Part shown: positions 1 to 32,000 of the stretch, one piece after another
How positions within the stretch are numbered: the first letter of the stretch is position 1
Layout of the letters: each line of letters begins with the position of its first letter
Source: Candidatus Heimdallarchaeota archaeon
GTDB lineage: Archaea > Asgardarchaeota > Heimdallarchaeia > Heimdallarchaeales > Heimdallarchaeaceae
Direction: 5' to 3'
Assembly (NCBI GenBank): GCA_030668875.1
Contig: DAOVER010000016.1
Span: 1-32,000 of the forward strand
Length of the DNA stretch: 32,000 nt
Program-made: the position numbers and the translations under genes
Notes under the pieces: generated by a model
What the model saw: the letters and a program-made list of their open reading frames with translations, nothing else
Databases searched by the model: none
Told to the model about the DNA's origin: nothing

Positions 1-121
1 CACTTTCCTATATAAACTCGTAGAAAAATGGAAGAAAATTGGAGAGGTATTAACCATCACCACCTCAACATGCAATGGGGGACAACTCAGAGACTTCTGG
101 CAAGATTGAATAAGATTTTAA

Positions 122-232
122 TCATCTGTTGCTAACGGTGAAGATTCTTTATTCCCAATATGGGGTTATTCTTTAATTGGAATAGTTATTATTATTGCAG
201 TAACTGTAATTTTTCTCTATAAAAAAAGATAG
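122..232 (+). other. Possible 3' remnant of a gene for a C-terminally membrane-anchored protein
   Basis: The frame reads SSVANGEDSLFPIWGYSLIGIVIIIAVTVIFLYKKR*, a hydrophobic helix followed by a basic tail. The same frame has stops at 107-109 (TGA) and 119-121 (TAA), so it is either decayed or frameshifted. Confidence 0.3.
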
Positions 233-321
233 AAATCAAATTCTAGATTTTTTACTGCAAATGTTAATAAAGAAGAAAGTACAAGAGAGATAACAGTAAG
301 CTGAATTAATGAGGTTGCAAA

Positions 322-1617
322 ATGAAGGTTTCTAAAACAGACGTTAAATATCTAGTTTTCGAGGGTGGAGGAGGAAAAGGATTGATTTATTTAAGTGCAA
401 TTCAAGCGCTTGAACGATTAGGTGTGTTATCTTATAACACTGTCAATGTAAACGGAAAAGAAGTTTTTCGTTTAGACAGTAAAAAAATCCATGGTGTTGC
501 TGGAACATCTGTTGGTGGACTTACAGCTTTACTTATTGCGGCTGGTTTTACAACAAAGGAAATATTCAATATTTTAACAAGTAACTTAGACGATAAGATT
601 CTTGATTCAGTCGAATTTGGAAAAATACCTACTGTTCATACTTTAGATAGTCCCAGACACATAATTAGTGACAGACCAATCAACAAAGATAGAATGTTAT
701 TTGACGAATACTGGAACACCATTAAGCACTCTAACAAAAGAACTTTGAGAGATTTGTTTAAACTACCAGTAAAGGCTTTTAAAGAATTCAATATGGGTTT
801 TTTCTCAGGACTAGTCAAATGGTATATGGATTACGAATCAAAAAAAGTAGTAATTAAAGAACCTAAACATGAAGTATTTGGCGTTATTCAAGATATAGCA
901 AAAACAAAAACAACAAAATCCGCTATAGACCTTGTCTTAGAAAACTCAGCTGATAGTATGTATAGCTTGAAATATGATCTCGGACTTTTCTTATCTGAAT
1001 CTTTAAGAGATGCAGTTGATGAATTTATTGAGTTCAAATCCGGGATTAAGAATTGTACTTTTGAGCAATTCTATGATACTTTCAAAATTGATCTTGTTCT
1101 TACTGCATTTGATGTTTCAACTAATGAGGTCTATTACTTCAGAAACAATGAAAGGTGGAAGAACCTCTGTGTTGCTGATGCTTTAAGAATGTCTGTAAGT
1201 ATTCCAATGGTATTCAAACCTGTTGTTATGAAAATTGAAGGTGACAAAATCATAACTGTTACTGATGAAATCTCTTCAGCAAATTATATTGTCGATGGTG
1301 GATTGGGTAATAACTTTCCCATACATGTATTCGATAAGGAAGATTCTGACAGTTTAAACTCTCATGTGTTAGGTTTCAGACTTATAACAGCTAGGCCTTT
1401 CGTAGAAGGGGAAACAACATTTTTTGGTTACCTGGAAAATGTTTTCATTTCTCTACTTAAATTAACTTCAGAATCACAATTAAAAAGAGAGTCTGAGAGA
1501 GATCAAACTATTGCTCTAAACACTGAAGGTATTAACTTCTTAAACTTTACATTTGAGACTATCTCTGAAGAAACACTCACAGAAGCAAGAAAATTAACAT
1601 TTTCGTACTTTGAATGA
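322..1617 (+). CDS. Patatin-like phospholipase (ExoU/VipD-like subgroup), paralogue 1
   Basis: Oxyanion motif FEGGGGKG, nucleophile motif GTSVG (GxSxG), RMSVSIP, and catalytic Asp motif VDGG. RBS GAGGT lies upstream of the ATG. Confidence 0.9.
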   Translation: MKVSKTDVKYLVFEGGGGKGLIYLSAIQALERLGVLSYNTVNVNGKEVFRLDSKKIHGVAGTSVGGLTALLIAAGFTTKEIFNILTSNLDDKILDSVEFGKIPTVHTLDSPRHIISDRPINKDRMLFDEYWNTIKHSNKRTLRDLFKLPVKAFKEFNMGFFSGLVKWYMDYESKKVVIKEPKHEVFGVIQDIAKTKTTKSAIDLVLENSADSMYSLKYDLGLFLSESLRDAVDEFIEFKSGIKNCTFEQFYDTFKIDLVLTAFDVSTNEVYYFRNNERWKNLCVADALRMSVSIPMVFKPVVMKIEGDKIITVTDEISSANYIVDGGLGNNFPIHVFDKEDSDSLNSHVLGFRLITARPFVEGETTFFGYLENVFISLLKLTSESQLKRESERDQTIALNTEGINFLNFTFETISEETLTEARKLTFSYFE

Positions 1618-1818
1618 AAACTTGATTTTATTTCTTTATTTATTTTCTATCTATTACCTCTTAATTAAAATGTTCTGTGGTCACCCTTACATTTCAATAG
1701 TGTGCGTTTGAATAGTCCTATTGTGAATATCCAACATAAACTTGTGAAATTAGGACTAACTAATTGTAGTTTGTAAATTACTACGTGAATACTTAAGAAA
1801 GTCAAGAACGTTTGATGC

Positions 1819-3270
1819 TTGATGAAGAGAAATTTAGTGTTTTTACTACTTTCAATTCCTTTTATTGTAGTCGTACCTATGTTTTTCGATAATTCATTAC
1901 TCTACACTGATTATTTCCGATATATGATAGCTACAATTTTGTTCGCTAATCTAGTCATTTGTATGATATTCGCTACTCGATCTAAGGAAAGTGATGAAAG
2001 AATTTTTTTCGTTCTTCTAAGTGCTTCCGTGTTCTTTTATTTAATAGATAGTATATTTGATATAATTGCAATTTACTCAAATTACCCAATCAAGATTTAT
2101 AATTCTATTTCCGATTTCGTTGGAAATTTGCCTATTGTTTTCCTATTGATTTATCGATTTGTGATTGATTTTAAATACATAAGAAAAGAAAACAGAACTT
2201 CTTTACTTCTAGGTTCAATTGCATCCTCTTCCGGTTTTGTCTTAATAGGTGTCATTGCTTTGAAAGTAGCTTTTTCTACTCCAGATATCCCTGTAAGTGA
2301 TATTTTTCTTTATCTTCCATTCTTAATTGTTACCATTTTAATAATGGTTCTCCTTGTAATGCTCAATATTTTATATGTCGAAGTTAATTTTAGATATTAT
2401 TTGCTTGCCTTGTTATCAGGATATTTTTTTGCATTTATTGGGGATGTTTTTGAGTTATTCTGGGGTCTTTATGGGGGGATTGAGAATAGGATAGTTGCAA
2501 GATCTATGACCTTGTTTGCGTTTACTTTGTTATTTGTTGTACTTGTTTGGATTAGAGGTAGCAATATCAGCATCTCAACATTAAGTCAAATTGAATCAGA
2601 AAGAATGAAATATAAAAAACTATACCTAGAATTAGATGATAAATTGAGCGATTTGCTTGTCTTAACCCAATTCTTACGACACGATTTTGGTAATGATATT
2701 GTAGTAATTTCAAATGCTCTTGAAATCTATAAAGAAAATCCATCTGTAGATTTGATGATAATGGCTCAGAAACGTCTAAAATTAATGGAAGAAAGAATCA
2801 GTAAGTTACGAACAAAAGAAGAAATTTATTCCAGTCTTAAAACAGTAGCCATTCCCATTACATTTATCGAGGATATTGCAAAATTATTCAAAAACGTCTC
2901 TGTTCGATTAAGGAATAGAAAAATGCTAGTTAGGGGAAACCAGCTTCTCAACTCTGTACTATTCAACATAATTGACAATTCTTTCAAGCATGGAGGAGAA
3001 AATGTCAGTGTTCAGATAGATGTTAAAACAAAAGATAAGCATGTGATTATAAAAATCATAGATAATGGGGTGGGGATGACAGATCAACAGAAAACAATTA
3101 TCAGAAATCGAGTAGCAACTTTGGATGAGAATCTAGAAATTCCGGAAAGTGTGGGGCTGATGTTAGCTAAAACTACAATAAATGGTCTAAGTGGAGAATT
3201 GTTCATTGAAGACAACAAACCTCAAGGAACAATAATAATACTTGAGTTACCTCTTTTTGAGGAGAAATAA
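1819..3270 (+). CDS. Multi-TM sensor histidine kinase
   Basis: About 240 hydrophobic N-terminal residues, then H-box FLRHDFGND, N-box LFNIIDNSFKHG, G1 IIDNGVGM, and G2-like ESVGLMLAK. Confidence 0.9.
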   Translation: MMKRNLVFLLLSIPFIVVVPMFFDNSLLYTDYFRYMIATILFANLVICMIFATRSKESDERIFFVLLSASVFFYLIDSIFDIIAIYSNYPIKIYNSISDFVGNLPIVFLLIYRFVIDFKYIRKENRTSLLLGSIASSSGFVLIGVIALKVAFSTPDIPVSDIFLYLPFLIVTILIMVLLVMLNILYVEVNFRYYLLALLSGYFFAFIGDVFELFWGLYGGIENRIVARSMTLFAFTLLFVVLVWIRGSNISISTLSQIESERMKYKKLYLELDDKLSDLLVLTQFLRHDFGNDIVVISNALEIYKENPSVDLMIMAQKRLKLMEERISKLRTKEEIYSSLKTVAIPITFIEDIAKLFKNVSVRLRNRKMLVRGNQLLNSVLFNIIDNSFKHGGENVSVQIDVKTKDKHVIIKIIDNGVGMTDQQKTIIRNRVATLDENLEIPESVGLMLAKTTINGLSGELFIEDNKPQGTIIILELPLFEEK

Positions 3271-3362
3271 AAGTCGGGCTTCTTATTCTATTCTTCAATT
3301 GCACAATGGTGAATATTCAGCTTTATAAGTGCAAATGCATTGTATTTTTTAATTGTAATTAA

Positions 3363-4376
3363 ATGGTGGATATTATGGATGACATCAAACGCTTTAAGGA
3401 GCACTTAATTAAGAAAGAAAACAAACCCGAGTATATTGAAAAAGCCGTAGATATAACTAAAGAATTTGAAGAATTCTTATCTTATAGAAGCAAGTTGTTT
3501 ACTGACATTGCTTACGATGATTTCTTTGCTTTTTCCGATTTTCTGATAACAGAAAAGAGAAATGATGAATTGCACTATGGTGCTTTAGTTACTTTTGGTT
3601 TATTTACTAAAAATAATGAATTAGTCAGATGGGGAAGAGAAGTATTTGATGGTAGTGAAGTGATGATTAACCTTTCTAAACGATTAGAACTAGAAATGAG
3701 CAAAGAGTTCAGGGATGAAGTTTTTGGAAATATAGGATTACCTCCCTTCGGAATTAATCCAAAGGAAAAACCCAACTATACTAAGAAACTTATCAATAAA
3801 TTGGTCGATGAGGTTGGAGAAGAAAAAAGTGAGGAATTTCTAGCCAAAGGTCTTCGTGATCCCTATACAGAATGGCGAAAACCAGATCGTGAGAAATTCC
3901 TTAAATCAATAAATATTGATGAATTCATGAAGATGAAAAAAGAAGAACTCATTAAAAATCTGGAAAAGCACAGAGATGATAGCACTTTATTCTTCACTCA
4001 AGAAATAAATGATCAAGTTATTGATTACGTGATAAATCATCCTTTGGGGGCTGAAGGAGGTATAAGATAAGGTAATAAGATAAAAGTTGCCAAAATCCCT
4101 CATGAAACTATCAAATATTTAAACGAAACAGATGAAAAAATGAAAGCTTACTACTATTGTCATTGTCCTTGGGTTAAGGAAGCAATGAAAGATGGTACTG
4201 CAGATGAAATACCAGATGTATTTTGCAATTGTAGTGGTGGTTATTACAAAGATTACTGGCAGATTGTTCTAGATGAACCCGTAGCTGTCAGAGTTTTACA
4301 ATCAGTTAAAAGGGGAGATCCTGTTTGTCAGTTTGAAGTTACATTGCCTGAAAAAGTTGTTGAAGGTTTAGATTAA
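3363..4376 (+). pseudogene. DUF6144-like protein with Cys-rich V4R-like C-terminus, interrupted by one in-frame TAA
   Basis: ORFs 3363-4070 and 4140-4376 are in the same frame. Only TAA 4068-4070 separates them: ...GGIR*GNKIKVAKIPHETIKYLNETDEKMKAYYYCHCPWV... The C-terminus has CHCP, FCNCSGGYY and GDPVCQF. Family name recalled, not searched. Confidence 0.75.
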
Positions 4377-4485
4377 GAAATAGCACTGTGACATCGAAAT
4401 AAATTCTACCTCCATTTCTTCTGTTTTGAATCTTTCTTAGAAAAACTATTAAGTGAGTACAATCGGTTTAAAACGGGTCTAGGAC

Positions 4486-5409
4486 ATGATTTTACAGTTT
4501 AAACGTTACAACCATGAGAAAGATTTCAAACGAGTGAGGAGTTTTTACATCGATAATCATGAATCCACCCATCCTTACATATGGACATTTGAGAGATGGA
4601 ATTATTTGATATATTTCGTCCTCGATATGTTTGAATTTTCTATTGAAAAAATAGAGGCTACGATAGGATTATGGGAAAATGAAAATGGAAATATCATAGG
4701 AATAGTTACTAATGAAGCAGAAGGAAGAGGAGAAGCATTTATTCATCTTCATCCAGACTTTTATGATAAATTTGTTCTTAAAGAAATGTTTGAATTACTT
4801 GAAGAAAAATATGCAATTGAGATAGAAGATAAAAAGATAATCAAACTAAGAATTTTGGATGGAAACACAGAATTAGAGAAATATGCTAGTGAAAGGGGAT
4901 ATGTCAAAAACCCCAATACTATAGAAACAACCAGTCTTCTTTTATTGGATGAGGAATTAAAACTACCAGAAATCCCTGATGGTTATAGAATCCAAAGCAT
5001 GGCTGATAACAATAATATTGAAAAAAGAACTCTGACATTTGCAAAAGCATTTGGTAATTATTGGACAAAAGATCAAGTTCAACCACATAGTTATATCGAA
5101 CTTCAGAAGTGTCCTGACTATAGAAAGGATTTAGATGTTTATGCAGTAGCTCCTGATGGAGAGCTTGTTTCCTTCTGTTTAATATGGTTTGATGAAAAAA
5201 ACAAAATAGCTATGTTGGAACCTGTTGGTACAAATCCTGATCACAGAAAAAAAGGTTTAGCAAAAATAGTTGTCTATGAAGCAATTAATCGTGTAAAAAA
5301 GGAAGGTGCAAAAAAAATTTATGTTGGTGATGGACAACAATTTTATCTCTCAATTGGCTTCAAACATGCTTATAGAAACATAGTGTGGATTAAGGAAGTG
5401 AATGAATAA
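4486..5409 (+). CDS. GNAT family N-acetyltransferase (tandem GNAT fold)
   Basis: C-terminal acetyl-CoA motif A: LEPVGTNPDHRKKGLAK, followed by FYLSIGF. Confidence 0.85.
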   Translation: MILQFKRYNHEKDFKRVRSFYIDNHESTHPYIWTFERWNYLIYFVLDMFEFSIEKIEATIGLWENENGNIIGIVTNEAEGRGEAFIHLHPDFYDKFVLKEMFELLEEKYAIEIEDKKIIKLRILDGNTELEKYASERGYVKNPNTIETTSLLLLDEELKLPEIPDGYRIQSMADNNNIEKRTLTFAKAFGNYWTKDQVQPHSYIELQKCPDYRKDLDVYAVAPDGELVSFCLIWFDEKNKIAMLEPVGTNPDHRKKGLAKIVVYEAINRVKKEGAKKIYVGDGQQFYLSIGFKHAYRNIVWIKEVNE

Positions 5410-5435
5410 TTACTCTCTTCGCCTTCCATTCTTTT

Positions 5436-6353
5436 CTAATGTGGTATAAGAACCTGTTTGAATTGTTTCAATGTTTTTGAATAATTTACTGTTCCTTTCT
5501 CTCGATTATACGATTCGATATTTTCTTGTAGCTCTGCTACTGTTTTAATTCCAAATACAATTGAATCAGCTTGTTGATCTAAACCATATTGAAAACATTG
5601 AGCAGGAGTTGAAGGTTCATCCAATTTCAAGGAGAACCTATTTCTTCCAGTATAGTAAGCTGAATAATTGGTTTTCTTAGTAGAGAATGCTTTTCCTTTT
5701 AACAAGTTCTTTATTGCTATTATTGCTACCTCATTCTTCTTACAGTACTTAATCAATCTTTGAGTTGAATCAAGAATCCCTGTAGAAAAATTTAACGGAA
5801 ACATGATGATATCAAATTGCTCTTTTTGTAATATTTTCAATAGAAGCTCAGGTTTATGAGCACTGAACCCTATAGCTTTTGCTCTCCCTTCTCTTTTCAA
5901 CTCCTTTGCATAATCTAGAACTCCTCCACTTACAATTTTTTCAAAATCTTCCATATGGGTGACATATTGATGTAAAGCAATGTCTGCATATTCTACATTC
6001 ATTCTTTCAAGCATTCCTTCATAGGTGGATTTTATTGCATTAAGCGAACGAGATCTTCTGCGGTTTGATCCTTCTGCACTAAAAATACTGCCTAGGTGTG
6101 CAGTAAAAGTGATTTTTTTCTCTTTATCTTTAATGAATTCTCTAAATACATCATAGAAATATGGAATATTGAAGACTACATCATAATGAGTGATGCCCAA
6201 TTTATAAGCTGCTTCAAGTATGGCTATGGAGTTCTGTTCTGGAGTCATATTGTCTGGGTTTTTTGTTCTAACTACGAAGTGTTCAATCCCTAAACCAAAA
6301 GTACTTAATTCTACACCATTTTTTTCTAATCTATTCATTGAAAGATACTCCAC
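5436..6353 (-). CDS. Aldo/keto reductase family oxidoreductase
   Basis: STFGLG, GITHYD, YADIALH, AKAIGFSAH, DIIMFPLN, IIAIKNL. The real start may be the ATG at 6338. Confidence 0.85.
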   Translation of the reverse strand: MEYLSMNRLEKNGVELSTFGLGIEHFVVRTKNPDNMTPEQNSIAILEAAYKLGITHYDVVFNIPYFYDVFREFIKDKEKKITFTAHLGSIFSAEGSNRRRSRSLNAIKSTYEGMLERMNVEYADIALHQYVTHMEDFEKIVSGGVLDYAKELKREGRAKAIGFSAHKPELLLKILQKEQFDIIMFPLNFSTGILDSTQRLIKYCKKNEVAIIAIKNLLKGKAFSTKKTNYSAYYTGRNRFSLKLDEPSTPAQCFQYGLDQQADSIVFGIKTVAELQENIESYNREKGTVNYSKTLKQFKQVLIPH

Positions 6354-6446
6354 ATAAGATTAGATTCTAAACCTTAAGATTGTTTCTTTTCTGGTTTCTA
6401 AACAAAAAGAAAACTTAATATCTTTACACAAGAGTGAATTGCTAAG

Positions 6447-7100
6447 GTGATTGAGATTTTTTCAAGAAAAAAGAATGTCAAAAGTATTAGAGATTTGTTC
6501 ATAGAGACTAGCAGTTTAACCAAAGATGCTTTTGAAACAATGAGGAACGCTGTTCTAGCATATGTGGACGGAAATTTTGATCTTGCTAAAAAGGAATCTG
6601 AAATTACAACTGCAACTGAAAAAAAACAAGACAGGGTAAAGGAAGAGCTTTTTGAAAGGATATTTTCCAGAGAAACAATGGTTTTTTCTAGAACTGATCG
6701 AATTTTAATAATTGAAAACATAGATAAAATCACAGATAAAATCGAAATAGTTGTTAGAAAATTATTGCTTTATCAATTTGATATAAAGGCCCCTCTTAAA
6801 GAAGGAATTAAAGAGCTAGCTAATTTGAACATGCAAATTGGTAACGAAGTTCATAAGATGGTAATAGCTGTTTTAGCTGATTTTGAGAAAGCGAGGGTTC
6901 ATATCACTGAGATCACTAATTTAAGAAGAAACGTTCGCGAAAAACAATGGATTCTCCAGAAGATGAACTATGATTATCAAGAAGATTTTCTAGCTTTCAG
7001 ATATACAGAGACTTTAATCAAATATTTAATGGAAACTGCTGATAGAGCAGAAATTTTTGCTGACCGTGTTTTCATACTTATTAACAAATATGCACTATGA
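6447..7100 (+). CDS. DUF47 / PhoU-like phosphate transport regulator
   Basis: Two helical repeats with EKKQDRVK...IDKITDKIE and ETADRAEIFAD. Lies directly upstream of a PiT gene, the usual pairing. Confidence 0.85.
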   Translation: MIEIFSRKKNVKSIRDLFIETSSLTKDAFETMRNAVLAYVDGNFDLAKKESEITTATEKKQDRVKEELFERIFSRETMVFSRTDRILIIENIDKITDKIEIVVRKLLLYQFDIKAPLKEGIKELANLNMQIGNEVHKMVIAVLADFEKARVHITEITNLRRNVREKQWILQKMNYDYQEDFLAFRYTETLIKYLMETADRAEIFADRVFILINKYAL

Positions 7101-7125
7101 TCTGACAAACAATGGAGTAGAGTGA

Positions 7126-8214
7126 ATGGAACCCATAGTAATAATCATATTGGTTTTGATGGTAATCTTATCTTTTGGAATAGGTGCCAATGATGAAACT
7201 ATGGCTACATTAGTAGGAAGCCGTGTTCTTAAAACAAAATATGTAATTGCTCTTGCTGCTATTTTATCATTTATTGGAGTTTACTTCCTATCAGATAAAG
7301 TTGGTAAAACCATAGGTGAAAACCTTCTAGGACCCTATGTTGAATATAGTATAAGCATGCTCATTGCGATTATCATAAGTACAACAATATGGTTAATAGT
7401 TGCTTCGTCCACTGGAGCACCAATCTCAACAACCCATTCAGTTGTAGGAGCAGTTTTTGGAGTAATAATTGTTTGGAGTTTTCTTCCTGCTCAAAGTTTT
7501 TTGACATCAATAGATACAATCTACAACCTAAGCATTCAACGCATTTCTGGAGGTTTCCATCTTGGTCAAAGTTTTTTGGTTTCAATGGATTGGTCCGTAC
7601 TAGGACAAGTGGCTTTAGGTTGGGTTATATCCCCATTGATGGGATTCTTTGGCGCATTTTTGTTTAAATATGTATTAAATAAGATTTTAGCAACACAGAT
7701 GAGAGGTCTAGAACGTTTAGAAAAACTAGAAAGAATCTTAGGTTATGTATTAATATTGCTAGTTGGTTGGACACAAATAAGTAGAGGGGGAAATGATTCA
7801 GCAAATGCTTTGGGAATTATGTACGGTTTGGTTGATTCTGGTCAATTAACAAACGATCCACTGACCATAACGTTACTAACACTCACAACTGGAGGTGTTC
7901 TGGCTTTAGGTATTGTAATTATTGGTAGGAATGTTATAAAAAATGTTGGAAACAATCTGATAGCAATGAGACCTTCTGACGCAATTAGCATTGAATTAGC
8001 AACAAGTATAACACTGTTTTTGGCTACAATTTTTGGTTTTCCCATTTCTGGAAGTCATGTGTTAATTTTTGCAGTAGTAGGCGCGGGGATGGTGAAAGGT
8101 GAACGTCCAGATAAGAAATCCTTCAGGAAAATGGTTTTAAGCTGGGTGATAACGTTCCCAATTGCAGCTGCTTTATCAGCGCTAATCTATGGTGTCTCAA
8201 TAGCTATTTTCTGA
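7126..8214 (+). CDS. pitA: Inorganic phosphate transporter, PiT family
   Basis: Signatures GIGAND, GAPISTTHSVVGA, GGNDSANALG, GFPISGSHVLI and SWVITFP. Confidence 0.92.
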   Translation: MEPIVIIILVLMVILSFGIGANDETMATLVGSRVLKTKYVIALAAILSFIGVYFLSDKVGKTIGENLLGPYVEYSISMLIAIIISTTIWLIVASSTGAPISTTHSVVGAVFGVIIVWSFLPAQSFLTSIDTIYNLSIQRISGGFHLGQSFLVSMDWSVLGQVALGWVISPLMGFFGAFLFKYVLNKILATQMRGLERLEKLERILGYVLILLVGWTQISRGGNDSANALGIMYGLVDSGQLTNDPLTITLLTLTTGGVLALGIVIIGRNVIKNVGNNLIAMRPSDAISIELATSITLFLATIFGFPISGSHVLIFAVVGAGMVKGERPDKKSFRKMVLSWVITFPIAAALSALIYGVSIAIF

Positions 8215-8230
8215 AGTTAATTTTCGATAT

Positions 8231-8569
8231 TTATTCGATCAAACGATCTAACAAAACTTCTTTTTTGATTTTAATAGCTCTGATAAGTTTCTTAAACTCC
8301 TTTTCTCCCTTTTCATTTAAATGGTAGAGATAGGCTATTCTTTTCCCTGTGACCTGTTCTTCCTGAATTAAAATCCCTTCTTCTACCATTCTTTTCAATT
8401 CCGGATAAAGAGTACCTGTTTTGAGTTTAATCCGTCCATCAGTAAATTCTTTAACTAAATTTATTAATTTATATCCTGAAGATTTGGGATTGTCCTTTAA
8501 GAGAAAAAGTAGCAGAGTTCTAACTATGGGGACTGTTTCCAAGATGTTTTCCTTACTCGTTTCGCTCAT
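8231..8569 (-). CDS. PadR family transcriptional regulator
   Basis: LLFLLKDNPKSSGYKLI...GTLYPELKRMVEEG...YLYHLNEKG, a winged HTH. Confidence 0.88.
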   Translation of the reverse strand: MSETSKENILETVPIVRTLLLFLLKDNPKSSGYKLINLVKEFTDGRIKLKTGTLYPELKRMVEEGILIQEEQVTGKRIAYLYHLNEKGEKEFKKLIRAIKIKKEVLLDRLIE

Positions 8570-8625
8570 TATTTCACCCTCAATTCTATAAAATAAAAAG
8601 AAGAACGGATATTAATAATTTTACC

Positions 8626-9105
8626 CTATCCTAAAACTGCAATGACACCCAGGTAAGAACTTAGGAATAACACTACGATTGCAAAAATAACATTTACTAG
8701 CAATAATATTTTTGCTATTTTGCTTTTTGGTTTCTTTTCTATTCCCTTAATCCTATCTAAAATTGCACTTCTAAAGACAGCGATTAATGCCATAAAGATG
8801 AACAGAATGTGCTTGATTGATAGTAATGTAGCATCTATGTTCTCAAAGGATAGAAAACTTGTTGTTAGGGCTGATACTTTTGTCATTAATAATCCTGTAA
8901 TCATAAGAACAACAATTGCGATGTATGTAAATATGCTCAGTCTTGTTTTAATCATCTTATTAACTTTATTAAATTTCTCTTCTTCAAATTGCTTCTTTAA
9001 TACGGGCATTATAACTAATACTAATAGAAGCATACCCCCTATCCAAAGTACTGTGAATAATTCGTGTAGGAAGTTGATCAATGTAAGGGCTATTGGAGTT
9101 ACCAT
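8626..9105 (-). CDS. CopD/DUF4149-like 4-TM membrane protein
   Basis: FLHELFTVLWIGG and LLSIKHIL motifs, with four hydrophobic helices. Confidence 0.65.
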   Translation of the reverse strand: MVTPIALTLINFLHELFTVLWIGGMLLLVLVIMPVLKKQFEEEKFNKVNKMIKTRLSIFTYIAIVVLMITGLLMTKVSALTTSFLSFENIDATLLSIKHILFIFMALIAVFRSAILDRIKGIEKKPKSKIAKILLLVNVIFAIVVLFLSSYLGVIAVLG

Positions 9106-9123
9106 TTTATGTCACCATTTACG

Positions 9124-9144
9124 ATATGTGGGTGACCTACATAT
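9124..9144. promoter_or_regulatory. Candidate operator, 10-1-10 inverted repeat
   Basis: ATATGTGGGT-G-ACCTACATAT has one mismatch and lies about 19 nt upstream of the CopD-like ATG (9105). Confidence 0.5.
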
Positions 9145-9233
9145 GGTTAATAAATGCATTGTTTTAACAAAAGTAGACCTGAGGGGTAAAATAGCTAACT
9201 TCAAACTTAATCGACTATTCTCCTGTTGAAAAT

Positions 9234-10154
9234 CTATTGTATACTGTATGGTGATTCTCTCATGTGTTTCGATAGCTCAACTAACAAAACTATCCTATCA
9301 ACCGCATCCTTTCCATAACGATTATAGAACTCAGATAAATCGTTATTATTTTCAAGGCTGAAAAGTATTTGATCAACAACCGCTGTTTCTCCAACTAATT
9401 CTTCTTTATTTGGTATACCTGGCAAAACATCAGGGTCAGGAGGCTTAATTTGTATAACTTCAGGTATTTCAAGATATTTAGCTATCTCTTCTAACCTACT
9501 TCGATAGATATGGATTAATGGCATAATATCCGCACAATGATCTACACCCCATTTACAAAATGTTCCTGTCATCCATTCTGTTTTATTAGCTGCTCCTACA
9601 ACCATAAGATTATGTTGATCAGCATATTGATAGATTTTAACCATCCTCATTCTATGTTTTGTGACAGCAAATGAATTTCCTTTTGCAATCCAAGAATTGG
9701 CTTTCGGTTTTAATCTAGTTTCTAGAATTTTATCGTTCCCATCCGCAAAAAACTTAGATCTTGCATATTCAAATACTTTAGCACGTAATTTCCTAAAAGG
9801 TATGAAATTGAGGGGAATCAATCTATAAATATTGGATGATCTTAGAATGGGTGTGAGTGATTTAGTTTTCAACTTTACTCCAAGCTTTTTAGCTAATAGC
9901 TTAGCATGATGTTGGTGAATAGGTTTACTATCTCTCTCAGGTAAATTTAGTAGATGAACCTTATCTGCTCCTAAACTTCGAACTGTCAAAGATGCTGTTA
10001 CTGCTGAATCTAAACCACCACTTAACCCAATTACAGCCCCGTCACGCTTCATTTTAAGCATAGAATCCTTTATGAATTTTTCAATATCCTTGCAGGTATT
10101 TGATATGTTGTCCTGATGAAGTTGTAGTGATTTTGCCATTCTATTAACATCCAT
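9234..10154 (-). CDS. nadE: NH3-dependent NAD+ synthetase (divergent)
   Basis: PP-loop IGLSGGLDSAVTA, GAANKTE, KWGVD..DIMPL..IYR, and KPPDPDV. No glutaminase domain. Confidence 0.8.
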   Translation of the reverse strand: MDVNRMAKSLQLHQDNISNTCKDIEKFIKDSMLKMKRDGAVIGLSGGLDSAVTASLTVRSLGADKVHLLNLPERDSKPIHQHHAKLLAKKLGVKLKTKSLTPILRSSNIYRLIPLNFIPFRKLRAKVFEYARSKFFADGNDKILETRLKPKANSWIAKGNSFAVTKHRMRMVKIYQYADQHNLMVVGAANKTEWMTGTFCKWGVDHCADIMPLIHIYRSRLEEIAKYLEIPEVIQIKPPDPDVLPGIPNKEELVGETAVVDQILFSLENNNDLSEFYNRYGKDAVDRIVLLVELSKHMRESPYSIQ

Positions 10155-10368
10155 TTTGATTTGAACCTAAGATATCAGTTCAACCAATATATTTCTGTTA
10201 AATTATAAGTTGCTTAAAAATCCTTTAGGTAGTTAGGATAAAAAAGCAATTCTGCAAGTCTATTACTCTTTATTAATTCGAATATTATATATAGAAAAAT
10301 TTATAATGCGTTATTATTCATAACTCTTGTTTCTTCTGTAGAGACGCTTTTAGTTTAATTAAACACAG

Positions 10369-10866
10369 GTGAAAGAAATTAGTTACGGTAATGAAAGAGG
10401 ACAAAGCAGAGGAAGAGGGCAAGGCGGAGGAAGGGGACAAGGTGGACGGGGGCAAGGTGGTGGAGGCGGTCCAGGGGGTGGACGGGGGCAAGGTGGTGGA
10501 ATTGGGATGGGAGCTAGAGGTTGGTGTAGATGTCCTGTTTGTGGGAATAGAGTTGCTCATTTACGTGGAGTTACTTGTTTTCAGATGAAGTGCACTTCCT
10601 GTGGATCTGGTATGATGAGGGAAGTGGGAAACCAAGGTTTTGATCAACAGATCCCACCAATAGATTCATATACTAATCAGCAGAAATTTCCAGAAATCGG
10701 AAAACCAGTTGTTAATGAAGCAAAGTGTATTGGGTGTTCCACTTGCATAACGAGTTGCCCATTTCATGCAATATCTATGGAAAATGGTAAAGCTCATATT
10801 AAAGAAAATATGTGTAGAGGGTGTCGTGAGTGTGTATCAGCTTGTCCTCAAGGAGCGATATTTTAA
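10369..10866 (+). CDS. Gly/Arg-rich N-terminus + Cys/His zinc-ribbon + 2x[4Fe-4S] ferredoxin fusion
   Basis: (G)RGQGG repeats; CRCPVCG..H..G..CFQMKCTSCG; then CIGCSTCITSCP and CRGCRECVSACP. Confidence 0.8.
   Translation: MKEISYGNERGQSRGRGQGGGRGQGGRGQGGGGGPGGGRGQGGGIGMGARGWCRCPVCGNRVAHLRGVTCFQMKCTSCGSGMMREVGNQGFDQQIPPIDSYTNQQKFPEIGKPVVNEAKCIGCSTCITSCPFHAISMENGKAHIKENMCRGCRECVSACPQGAIF
10441..10500 (+). repeat. Two identical 24-bp direct repeats within the Gly-rich coding segment
   Basis: GGTGGACGGGGGCAAGGTGGTGGA at 10441-10464 and 10477-10500. Confidence 0.9.
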
Positions 10867-10929
10867 TAAAACATAGATTACAAAAGCAACTTCGAAATTA
10901 TTCAGTAAAACTATTCAGTACTAATAAAA

Positions 10930-11790
10930 TCATATTCCTGATTTTGCTTGTAAAAACAATTCGGAGTTATTCCAATGACTATGATAATTATTGAAGAATT
11001 TTTTCAAAACTTGTTTACCAAACAATTTAACTTGAGATTCATAACATTCCAATGCTTCAATTTTGAGATTTTCATATCCTTTAATAGAGTTAGTCTTTAG
11101 CTCCCAATCAATATCAAGATATTTTGCAGGAAGTAGTTTCTCAATTGTTCCTCCGGAAATCATTGAATTCATAATTGATGTGATTATGAAGAGTTTAAAG
11201 CTAGACCTCTCTGGTTTTTTTGTTCCTATAGTTACTAATCTGTTACCTAAGTAATGTTTTCTTCGAATTTTTGTGCTAATCATTCCATAGAAATCTACAT
11301 AGAAAAGAAATTTATCGAAGATCGCATAATCAATCATGTACTTCAAGGATGCAAGAAACACTTCAACATGGTCATAATGATTGCCTATTGCTAGTGGAGC
11401 GTAAAATTTCACTTTTGGATATTTCTCAATAAGTTTATCTATTTCAGCTTGAATCTTGGTGATGTTCGAGAACTGTTCCAAGCCCTTAGAGAGATTAATC
11501 TTGAAAATGTCGGTAGGTTTCCTAAGTAAAGGATCTCTATAGGCTCTTTCTTCTATATCCAACCATTTGTAATCAACACTTAATCGATTGAGAGCTTTTT
11601 GGTCTTCCTTCTTTCTTTGATCATAAATAGCAAATTTGTGAAGCTTTTTAGGAATCTTCTTGATATCAGGATTTTTTGTGAAGACTGATACAACTAGAAC
11701 ATCTTCTCTCTGATATACGTGTTTAGCAATTGTTCCTCCGCAGCTGACTACAGCATCATCTAAGTGGGGAGAGAGAAAAATGTGTTGCAT
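10930..11790 (-). CDS. PIG-L/LmbE family deacetylase
   Basis: FLSPHLDDAVVSCGG, RKKEDQKAL, GNHYDH (HxDD and HxDH metal motifs), and CYESQ. Confidence 0.88.
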   Translation of the reverse strand: MQHIFLSPHLDDAVVSCGGTIAKHVYQREDVLVVSVFTKNPDIKKIPKKLHKFAIYDQRKKEDQKALNRLSVDYKWLDIEERAYRDPLLRKPTDIFKINLSKGLEQFSNITKIQAEIDKLIEKYPKVKFYAPLAIGNHYDHVEVFLASLKYMIDYAIFDKFLFYVDFYGMISTKIRRKHYLGNRLVTIGTKKPERSSFKLFIITSIMNSMISGGTIEKLLPAKYLDIDWELKTNSIKGYENLKIEALECYESQVKLFGKQVLKKFFNNYHSHWNNSELFLQAKSGI

Positions 11791-12004
11791 AAAAATAATA
11801 AATCATCAAAATTAATAAAGCTTATTCTCCTTGGTTTTCATTATCCTTGCTTTTGTGTTTTCTATATTAGTTGGTGTTTATGTTTATAACAAACCATCTA
11901 TAACAATTATGTTTTATTTATAAGTATCTGTGAACGTTTTTAATTATAATCTATTCGTTAAACTCACCCCAAACATTATATTAGGGTCACCGAATTTCGA
12001 CTAA

Positions 12005-12012
12005 TTTAAATA
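12005..12012 (+). promoter_or_regulatory. Candidate TATA box of the NuoBCDI-like operon
   Basis: TTTAAATA lies about 50 nt upstream of the probable ATG at 12064. Confidence 0.4.
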
Positions 12013-12054
12013 AAAGCGATATTGCGTTATAATAGTTGACTTACAAATTTTATT

Positions 12055-12495
12055 GTGATTGCTATGATTACAAAGAAAAAAGTGATGAAAAAATTCGTTA
12101 AAGCTATTTGGGTATTTAATTGGTTCAATTCATGTGGCTTTTCGGAATTGATCCCAGTTGTAGGTTCTAGATGGGATATGGAACGTTTTGGTTTAGTTGC
12201 GGTGAATTCTCCGAGGAAAGCAGATGCTTTGTTTATAGCAGGATATCAAACACCTAAATCAATGAAAAGAGCTCAACAGATATATGAACAAATGCCAAGT
12301 CCGAAATTTGTTTTCGCAATGGGCTCTTGCACTATGACAGGAGGAATGTATTGGGATTCTTATAACACTGTGAAACGAATAGAAGATTATGTTCCCGTTT
12401 TTATGTATATACCAGGTTGTCCCCCAAGACCTGAAGCTATTTTTGATGCAGTACATAAAGTTGTGGTGCATGTTGATGAGTTGCCAGATGAGTGA
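12055..12495 (+). CDS. nuoB: NuoB/MbsJ(MbxJ)-like Fe-S small subunit
   Basis: RWDMERFG, SPRKADAL, MGSC..TGG.YWDSYN, PGCPPRPEA. Only three Cys (27, 92, 122). Probable start is ATG 12064. Confidence 0.88.
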   Translation: MIAMITKKKVMKKFVKAIWVFNWFNSCGFSELIPVVGSRWDMERFGLVAVNSPRKADALFIAGYQTPKSMKRAQQIYEQMPSPKFVFAMGSCTMTGGMYWDSYNTVKRIEDYVPVFMYIPGCPPRPEAIFDAVHKVVVHVDELPDE

Positions 12496-13040
12496 TAAAG
12501 ATGAGTGAAAAAAGTAAACATGATAAGAATCAAACAATTGAAGAAAAGCTAATCGAAGATTTAAAATCGAAATTAGGCACTACGGTTAATTATCAAAAGG
12601 AGAGAAGGTTATGGATGACAATTGATCCTGATCTAATAGTCGAAACATGTACTAAAGCATATGAATTGGGTTTTGAACATCTTTCAACCATCTCTGTTAC
12701 AGATTGGCTAAAAGAGGGAAAGCATGAGGTGACATATCATCTGTGGTCTTATACTCATAATCATTTACTAACAATAAAAACAAAAATTGACAGAAAAAGC
12801 CCTAAAATTTCCTCAATAAACTCAATTTGGGGTGGTAATGCAGAAACATGCGAACGTGAGTGTCATGAGCTATTTGGAGTAAAATTCGAAGGTAATCCTA
12901 ATTTAACGCCACTATTTCTTGAAGATTGGGATGGTCCTCCACCATTTTTGAAGGATTTCAATTGGCGAGAATTTGTTAAGAAGGAAATGTATGACCAGAA
13001 TAATCCAAGAGAAAAAGTGTACTTTGAGGTGAAAAAATGA
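12492..13040 (+). CDS. nuoC: NuoC/MbsK(MbxK)-like 30-kDa subunit
   Basis: HLSTISVTDW, YHLWS, ERECHELFGVKFEGNP, PPFLKDF. Probable start is ATG 12501. Confidence 0.88.
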   Translation: MIKMSEKSKHDKNQTIEEKLIEDLKSKLGTTVNYQKERRLWMTIDPDLIVETCTKAYELGFEHLSTISVTDWLKEGKHEVTYHLWSYTHNHLLTIKTKIDRKSPKISSINSIWGGNAETCERECHELFGVKFEGNPNLTPLFLEDWDGPPPFLKDFNWREFVKKEMYDQNNPREKVYFEVKK

Positions 13041-14155
13041 CTAAGACAAATGAAAATGAAGTTAATAGTGACTTCACTATGAACTTTGGTCCTGCTCATC
13101 CAGGATCAGGAAATTTTGCAATAAAAGTAGAGATGCGTGGAGAACGAGTACTTAAAGCAACTGCAGATCCAGGCTATTTGCACCGCGGGTTTGAAAAATT
13201 GATGGAATACAGGGAACCGATGCAAAACTCTGTTATGTCAGATAGAGTGTGTGTTCTGGAACCTTTGCAATGGAACTTGGTTCATGCTGAAGCAGTTGAT
13301 TATCTTATGGGTTATGAAATACCTGAGAGAGCAAAGTATATCCGAGTGATACTTGCTGAACTTTCTAGAATTCAGTCACATTTCATCTGGTATGCTGTAC
13401 TTTCTTTAGGAACAGGTTTTATGACTGGTTTTAATATCTCTATAGGGTACCGAGATTATATTCTAGATGTTCTAAACCTTATTACTGGTGGAAGAGTATA
13501 TCCGGCAGGTTACATATGTCCTGGAGGGGTTAGAAAAGATTTTCCTGAGAATGCTGAAAATAAGATTCTTGAACTTCTTCCAAAAATTGATTATATGAGA
13601 AAGTTTGCATTAAAAGAGAATCCAGCTTGGCTAGCACGTTTCAAAGATGTTGGAGTATTAACAAAAGAAGAAGCTATTAAGTTTGGAGCAACTGGACCAG
13701 TACTACGTGGAAGTGGTGTTGCTGCAGATGTTAGAAGAGATGATCCATACGAGATTTATGATGAACTAGAATTCAATATTCCAGTTCTGGATAAAGGAGA
13801 TGCTTATTCCCGCTTCAAAGTTGGTATGCTGGAAATAGAAGAGAGTATGAAGATAATCACTCAAGCTATTGATAGATTACCTAAAGGAGAAGTTAGAACA
13901 CCTAACCTCAAACCTATAGTGAAATTTCAAAAAGCTGAAGGAGAGATCTATATCCGTAATGAACTTTCTCGAGGAGAAGGTGCTTTTTACATGGTTGCTA
14001 CTGGTCAGAAAACACCTTATAGAGTGAAAATTCGTGGACCTTCTTTTACCCATATGATTCCGATAGTTGAACATCTATTAACAGATGTAGATTATGCTGA
14101 TGTTCCAGCAATTTATTGGAGCTTGTATCAGTGTCCAGCGGATGTAGACAGGTGA
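13037..14155 (+). CDS. nuoD: NuoD/MbsL(MbxL)-like 49-kDa catalytic subunit, not a [NiFe] large subunit
   Basis: NFGPAHP, GYLHRGFEK, DRVCVLEP, ELSRIQSH, GPVLRGSG, PYRVKIRGPSF, and C-terminal YQCPADVDR. Confidence 0.9.
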   Translation: MTKTNENEVNSDFTMNFGPAHPGSGNFAIKVEMRGERVLKATADPGYLHRGFEKLMEYREPMQNSVMSDRVCVLEPLQWNLVHAEAVDYLMGYEIPERAKYIRVILAELSRIQSHFIWYAVLSLGTGFMTGFNISIGYRDYILDVLNLITGGRVYPAGYICPGGVRKDFPENAENKILELLPKIDYMRKFALKENPAWLARFKDVGVLTKEEAIKFGATGPVLRGSGVAADVRRDDPYEIYDELEFNIPVLDKGDAYSRFKVGMLEIEESMKIITQAIDRLPKGEVRTPNLKPIVKFQKAEGEIYIRNELSRGEGAFYMVATGQKTPYRVKIRGPSFTHMIPIVEHLLTDVDYADVPAIYWSLYQCPADVDR

Positions 14156-14156
14156 G

Positions 14157-14540
14157 ATGATAAAAATGAAGTTAGGTATAATTAAAGAAGTGTTCAAGAA
14201 TGTCTTCACTAAACCAATGACAGTACTTTTTCCTTTTGAAAAAATTGAGATTCCAGAGAGGAATAGAGGAGAACATAGTTTTAACATTGATACATGTATT
14301 TCATGTGGAGCTTGCGCTAGAATCTGCCCGAATCTAGCAATAGAAATGATAGAAGCACCTCAGGAATTAAAGAAGGAGTACCCAAAAACCTATCCACAGA
14401 TAGATCTTGGTAAATGTTGTTTTTGTGCATTATGTGAAGATACATGTCCAAAAGGGTCGATTAAGTTAACAACTAATGTTTTCTTGGCCACCTTTGATAA
14501 AGATGACACAGTGAGAAGTCCTATGTCATGGAATAAGTGA
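14157..14540 (+). CDS. nuoI: NuoI/MbsN(MbxN)-like 2x[4Fe-4S] subunit
   Basis: KPMTVLFPFEK, RGEH, CISCGACARICP, CCFCALCEDTCP. Confidence 0.9.
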   Translation: MIKMKLGIIKEVFKNVFTKPMTVLFPFEKIEIPERNRGEHSFNIDTCISCGACARICPNLAIEMIEAPQELKKEYPKTYPQIDLGKCCFCALCEDTCPKGSIKLTTNVFLATFDKDDTVRSPMSWNK

Positions 14541-14545
14541 AGATG

Positions 14546-14574
14546 TCCTCCTTCCTTATTCCTCCTCTTTTTTT
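14546..14574 (+). terminator. Pyrimidine-rich / oligo-T archaeal-type terminator candidate
   Basis: TCCTCCTTCCTTATTCCTCCTC followed by a T7 run (14568-14574), just after the NuoI-like stop. Confidence 0.45.
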
Positions 14575-14653
14575 AATGATAAATTGATTAAGGTGAGTGC
14601 TTGTTCTACTAAGGTGACAAGAAGACAAATGAACATCATAAAGCGTAAAACAT

Positions 14654-15446
14654 CTAAATCTGCTTAAGGACTTTCCATGCTTCAGTTTCTATTTCATATG
14701 CTTCTTTGATTCTGGTTTTAAGTTTTTCAAAGAATGGATCATAATTCTTCACTTCTTTTTTAGCATCTTCAAGAGCTTGTAACATCTCGTTATCAAGCTT
14801 ACTTAGATCTTTTTGGTAGGTTTCTCCAGATTCTTCTTGTATTTTATTGTTCTCTATCATAATTTCACGAAGTTTCTTTAGAGAGGATAATTCATCTGGA
14901 AGAAGAGTTATTGCTACTTCATCCCATTTTTCTTCAGCTTTTGCAAGCTCCAGAGGTCTTTCATAAAGAGCTGTTATGCGATAATTAGAATTTGATTCTC
15001 TTGCAGATTGGAGCATCTTCTTTAGTCTTTCTTTTCTCATTTCTATTGATTCAATATATTTGTCTAAACACTGTATTACATCAGCGAACTCAAGAATATC
15101 TATGTAAGCAATTCCAAGCTCAAAAGGGGATATTGGCTTCGTATTTATTGAAAGAACATCTTTCAACTTCTTGCTTAATTCTGTTCTTCCTGTTGAAGTT
15201 ATTGTGTAGATGCGTCTAGAAGGTTTGCCTGTTGAATGTTTAATAGTGCTTTCTACAAGATTCTTTTGTTCAAGTTTATTCAAAATATAGTAAATTATTC
15301 AAAATATAGTAAATGGAAGAAAAACCCATCTTTGTCCAATATCTCATATTTCGATCTTCTATGATTTTCTCATTTTCATGCACATATAATGAAACTGCTT
15401 TTAGTAATCCAAGTATTGCAACTTCTTTCTCTCCAATCAAAAACAT
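14654..15446 (-). pseudogene. PadR family regulator frameshifted by a 19-bp duplication, with an unrelated-looking C-terminal extension
   Basis: ATG 15446 gives MFLIGEKEVAILGLLK...RNMRYWTKMGFSSIYYILN, then a premature TAA at 15276-15278. Removing one 19-bp copy gives 774 nt and a continuous SIYYILNKLEQKNLVES...RRIYTITSTGR. Confidence 0.85.
15276..15313. repeat. Perfect 19-bp tandem duplication
   Basis: TTATTCAAAATATAGTAAA at 15276-15294 and 15295-15313. Confidence 0.95.
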
Positions 15447-15480
15447 ATTCTAATCACATAATATTCTAATATTAGAATAT
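15445..15480. promoter_or_regulatory. Perfect 20-bp palindrome plus a third half-site, candidate PadR autoregulatory operator
   Basis: ATATTCTAATATTAGAATAT (15461-15480) is its own reverse complement. The half-site ATATTCTAAT recurs at 15445-15454, over the start codon. Confidence 0.65.
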
Positions 15481-15587
15481 ATACGCATTTTCGTTTGATT
15501 GTCATTAACAAATTCTTCAATTAAACACGATAAATAAAAATCGCAAGTTGCGAATAATTTTTTGAAATCACTAACTCTATGCAGTTT

Positions 15588-16898
15588 CTAAATATCATTA
15601 AAATATTCAAGAGTCTTATCTCTAGACTTTGCTATTATTTCTTCTGGAAAGTGTTCAAAGGTGAAATCAAATATCTTCAAATCCCCTGAATCCAAAGTTA
15701 TTGTTTGATCTCTTTCACTGGGAAATCTTAACTGTAATATTGTTGCATTTTTAAGCAAAGTATAAAGCGTACTTTCAGTAAAATCAACAAAGGAAAGAAT
15801 CTCATTAGGTTTAGTCTTACTAGCAGGAACAAGCGTAAAACCTAGTACGTACCTATTCAATTCATCCAAATTAAGTTGATCAAATGCATGAATTGGGAAG
15901 TTATCCACAACACCACCATCTACCATAAAACTAGCTGATTGAAGATTACCTGTAAATGATTTTATTTTTTTATCTGTTTCTTCAAATAGAACAGGTTTGA
16001 ATACGTAAGGTACGCTAATTGACATTCTAACAGCATCAGCAACGCAAAGATCTTGCCATTTTCCTCTATTTCTGAAATAATAAGCTTCTTTTGTATTTAG
16101 ACAAACAGCAGTAATGACTAAATCAATGTTAAATTCCTTAGCAAACTGCTTAAATGTGCAATTTCTTATTCCCGACTTGTTTTCTATAAGATCATCAAAG
16201 ATTTGTCTTGCCTTTGCACCTAGATAGAAACCATATTGATACTTTAAACTATTTAGGGAATGTAGAGGGTCTTTTAATATTGTCGAAGCAGCTGTTGATG
16301 GTGTTTCTGATTTAAGAATTCCTTGAATTGGAAGCAAATCACCCTCATTTAGATGAGGTTTTGAATTATACTTTTTGACTTCAAAATTCAAATAACCCTT
16401 TAAAAGCAAAGCAAAAAACTGATAACTGATGTTTTTCAACGATTTACGAGGAATGTCCAAGAAACCTTTTAAAGATTTTTCATCTGATTGTAAATAATCT
16501 ATCCAAGAATTTCTCATGTAGCTTTCTATATCATCAAATCTGGGATCTTTTGCAATACAAGTAGGATTCTTTTTTGTATAGATTGTTGGAAAATAACCAA
16601 ATTCTACTGTATCAAGAATATTCTTTCCAAAGTTAGAAATAATAATTTTCTGAATTTCAGTGGAAGTATATCCACAAGCAACAAGCAAAGCTGAAAGTGA
16701 ACCAACAGATGTCCCAGCTATACCTTTAATTTTGTTTGAATCCAATCGTATGGAGGTTTGGTCACCTTTTTTTTCAGTTATATGAGTAATTATATCTAAC
16801 TCTTCCAAAGCTTGAAGTGCCCCAAGATAGGTCACTCCTTTACCACCACCACCCTCAAACGCTAAATATTGAACTTCTTCTTTTGATACCTTTGTCAT
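15588..16898 (-). CDS. Patatin-like phospholipase, paralogue 2
   Basis: FEGGGGKG, GTSVG, RMSISVP, VDGG. Collinear with the 322-1617 protein. Confidence 0.9.
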   Translation of the reverse strand: MTKVSKEEVQYLAFEGGGGKGVTYLGALQALEELDIITHITEKKGDQTSIRLDSNKIKGIAGTSVGSLSALLVACGYTSTEIQKIIISNFGKNILDTVEFGYFPTIYTKKNPTCIAKDPRFDDIESYMRNSWIDYLQSDEKSLKGFLDIPRKSLKNISYQFFALLLKGYLNFEVKKYNSKPHLNEGDLLPIQGILKSETPSTAASTILKDPLHSLNSLKYQYGFYLGAKARQIFDDLIENKSGIRNCTFKQFAKEFNIDLVITAVCLNTKEAYYFRNRGKWQDLCVADAVRMSISVPYVFKPVLFEETDKKIKSFTGNLQSASFMVDGGVVDNFPIHAFDQLNLDELNRYVLGFTLVPASKTKPNEILSFVDFTESTLYTLLKNATILQLRFPSERDQTITLDSGDLKIFDFTFEHFPEEIIAKSRDKTLEYFNDI

Positions 16899-16931
16899 TT
16901 AATCACCATAATTTTTATTATTGTTTGTAAT

Positions 16932-17507
16932 TTAAATTGAATCTATAACTGATTTGATGTATTTACTTCGGCTTTCATGGTCTTGGATAGAGAATCCAAA
17001 CAGTTTTACAAAATCCCTAATGAAAAGCAAAGGATAAAAAAGATCTGCATTTAATTTGACCAATTTAAATTGAATAATTTCTCCTTCATTTATATTTGTG
17101 ATTTCTTTAATAGTTCGAACTAAGTACTTATTGGTTTCATGCAAAGATAATTCGAGATTACTGTCAAAATCTATAGATAAAAATAATTTGTTGCTCATAA
17201 TCGAAATTACTCCAGGATTATTCACCATGTATTCAACTAAAGAATAAGCCCACTTGAGAAGACGTTTTTTTGGGGTAATTTGAGTATCTTTTAGTATATT
17301 TTCAAATTCAGCATACTTTTTACTGAATTTCTTCTCTATTTCTTGAATCAATTTCCTTTTTGTTCCAAAATAGTAGTTAACAGATGCGATATTAACATCC
17401 GCATTTAAAACAATCTCCCTTATTGTGAAATCTAGATTTCCCTTTTCAGCAATAAGTTTAAGTGTTGTATTGATGATTTTATCCTTTTTTGAAATTTTTT
17501 CCTTCAA
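16932..17507 (-). CDS. TetR/AcrR family transcriptional regulator
   Basis: N-terminal HTH: KIINTTLKLIAEKG..FTIREIVLNADVNIASVNYYFGTK..L. Confidence 0.92.
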   Translation of the reverse strand: MKEKISKKDKIINTTLKLIAEKGNLDFTIREIVLNADVNIASVNYYFGTKRKLIQEIEKKFSKKYAEFENILKDTQITPKKRLLKWAYSLVEYMVNNPGVISIMSNKLFLSIDFDSNLELSLHETNKYLVRTIKEITNINEGEIIQFKLVKLNADLFYPLLFIRDFVKLFGFSIQDHESRSKYIKSVIDSI

Positions 17508-17719
17508 GGTTAATTCTCCATTAAATTAAATATCTAGAACTTAATCAAGTTTATGTCTGAACCAATCACTTCTTGAGCTTGTTCAAATATACTGTTAACC
17601 TCTAATATTATATGTTTTCTCTACAGTCTTGATTTTTTTTTACCAATTATTATTGCAATGAAAACAATTATGATATGACACATAACTCAATAAAAACAGA
17701 TATTTAAGACTTATTTTTG

Positions 17720-17757
17720 AAACAACATATTTAAATAGTTGTTTGAAACATGTGTTT
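17720..17757 (+). promoter_or_regulatory. TATA box embedded in an inverted repeat, plus a downstream AAACA-N2-TGTTT operator candidate
   Basis: AAACAAC-a-TATTTAAATA-GTTGTTT at 17720-17744 and AAACA-TG-TGTTT at 17746-17757, in the divergent TetR / radical SAM intergenic region. Confidence 0.55.
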
Positions 17758-19203
17758 ATATCCTCAAACGTGATGGTAATGATAAATGTAAAAAACAAAA
17801 TTAATGGTGCTTTTTTAAATATTGCAACTAGATTTGCAATAAGGAATCCAGAGAAAAATATTCCAAAGATGGTTAATGTCTTTGCACGATTTGCAGCAAA
17901 TTCTGATCAAAAGCAGGCGATCCAATCTATTCAAAATGAAGACAAACCAATGAATAAGTTTCTTATAGATTCCTTTAAAAATATAAATCCAAAGACTGTG
18001 AAACTATTTGTACGTAATCTAGGGGTAAACACATTTATGACTGGAGTAGAAACTTCCCGCAAAGTGATGAGAGAACACCAGTGCAATGTTCCTCTAGCTA
18101 TTCTGATGGATCCAACATCCTCCTGTAATCTGAACTGTACAGGGTGTTGGGCTGCAGATTATGAGAAAACAGATAATTTAAGTTTTGATTTAATGGATAG
18201 GATCATACAAGAAGGAAAAGAACTAGGGATTTATTGGTACCTATATTCAGGTGGAGAACCAACAATCAGAAAGAATGATTTATTAAAATTGGCGAAAAAA
18301 CATCAAGACTGCTTCTTCTTGGCATTTACAAATGCAACTCTGGTAGATGAAGAATTCGCTAAAGCTTTAGCTAATGTTGGAAATTTCACTTTAGCAATAA
18401 GTGTGGAGGGTTTTGAAGAAGAAACGGATTTTCGTCGAGGTAAGGGTACTTATCAAAAGGTAATAAACGCCATGACCCTGCTTAAGAAACATCAAGTCAT
18501 GTTTGGATTTTCTTCTTGTTACCATAATAAGAATGTGGACATTATGGGATCAGAGAAATTTATCGATTATATGATTGAGATGGGAGCAAGTTATGGATGG
18601 CTTTTTACATATATACCAATTGGAAAAGATGCTAAAACTGAACTAATGAGTACTCCAGAACAAAGAGAATTTATGTTTAATCAAGTTCGAAAATTCAGAG
18701 AAACAAAACCTGTTTTCTTAATTGATTTTTGGAATGATGGAGACTATGCGAGAGGGTGTATCGCTGGCGGAAGAAGTTATCTTCATATTAATGCAAATGG
18801 AGATGTTGAACCATGTGCCTTTATCCATTATTCAAATGTTAATATCAAAGATGTAAGCTTATTGGAATCTTTGAAATCGCCATTGTTCAAGCAGTTTAAC
18901 ATACATCAACCATTCAATAAAAACTATTTACGCGTATGTCCACTTCTTGATGTTCCTGATAAATTGAAAGAAATGGTGCATGAATCAAATGCTCGATCTA
19001 CACATATGATTGATGTAGAATCTGTTGATAATCTTACTGACAAATGTCAAAAAGCAGCTAAGAATTGGGCACCAGTAGCTAATAGAATTCGATGTGAATC
19101 TAACAAGTTATCAAATTTTGTAAATTCGAAACCACCTCGATACTGGGATAAAAATTGGGATGGTACTGAGGAAGTTTGGGAGGATTCCAATAAAGATCAT
19201 TAA
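17743..19203 (+). CDS. Radical SAM protein with C-terminal SPASM/twitch-like domain
   Basis: MDPTSSCNLNCTGCWA (CxxxCxxC), SGGEP, FTNATL, SVEG, then GCIAGGRSYLHINANGDVEPC...RVCP. Probable start is ATG 17779. Confidence 0.92.
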   Translation: MKHVFISSNVMVMINVKNKINGAFLNIATRFAIRNPEKNIPKMVNVFARFAANSDQKQAIQSIQNEDKPMNKFLIDSFKNINPKTVKLFVRNLGVNTFMTGVETSRKVMREHQCNVPLAILMDPTSSCNLNCTGCWAADYEKTDNLSFDLMDRIIQEGKELGIYWYLYSGGEPTIRKNDLLKLAKKHQDCFFLAFTNATLVDEEFAKALANVGNFTLAISVEGFEEETDFRRGKGTYQKVINAMTLLKKHQVMFGFSSCYHNKNVDIMGSEKFIDYMIEMGASYGWLFTYIPIGKDAKTELMSTPEQREFMFNQVRKFRETKPVFLIDFWNDGDYARGCIAGGRSYLHINANGDVEPCAFIHYSNVNIKDVSLLESLKSPLFKQFNIHQPFNKNYLRVCPLLDVPDKLKEMVHESNARSTHMIDVESVDNLTDKCQKAAKNWAPVANRIRCESNKLSNFVNSKPPRYWDKNWDGTEEVWEDSNKDH

Positions 19204-19218
19204 ATATGAGGAATACTA

Positions 19219-19305
19219 ATGTTAGACAGATTAAAAGCAAAAACAAAGCAAGTTATAGAATCTTTAAAATCAAGAATTAAGAGAGAGAAAAAAAGCAATC
19301 AGTAG
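19219..19305 (+). CDS. Unannotated 28-aa basic small ORF
   Basis: GAGG RBS, then ATG 19219: MLDRLKAKTKQVIESLKSRIKREKKSNQ*. It starts 15 nt after the radical SAM stop. Confidence 0.45.
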   Translation: MLDRLKAKTKQVIESLKSRIKREKKSNQ

Positions 19306-19373
19306 CAAAAGTTGGATATTAGTGAATTACTGATAGTTCTTTCATTTTTTTTTTATTAAATTAACATTAAGAA

Positions 19374-20426
19374 GTGGTCGTAATGGAACCTGAAACAGTT
19401 GGAAGAAATAAACCTATAGACAAGACAACAACTATCGTAAAAATATCGTTATTAGAGAAGATAATTCAAGAGTTTAGAGATGGGTATTTTCACATTTTTT
19501 TCGCTATTTCTTATCTACTTTTTGCTATTGTTTTACTAGTTATTAATGGGGACGGATTTTTGGGTTTTTCCTTATTATCAGGAATTGTTTTTATTTCAAT
19601 TGTGGTTCTTTCTGCTGTTATTTATTTGTTAAAACCCAATAACTCTAAATCCCCTATTACCTTATTAATTAATAGTCTTCCTTTTTTCATAATTTGGTGT
19701 ACCTATGAGTTAATGGCAAATGTAAAAGAGCACTTAATCTATCCACGCGTTTATACAGAAGTCTTCTATAACTTAGAGATGAAACTATTTGGGTGGATTT
19801 TTGGCGGGATGACTCCTAACCACTGTTTCCATATGACCTTCAATTCTGTTTATACAGATATTATATTTGGGGGCGTTTATTTGTTACATGCTTTGATTCC
19901 AATGGTTTTTGGGTTATACTTATATATAAGAAATGATCGGGAAAATCTCAAATTCCTTGCAATAACTTTCTACACTGCGACATTACTCTCTTTTATACTT
20001 TTTATGATTTTTCCTTCAGCAGCTCCTTGGTATATTGATCAATATGGTTTTACTCAACCTGATATTGCAGTAGATTATACACAAGATATAACAGCTGGTT
20101 TAGGAAGAATCGACGAGATTATAGGAGTGAATCTTTTTTCGTGGTATTATGGAACATTTGAACAAAACTCTTTTGCAGCATTCCCAAGTGTTCATGCTGT
20201 TTACGCATTATCAGCAACCCTTTGTATTCGTCAAAAATGGAAAAAATCACTATATTTAACGATTCCTTATTGTCTAGCCATATTTCTAGGAGCTATCTAT
20301 TTCAATCACCATTTTATTGTCGATATTTTATGTGGTATTATGATATCAACGCTTAGTCATATTGTAGCATTATGTTTAAAAAAGAACATTAGTATATTCC
20401 CTAAGCTGAAATTTCTCAAGTCATAG
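19374..20426 (+). CDS. PAP2-superfamily Aur1/inositolphosphoceramide-synthase-like membrane protein
   Basis: Multi-TM, with FPSAAPWY, FAAFPSVH and YFNHHFIVD motifs. Probable start is ATG 19383. Confidence 0.85.
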   Translation: MVVMEPETVGRNKPIDKTTTIVKISLLEKIIQEFRDGYFHIFFAISYLLFAIVLLVINGDGFLGFSLLSGIVFISIVVLSAVIYLLKPNNSKSPITLLINSLPFFIIWCTYELMANVKEHLIYPRVYTEVFYNLEMKLFGWIFGGMTPNHCFHMTFNSVYTDIIFGGVYLLHALIPMVFGLYLYIRNDRENLKFLAITFYTATLLSFILFMIFPSAAPWYIDQYGFTQPDIAVDYTQDITAGLGRIDEIIGVNLFSWYYGTFEQNSFAAFPSVHAVYALSATLCIRQKWKKSLYLTIPYCLAIFLGAIYFNHHFIVDILCGIMISTLSHIVALCLKKNISIFPKLKFLKS

Positions 20427-20596
20427 ATGCTAATATAAAATATGATTATCCTTCGATAAGATATAGCAAGACTCTCATTTGAACAATACACTTTGTTAAA
20501 TTTCTGATAAAATACATTGATTATATATCATTAAAATTTTTAGTTGACCAACCTTATTTAACCGAATCGTTTAAACTAAAAAATGGAAAAAAATAC

Positions 20597-20644
20597 TTAC
20601 ATATCTGTAAATATATTTCCAGAAATATGGAAATGTTTTTATAA
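20597..20644 (+). promoter_or_regulatory. Overlapping inverted repeats followed by a TATA box (probable leaderless promoter)
   Basis: TTAC-N6-GTAA (20597-20610), ATATTTC-CA-GAAATAT (20613-20628), TTTCCA-N6-TGGAAA (20616-20633), TTTATAA (20638-20644), ATG at 20666. Confidence 0.5.
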
Positions 20645-20665
20645 CTGCTAAAACTTTTCTACTCA

Positions 20666-21529
20666 ATGAAACCTTCTCTTAATTGGAAAGAATTAGAGAT
20701 ACTTAAGATTGTTAATTTGAAGAAGGAAAAGTATAAAACTGCAATAATTAAAGAATTACAGACTATTTTTCCTTTTTTAAAAGATAAACCCTCTAGTTCT
20801 TTCTATCTAATGTTCGACAGATTAAAAAAAGAAGGGCTGATATCAATTGATAAACATGAAGGTGCAGGTCATAAAGCTTTTGTGAATGTTACAGACGAAG
20901 GTCGCATGGTTATAACAGAATCAATGAAAACAGCTTTTGATTATTTTATTCCAACAATAGTTGACAGGTTCATTATTGAAATCGGGATGATTATTGAAGA
21001 AAACTTTAAGAATTTTGATAAGGGAAATCTAGCCATTGTAGCACCAGATATGATCTTATCTAATCCAAGCCTTCAACGACTATTCACCCAAAAGATTCTT
21101 GAGAGTGATATTAGACCATTTAACCTTCAGATGTCTTTTTCCAGTTATAGCAGCTTGGAGGGATATGAAACCATAAAAACTACATACGACGAAATACCTC
21201 TCAAAGATGATTTTTTCTCACTCATAATCTCTTTCTTTTCTCTTGGCTTTCATGAACCAAAATATTACCAAAAACTGCTCAGAGAATATCAACGAGTGCT
21301 TAAGAAGAAGGGTCGGATTATGTTAGTTGAAGCAAGATACTTTTATAGTATACTTGAACAAAGCATGATTTCATTTATTGGGGATTTGAACCCCATAAAA
21401 AAGGATTTGAACATAGATTCAAATCAATTTCGACGAGAGGATTTTCAAGAATTAATGCAAGATATATTTCCTAAATCGAGTTTTGTAGGCGATTTTGCTG
21501 AGATTCTTGTTTGCATAGGGGAAAAATGA
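20666..21529 (+). CDS. PadR-like winged HTH fused to a degenerate class I methyltransferase-like domain
   Basis: N-terminus ILKIV...SSSFYLMFDRLKKEGLI...VTDEG. C-terminus EIPLKDDFFSLIISFFSL...LREYQRVLKKKGRIMLVE. No GxGxG SAM-binding motif is visible. Confidence 0.7.
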   Translation: MKPSLNWKELEILKIVNLKKEKYKTAIIKELQTIFPFLKDKPSSSFYLMFDRLKKEGLISIDKHEGAGHKAFVNVTDEGRMVITESMKTAFDYFIPTIVDRFIIEIGMIIEENFKNFDKGNLAIVAPDMILSNPSLQRLFTQKILESDIRPFNLQMSFSSYSSLEGYETIKTTYDEIPLKDDFFSLIISFFSLGFHEPKYYQKLLREYQRVLKKKGRIMLVEARYFYSILEQSMISFIGDLNPIKKDLNIDSNQFRREDFQELMQDIFPKSSFVGDFAEILVCIGEK

Positions 21530-21538
21530 GGTGAAATT

Positions 21539-24500
21539 TTGAAAAATAACAACAACAAAAAGAATGGTAAATCTGTATTCGCAAAAATCGCGGAAATTAC
21601 AGAAAAATATCGATGGTTTATCCTAATTACTTGGATAGTACTTGCATCAGTAGCAGCACCTTGGGCTATAAATATAGGTGATAAACTTGAAACTGACGAA
21701 ACAGCGTTTCTTGGTGAAACACCAGCAGGTGTAGGATTGGATATCTTAGCGGATAAATTTCCTGAATTTAGCAGTAGCTTTGTAGCAGTGATTGATGGGT
21801 TAGAAGAATCAGACTTAACATCACAGAACTTTACGAATTTTGTGAAGAGTTTAGAAAGCACTTTTGAAGATGAATCAGCCTATCCTTATATTGATTCAAT
21901 TCTATCAATTTATTCGGTACTAGAGGATTTACAGACATTTTACAATGTTACTTTAGATGAGGTACAGACTTTTCTAAATGTTACATTTACTGAACAAATT
22001 CCTTTGATGTATGATTATATCAGCTTAGCAAATGAAACAACAAAAGGATTGATAGATTTATTAGAACAAGTTCCTCTTTACTACTTATTTGCTTGGTCTG
22101 ATTTCTCTAAATTCATTTATTATACAAATAATCAAACAAATGCATATTCAAACGGTTTTTTCAATTCAACTGAATATGTACTTATGAATAATTGGACTAT
22201 GTTTGATAATACTACTTTAGATATGTATCTTATGTCAACTCTTCCATTAGCTCCTGTTATTCCAGCGATGCTAGCAGATCCATATTTGGCAGATAACATG
22301 ACTTCAGTTTTAGCATTTCAAGTTGTGAATGCTTCAATGTCAGCAATGTATAATGAATCAGAATACGGAATTCCTTACTTAAACTCGCTAAGTTATAATT
22401 ATCTCTTGCTTTTGAATGCAACGTTTGATACTATCCGTTTATCAAGTTTCCTTCCACAAAATGCTTTCTTTGATGATTATTATGCAACTTCTGATCCGAT
22501 TTTGACTGATTTTCAACAAGGAATGCTTTCACAACTAAACGTGATAGGTAATCTTTCTACATTAAAACCAAGTATGAAGACTCAATCAGGACAGCTATTA
22601 GTTGATTTGCTACCTCCAGGTTCTGAAGAGCAATCACTTCTCCAAATGGCATATATGTTAAGAGAAGAAAATTATGAAACAAGCATTATTTATAAACAGA
22701 CATTAATCAGTTCAATAACTCAAGCTGTAAATGCTTCATTTTCAACGTTGCTAGAAAATTTCACAATAAGTGGTTTTGATTTTGATCCAGAGATGTTCTT
22801 CAAAGATTTTGATGTAGAAGGAATGGTAACTTCGCTTTATGAAACACCATTATTTATGCTAGATATTGTTACTACAATGATGATACAGCAATTTTCACTT
22901 CTCGTTAATCAGAAAATAGCTCAGATCATGCCTTATCCTACCATAGTAACTGATTTACCTGCAGATATTTACTACAGTTTAATAAGTTCAGATAATTCAA
23001 CTATGGTTATTGCTATATTTCTGTCAGACGTGGATGAATCAACAGATTTGGGAATCTACACACCAGATATTAGAGCAAAAATAGCTGAAATAAAAAGTGA
23101 TACAGATGTAACTATCGACATACATCTGACTGGGACGCTTGCATTATTGTATGATTTAGAATATGTAATGGCTTCTGATTTTGAAAATACTGATATAACG
23201 TCTATACTTTTCGTTTTAGGAGTGCTAGTTATTGTGTTCTTGTCACCATTTACACCTTTCGTTCCTTTAATAGCAATTGGTATGGGTTTAATGATTGTTA
23301 ATGCATTGTTCATGTTAATGTCGAACGTTATTATGATGTCTTCGTATACCGTAATCATTACGTCTATAGTAATGATGGGAGCAGGTGTAGATTATTGCAT
23401 TTTCATGATTTTTCGTTATAAAGAACAACGAAGAAAAGGTGATACAAAAGAAAAATCAATTGTAGAAACAACAAAGAAAATTGGCGAATCAGTAATTACA
23501 TCTGGTATAACAGTTATGATTGGTTTCGGAGCTTTATTATTCTCTAAGTTTTCCTTGCTGAGATTAATGGGATTAGGTCCACTATTGGGTATAGCTATTT
23601 CTTTACTTATAGCACTAACTTTGATTCCTGTTATTTTACATCTGCTTGGAGACAAGATTTATTGGCCAAGAATGGGGAGAAATGGTAAGAAAGAGAAGAA
23701 GGAGAAGAAGGAGAAAAAAGATGTTGATGAAAGTAAACCAGAAAAAAGCAATCCTTTGTTAGAGAAAGTGACACACTTTACTCTGAAGCATCCTCTAGTT
23801 GTTATTGGTCTTTTCTTACTCATTTCCAGTCCATTAGTGTATTTTGGTGTGACTGGTGAGCAGAGCTATGATATAACTTCAACACTTCCTAGTTCAATGG
23901 ATAGTATAGCTGGATCAAACATACTAGCAAATGAATTTGTTGTAAGTGAATTGCAACCAATTCAAGTACTCTTGATATGGAATGAATCCTTAACTCTTAA
24001 TGAATCAACAGGTCTTCCTGAAGAAGCAAAGTTAATTGCGCTAGAAAGCCTTATATCTCATATTGTAACGAACTATGACAATGTTTCTAACATTCATACA
24101 ATAACGCGTCCTAATGGTGAATATATCCCACCAGAGATGATAGATACTATCCACTTAGAACAAATGCAACGATACATTTCGGATGATAATACCACAATAA
24201 TGTTGATGATATATCTGGAACTTGACCCATTTGGAAAAGAAGCTTTAGATGTAGCACAAGACCTGATCACAAATCTAGGTACAGCAGTTTCAGAAGAACT
24301 GGCTTTTCAGGATACAGTAATTTTCATTACTGGGATGACCGCACTTTACTCAGAACTTAACAATATGATGGTTGTAGATACTCCAATAATAATAACATTT
24401 ACAGTTGTAGGTATTTTCCTCGTATTATTATTTCTACTCGGTTCAGTTTTCACACCTATTAGGTTAGAATTAACTATACTATTATCGGTTTTCATCAGTT

Positions 24501-24946
24501 TAGGTGCAACAAATTTGGTTTTCTATCATGGTTTAGGACAACCTATAGTCTGGTTTCTACCTGTATTGTTGTTTGTAACAATGTTTGGTCTTGGAATGGA
24601 TTTTGATATTCTTCTTGTTTCTCGAATCAAAGAAGAGATAGAGAAAGGAGCTACTGACAAGGAAGCAACATTCAAAGCTGTAAAAAGTACTTCAAAAATG
24701 ATTCTAAGCGCTGGATTTATTATGTCTGCATCATTCTTCTCATTGATGTTGTCACAGTTATGGCCGTTAAAAATCATAGGATTTGCTATAGGATTCGCAG
24801 TAATTTTGGATGCTACAGTTGTTCGACTGTTTCTTGTACCTGCTCTAATGATGGTGCTTAAGAAACTAAATTGGTGGCCATATTGGAGAATATCAAAGGA
24901 AACAGTTATGAAAAATTACGCAAAGAACAATAATAAAAAAGACTAA
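21539..24946 (+). CDS. MMPL/RND family transporter with a large extracellular insertion
   Basis: Two repeats with GAGVDYCIFMIFRYKE and GLGMDFDILLVSRIKEE, GESVITSGITV, and LDATVVRLFLVPALM. TTG start after AGGTGA. Confidence 0.92.
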   Translation: MKNNNNKKNGKSVFAKIAEITEKYRWFILITWIVLASVAAPWAINIGDKLETDETAFLGETPAGVGLDILADKFPEFSSSFVAVIDGLEESDLTSQNFTNFVKSLESTFEDESAYPYIDSILSIYSVLEDLQTFYNVTLDEVQTFLNVTFTEQIPLMYDYISLANETTKGLIDLLEQVPLYYLFAWSDFSKFIYYTNNQTNAYSNGFFNSTEYVLMNNWTMFDNTTLDMYLMSTLPLAPVIPAMLADPYLADNMTSVLAFQVVNASMSAMYNESEYGIPYLNSLSYNYLLLLNATFDTIRLSSFLPQNAFFDDYYATSDPILTDFQQGMLSQLNVIGNLSTLKPSMKTQSGQLLVDLLPPGSEEQSLLQMAYMLREENYETSIIYKQTLISSITQAVNASFSTLLENFTISGFDFDPEMFFKDFDVEGMVTSLYETPLFMLDIVTTMMIQQFSLLVNQKIAQIMPYPTIVTDLPADIYYSLISSDNSTMVIAIFLSDVDESTDLGIYTPDIRAKIAEIKSDTDVTIDIHLTGTLALLYDLEYVMASDFENTDITSILFVLGVLVIVFLSPFTPFVPLIAIGMGLMIVNALFMLMSNVIMMSSYTVIITSIVMMGAGVDYCIFMIFRYKEQRRKGDTKEKSIVETTKKIGESVITSGITVMIGFGALLFSKFSLLRLMGLGPLLGIAISLLIALTLIPVILHLLGDKIYWPRMGRNGKKEKKEKKEKKDVDESKPEKSNPLLEKVTHFTLKHPLVVIGLFLLISSPLVYFGVTGEQSYDITSTLPSSMDSIAGSNILANEFVVSELQPIQVLLIWNESLTLNESTGLPEEAKLIALESLISHIVTNYDNVSNIHTITRPNGEYIPPEMIDTIHLEQMQRYISDDNTTIMLMIYLELDPFGKEALDVAQDLITNLGTAVSEELAFQDTVIFITGMTALYSELNNMMVVDTPIIITFTVVGIFLVLLFLLGSVFTPIRLELTILLSVFISLGATNLVFYHGLGQPIVWFLPVLLFVTMFGLGMDFDILLVSRIKEEIEKGATDKEATFKAVKSTSKMILSAGFIMSASFFSLMLSQLWPLKIIGFAIGFAVILDATVVRLFLVPALMMVLKKLNWWPYWRISKETVMKNYAKNNNKKD

Positions 24947-25064
24947 CTTAACGTGTTAGTCTCGTTCCTTTTTTGTAATCAATTTTCTCTTTTGTTATTA
25001 TTCAGTTTCTTAGTATTCACAAAACTAGAAAGTAATAAAAACAGAAGAAGGTAACTCCTTCCTC

Positions 25065-27551
25065 CTAACTTGAGCCAGATTGTCTTAATTCATCAGCTAA
25101 ATTCATTTTCTTTATCTTTCTCATTAACCTAAATGTTGCTAAAAAGAGTGAGAAGAACGATACTAATAGAACTATCGGCCATGTATATCCGGGAATTGTT
25201 GTAGGCATATAGAAGCTATCTCCCATAATATAATTCATTGACCAAGCATAAGTCAAGTATCCTAATGGTATGGTTAGAATTAGACTGATTGTGCTTAGAA
25301 TCGCGTTTTCCCAGAATATCATGTTTCTCAAATACTTCGTTTTAGTACCCATTGCCTTAAATGATAGAAAATCCTGATGTCTATCTACAAAAGCCATATA
25401 CATCGATTGAAAACTAAATATTACCCCAATAAGAATTCCTATCCCCAAGAATAGTACCATAATTCCTATCATAGCTTCCATCATACCAAATACAGACTCT
25501 CGTACTTTTTCTGATTCTATCCACATCGCCACATTAAATCTATCTTCAAATTCTGCTCGAATTGCTTGTAGATCTGCTTCCTCATCTACAGTAAAAATTG
25601 CTCCATTTATCCAATTATCTGGGATTCCAAAAAGATGATTTGCATTATTCTCTTGAAATGATTCATATGTCCATAACACTGCATAATCAATCAGCTCTCC
25701 TACTAATCCTGTAACAGTTACAGAATAATTTCCGAGAATTCCAATTTCAATCTCATCACCTATTTTTATGTCATACTTCCCTGCTATGGTGTTACCAAGT
25801 AATACTGTTTCATTGTCTAAATCAGAATTTTGTTCAAATTCTCCTTTAATTACATTGAAATTTCTTAGAGTAGAGTTTTGTTGATAACATGCTAATTCAG
25901 TCCAACTCAGTAACTCATTATTATGAATGATTTTTGTATAAATGCTAACAAATACTTCATAATGATTAACATCATCTAAAACCTCAGGGTTATTTTCTTC
26001 CATAAAATTTTTGATATTACCAATTGAAACAGGAGTTTCAAAAACAACTTGAACATCATGGATGCTATATTCATCAAAATTATTCGACATCACTATAAAG
26101 ACGTTACTAAACATAGCGAAAGAGTTGACAAGAAAAATCATTGAAGTGATCAAAGCAAGGATAGTTATCAAACTCTTTCTCTTCTTAAGAAATACCTCTC
26201 TTAATGGAACAATCATGTGAATGGATTTGAATAAAGGAATCCATCCAAGCATTCTTTCAGCTACTGATTTACCTGTAGTTTTAATCCTAGTAAACACTAT
26301 GCTCATAGCTTCTTTAGGTGTTAGAGATGTTATTGACAAAGCACTAAAAATGGAACCGAGGAAACATATTGTTAGTGTTACAACTCCTCCATAAACAAAT
26401 TCTAAGGCAGGAATTGTCCAAGCTATCTGGTGAAATCCATAGATACCTATTGTTAATTCGGTCATTCCGAGTGCTAATCCATAAGCTAGAGGAATACCTA
26501 TTATTATACCGAATGCACTTAAAATAAGAGTTATGCTTGAATAGTGTAGTAGAATCTTGCTGTTTTTAGATCCCAATGAAAGAAATAAGCCAATATTCTT
26601 TCTTTGAGCATTAATCATCTTACTTAAAGTATTGAAAATGATAACAGTGCAGATTATCAGGCCAATTATACCAAAAATTGTTCCCATCTTGTCAACAGCT
26701 CCTACATCACCTTCAAACATCTTATACTCTGCAGTCTCATCAAAAAGCACAAACCTCAAGGTGTTTGGTGAGATACCAGTTGCTATTAAGTAAGAGGAAA
26801 TCCTATCTGCAGCAGATAGAATCATCTCTCTATTAAACCGTTCATCAACTGTAAATAACAATTGACTGACCATATTTTGTCCTTCATACAGAAAATTCTG
26901 TGCTGTTTGAAGATTAATCCAGATAATTGCCATATTACCAAAAAGCGGTAAATTCATTTCTTCATCAACTATGTAAGAGTAGTAGGAATCCTGAGCAATA
27001 CCCTTTATCGTAAAGTTGGTTGTTACTTCTGGAAATGTAATTGAAATCTCATCGTTCAGGCTTACATTTTGTCCAAGAAGTCCAAATGTCCTACCGGCAA
27101 AATGAGTTTCAACTAAACAACTTGTATTTGAATCTAAAATGGTTGATTCATCACTAATTTCTGATGATTTTTCTTCGATTACCAGTTGATTTAGCTGATT
27201 CGGGAAATTGACACCGATAACAGCTGCAGGAAACTTTTCTCCCTTAAATTCTATTTCTGTCATGAAGTAAATCCTACTTTCTATGCGATCTACAGAAATT
27301 TCATCTAGAAAACTCGAATTTGTTGTAAGTGTAGAAATATTGTTGTTTCCTACTGGTTCAGAAAAAGAGAATATTCCATCTGCTACGTTATAATAGTCTT
27401 GATTGAGTTCATAGGAATTAAATAGAACGGGCTCTCCGGCTCTTAAACCTGATAACAAAGCAATAGATATAGCAATAACTAAAACTATTGATATTGAACG
27501 GAATTTGTTCCTCCAAATATCACGAAATAGTTTTTTGGTTAGGATCTTCAT
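25065..27551 (-). CDS. ABC transporter permease, FtsX/MacB-like
   Basis: KLFRDIWRNKFR N-terminus; two FtsX-type TM blocks (QRKNIGLFLSLG and DRHQDFLSFKAMG); C-terminal MNLADELR. Confidence 0.88.
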   Translation of the reverse strand: MKILTKKLFRDIWRNKFRSISIVLVIAISIALLSGLRAGEPVLFNSYELNQDYYNVADGIFSFSEPVGNNNISTLTTNSSFLDEISVDRIESRIYFMTEIEFKGEKFPAAVIGVNFPNQLNQLVIEEKSSEISDESTILDSNTSCLVETHFAGRTFGLLGQNVSLNDEISITFPEVTTNFTIKGIAQDSYYSYIVDEEMNLPLFGNMAIIWINLQTAQNFLYEGQNMVSQLLFTVDERFNREMILSAADRISSYLIATGISPNTLRFVLFDETAEYKMFEGDVGAVDKMGTIFGIIGLIICTVIIFNTLSKMINAQRKNIGLFLSLGSKNSKILLHYSSITLILSAFGIIIGIPLAYGLALGMTELTIGIYGFHQIAWTIPALEFVYGGVVTLTICFLGSIFSALSITSLTPKEAMSIVFTRIKTTGKSVAERMLGWIPLFKSIHMIVPLREVFLKKRKSLITILALITSMIFLVNSFAMFSNVFIVMSNNFDEYSIHDVQVVFETPVSIGNIKNFMEENNPEVLDDVNHYEVFVSIYTKIIHNNELLSWTELACYQQNSTLRNFNVIKGEFEQNSDLDNETVLLGNTIAGKYDIKIGDEIEIGILGNYSVTVTGLVGELIDYAVLWTYESFQENNANHLFGIPDNWINGAIFTVDEEADLQAIRAEFEDRFNVAMWIESEKVRESVFGMMEAMIGIMVLFLGIGILIGVIFSFQSMYMAFVDRHQDFLSFKAMGTKTKYLRNMIFWENAILSTISLILTIPLGYLTYAWSMNYIMGDSFYMPTTIPGYTWPIVLLVSFFSLFLATFRLMRKIKKMNLADELRQSGSS

Positions 27552-27552
27552 A

Positions 27553-28293
27553 TTACTCTTCTCTTACCTTTTTGGTGTCTCGATTTGTGGGCTCTTCCTC
27601 AATTTTCTCTATTTTACCCATTCGAAGATGAAATACTCTGTTAGCATACTGTGTTATACTGATATCATGAGAAACGACAATTAAAGTTGTTTTTTCTTTT
27701 TCATTTAATTCTCGCAATAGTTCTGCAATACTTTGACCAGTAACAAAATCTAGATTACCAGTAGGTTCATCTGCAACTAATATCCTTGGGTTTTTAACCA
27801 GTGCTCTTGCAATTGCAACACGTTGTTGTTCTCCCCCTGAAAGCTGTGAAGGAAAACGGTGTTCTTTACCTTCTAACCCAACCTTCTTGAGAACGTCAAA
27901 AGATCTCCTTCGAATTTCTCGTTTATCTTTTATCCCTTGAAATTCCAAAGCTAAACCAACATTTTCCCAAGCTCTAAGACTGGCAACAATATTGAAGAAT
28001 TGGAAAACCCAACCTACTTCATCTCTTCTGTAAGTATTCATTTGTTTAGTTTTATAATTTGTAATGTTTCTTTCTCCAACATAAACCTCTCCTTCAGAAG
28101 GAAGATCTATCCCTCCAATCATGTTAAGCAAAGTTGTTTTACCTGCACCTGATGGTCCCAACACAACAACAAATTCACCCTTATATACCTCCATATCAAC
28201 CCCGTTTAATGCATAAACTTCCGATTCACCAAATTCAAAGCTTCTTATCAAACCTTTAGTTCTTACAGCAATTTCCTTGGACAACAATTTCAT
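27553..28293 (-). CDS. ABC transporter ATP-binding protein, LolD/SalX-like
   Basis: Walker [10 protein letters not shown], signature [15 protein letters not shown], Walker [16 protein letters not shown]. Confidence 0.95.
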
Positions 28294-28438
28294 CTCTTAT
28301 TCTTTTTTTGACAAATGATTCTTAGTTTAATATGCAAAACTAAATGTTAAATCGAGCAAACATCTGATATTAGCTATAAAAATCATTTCAACAAAATTGC
28401 TAATTTGTATTGAAAGAGTTCATAGAATAACGAATGTT

Positions 28439-29014
28439 TTATTCAACACCTTCTTTTTTAAGAAACTCAGTAATATCTTTTAGGAATAAATTAAGTTGAT
28501 TTTCAATATTCATTTTTCGAGCTTTGTCCTTTAAGAAATTGGTATCTATTCTTTCTTTATTTCTAATATAAACAGCTAAAGCATCTTCATAGTCCTGTTC
28601 AGAGCCAAATTGAAGTTTATATAGAATAAGATTGGTTGGATTATTAATTTTAAGTTCAATATCGTTATAAATTCCATTAATTGACATTCTTATGCTTTCA
28701 AGTTCTAATTCTGAATATGCTCCTTTAATATCAATCCTGAACATACCTGTCTTATAAAAGAATGAACAATGAGACTTTTCATCAAATCCCTCAAGATCAG
28801 TTAAAGAAGCATCAAAGTTATTTTTTTGTAAATACTCAACAAAATCCTTCCTATCTAATTTTGTATGATCTAGAATGATGTCGATGTCCATAGTAAATCT
28901 AGTCCTCCCTAAAATAAAGACAGAAACACCTCCTACAACAACATAAGGGATTTTTCGAGAGGTAAAATACTTAACCAAACGCTTCAGACTTTCAGATATA
29001 GGGTCAATCGTCAC
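28439..29014 (-). CDS. Nucleotidyltransferase-fold protein (DUF6036-like)
   Basis: YVVVGG...R.TMDIDI (GG + DxD), FRIDI, LILYKL, QDYED. GTG start overlaps the upstream gene. Confidence 0.7.
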   Translation of the reverse strand: MTIDPISESLKRLVKYFTSRKIPYVVVGGVSVFILGRTRFTMDIDIILDHTKLDRKDFVEYLQKNNFDASLTDLEGFDEKSHCSFFYKTGMFRIDIKGAYSELELESIRMSINGIYNDIELKINNPTNLILYKLQFGSEQDYEDALAVYIRNKERIDTNFLKDKARKMNIENQLNLFLKDITEFLKKEGVE

Positions 29015-29213
29015 TTTCTTTACCTTCCTCAGATTTCCATTGAATTTCTATTTCTTTGAGAGAATAAGCAAACTTGATAAAATTAGCTGTTTCTCTAGTG
29101 AGTTCCTCTTCTGTGAACTTTCGAGCTCTTAAAGCAGCCCTCATAACTTCTTCTCTTCTCTGCTTAACCCTTTCTTGATTAGGCATTAAAGATGTCATAT
29201 CTATCAATATCAA
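29004..29213 (-). CDS. Small helical hypothetical protein overlapping the nucleotidyltransferase start
   Basis: 69-aa charged ORF with an 11-nt overlap (GAAAGTGACGATTGA), suggesting translational coupling. Confidence 0.6.
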   Translation of the reverse strand: MILIDMTSLMPNQERVKQRREEVMRAALRARKFTEEELTRETANFIKFAYSLKEIEIQWKSEEGKESDD

Positions 29214-29316
29214 ATTTTAGTATAAAAAGTATATTGCTCTAAAAGTAAAGACTTACTTGATGACTAATACAAAATGTATAAAGTGATAAATAAGAGAAAA
29301 GGAAATTTACTTTCTA

Positions 29317-29614
29317 CTAAACATTTTCTCCCCGATTAACCAATCTTCTTTCCCCCTCTAATACTCAAATGGATGTGACATCCTGCATAACCTCTAATGT
29401 CTCACTATATTTTCCAGAGTTATCTCGAATTGCGAAGTAGCGCATGTGAATAAATTTGCCGTTCATATTTATCCGGAACTCTGCAACATCTTTTTGAACA
29501 GTTTTGAAAGCGTTTTAGAATAGGATCTAATTCCACAAATAGTTCCTCTAGAAAGGGAAATTTATCAATTAGATAGATGATTTTTGTTGCTTCAGAAATA
29601 ATATAGTTTGACAC
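29317..29614 (-). pseudogene. Relic of a DUF1858/DUF438-hemerythrin-PAS type protein (two ends joined, middle lost)
   Basis: First frame IISEATKIIYLIDKFPFLEELFVEL resembles a DUF1858 N-terminus. After a +1 shift near 29510 it reads FKTVQKDVAEFRINMNGKFIHMRYFAIRDNSGKYSETLEVMQDVTSI*VLEGERRL, a PAS C-terminus typical of this family, with TGA at 29365-29367. Confidence 0.7.
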
Positions 29615-29688
29615 TTGAAATCACTCGTGAAATTAAGCACGTTAGCAATAAAAAACATGCTGTTTGGTCGAAAATTCTTCACAAATTT

Positions 29689-29784
29689 CTAGTATTTTGA
29701 AACTCCAAATCTTGTTCCCTTTCACTCTTTGGAATCGAAATCTATATGTCCACTATATTGTCTGATTAGTCTATATACTTGTAA
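29689..29784 (-). pseudogene. Relic of a histidine kinase HATPase C-terminus
   Basis: LQVYRLIRQYSGHIDFDSKE*KGTRF matches the post-G2 'xVYxIIxQHxGHIxVxSExGKGTxF' pattern, with TGA (29722-29724) at the Gly position. Confidence 0.55.
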
Positions 29785-29866
29785 TGATTCTAAAACAGAT
29801 TGAAACAATCTTTACCCAACTTTCAGAGATTTTAGTGAATTAAAATTTTTCACAGATTACACTAAA

Positions 29867-30232
29867 TTATGTTTCAGCTGTACTACAATACTTTGATATC
29901 CTATTTAGTAGATTCTTTTTCGTTATAGGTTTTGTCATAATTTCAAGTGCTCCCTCTCGTAACATCTCTTCACCTTTAACAGAGGCATAAGCTGTAAGAC
30001 CGATAATTTTTGCATCTGGAAATTTCTCCAAAATAACTTTCGTTGCTTGAATACCATCCTTTTCTGGCATAACAATATCCATTATCACTAGATTTGGAAG
30101 TTCTTTAATGAACACCTTGATTGCTTCACAACCATTACCTGCTTCACATAATTCCAAATCCATTTGTTCCCTAAGCATTAATCCTAGAACCAATCTTATA
30201 TCTTCATTATCATCAACAATCAAAATCTTCAT
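29867..30232 (-). CDS. Stand-alone response regulator receiver (CheY-like)
   Basis: ILIVDD, MDIVMP (phospho-Asp), GLTAY, TKP. Confidence 0.93.
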   Translation of the reverse strand: MKILIVDDNEDIRLVLGLMLREQMDLELCEAGNGCEAIKVFIKELPNLVIMDIVMPEKDGIQATKVILEKFPDAKIIGLTAYASVKGEEMLREGALEIMTKPITKKNLLNRISKYCSTAET

Positions 30233-30328
30233 TTACATCACTATAAAGCTAGATAAATAATCCACTTCATTATTAAAATACTTTTTGTAGAAATTTAAGT
30301 AAAGATATTCAATCGAATAATCCAATAA

Positions 30329-31285
30329 CTAGTATTTTCTAAGAAATTCTTTTATTGTTTCAGAGACTATCCATTCATGATCGATTTGCTTGAGAATCTT
30401 TTCAACTTCTTCTAGCTGTTTAATTATGGGTTCAGTACTTTCGAGGGTATCTAGTTCTAAATAGGCCAGAATAACTGCTATAGGATTGCGTATAGAATCT
30501 ATCAAGAATCCATACTGCTCAATATTTTTTTGTATTTGTTCAAGAGATTGCTTGATTTTCATCTGACTCATTTGAAGTTCTTCTGTCATTGAATTAACAC
30601 CCTTCTGTAGAACACCTATCTCATCTTCTGAAATTGGTTCATCCACTCTAGCTCTCAAATTTCCATCTTGAACATCTTTTAATACACCAAGTAAATTCTT
30701 CATTCTTTTTAGCGCTATAAGTCTAAATGAAAGAAGAAGAATAATGAAAGTAAGAACTAAGGCTATTACAGAGCCTATAATAAAAAGTATCGAAATGTTT
30801 CTTTTCTCTATTACACTTTCCTGAGTTTCAATTTCCATGTAAACAAACCATTGAGGTGTATAACCATCAGGAAAATATATTCTTGAGACACTGATCAAAT
30901 GCCCACTTCCTTTAATAATTAGATCATCAGAATTATTAACATTGAACCAATTTAGATCTATAAAGTCTATATCAGATATACTTTCACCTAGAAGACTGGA
31001 GTTCAATGAATAATAGATAATATGATTTATACCAACAACCATTCCATTAACAAGATTTTCCCCAACAAGTTCCCTCATCATTTGTTCATCACCTATAGCA
31101 TCATAATCTAATAGTCCTGCTCTCATCAGTTTTCCAGGTAATTGAAGTCGTTCTATACTTCTTCTATCTACTTCAGTAGAAAATTGATTAATATAAAATA
31201 CCCCCACAACTCCCAAAACAATGATTTCAGCGATGATTATAAGTATACCAATTTTAAATGTCAAACTCTTAAAGAATAGTTTCAT
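30329..31285 (-). CDS. 2-TM sensor with extracellular domain, HAMP and HisKA-like tail lacking HATPase
   Basis: TM-loop-TM, HAMP (GNLRARV...DEIGVLQKGVNSM), H-box-like IDSIRNPI, and the protein ends 55 aa later. Confidence 0.8.
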   Translation of the reverse strand: MKLFFKSLTFKIGILIIIAEIIVLGVVGVFYINQFSTEVDRRSIERLQLPGKLMRAGLLDYDAIGDEQMMRELVGENLVNGMVVGINHIIYYSLNSSLLGESISDIDFIDLNWFNVNNSDDLIIKGSGHLISVSRIYFPDGYTPQWFVYMEIETQESVIEKRNISILFIIGSVIALVLTFIILLLSFRLIALKRMKNLLGVLKDVQDGNLRARVDEPISEDEIGVLQKGVNSMTEELQMSQMKIKQSLEQIQKNIEQYGFLIDSIRNPIAVILAYLELDTLESTEPIIKQLEEVEKILKQIDHEWIVSETIKEFLRKY

Positions 31286-31374
31286 TTGAATCGTCTCTTT
31301 ATAATTTTAGACAAACTAGATAAAAAGTGATTCCCTCTTTCATGATTCAGAAAGAGTAATTCTTTGAATTTAGT

Positions 31375-32000
31375 TTATCTAAATCTTCTAACTACATAGC
31401 ATATTAAGCTATCTTGAGGATTTTTTGAATTTTGGTTCACAACACCATTTGGTTGTTTATTGTTTCCATTCACTTTCGATATCTCTTGTGATTCATTCTG
31501 TTGTTCTATATAGTACTGACAAGGATTAGTAGGTCCTGGTGTGGCATAGGACCAAGATCTTGGCATTACTAGTGGGACGTTGTGGAAGTTTGTTTTTTTT
31601 ATGAAATATTCATCTGGGGGAGAACAGATGCCCATCGCATAGAACTCCTCCTCTGCGATTATAAGTATTTTATTCATTAGATATGCTATTTCTTCAGCAT
31701 TATTGCTAGCTACAATTTGGTTGTAGATCAGCATTTGTTCTTTTGCTGCTGAGGATGGTTCTTCTGCTCTAGTGTCACTGATATTCTTATACCAATAAGC
31801 CCACGGTATAGCAAAGTATGAATTGTATTTGTCAAATGGTATAAATGTACCTGCTTCCATTAATACATAATATCCTCCCTTAGAACCACATACAGTCGCA
31901 TCATGTTGGTTCAAAGAAGTGATTTTTTTATCTCTTTCACTGCGACTCAAATCCTCTACATTTACTATGATGTCCAGCTCATCCCAATATTCTAATAACA
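31375..32000 (-). CDS. Family-5-type ABC solute-binding protein, 3' part (5' end beyond window)
   Basis: The frame is open to position 32000 (LLEYWDELDIIVNV...). C-terminal motifs WAYWY...EEP, MNKIL.IAEEEFYAMG, NFHNVP, WSYATPGPTNPCQYY. Confidence 0.75.
   Translation of the reverse strand, partial: LLEYWDELDIIVNVEDLSRSERDKKITSLNQHDATVCGSKGGYYVLMEAGTFIPFDKYNSYFAIPWAYWYKNISDTRAEEPSSAAKEQMLIYNQIVASNNAEEIAYLMNKILIIAEEEFYAMGICSPPDEYFIKKTNFHNVPLVMPRSWSYATPGPTNPCQYYIEQQNESQEISKVNGNNKQPNGVVNQNSKNPQDSLICYVVRRFR

Follow-up and report, generated by a model that had tools for sequence, protein, structure and literature searches.

A predicted Mbs/Mbx-type catalytic head encoded apart from a membrane arm in Heimdallarchaeaceae

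A four-gene cassette and its surroundings

The analysed stretch, hereafter the window, comprises the first 32,000 nucleotides of a contig (DAOVER010000016.1) from a Candidatus Heimdallarchaeota archaeon of the family Heimdallarchaeaceae (GCA_030668875.1). Positions 12055-14540 of its forward strand carry four tightly packed ORFs encoding homologs of NuoB/MbsJ, NuoC/MbsK, NuoD/MbsL and NuoI/MbsN (Table 1). The first two gene junctions are 4-nt overlaps and the last is a 1-nt gap. The preliminary description of this DNA had proposed four overlapping or abutting genes in J-K-L-N order, and both the Pfam and NCBIfam assignments and the matches to MbsJ and MbsL agree with it. The NCBIfam labels of the four proteins are NuoB, NuoC, NuoD and NuoI. 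The small-subunit gene probably starts at the ATG at 12064 rather than at 12055, because its orthologs open with MITKKK.

Table 1. Features of the cassette and its flanks (window coordinates)
Feature	Position	Strand	Length	Annotation or basis
Candidate electron-carrier partner	10369..10866	+		Gly/Arg-rich, 4-Cys zinc ribbon, 2x[4Fe-4S] ferredoxin domain
PIG-L gene, divergent, upstream	10930-11790	-
Intergenic promoter region common to cassette and PIG-L gene	11791..12054		264 nt	AT-rich; read from sequence
Small subunit, NuoB/MbsJ-like	12055..12495	+	146 aa	Pfam PF01058 Oxidored_q6, 4e-22
Scaffold subunit, NuoC/MbsK-like	12492..13040	+	182 aa	Pfam PF00329 Complex1_30kDa, 4e-28; alignment across clade
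Large subunit, NuoD/MbsL-like	13037..14155	+	372 aa	Pfam Complex1_49kDa, 6e-67
Ferredoxin-type subunit, NuoI/MbsN-like	14157..14540	+	127 aa	Pfam 2x[4Fe-4S] Fer4; NCBIfam NuoI TIGR01971, 2e-27
Likely archaeal terminator	14541..14580	+		Pyrimidine-rich tract, T7 at end (~14567-14575); read from sequence

The cassette was previously described as bounded by a divergent gene and a TATA box upstream and by an oligo-T tract downstream. The divergent gene codes for a PIG-L protein, and the oligo-T tract is the T7 run that ends a pyrimidine-rich stretch. The spacer does contain TATA-like words (TTTAAATA at 12005 and TTATAATA at 12028), but on their own they are not significant in DNA of 32% GC. Also as described, the operon has no NuoH/MbsM or antiporter gene: none of the window ORFs of at least 50 aa matched NuoH, A, J, K, L or N.

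The window also encodes a ferredoxin-like protein (10369..10866). Orthologs with 48-53% identity adjoin the cassette in three other Heimdall genomes, each time in a different arrangement. Its presence in just 4 of the 11 cassette-bearing genomes rules it out as an obligatory partner. Public sequencing runs containing the stretch came from marine-sediment and cold-seep DNA only, and no RNA run was listed.

Catalytic signatures and phylogenetic placement

The best PDB match of the small subunit is MbsJ of the Pyrococcus furiosus MBS (6u8y_J, 137 bits), to which it aligns without gaps. Three cysteines (C27, C92 and C122, equivalent to MbsJ C28, C93 and C123) are the predicted ligands of the proximal [4Fe-4S] cluster, a pattern found across the clade. 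In MBS, this site-differentiated, three-cysteine cluster is catalytic (PMC7684303). The tandem cysteine pair of the N2-type site of NuoB is replaced by Ser26-Cys27. The small-subunit loop has the length of the MbsJ loop, four residues shorter than in hydrogenase small subunits, and contains a single cysteine; the resident hydrogenase has CxxC in its small subunit, and NuoB of E. coli has CC. The NuoI/MbsN-like subunit has two CxxCxxCxxxCP motifs (distal and medial [4Fe-4S]), which together with the cluster of the small subunit complete a three-cluster wire, and a conserved N-terminal amphipathic segment.

The large subunit also matches MBS best (6u8y_L, 281 bits), followed by Thermus Nqo4 (229) and MbhL (151). 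The preliminary description had noted that it keeps only two of the four [NiFe] cysteines, and alignment to MbsL bears this out. C72 and C366, the first cysteine of each motif, correspond to MbsL C85 and C385 (RVC72VLE aligned to RIC85VPE, and C366PADVDR to C385PPDIDR). These residues are less of a hallmark than was proposed, since their MbsL counterparts are dispensable for MBS activity (PMC7684303); the diagnostic feature is the three-cysteine proximal cluster, which is present here as well. The cassette does not carry the signature of group 4 [NiFe] hydrogenases (RxCGxC ... DPCxxC in the large subunit and CxxC in the small subunit). Furthermore, the position of the quinone-binding histidine (Nqo4 H38) is deleted and the quinone tyrosine (Y87) is replaced by Val73. 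The loop between strands beta1 and beta2 (FGPAHPGSGNF) is invariant.

The earlier suggestion of a large-subunit phylogeny was followed, with Thermococcus MbsL orthologs standing in for P. furiosus MbsL. The protein fell in the Mbs/Mbx superclade with the Thermococcales MbsL (100/96), within a clade A (100/99) that is sister to the Thermococcales clade. NuoD and an Fpo-like D subunit from Methanomassiliicoccales stood apart (96/93), and an AU test rejected a forced union of the large subunit with NuoD/Fpo (p = 0.003).

The cassette shares with MBS (formerly MBX; 6U8Y) the four subunits and their J-K-L-N order, the two vestigial Ni-Fe cysteines, the short small-subunit loop and the loss of the quinone residues. 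MBS differs in having an MbsM anchor and Mrp-type MbsA-H' subunits, which the Heimdall cassette lacks both in its operon and as a dedicated set in the genome. The two heads are ~45% identical and belong to separate, well supported sister clades. A non-ligand cysteine of MbsJ (C25) is a phenylalanine in the Heimdall protein, and the hosts are a hyperthermophile and a mesophilic Asgard archaeon, respectively. Also close are the Mbx-type operons of clade A, known from genome predictions only, in Aciduliprofundum, Desulfurococcales, Altiarchaeales, Desulfobacterales and Dehalococcoidales. Their large subunits are 57-63% identical to the Heimdall protein, all four subunits are collinear and the catalytic motifs are identical. 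In those operons, NuoK-, antiporter- and NuoH-like genes adjoin B-C-D-I, whereas none does at the Heimdall locus.

Taken from these sequence features, the cassette very probably encodes an armless Mbs/Mbx-type head. Analogy with MBS tips the balance modestly toward sulfur-sulfur bond chemistry, and we infer that the head would use ferredoxin to reduce sulfane sulfur or a disulfide. Our literature searches (NuoBCDI, FpoBCDI and Mbx in Heimdallarchaeota; MbsL/MbxL/MbsJKLN) retrieved no description of an armless Mbs-type head.

One membrane arm and two heads

The genome has a single NuoH, encoded on contig 15 in a headless H-A-J-K-L-N operon. The same contig encodes a genuine [NiFe] head with all four Ni-Fe cysteines and a CxxC small subunit. 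The finished genome of Ca. Heimdallarchaeum endolithica likewise has one NuoH, two antiporter-like genes and two heads, and neither genome contains an anchor or antiporter dedicated to the Mbs-type head. Heimdallarchaeaceae genomes have about one NuoH each. Wherever a family genome has the arm and the [NiFe] head on one contig, 7-20 kb separate the two; the arm is never near the Mbs-type cassette and occurs with or without it. The proposed search for unpartnered NuoH genes did recover a headless arm, but one that is not simply unpartnered because it is syntenic with a genuine [NiFe] head. With one NuoH per genome, in a headless operon, the preliminary description framed the question correctly: the Mbs-type head either is soluble or docks on an arm whose genes lie elsewhere. 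A divergent J-K-L-N-like membrane cluster on contig 27 was rejected as the missing arm, for its distribution is independent of the cassette: all 19 other genomes of the genus have it regardless of the cassette, and two finished genomes with the cassette lack it.

Both the arm and the separation of head from arm have parallels in the literature. A study of the complex-I-like group 4 [NiFe] enzymes of Heimdallarchaeia reports that their NuoBCDI-type head is an active hydrogenase (bioRxiv 10.1101/2024.07.04.601786); the searched passages of that preprint make no mention of a second, Ni-free Mbs-type head. The study covers these organisms and their short H-A-J-K-L-N arm, which is the sole docking site available to the Mbs-type head. 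In subgroup E of Thermoprofundales, a split MBH has a JKLN head that is encoded apart from its arm and is reported to be active by itself, a split described as unique to that lineage (Mol Biol Evol 2022, PMC9585477). The Thermoprofundales head is a true [NiFe] hydrogenase, whereas the armless Heimdall head is of the Ni-free Mbs type and exists beside a second, hydrogenase head.

We tentatively propose, as the best explanation of the whole, that the cassette codes for the cytoplasmic J-K-L-N head of a sulfane-sulfur reductase of the Mbx/MBS type, and that this head docks on the contig 15 arm instead of working free. Reduced ferredoxin would deliver electrons to the I subunit, and these would finish at the proximal cluster, on its open iron. 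At that iron the head would cleave the sulfur-sulfur bond of a polysulfide, organic persulfide or disulfide, in the manner of Pyrococcus MBS. The [NiFe] head encoded near the arm presumably uses the same arm. A single ion-translocating arm would thus serve two exchangeable heads, letting the cell change from protons to sulfur as the sink for its ferredoxin. Because each head has its own operon, head sharing would mean that a swap of heads, and not the addition of a second complex, rewires respiration. It is possible, then, that one arm serves an H2-producing [NiFe] head and an acquired Mbs-type head that reduces sulfane sulfur, and that the cassette also spread to Thermoplasmata, Dehalococcoidia and Atribacterota, each with a single hydrogenase arm.

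Several observations are consistent with docking. Stand-alone and membrane-linked members of the clade are collinear in all four subunits and free of indels. Conservation extends to the N-terminal helices of B and I and to the beta1-beta2 loop, and in both stand-alone clades the predicted NuoH-contact positions are at least as conserved as the remainder of the protein. When the Heimdall clade was compared with its membrane-linked relatives, the NuoH-facing part of B (25 model-defined columns) scored 0.55 against 0.69 overall (permutation p = 0.024). Its loop is fixed within the Heimdall clade (NSPRKAD versus TPRHAD in the membrane-linked relatives), and a face that has diverged and yet is fixed is as expected following a change of anchor. 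Convergence of this loop on that of the resident hydrogenase small subunit was not seen (NSPRKAD versus GTPRQAD). In one close outgroup, P0017 (68% identical), a NuoH gene immediately precedes B-C-D-I; other relatives at 66-74% identity are stand-alone heads. The P0017 NuoH groups with the NuoH of the Heimdall arm in a complex-I-type clade (92/72; enclosing node 97/88), a join of two long branches.

Gene counts and structural modeling gave further indications. Exactly one NuoH was present in 10 of the 11 Heimdall genomes with a stand-alone head. Of 8 further genomes checked that have such a head, 7 also had exactly one (the exception is a 0.7 Mb fragment). This co-occurrence has no baseline and may just mirror the general frequency of such arms among these anaerobes. 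A genome with a semi-detached head (L035) has two NuoH. One Thermoplasmatales genome combines a headless arm with two armless heads. A complex model of D, B and the Heimdall NuoH scored 0.76 (best control, 0.56). Among solved complexes 58 of 80 attained the mark of this model, as did 2 of 110 mismatched pairs. Its runs shared at least 95% of contacts, with a partner pLDDT of at least 76. This pass may stem from likeness to the solved structures of complex I and MBS.

The history of the cassette weakens the case. It is patchy (11 of 26 Heimdallarchaeaceae genomes) and found in no other Asgard family, which makes it a probable outsider to an arm that evolved together with the hydrogenase head. 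We know of no earlier case in which one NuoH is shared by two heads. Docking of the head on the shared arm thus remains a serious candidate that falls a little short of even odds.

Alternative readings: a free enzyme, an Hdr-linked module or a Q module

Alternatively, the four proteins could form a soluble ferredoxin:sulfane-sulfur (polysulfide or persulfide) or ferredoxin:disulfide reductase with no ion pumping, a possibility that we rate as substantial though short of even. Such a free head would be the natural counterpart of the engineered C-MBS subcomplex, which is soluble and active without the arm (PMC7684303), and the split MbhJKLN head of Thermoprofundales is also reported to be active by itself (PMC9585477). 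The cassette is accessory and was probably horizontally mobile and transferred, which together with its lack of synteny with the arm suits a self-sufficient enzyme. Armless cassettes recur in Thermoplasmata, Dehalococcoidia and Atribacterota, and in the tree a seven-member stand-alone clade spanning these lineages exists as the bare four-gene unit. In four genomes of this clade, the sole NuoH already belongs to a complete operon of the Mbh type, which has a head of its own. Furthermore, the cassette neighbors in other lineages include genes for thioredoxin, a pyridine-nucleotide disulfide oxidoreductase and HdrACB, which suggests cytoplasmic thiol/disulfide chemistry. Against a free enzyme, the membrane-facing elements show no relaxation in either stand-alone clade and the beta1-beta2 coupling loop is invariant. 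No reasonably complete genome that we checked has the head without NuoH, although in Asgards this comparison is confined to one family, in which NuoH is universal. Uncoupled ferredoxin oxidation would also waste ~190 mV, by our estimate from standard potentials, in an energy-starved sediment organism.

A special form of the free enzyme would be the electron-input or -output module of a heterodisulfide-reductase-type complex, with the head taking the place of MvhAG within MvhAGD-HdrABC. In other lineages, the genes immediately after B-C-D-I encode HdrA (fused to an MvhD/FlpD domain), HdrC and HdrB in at least three contigs, and HdrA-like genes are near the cassette in two further contigs. These Hdr-linked cassettes, however, belong to the other stand-alone clade in the tree rather than the Heimdall one, and no Hdr genes were found within 10 kb at ~10 Heimdall loci. 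This makes the Hdr association improbable for the Heimdall head. With this variant counted in, a head free in the cytoplasm stays a real contender, at somewhat under an even chance.

It is very improbable that the genes are an ordinary complex I/Fpo-type Q module (NuoBCDI) that merely split off and passes electrons to quinone or a methanophenazine-like acceptor: the fold is homologous, the three-cluster wire is the same, public annotation calls the relatives NuoD and the large subunit just exceeds the NuoD equivalog cutoff (NF004739, 364.7 bits versus 360), but the tree and the AU test place it elsewhere, the quinone His/Tyr pair and tandem-Cys N2 site of Q modules are missing, and the gene order is the Mbx order B-C-D-I, with no NuoH between D and I. 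Scores for TIGR01962 and FpoD were far below cutoff, and NF004739 evidently also catches Mbx-type proteins. The public label of NADH-quinone oxidoreductase subunits is misleading for these genes.

MBS is regarded as an intermediate between membrane-bound hydrogenases and complex I in evolution and, to our knowledge, has been studied in hyperthermophiles only. The locus presents its catalytic head as a self-contained and probably horizontally mobile cassette in Heimdallarchaeia, the Asgard class to which the closest known archaeal relatives of eukaryotes belong. If soluble, the head would be a natural minimal enzyme in which to test the proposed sulfur-sulfur cleavage by a bare three-cysteine iron-sulfur cluster. 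If it docks, two heads on one complex-I-type arm would be without known precedent and would open the modular origin of respiratory complexes to direct testing. On either reading, the bioenergetics of Heimdall archaea in sulfidic sediments would gain a sulfur sink alongside H2 production.

Head type and the iron-sulfur signature

Four ORFs on the forward strand of the window encode proteins of 146, 182, 372 and 127 amino acids, typed by Pfam and NCBIfam as NuoB, NuoC, NuoD and NuoI (E-values 1e-22 to 1e-109). Two of their junctions are 4-nt overlaps and the third is a 1-nt gap. Orthologues of the first gene's product begin MITKKK, which favours a start at ATG 12064. A divergent PIG-L gene and an AT-rich spacer of 264 nt lie upstream and a T7 tract downstream, which matches the borders of the preliminary description. 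Its claim that the operon lacks NuoH and antiporter genes extends to the entire 32 kb window, none of whose ORFs is similar to NuoH, A, J, K, L or N. In three further Heimdall genomes, each with its own arrangement, orthologues (48–53% identity) of a nearby ferredoxin-like protein adjoin the cassette; the protein is present in only 4 of the 11 cassette-bearing genomes.

Coordinates of the loci discussed (G000, the window's own genome; G002, Ca. Heimdallarchaeum aukensis; L and P, locus and protein handles)
Feature	Location	Strand	Description
B-C-D-I cassette	window, 12055-14540	+	
Ferredoxin-like protein, 165 aa	window, 10369-10866	+	Gly/Arg-rich N-terminus, 4-Cys zinc-ribbon-like motif, C-terminal 2x[4Fe-4S] ferredoxin domain
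Headless NuoH-A-J-K-L-N arm	G000 contig 15, L010 10063-15601		after hypE-hypF
Group 4 [NiFe] head, order C-L-I-B	G000 contig 15, L009 5809-8582		beside hypD, ~19.5 kb from arm
Very divergent NuoJ-K-L-N-like cluster	G000 contig 27, L011 6574-12604	-	two unknown genes ahead
Third large-subunit homologue	G002, 2.762-2.771 Mb (L061/L070)		motifs ERSCF and VCPADLDR
B-C-D-I-HdrA(MvhD-fused)-HdrC-HdrB operons	L012 7629-13825; L133 3185-9403; contig of P0082		Thermoplasmata and unassigned sediment contigs
Two tandem heads	L030 3055-12936 (also L031-L033)		Dehalococcoidales
NuoH-B-C-D-I unit	L223 7810-11516		five genes
Fpo-like D	L050 1-978		Methanomassiliicoccales

Among solved structures, the large subunit is closest to MbsL of the Pyrococcus MBS (6u8y_L, 281 bits), with Thermus Nqo4 at 229 bits and MbhL at 151 bits. 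The tree was anchored with proteins labelled by organism or operon context: Thermococcus MbsL and MbhL, E. coli NuoCD and HycE, Methanomassiliicoccales Fpo-like D, bacterial NuoD from B-C-D-H-I-...-L-M-N operons and the [NiFe] large subunit of the same genome. In the careful reconstruction, NuoD and Fpo-like D formed one clade (96/93) and all Mbs/Mbx-type proteins a separate one (100/96), with the window's protein in an Mbs/Mbx subclade that we call clade A (100/99). The preliminary assignment thus holds: grouping with NuoD/FpoD was not recovered, and the best tree joining clade A to NuoD/Fpo was rejected (AU p = 0.003). A bacterial-type NuoD on a 1.3 kb contig of a Thermococcus MAG (L102, contig 96 of G005) is probably a binning contaminant.

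The motifs of clade A agree with this placement. The first cysteine of each Ni-Fe motif is retained (DR[VIL]C[VI]LEP and CPAD[VM]DR). Of the quinone-site residues of Nqo4, the His has been lost by deletion and the Tyr gives way to Val or Ile. The two remaining cysteines noted earlier are real, but alone they cannot tell Mbs-type from Fpo-like proteins because a Methanomassiliicoccales Fpo-like D (L050) keeps both (DRLCY, MCLGETDR), together with the quinone-site Tyr. MBS itself stays active when its two MbsL cysteines are mutated (PMC7684303).

The three-cysteine cluster motif of the small subunit is the stronger signature. In MBS, the assigned site of catalysis is the proximal [4Fe-4S] cluster in MbsJ; a ligand loop shorter by three residues than that of MBH leaves only C28, C93 and C123 to hold it (PMC7684303). 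The window's small subunit, whose top match among solved structures is MbsJ, aligns with it without gaps; its only cysteines (C27, C92 and C122) fall opposite those three ligands, and Phe takes the place of the non-ligand C25. By contrast, the small subunit of the resident hydrogenase has GCNGCDIE, in a loop longer by four residues, and E. coli NuoB has a tandem CC pair that the window's protein lacks. The residue three after C27 varies across clade A (Ser, Thr, Ala, Ile; Cys in some members), so the Heimdall proteins offer no fourth cysteine. Both CxxCxxCxxxCP motifs of the I subunit are complete. Homology and the three-cysteine motif lead us to infer both the ligation of the proximal cluster and the chemistry of the head. 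We identify the locus as an armless Mbs/Mbx-type head, of which our literature search found no published description.

One arm, two heads

Close relatives carry the annotation Heimdallarchaeaceae. The window's genome (3.23 Mb, 92% complete) has a single NuoH, in the headless arm on contig 15, immediately following hypE-hypF. The second head, also on contig 15, is a genuine group 4 [NiFe] head, with RACGIC and DPCFSC in a large subunit whose top match is MbhL. In the finished genome of Ca. Heimdallarchaeum endolithica, an arm at 2.475–2.481 Mb contains the sole NuoH and both antiporter-like genes, the [NiFe] head is 1.5 kb past it on the opposite strand and the Mbs-type head is 1.8 Mb away. With only one arm in a finished genome, a dedicated arm is truly absent rather than lost to an assembly gap. 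The tree, the AU test and the single headless arm support the hedged preliminary reading of an Mbs-like head, either soluble or docked on an arm encoded elsewhere.

Two further clusters were seen. The last protein alone of the contig 27 cluster reaches Pfam PF00361, weakly; the other 19 genomes of the genus all have the cluster, and the two finished Ca. Heimdallarchaeum genomes lack it. The third large-subunit homologue of G002 is followed directly by NuoH and four antiporter-like genes, a longer extra complex that the window's genome lacks.

Docked or free

Clade A members with 57–63% identity have two architectures, membrane-linked operons and bare cassettes. The former are K-N-H-B-C-D-I (Aciduliprofundum, Desulfurococcales and one uncultured archaeon) or K-N-B-C-D-I-H (Altiarchaeales, Desulfobacterales and Dehalococcoidales). 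In Dehalococcoidales, a complete hydrogenase head that has an H of its own comes next in tandem. There, a single NuoK/antiporter pair precedes an Mbs-type (B-C-D-I-H) and then a [NiFe]-type head (B-C-L-H-I), one NuoH apiece. At L223, no antiporter genes occur in the 7 kb upstream; this anchor plus head resembles the proposed ancestral respiratory complex, except that the head is Ni-free. Bare cassettes form two well-supported clades, Heimdall with close relatives (100/100) and seven members (100/99) from Thermoplasmata, Dehalococcoidia, Atribacterota and unassigned contigs. Where the genome behind a bare cassette could be searched, it had one NuoH, except for a 0.7 Mb fragment with none. In four of these genomes, the NuoH is inside a complete Mbh-type operon. 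A Thermoplasmatales genome mirrors the Heimdall layout: its NuoH is in a headless K-N-H arm, with Mbs-type and hydrogenase-type heads (the latter assigned by length and score only) encoded elsewhere.

That the head docks on the shared arm is a serious possibility, which we put a little short of even. Bare and membrane-linked forms are collinear in each of the four subunits, and this extends to the invariant beta1-beta2 loop and to the amphipathic segments at the N-termini of B and I. A model of D and B with the Heimdall NuoH scored 0.76 versus 0.56 for the best control, a mark reached by 58 of 80 solved complexes and 2 of 110 mismatched pairs, although this may only show likeness because complex I and MBS structures are solved. 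Runs agreed in at least 95% of contacts, with partner pLDDT of at least 76. No relaxation was found at modelled NuoH-contact positions in either bare clade. Heimdall B-subunit contacts have diverged more from membrane-linked relatives than the rest of the protein (0.55 vs 0.69, permutation p = 0.024), yet are fixed within the Heimdall clade. Membrane-linked clade A heads have Mbh-type anchors and the Heimdall NuoH is complex-I-type, a mismatch that argued against docking. However, P0017, a close outgroup of the Heimdall heads (68% identical), is encoded as NuoH-B-C-D-I; other relatives at 66–74% identity are stand-alone. Its NuoH groups with that of the Heimdall arm within the complex-I-type clade (92/72; enclosing node 97/88; both long branches), and its small subunit has the contact loop in the complex-I-like PRQAD version. 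Thus, the Heimdall-head subclade may have switched anchor type before or while entering Heimdallarchaeaceae.

A free enzyme is also plausible, if held more tentatively. An engineered soluble MBS head is active (PMC7684303), a naturally split MBH head is reported active alone (PMC9585477), and the accessory cassette is in no case syntenic with the arm. Cytoplasmic thiol chemistry is its context in other lineages: neighbours in the seven-member clade include genes for thioredoxin, a metallo-beta-lactamase-fold protein and a pyridine-nucleotide disulfide oxidoreductase. A soluble role linked to Hdr/Flx is improbable for the Heimdall head. In at least three contigs of the seven-member clade, the cassette runs directly into HdrA (fused to an MvhD/FlpD domain), HdrC and HdrB, the Mbs-type head occupying the place of the methanogens' MvhAG.

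An accessory of the family

Among 26 Heimdallarchaeaceae genomes (completeness >=80%), 25 have about one NuoH, the [NiFe] head is likewise near-universal and 11 carry the cassette. Arm and [NiFe] head are 7–20 kb apart wherever both are on one contig, cassette present or not. No cassette was found in other Heimdallarchaeia families or other Asgard genomes (267 searched, completeness >=85%). From this patchy distribution and absence elsewhere in Asgard, we take the cassette to be accessory in Heimdallarchaeaceae and probably acquired.

Follow-up and report, generated by a model that had tools for sequence, protein, structure and literature searches.

A putative TetR-controlled lipid-remodelling module with an Mss-family radical SAM enzyme and an Aur1-type PAP2 protein, and an adjoining efflux pair, in a Heimdallarchaeota genome

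The membrane-spanning lipid synthases (Mss) of Thermoanaerobacter and Thermotoga link two acyl chains tail to tail, which results in bipolar membrane-spanning lipids (PMC13159169). C–C bonds between lipid tails are also formed by the archaeal radical SAM enzymes Gms (F8AME3) and Tes/GDGT-MAS (7tol). The study that described Mss also recorded homologs in Asgard archaeal genomes (Sahonero-Canavesi et al. 2022, PMC13159169), so their presence in Asgard archaea has been known since 2022; however, no published description of the gene module reported here was found in the literature. A previous sequence-only reading of this DNA regarded acyl-ester chemistry as notable in an ether-lipid archaeon. As such, however, it is no novelty in Asgard archaea, in which PlsY/PlsC genes and Mss homologs have already been reported (PMC13159169; PMC13400652).

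The window analyzed here is a stretch of 32,000 nucleotides from a Candidatus Heimdallarchaeota archaeon (contig DAOVER010000016.1, positions 1–32,000). The six genes that had been listed from sequence were all recovered as open reading frames in the same places, and each family call was confirmed by Pfam. The features are:

322–1617, forward strand: third patatin paralog, outside any module (tblastn; Pfam Patatin, 80 bits)
15588–16898, reverse strand: patatin-like acyl-ester hydrolase, second gene of the TetR–patatin unit (Pfam Patatin, 81 bits)
16932–17507, reverse strand: TetR-family regulator, divergent from the radical SAM gene (Pfam TetR_N)
17713–17751, forward strand: putative promoter/operator of the radical SAM operon (inverted-repeat search; block conserved across copies)
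17779–19203, forward strand: radical SAM/partial-SPASM enzyme, predicted Mss family (Pfam Radical_SAM and SPASM)
19219–19305, forward strand: probable 28-aa basic amphipathic micropeptide (conserved ORF, GAGG Shine-Dalgarno)
19374–20426, forward strand: Aur1/IPC-synthase-type PAP2 membrane protein, phospho-headgroup transferase type (PAP2_3, 71 bits)
20619–20644, forward strand: putative promoter region of the PadR-methyltransferase/MMPL unit (palindrome and TATA-like element, from sequence)
20666–21529, forward strand: PadR winged-helix and methyltransferase-like fusion (Pfam PadR, 22 bits; Methyltransf_11, 26 bits)
21539–24946, forward strand: MMPL/HAE3-type RND transporter (Pfam MMPL, 295 bits; TIGR00833, HAE3)

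The region is physically contiguous, as a 4.8-kb contig from an independent metagenome study covers positions 20156–24974 with approximately 97% identity. Nevertheless, it is not one conserved locus but two juxtaposed units, Unit A (15588–20426) and Unit B (20619–24946). The preferred explanation, which is given about an even chance of being correct, is that Unit A is a TetR-repressed accessory module that would remodel membrane acyl lipids and that Unit B is a separate efflux pair.

In the conserved unit, the patatin and TetR genes diverge from the genes of the radical SAM enzyme, the 28-aa peptide, and the PAP2 protein. The gene order is identical in a second, diverged copy in the same genome (C47 of G000) and in G007, G009, L109, and L110. 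Outside its own genome, the module was found in two of 23 same-genus genomes and in two metagenome contigs with essentially one sequence. It is rare, present in three of 24 genus genomes with the source genome counted, and therefore dispensable. The window copy is an outlier for all four proteins, with identities to the other copies of 74–78% for the radical SAM enzyme, 64–68% for PAP2, 61–63% for TetR, and 51–57% for patatin. This shared pattern of divergence indicates that duplication or relocation affected the unit as a whole and that it has since remained intact. The proposal of a single conserved lipid locus thus stands for the radical SAM, PAP2, patatin, and TetR genes, which are syntenic elsewhere and stayed together through duplication of the whole module, but not for the PadR-methyltransferase and MMPL genes, which are present in none of the other module copies.

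It is also conceivable, although decidedly unlikely, that the five genes of Unit A form an accessory island moving as a block and not one pathway, so that the Mss homolog, TetR, and the peptide share a function and PAP2 and patatin are independent passengers. The patchy distribution fits such an island, as do a TetR–Mss core, in places with an amphipathic protein, that lacks PAP2 and patatin in Harpocratesius and Promethearchaeota, and PAP2 genes without Mss in other genera; Mss, TetR, and patatin are all missing from the approximately 10 kb around the more distant PAP2 copies. However, order, spacing, and promoter have been kept despite divergence down to 51% protein identity. Furthermore, PAP2 starts 68 nt after the micropeptide, without a separate conserved block that resembles a promoter, and patatin starts 33 nt after the TetR stop codon, a gap that had been correctly noted, together with the divergence of TetR from the radical SAM gene.

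Divergent promoters with pairs of palindromic operators are known for TetR repressors, including the lipid-sensing Pseudomonas PsrA and Sulfolobus FadR. Unit A resembles them in its divergent TetR gene and in the two palindromes over the core promoter. By contrast, the ligand-binding half of the window TetR has no informative match, matches to solved TetR structures are mostly confined to the DNA-binding N-terminal part, and the operator is putative. Acyl-CoA sensing of the FadR type, which the sequence-only reading had in mind for this TetR, is hypothetical. In the promoter common to all module copies, the TATA box (ATTTAAATA, 17729–17737) is flanked by two TTGTTT-G-AAACAA palindromes, one at 17713–17725 and the other (TTGTTTGAAACA) at 17739–17751. 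All five Heimdall copies retain this block, and Harpocratesius retains part of it, whereas the remaining spacer diverges. Apart from this promoter, paired sites were found only once in the 3.2-Mb genome (C52, spaced 39 nt apart and each with two mismatches), and single palindromes are about as frequent as expected by chance. The radical SAM ORF as listed spans 17743–19203, but its TTG start at 17743 lies inside the conserved operator palindrome; therefore, the radical SAM gene probably starts at ATG 17779. Divergent TetR–radical SAM pairs are also present in Harpocratesius (60% identity) and in a Promethearchaeota MAG (42%).

The radical SAM enzyme has an N-terminal helical domain of approximately 110 residues, the CxxxCxxC motif (C128/C132/C135), and further conserved cysteines C339, C358, C399, and C435. 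It is 56–63% identical to a large family of proteins from anaerobic bacteria, including 56% over 441 residues to L055, whose 90%-identity cluster includes WP_236911293.1, a protein listed as an “Mss homologe” (PMC13274423, Table S3; 2026). The connection to Mss runs through this published homolog list, for which a permissive threshold was used (>30% identity, E < 1e-30). On this basis, the enzyme is predicted to belong to the Mss family. Similarities to the bacterial enzymes (T. ethanolicus WP_129545148.1 and T. maritima Tmari_0825; PMC13159169) include the radical SAM motif, the family of the homolog list, and occurrence in anaerobes only. They differ in that the archaeal gene, whose activity is a prediction, is part of a conserved operon that has a TetR operator and also encodes a micropeptide and a PAP2 protein of the Aur1 type, with patatin on the opposite strand; of the 80 named radical SAM loci, none showed a match to PAP2 or a credible one to patatin.

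Among Swiss-Prot entries, GMGT synthase (Gms) gives the best fold match, aligned over residues 22–399, and it is the sole match in that database that also covers the N-terminal helical domain, which the two proteins share together with the twitch/SPASM layout. In the PDB, the fold matches are to SPASM enzymes of a generic kind, and GDGT-MAS is not among the best 50. Sequence identity to Gms is 21%, and the match to GDGT-MAS reaches only 26 bits, over the core alone; the enzyme is a member of neither family.

The fold match to Gms, which works on isoprenoid tetraethers, bears on an explanation that retains the module and its regulation but changes the substrate. The Mss homolog would act on the archaeon’s own isoprenoid ether lipids as a substitute tetraether or macrocycle synthase, the Aur1-like enzyme would swap archaeal headgroups, and patatin would play a side role. 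In this 92%-complete MAG, a search of the radical SAM ORFs of at least 427 residues yielded no Tes ortholog, which makes isoprenoid lipids a possible substrate, and the genome has a candidate G1P dehydrogenase. In addition, PMC13274423 describes binding of ester phosphatidic acid by Tes, as well as models of Mss that accept archaeal lipids as ligands, and such a role of archaeal homologs was considered in the preprint of the Mss paper. However, the absence of Tes from a MAG is not proof, the enzyme is 56–63% identical to proteins of bacteria with fatty-acid lipids, and the module includes an acyl-ester hydrolase, next to which DegV or GDPD genes are found in other copies. Presence in so few members of the genus would also be odd for a core-lipid enzyme. 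The isoprenoid explanation is considered unlikely, and acyl lipids are the preferred substrate.

The 28-aa ORF downstream of the radical SAM gene, with an AGGAGG/GAGG site 3–9 nt upstream, is present in five of five distinct module copies. It abuts or overlaps the radical SAM stop codon in C47-type copies and appears in L110 as a predicted gene of 33 residues. The ORF shows no third-position bias, and its coding status is thus only probable. A conserved small ORF in this position, the SPASM/twitch architecture, and top PDB fold matches to peptide maturases such as SuiB and SkfB would fit a RiPP system in which the enzyme modifies the peptide. Nevertheless, the peptide has no cysteine and no leader/core organization, its window version has no aromatic residue, the conserved unit includes neither a protease nor an exporter gene, and bacterial orthologs of the enzyme mostly stand alone without a peptide gene. 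In Harpocratesius, this position is taken by an amphipathic repeat protein of 225 residues whose N-terminus is similar. A RiPP system is therefore extremely improbable.

The PAP2 protein aligns to yeast AUR1 structures with an E-value of 5e-12, and its only significant PDB fold matches are those of yeast IPC synthase (9vj4_A and 9ivc_A; E approximately 1e-5, TM 0.55–0.67). Matching AFDB clusters are headed by Aur1/Ipt1 entries. It has in common with Aur1, the catalytic subunit of IPC synthase (PDB 9vj3/9vj4/9ivc), a multi-helix fold, the PSxH and HHxxxD triad (here PSVH and HHFIVD), and the PxAPPWY and GLxRID blocks; the phosphatase motif SRx5Hx3D, in addition to KxxxxxxRP, is absent from its sequence, and Aur1 likewise lacks the C1 phosphatase motif. 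The identity to Aur1 is approximately 22%. Motifs, sequence, and fold agree in placing the protein in the Aur1 type, with predicted transferase activity. Its catalytic loop (residues 213–272) contains one K/R and seven D/E residues, and both termini are basic; the acidic loop is predicted to face outward. The best NCBIfam match is the Bacteroidota phosphoinositol dihydroceramide synthase (NF052609, E 2e-36); however, the score of 125.7 bits is below the cut-off of 480, so equivalence was rejected, and the Heimdall proteins have an additional N-terminal part of approximately 80 residues. The nearest non-Heimdall relatives by sequence are 306-aa Bacteroidota proteins with 28–30% identity, and a 45%-identical PAP2 elsewhere follows an alpha/beta-hydrolase and a DegV gene.

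No module copy of sufficient length lacks the patatin, which has no transmembrane segment. All four paralogs and orthologs examined, including the third paralog, which is 44% identical to the module patatin, retain the oxyanion hole (GGGGKG), the nucleophile (GTSVG), and the aspartate (DGG). The assignment of the three enzymes to lipid-related families (Mss, Aur1-like PAP2, and catalytically intact patatin) was thus borne out.

In the proposed mechanism, TetR dimers on the palindromes (the TTGTTTGAAACAA pair) would block transcription initiation until released by a lipid-derived ligand. The Mss homolog may then couple two glycerolipid acyl chains tail to tail, forming bipolar membrane-spanning lipids. 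PAP2 could transfer a phospho-headgroup from an ordinary phospholipid to a free lipid hydroxyl, possibly that at the far end of the spanning lipid that lacks a headgroup, and patatin may remove or supply acyl chains. The large set of fatty-acid-handling genes, with 15 DegV and three PlsY matches in the genome, suggests a possible source of acyl substrates. However, no PlsC-type acyltransferase was found in the genome and the inositol-phosphate synthase match is below its cut-off; therefore, a supply of diacyl lipids and inositol headgroups is hypothetical.

Unit B has its own putative promoter in the 239-nt spacer after PAP2, where a TTTCCA-N6-TGGAAA palindrome, unlike the TetR operator, precedes the TATA-like TTTTTATAA. 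MMPL starts 9 nt after the fusion gene. The layout resembles PadR- or TetR-regulated MMPL/RND efflux pairs, in which a regulator with its own palindrome precedes the transporter, but the regulator here has a methyltransferase-like C-terminal domain, although both Pfam scores of the fusion are weak, and the pair is not conserved with the lipid module. No close ortholog of the fusion protein was found in 39 relatives, where the best matches are 27–30% identical. The only full-length MMPL relative among 40 genomes (34% identity) is in a genome of another family (G030), where it adjoins a PadR-methyltransferase-like gene without the module. Absence from the other module copies, a separate operator and TATA box, and the occurrence of the pair alone in G030 argue that Unit B is a separate, self-regulated pair with a predicted export function that merely adjoins the module in this strain. 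The sequence-only reading had instead joined all six genes in one pathway ending in the export of modified lipids, which now appears very unlikely. The adjacency is real and was seen in two independent studies, and MMPL/HAE3 and HpnN-like transporters move lipids. A cold-seep contig in X6, in which TetR lies almost directly beside MMPL at a distance of 414 nt, hints at some link between Units A and B.

The patatin and TetR genes are divergent from those encoding the radical SAM/SPASM enzyme, a 28-residue peptide, and the Aur1-like PAP2 membrane protein. This arrangement recurs in other loci, which were identified by tblastn searches with all proteins of the locus.

15588-16898, reverse strand: patatin
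16932-17507, reverse strand: TetR regulator
17713-17725: palindrome TTGTTT-G-AAACAA
17729-17737: archaeal-type TATA box, ATTTAAATA, in the conserved block of the spacer alignment
17739-17751: second palindrome TTGTTT-G-AAACAA
17779-19203, forward strand: radical SAM/SPASM enzyme
19219-19305, forward strand: probable 28-residue peptide
19374-20426, forward strand: Aur1-like PAP2 membrane protein
20666-21529, forward strand: PadR-methyltransferase fusion
21539-24946, forward strand: MMPL transporter

The open reading frames lie exactly where the sequence-only reading had placed them, as determined by an ORF check of the window, and Pfam bore out all six of its family assignments. By the source names of near-identical proteins, the DNA belongs to the Heimdallarchaeaceae, within the Asgard archaea. 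The source metagenome-assembled genome (3.23 Mb, 92% complete, GC content of about 32%) contains a second copy of the module on contig C47. Among the 23 other genomes of the genus, two (G007 and G009) have a copy as well, and so do the metagenome contigs L109 and L110, which are essentially a single sequence. No description of this module, comprising the TetR, patatin, radical SAM enzyme, peptide, and PAP2 protein, was found in the literature searched.

Pairwise identities among the module copies are congruent across the radical SAM enzyme, PAP2, TetR, and patatin. The C47 copy clusters with those from G007, G009, and L109, with 83-93% identity of the radical SAM enzymes. The window copy stands further apart for every protein, with identities of 74-78% for the radical SAM enzyme, 64-68% for PAP2, 61-63% for TetR, and 51-57% for the patatin. 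The congruence of the identities indicates that duplication or transfer involved the unit as one block and that its gene order was kept despite substantial divergence. The order kept through this block duplication or transfer is the best available evidence that the linkage may be under selection. The other copies of the module have a DegV or a glycerophosphodiesterase gene beside the patatin gene. Bacterial orthologs of the radical SAM enzyme are mostly encoded by lone genes, which are at times accompanied by a TetR gene. In other Asgard genomes, the radical SAM gene is divergent from a TetR gene and is followed by a gene for an amphipathic protein or an alpha/beta-hydrolase. More distant copies of PAP2 occur without the radical SAM gene, and one of them comes after an alpha/beta-hydrolase and a DegV gene.

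The PadR-methyltransferase and MMPL genes had been proposed to belong with the module to one syntenic locus of six genes; the proposal does not hold, because none of the five other copies of the module contains either gene. Among 39 relatives, no close ortholog of the window PadR-methyltransferase was found. Between the PAP2 gene and these two genes lies a 239-nt spacer that has a palindrome and a TATA-like box of its own. The only full-length relative of the MMPL transporter among the genomes searched is encoded in G030, a genome from another family, next to a PadR-methyltransferase-like gene, and no module genes were found near it on the stretch fetched. The PadR-methyltransferase and MMPL are read here as a separate efflux pair, and a looser functional link to the module may exist. 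The adjacency of PAP2 to MMPL is real, as it is spanned by a contig from an independent study. A contig from the cold-seep metagenome run X6 (depth 12) joins window positions 17357-17533 to 21524-24476 through 414 other letters. This contig links the start of the TetR gene to the start of the MMPL gene and skips the genes for the radical SAM enzyme, PAP2, and PadR-methyltransferase. The joining of TetR to MMPL in this contig indicates that the locus is structurally variable between natural strains. A second joint from the same run (19373 to 24411, with a 66-letter side) is too weak to interpret.

Alignment of the divergent spacers of all copies identified one conserved block amid diverged sequence, in which palindromes flank the TATA box on both sides. 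Repressors that occlude a core promoter classically have sites laid out in this way, and the obvious candidate repressor for the palindrome pair is the neighbouring TetR. Paired palindromes were found in only one further place in the genome, as a weak pair on contig C52, and single sites are found at approximately the rate expected by chance. Because of its location in a 66-nt tandem repeat, the perfect palindrome at C29:52368 was not accepted as an operator. The TTG codon at 17743 falls inside the conserved promoter and operator block, and therefore it is not the start of the radical SAM gene. The start is probably the ATG at 17779, in agreement with the database protein. Matches of the TetR to lipid-sensing family members, PsrA-like proteins and Sulfolobus FadR, cover the DNA-binding helix-turn-helix only (residues 8-81), and its best match overall is YttP/RefZ (residues 4-118).

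The radical SAM enzyme matches Pfam Radical_SAM with 72 bits, and its CxxxCxxC cluster site (C128-x3-C132-x2-C135) is invariant in the alignment. Thousands of proteins from anaerobes of the Bacillota, Spirochaetota, Synergistota, and further phyla share 56-63% identity with the enzyme. The membrane-spanning lipid synthases (Mss) of T. ethanolicus and T. maritima couple two fatty acyl tails, and homologs of Mss are already known from Asgard genomes (Sahonero-Canavesi et al., PMC13159169). The sequence of the window enzyme points to a homolog of the Mss family, with an indirect link to confirmed Mss through a published list of homologs. It is 56% identical over 441 residues to a protein of [Clostridium] ultunense (L055), whose 90%-identity cluster includes WP_236911293.1. 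Table S3 of the 2026 follow-up paper (PMC13274423) gives this protein as the 'Mss homologe' for Clostridium sp. Cult1. The homology criterion of the Mss authors is at least 30% identity and an E value of at most 1e-30 to 1e-50 to a confirmed Mss. The top bacterial matches of the window enzyme are from species with Mss homologs in the tables of PMC13274423. Thermoanaerobacter and Thermotoga are not among the 80 radical SAM loci listed, and the clusters to which the Sporanaerobacter and Tepidimicrobiaceae proteins belong do not include UniProt entries A0A1M5Z5M3 and A0A4R3KZK4.

Orthology of the enzyme to Tes/GDGT-MAS (MJ0619, 7tol) was rejected, because the match has 26.5 bits, covers residues 112-235 only, and is not in the top 50 Foldseek matches from the PDB. 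No Tes ortholog was found among the ten large radical SAM ORFs of the 92%-complete genome. The Foldseek search of the PDB with the model of the enzyme yielded only generic SPASM, viperin, and MoaA matches, and the matches to solved structures were weak. GMGT synthases form carbon-carbon bonds between lipid tails. The archaeal GMGT synthase Gms is the best Swiss-Prot fold match of the enzyme (E value of 3.8e-15, residues 22-399, 21% identity) and the only one that aligns its N-terminal helical domain. The Gms clade is marked by a COG4001 domain (PMC11214058). The source genome encodes a second SPASM radical SAM enzyme (L166, C33:6205-7557) with an N-terminal extension of about 130 residues, which matches SkfB with 98 bits and GDGT-MAS with 49 bits. 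It belongs to a family other than that of the Mss homologs.

In a quick maximum-likelihood IQ-TREE phylogeny, the named Asgard radical SAM enzymes and the metagenome proteins grouping with them, whose 'Asgard' label comes from this analysis and not from the source annotation, form one clade (SH-aLRT 99) within the bacterial radiation. The remaining Heimdall copies are the sister group of the window enzyme. The tree fits a history of a single acquisition from bacteria with a later duplication. Tight nesting in Spirochaetota clades is seen for the radical SAM genes of L031 and L087, on contigs binned as Methanomicrobiales and Methanosarcinaceae, and is likely to reflect mis-binned contigs or very recent transfer.

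In every copy of the module, the gap between the radical SAM and PAP2 genes contains a short ORF whose product would be a strongly basic, amphipathic peptide of 28-35 residues. The ORF is preceded by AGGAGG or GAGG, abuts or overlaps the radical SAM stop codon in C47-type copies, and has been annotated as a gene by one pipeline in L110. Substitutions in the peptide are mostly conservative, and there is no third-position bias, although in such a short ORF the codon pattern is uninformative. The ORF is probably coding. In Ca. Harpocratesius repetitus, the orthologous radical SAM gene is followed in the same position by a gene for a 225-residue amphipathic repeat protein rich in K, E, and A, the N-terminus of which resembles the micropeptide. 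A SPASM maturase of a RiPP would be expected to have, throughout its family, an adjacent precursor whose core offers cysteine or aromatic residues for modification. The peptide contains no cysteine, aromatic residues are lacking in the window copy, and the bacterial orthologs of the enzyme mostly stand alone; this alternative is therefore very unlikely.

The PAP2 protein is a predicted transferase of the Aur1/IPC-synthase type (PF14378). It aligns to structures of yeast AUR1 over the PSxH and HHxxxD motifs and the Aur1-specific PxAPPWY and GLxRID blocks. The catalytic motifs are PSVH at 271 and HHFIVD at 312, with H274, H312, H313, and D317 invariant in 14 sequences, and the residues of the motifs and blocks are invariant over Heimdall, Bacteroidota, and IPC-synthase-labelled sequences. 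Neither the phosphatase C1 motif KxxxxxxRP nor SRx5Hx3D is present in the protein. The structure model (pLDDT 70) has significant matches in the PDB to two Aur1 structures only, 9vj4_A (E value of 8.4e-6) and 9ivc_A (1e-5), and the next match is LpxE (0.019). AlphaFold clusters matching the protein are headed by Aur1/Ipt1 entries. Assignment as a phosphoinositol dihydroceramide synthase (NF052609 equivalog, Bacteroides) was rejected, as the score of 125.7 bits is below the curated cut-off of 480. The family of the window PAP2 protein is small, with members in 17 of 399 genomes of the phylum, all of them from four families within the order of the window genome. Given the acidic catalytic loop and the two basic termini, the active site is predicted on the outer face because of the positive-inside rule and the analogy with Aur1. 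No description of a link between Asgard archaea and Aur1 or IPC synthase was found in the literature searched. An Asgard affinity of eukaryotic sphingolipid metabolism has recently been reported (PMC12872458), and the placement of a predicted Aur1-type enzyme in Heimdallarchaeia, in one order only of the genomes searched, bears on it.

The catalytic set of the module patatin is intact, with GGGGKG at 17 (oxyanion hole, GGGxK/R), GTSVG at 62 (catalytic serine, GxSxG), and DGG at 327 (aspartate, DG[AG]), and it is the same in all four paralogs. A third patatin paralog at 322-1617 on the forward strand, which is 44% identical, has intact motifs, lies outside any module, and adjoins a gene for a histidine-kinase-like ATPase. 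Just downstream of the patatin gene, a 209-residue ORF (14654-15283, reverse strand) has a match, at its extreme N-terminus, that is confined to the C-terminal half of the PadR domain; this reflects either a wrongly set start or a truncated PadR.

The gene linkage, operator architecture, family assignments, and integrity of motifs have been established for the module. The TetR would repress the module, and a lipid ligand would relieve the repression. The Mss homolog would couple lipids tail-to-tail, PAP2 would transfer a headgroup, and the patatin would deacylate. A spanning lipid would be unable to flip, and its far end would need a headgroup on the outer face, where nucleotide-activated donors would be absent. 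An outward-facing PAP2 transferase could head the far end with an ordinary phospholipid as the donor. Headgroup addition to a non-flipping lipid on the outer face is a speculative explanation of the coupling of Mss to PAP2. We regard it as a long shot that the operon of the Mss homolog, micropeptide, and Aur1-like protein makes bipolar membrane-spanning lipids in this manner.

Eukaryotes have bacterial-type membranes despite their descent from an archaeal host, which is an open problem. Scattered bacterial lipid genes are known in Asgard genomes; however, to our knowledge, no function has been shown for them so far. The compact module, with its defined promoter and operator, exists in two diverged natural copies. 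Therefore, the question is directly testable. If the operon reading is true and the Heimdall PAP2 is sister to the eukaryotic Aur1/IPC synthases, two chemistries would be combined in one regulated unit, and bacterial-type acyl-lipid chemistry together with a eukaryote-type headgroup transferase would already be present in the closest archaeal relatives of eukaryotes. Because the module is rare and accessory, it informs on capacity and not on the core membrane.

The source genome has 15 matches to DegV, the FakB-type fatty-acid-binding family, and three to PlsY (for example, C34:20032-21824 and C87:5617-6225). The predicted handling of fatty acyl groups is therefore extensive. In the control genome set, DegV and PlsY had matches in bacteria only. 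A candidate G1P dehydrogenase was found in the source genome, no PlsC-type acyltransferase was found there, and the MIPS match is under the cut-off (22.7 versus 25 bits). Dak2 matches are not clearly FakA, because their frames are just 221-261 residues long. A 3376-residue open frame with two ketoacyl-synthase matches (C39:9534-13124) resembles a megasynthase of the PKS/FAS type and may be contamination (MAG contamination estimate of 4.4%). On contig C47, an IMP dehydrogenase gene (L013:16965-19745) is split by an intein with LAGLIDADG homing-endonuclease domains.

Follow-up and report, generated by a model that had tools for sequence, protein, structure and literature searches.

A radical SAM gene of Candidatus Heimdallarchaeota, carried on the 32,000-nucleotide stretch of DNA analysed here (the window), is by its sequence a true representative of the Mss family of bacterial membrane-spanning lipid synthases, and its most likely predicted function is to join acyl or alkyl lipid chains tail to tail. 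The gene sits in what appears to be a mobile lipid-gene cassette of bacterial origin. Taken together, our data make it probable that the product is a tail-coupling enzyme of the Mss family, bacterial in origin, encoded in an Asgard cassette and acting on acyl or Ger-reduced alkyl substrates. Mss homologues in Asgard genomes were already reported, alongside Mss activity, by Sahonero-Canavesi et al. (2022) (PMC13159169); because they are in print, the advance made here is one of context and testability, not of kind.

A single intact open frame spans window positions 17743–19203 on the forward strand (486 codons counted from TTG 17743). The true start is probably ATG 17779, not TTG 17743. The database protein identical to this one has 474 residues, and alignments of homologues with the open-frame product all begin at residue 10–13. 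The candidate promoter element TTTAAATA lies just upstream of the TTG, so that a start at that codon would fall within the promoter. Around this box we recognized an inverted repeat that is a candidate TetR operator (Table 1), and related repeats containing TTGTTTGAAAC occur upstream of the Mss gene at the Asgard loci L002 and L228. Since TTGTTTGAAAC is not enriched in the window (3 matches against 2.3 expected by chance), we treat the operator as a weak lead.

The sequence-only reading had described a radical SAM gene with a CxxxCxxC motif, an auxiliary-cluster cysteine region, a SPASM domain and a long N-terminal helical extension. Pfam places Radical_SAM (PF04055) at residues 124–251 (E 8.5e-20), where C128, C132 and C135 form the CxxxCxxC motif, and the auxiliary region GCIAGG...EPC...CP supplies C339, C358 and C399. 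These six are the only cysteines invariant across 103 Mss family members, which bears out the first two points, and all 61 of the 61 positions conserved at ≥95% in the family, the six cysteines included, are kept in this protein. The SPASM assignment stood only in part: a SPASM domain passes its Pfam cut-off at residues 339–399 (26.5 bits versus 21.5), but with C339, C358 and C399 alone the protein departs from the seven-cysteine SPASM motif (CX9-15GX4C ... CX2CX5CX3C ... C), and since there are only six invariant cysteines the auxiliary site is better described as three-cysteine, twitch-like or partial SPASM. The helical extension was recovered in an AlphaFold2 model (pLDDT 88.7), in which helices at 22–112 precede the radical SAM barrel; an extension of ∼100 helical residues is also conserved in bacterial family members. 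This N-terminal region is basic and amphipathic, and no transmembrane helix was found in the protein. The best structural matches are SPASM/twitch radical SAM folds, namely SkfB (Z 25.9), SuiB (25.5) and anSME (24.9), and the five-helix N-terminal region has no counterpart in SkfB, SuiB or anSMEcpe.

Our references for family membership were the T. maritima Mss (P0214; AGL49750.1, Tmari_0825), named as such in a 2026 preprint, and two Tissierellia proteins (P0152 and P0178; UniProt A0A1M5Z5M3 of S. acetigenes and A0A4R3KZK4 of K. paraultunense), both named Mss in supplement 2 of PMC13274423. The T. ethanolicus Mss (WP_129545148.1) was represented by its sister-species orthologues in T. wiegelii, T. 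siderophilus, T. thermohydrosulfuricus and C. subterraneus; the clusters looked up also include a fragment from T. ethanolicus JW200. The discoverers of Mss define homologues by E ≤ 1e-50 and identity ≥ 30% to a confirmed Mss (PMC13159169), and our protein falls within both limits, with 34% identity to the T. maritima enzyme over 427 aa (E 5e-98). Identity rises to 56% over 445 aa with the S. acetigenes protein and is 46% (E 3e-152) with the single T. wiegelii (Thermoanaerobacter) orthologue. Reciprocal best hits hold. Our query (P0001) finds one strong match per genome in Thermotoga, Thermoanaerobacter and Tissierellales; Thermoanaerobacter and Caldanaerobacter genomes each have a single homologue, as do 16/16 Thermotoga-family genomes and 28 of the 31 Tissierellales genomes searched (6/6 plus 22/25). 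Conversely, the T. maritima, S. acetigenes and T. wiegelii proteins retrieve only two strong matches from this genome (C3 and C47), the next match having E 1e-12 or weaker.

In a tree from a quick IQ-TREE search (103 rows, midpoint rooting), the Asgard rows, among which we count three without an assigned source organism (P0014–P0016), are recovered as a single clade (SH-aLRT 97), nested in a larger one that consists mostly of Bacillota and includes both Tissierellia Mss. The Asgard clade groups with that of the S. acetigenes and K. paraultunense Mss and is placed between the Thermotoga and Thermoanaerobacter branches, within the span of proven or named Mss, the Thermoanaerobacter row standing just outside the large clade of Tissierellia Mss and Asgard proteins. 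The Mss-like identity proposed at the outset is thus upheld by alignment, reciprocal comparison and phylogeny.

There is no NCBIfam model for the Mss family, and 60 of 60 NCBIfam matches to the protein scored far below their cut-offs. On this basis we rejected NirJ2, the top match (94 bits versus a cut-off of 500), AhbD (79 versus 500), PqqE (64 versus 381) and anSME (52 versus 349); sactipeptide maturases, AhbC, StsB and PapB likewise fell short of theirs. The protein is also not a member of Tes, as the sequence-only reading had anticipated. Its alignment to Tes (MJ0619/MA_1486) is limited to the core (residues 112–235, E 2.4e-5); as a control, the true Asgard Tes of Harpocratesius scores E 6.5e-107 to 7TOL. 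By structure, Tes comes at rank 29 among solved folds (Z 18.3, 250 residues aligned with VIA-align) and is absent from the first 50 Foldseek matches.

The gene lies in an accessory island (Table 1) that is missing from the same-genus contigs G067:C73 and G053:C328, where the flanks are joined directly at 85–86% DNA identity. The island borders showed neither terminal repeats, whether direct or inverted, nor an integrase or a tRNA. Within it, patatin and TetR genes diverge from an Mss/PAP2 pair, a cassette that occurs twice in this genome, recurs at C47, L001, L002 and L228, and is found in Asgard copies only. TetR adjoins Mss in all Asgard copies examined (61–63% identity), and the patatin gene occupies the same position in the C47 cassette and at L001, L002 and L228. 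The Asgard cassette partners were not found at ∼148 bacterial Mss loci, 9 of which have DegV near the Mss gene. Among NCBIfam models the PAP2_3 protein scores highest with phosphoinositol dihydroceramide synthase (126 bits, under the cut-off of 480), and the transporter matches NCBIfam MMPL/HAE3, with weaker matches to HpnN and MmpL3. In the Atlas, proteins resembling the PAP2 and patatin products come mostly from bacteria, which we record as leads only.

Table 1. Features of the window referred to in the text, in order of position.
Feature	Position	Strand	Evidence or remark
Second patatin-like phospholipase, outside the island	322..1617	+	Pfam; 44% identical to cassette patatin (tblastn)
Accessory island, ∼10.5 kb (PadR, patatin, TetR, Mss, PAP2, PadR-MTase, MMPL)	14590..25040		Borders approximate
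PadR-like regulator, left edge of island	14654..15283	-	Pfam PadR
Patatin-like phospholipase, downstream of TetR	15588..16898	-	Pfam Patatin, E 1.7e-22
TetR-family regulator, divergent from Mss gene	16932..17507	-	Pfam TetR_N
Inverted repeat around TATA-like box, candidate TetR operator	17713..17751		14-nt arms, 11-nt spacer
TTTAAATA, archaeal TATA-box-like element (candidate)	17730..17737	+	∼40 nt 5' of probable start; read from sequence
Mss-family radical SAM gene	17779..19203	+	Longest ORF from TTG 17743; ATG 17779 probable start, 474 aa
PAP2_3 membrane protein, Aur1 / inositol-phosphoceramide-synthase-like head-group transferase, 3' of Mss	19374..20426	+	Pfam PAP2_3, E 1.3e-19
PadR-like DNA-binding domain fused to methyltransferase domain	20666..21529	+	Pfam PadR + Methyltransf_11
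MMPL/HAE3-type RND transporter, lipid-exporter family, 1135 aa	21539..24946	+	Pfam MMPL, E 6e-88

No Tes orthologue was found in the genome (best E 3.4e-7), and 40 relatives gave only 2 weak Tes matches, in line with the report that most Heimdallarchaeia and Hodarchaeia are without tes (PMC12042123). Considered as Tes candidates, the two SPASM genes other than Mss and those further long radical SAM genes that we checked proved to be different enzymes (a tungsten-cofactor-type maturase, SkfB/PqqE-like, Elp3, MiaB-like and B12-radical SAM proteins, and peptide maturases). The genome carries three CarS-like genes and a G1P dehydrogenase, and GGGPS was not detected in it. It also encodes three PlsY, a Ger-like reductase of BBD architecture (C42:1323-5507), a type-I FAS-like megasynthase and at least ten DegV paralogues. 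No PlsC-type acyltransferase (PF01553) was found in the genus and no FakA-like kinase was found (the Dak2 matches being short and DhaL-like), which leaves gaps in the proposed route to diacyl lipids.

What we observed of the Asgard Mss is the family it belongs to, its architecture, its genomic surroundings and its patchy distribution; its catalysis, substrate, regulation and direction of transfer are predicted. The [4Fe-4S] cluster of the CxxxCxxC motif would cleave SAM to give a 5'-deoxyadenosyl radical, which would take a hydrogen off a lipid tail at its terminal or penultimate carbon; the three-cysteine auxiliary cluster would help to link this carbon with the tail of another lipid, and the product would be a membrane-spanning lipid of the diabolic or iso-diabolic-acid type. 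The substrates would most likely be fatty-acyl, or Ger-reduced alkyl, chains of glycerolipids, plausibly supplied by the type-I FAS-like megasynthase, the three PlsY, the many DegV and the patatins. TetR probably acts as a repressor, keeping the cassette off in the absence of a lipid ligand. The cassette would spread among Asgard genomes, travelling here within the 10.5-kb island with the MMPL lipid exporter.

Mss is present in 3 of 24 same-genus genomes and in none of 16 further genomes from the order, and the closest non-Asgard relatives of our protein belong to Clostridia and Tissierellia (55–63% identity). This patchy distribution, together with the tree placement, supports the earlier proposal that the gene was acquired by, or is shared with, an archaeon; most likely, we infer, an Asgard ancestor obtained it from Bacillota-like bacteria. 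The same bacterial relatives, and the fact that the genome is a MAG (92% complete) with 4.4% estimated contamination, could instead mean that the contig is bacterial contamination of an archaeal bin, in which case there would be no archaeal Mss. We regard this as highly improbable, given that a 74%-identical copy stands in the closed, single-contig 4.36-Mb genome of Ca. Harpocratesius repetitus, that the island flanks match at least five same-genus MAGs at 75–86% DNA identity, that G+C is even across the window (30–36%) and that the same cassette is found in independent assemblies and in several sediment and cold-seep runs. Among the public runs listed as carrying it, none was of RNA.

Two further explanations accept an archaeal Mss and differ as to what it does. 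The enzyme might join the iso-branched ends of two phytanyl tails into GDGT-like tetraethers and so replace the missing Tes, a proposal favoured by the lack of a Tes orthologue, by the CarS-like genes and G1P dehydrogenase, and by published chemistry suggesting that iso-diabolic-type Mss couple the omega carbons of iso-branched chains, which are locally phytanyl-like. Its scarcity in the genus and order, however, marks Mss as an accessory gene and not a lineage-wide replacement for Tes, and Harpocratesius carries a clear Tes and Mss together. The cassette partners patatin, DegV and PAP2 point to acyl-ester lipids, the failure to detect GGGPS puts the supply of archaeol in doubt, and the 56% identity noted above is to enzymes of fatty-acid-lipid bacteria, all of which makes substitution for Tes quite improbable. 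Alternatively, the protein could be an Mss by descent that now carries out a different lipid or non-lipid radical modification, in a module scavenging and detoxifying foreign bacterial lipids where patatin would free acyl chains and MMPL would export the products. The absence of the cassette partners from the bacterial loci implies that the working context has changed, the nearest solved folds are peptide and protein maturases, and in Clostridia, as the discoverers themselves noted, possession of an Mss homologue and detectable membrane-spanning lipids do not always go together (PMC13159169). Such a change of role nevertheless seems unlikely to us in a protein that keeps every highly conserved family position and has high identity, along its entire length, to the lipid-linked Mss; neither a precursor peptide nor an RRE domain accompanies it, and maturase, heme and cofactor models score far under their cut-offs. 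Coupling of acyl or Ger-reduced alkyl tails is the function we prefer.

The origin of eukaryotes poses the question of how their archaeal host came to replace its isoprenoid ether lipids with fatty-acid lipids of bacterial type, and the current inference is that Heimdall-group archaea, being without Tes, have simple bilayers (PMC12042123). A Tes-less archaeon with two Mss copies, Ger, PlsY and a fatty-acid megasynthase offers a concrete, clonable test case that bears on the mixing of archaeal and bacterial membranes, and the finding is also relevant to where the branched GDGTs that serve as palaeoclimate proxies come from in anoxic sediments. More speculatively, and with considerable doubt on our part, in this Heimdall-labelled genus, where neither Tes nor GGGPS was detected, horizontally acquired Mss cassettes together with the Ger-like ester reductase, the three PlsY and the FAS-I-like megasynthase might build fatty-acid-derived, possibly ether-linked, brGDGT-like membrane-spanning lipids. 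If true, there would be an Asgard archaeon alive today whose membrane is in part of the bacterial type, and the branched tetraether biomarkers of sediments could have an archaeal source.

Among known systems, the maturases SkfB, SuiB and anSMEcpe are the closest in fold (Z 24.9–25.9 over ∼300 residues), and SkfB is also the best PDB sequence match (E 4.6e-7), but identity is only 17–20% and the Asgard protein has no RRE, peptide-binding domain or precursor gene. Tes (GDGT-MAS; MJ0619, PDB 7TOL/7TOM) has in common with Mss the radical SAM barrel core and the Csp3–Csp3 bond made between two lipid tails, and auxiliary Fe–S chemistry has been proposed for both (PMC13459092). Tes differs in holding three [4Fe-4S] clusters (7TOL), whereas the three conserved cysteines outside CxxxCxxC in the Mss family do not provide the ligands for two auxiliary [4Fe-4S] clusters as in Tes, and its N- and C-terminal domains are unlike those of our protein.

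The T. maritima Mss, whose activity as a diabolic-acid synthase was proven by expressing it anaerobically in E. coli with Fe-S and SAM supply, joins the omega-1 carbons of straight C16 chains. It shares with the Asgard protein ∼430 collinear residues, the N-terminal helical region, CxxxCxxC and the GC..G...EPC...CP auxiliary motif, but it stands on the opposite side of the family tree and belongs to a bacterial host with ester and ether fatty-acid lipids and without the patatin/TetR/PAP2 cassette. The Mss of S. acetigenes and K. paraultunense, both producers of iso-diabolic-acid tetraesters, and of Thermoanaerobacter/Caldanaerobacter have the same six invariant cysteines, and similarity to the S. 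acetigenes and T. wiegelii proteins extends over the full length. In contrast to these Tissierellia and Thermoanaerobacter enzymes, which are bacterial and present in one copy per genome, the Asgard protein is archaeal, occurs in two copies, carries an extra acidic C-terminal tail of ∼30 residues and is encoded in an Asgard-specific cassette.

Neither NCBIfam nor the PDB gives a name to the family of the window protein: its top NCBIfam model is NirJ2, scoring 94 bits where the cut-off is 500, and its top PDB sequence match is SkfB (4.6e-7). The definition of Mss, the bacterial membrane-spanning lipid synthase, goes back to two proteins expressed anaerobically, T. ethanolicus WP_129545148.1 and T. 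maritima Tmari_0825; its discoverers set the homology threshold at E <= 1e-50 and identity >= 30% (Sahonero-Canavesi et al. 2022, PMC13159169). Thermoanaerobacter and Caldanaerobacter genomes each hold one strong homologue of the window protein (47-48% identity, E ~1e-140), the next radical SAM gene reaching only 1e-22. By exact look-up these homologues cluster with proteins of T. wiegelii, T. siderophilus, T. thermohydrosulfuricus and C. subterraneus, the species appearing in Fig. 4A of PMC13159169, and with a T. ethanolicus JW200 fragment. All 16 of 16 genomes of the Thermotoga family have one homologue each; that of T. maritima carries the accessions AAD35906.1 and AGL49750.1, the latter named T. 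maritima Mss in a 2026 preprint. UniProt A0A1M5Z5M3 (S. acetigenes) and A0A4R3KZK4 (K. paraultunense), named Mss in AEM 2026 (PMC13274423, supplement 2), were both retrieved as members of the same family. The two bacterial references share only 33% identity. When the S. acetigenes, T. wiegelii and T. maritima proteins were searched back on the source genome (G000), the only strong matches were the window's copy (C3) and a second copy on contig C47. Given these identities and reverse searches, the window protein belongs to the Mss family by every sequence criterion that was tested. An Mss-like enzyme, as the sequence-only reading had proposed, is thus what reciprocal searching returns, and phylogeny places the protein inside a clade holding two Tissierellia Mss proteins.

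The same reading had judged the protein unlike archaeal tetraether synthase (Tes), and rightly so: it matches the Tes structure 7TOL at 2.4e-5 over the core only, against 6.5e-107 for a true Tes of an Asgard archaeon, encoded in the closed genome of Harpocratesius. The structures nearest to its model are SkfB (Z 25.9), SuiB (25.5) and anSME (24.9), whereas Tes ranks 29 (Z 18.3). No RRE domain or precursor gene was found for the window protein.

Features of the window, of other loci of the source genome and of the window protein, with alignments to bacterial relatives
Feature	Position	Strand	Remark
Mss-family open frame	17743-19203	+	single frame
TATA-like box TTTAAATA	17730-17737	+	upstream of window Mss gene
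Radical_SAM domain	residues 124-251		Pfam, E 8.5e-20
SPASM domain	residues 339-399		Pfam, 26.5 bits, cut-off 21.5
S. acetigenes Mss			56% identity over 445 aa
T. wiegelii orthologue			46% identity, E 3e-152
T. maritima Mss			34% identity over 427 aa, E 5e-98
Hydrogenase / complex-I-like module	12055-14540		four co-oriented genes
PadR-like gene	14654-15283	-
Exact tandem duplication	15276-15313		19-nt unit, start of PadR-like gene
235-nt direct copies	L217:5108-5342, 6800-7034, 12361-12595		contig C47
Ger/PlsA-like protein	L225:1323-5507		contig C42, 1394 aa
G1P dehydrogenase	L225:5608-6678		NF002022, 405 bits, cut-off 413
FAS/PKS-like megasynthase	L226:3378-13466 (C39:7377-17465)		3362 aa

The window is AT-rich (G+C 30-36%). 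The Mss gene probably starts at the ATG at 17779, because an identical protein in the databases is 474 residues long, homologue alignments open at residue 10-13 and a TATA-like box lies upstream. An inverted repeat flanks this box on both sides and is a candidate operator; its motif shows no statistical enrichment within the window. Of the features read from the sequence, the CxxxCxxC motif is present as C128/C132/C135, the SAM cluster, and the long N-terminal extension appears as five helices (residues 22-112) preceding the barrel in a confident AlphaFold2 model (55 sequences, pLDDT 88.7, pTM 0.89). The SPASM assignment held in part: the Pfam model passes, but the 103-member family alignment has only six invariant cysteines, the SAM cluster and C339/C358/C399, so the region is a three-cysteine, twitch-like site. 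The window protein has no transmembrane helix, and its N-terminal region is amphipathic and basic. By homology, the CxxxCxxC cluster would cleave SAM to a 5'-deoxyadenosyl radical, which would abstract a hydrogen at a lipid-tail terminus. The auxiliary cluster probably keeps or passes on the radical while a second tail awaits activation, a role demonstrated for Tes and proposed for Mss (PMC13459092), and a C-C bond would then join two lipids across the bilayer.

The closest relatives are Asgard proteins: those of two Heimdallarchaeota-labelled MAGs, the same-genus genomes G058 and G060 (77-78% identity), of Ca. Harpocratesius repetitus (74%) and of Promethearchaeota MAGs (53-66%). The next matches outside Asgard number in the thousands and are bacterial, mainly from Clostridia and Tissierellia, at 55-63% identity or lower; the sequence-only reading had likened the motif set to a family widespread in Clostridia. 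In a quick IQ-TREE analysis (103 rows, root not inferred) all Asgard rows, counting three without host assignment, form one clade (SH-aLRT 97), nested in a Bacillota-dominated clade (89) with both Tissierellia Mss proteins; Thermoanaerobacter and Atopobiaceae lie just outside, and T. maritima and candidate phyla on the far side. The Asgard stem (0.18) is short against bacterial inner branches of ~1.0-1.5. Omega versus omega-1 regiochemistry cannot be read from this tree because Clostridial diabolic-acid producers were left out. The gene is present in only 3/24 same-genus genomes and in 0/16 other genomes of the order. Bacterial contamination of the bin is excluded, because one copy sits on a closed Asgard chromosome and other genomes of the genus share the flanking sequence. 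The earlier suggestion of acquisition by, or sharing with, an archaeon therefore survives as the economical reading of an unrooted tree and a patchy distribution: transfer from bacteria to Asgard archaea, then spread among Asgard.

A TetR gene is divergent from the window Mss gene, with a patatin-like phospholipase gene next after it; 3' of Mss lie genes for a PAP2_3 protein (Aur1/IPC-synthase-like), a PadR-methyltransferase fusion and an MMPL/HAE3 transporter (1135 aa). The core of four genes (patatin, TetR / Mss, PAP2) is repeated on C47, with an Mss copy that shares 76% identity with the window protein and has a DegV gene beside it, and recurs in loci L001 and L002 and one JGI metagenome contig; Harpocratesius keeps only TetR and Mss. 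Among ~148 bacterial loci none links patatin or PAP2 to Mss, and 9 have a DegV gene 1-6 kb away. In a Thermotogota MAG (G035, L192/L193, contig C27) the Mss homologue has another radical SAM gene (497 aa), distantly related, as its neighbour, in a region interrupted by a run of N.

Two same-genus genomes (G067, G053) have the flanks of window ~14590 and ~25040 joined directly, with 85-86% identity; the 10.5-kb block between them is therefore an inserted island. On C47, a 235-nt segment including the degV 3' end occurs in three direct copies, with a formate/nitrite transporter gene between copies 1 and 2 and the second Mss cassette between copies 2 and 3, an arrangement that suggests site-specific, serial integration at one site. 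The tandem duplication at the PadR-like gene may be a regulator binding site. At the island's left border stands a membrane-bound [NiFe] hydrogenase / complex-I-like module (20-kDa, 30-kDa and 49-kDa subunits plus ferredoxin).

Tes is absent from G000, with 2 weak matches in 40 relatives, in agreement with PMC12042123. GGGPS was not detected with PF01884 and TIGR01768 in 12 same-genus genomes including G000 (72-92% complete), and both models match in 4/4 archaeal control genomes. CarS-like genes number three in G000 and occur in 11/12 same-genus genomes, and G1P dehydrogenase is present. PlsY has three copies in G000 and occurs in 24/24 genomes of the order; a PlsC-type acyltransferase (PF01553) is found in 0/15 same-genus genomes including G000 and in 8/8 genomes of two sister families (f3 and f4, G076-G083). 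The Ger/PlsA-like protein combines two BcrAD_BadFG domains, DUF2229 and HGD-D, an architecture that the discoverers of Mss tied to alkyl-ether formation. Its gene adjoins that for G1P dehydrogenase, a bacterial-type ester-to-ether reductase beside an archaeal backbone enzyme. Directly behind a carboxyltransferase gene lies a type-I FAS/PKS-like megasynthase (NMO-type ER, KS, AT, ACP, KR, DH, C-terminal PPTase) that holds the only ketoacyl synthase found in G000. The genome also has three patatins and at least 10 fatty-acid-binding, FakB-like DegV paralogues on many contigs; no FakA-like kinase was found in it. This toolkit, as predicted from the genes, speaks for an Mss substrate of fatty-acyl or alkyl chains and does not prove a complete pathway.

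The window Mss gene matters as a directly testable case. That Asgard and DPANN genomes carry Mss homologues and also Ger is already stated in the 2022 paper (PMC13159169). What is new is the membership in Mss verified at sequence level in this lineage, the three-cysteine auxiliary site as a feature of the Mss family, the mobile, duplicated, Asgard-specific Mss cassette, and the occurrence of this cassette in a genus that lacks Tes and has no detectable GGGPS.
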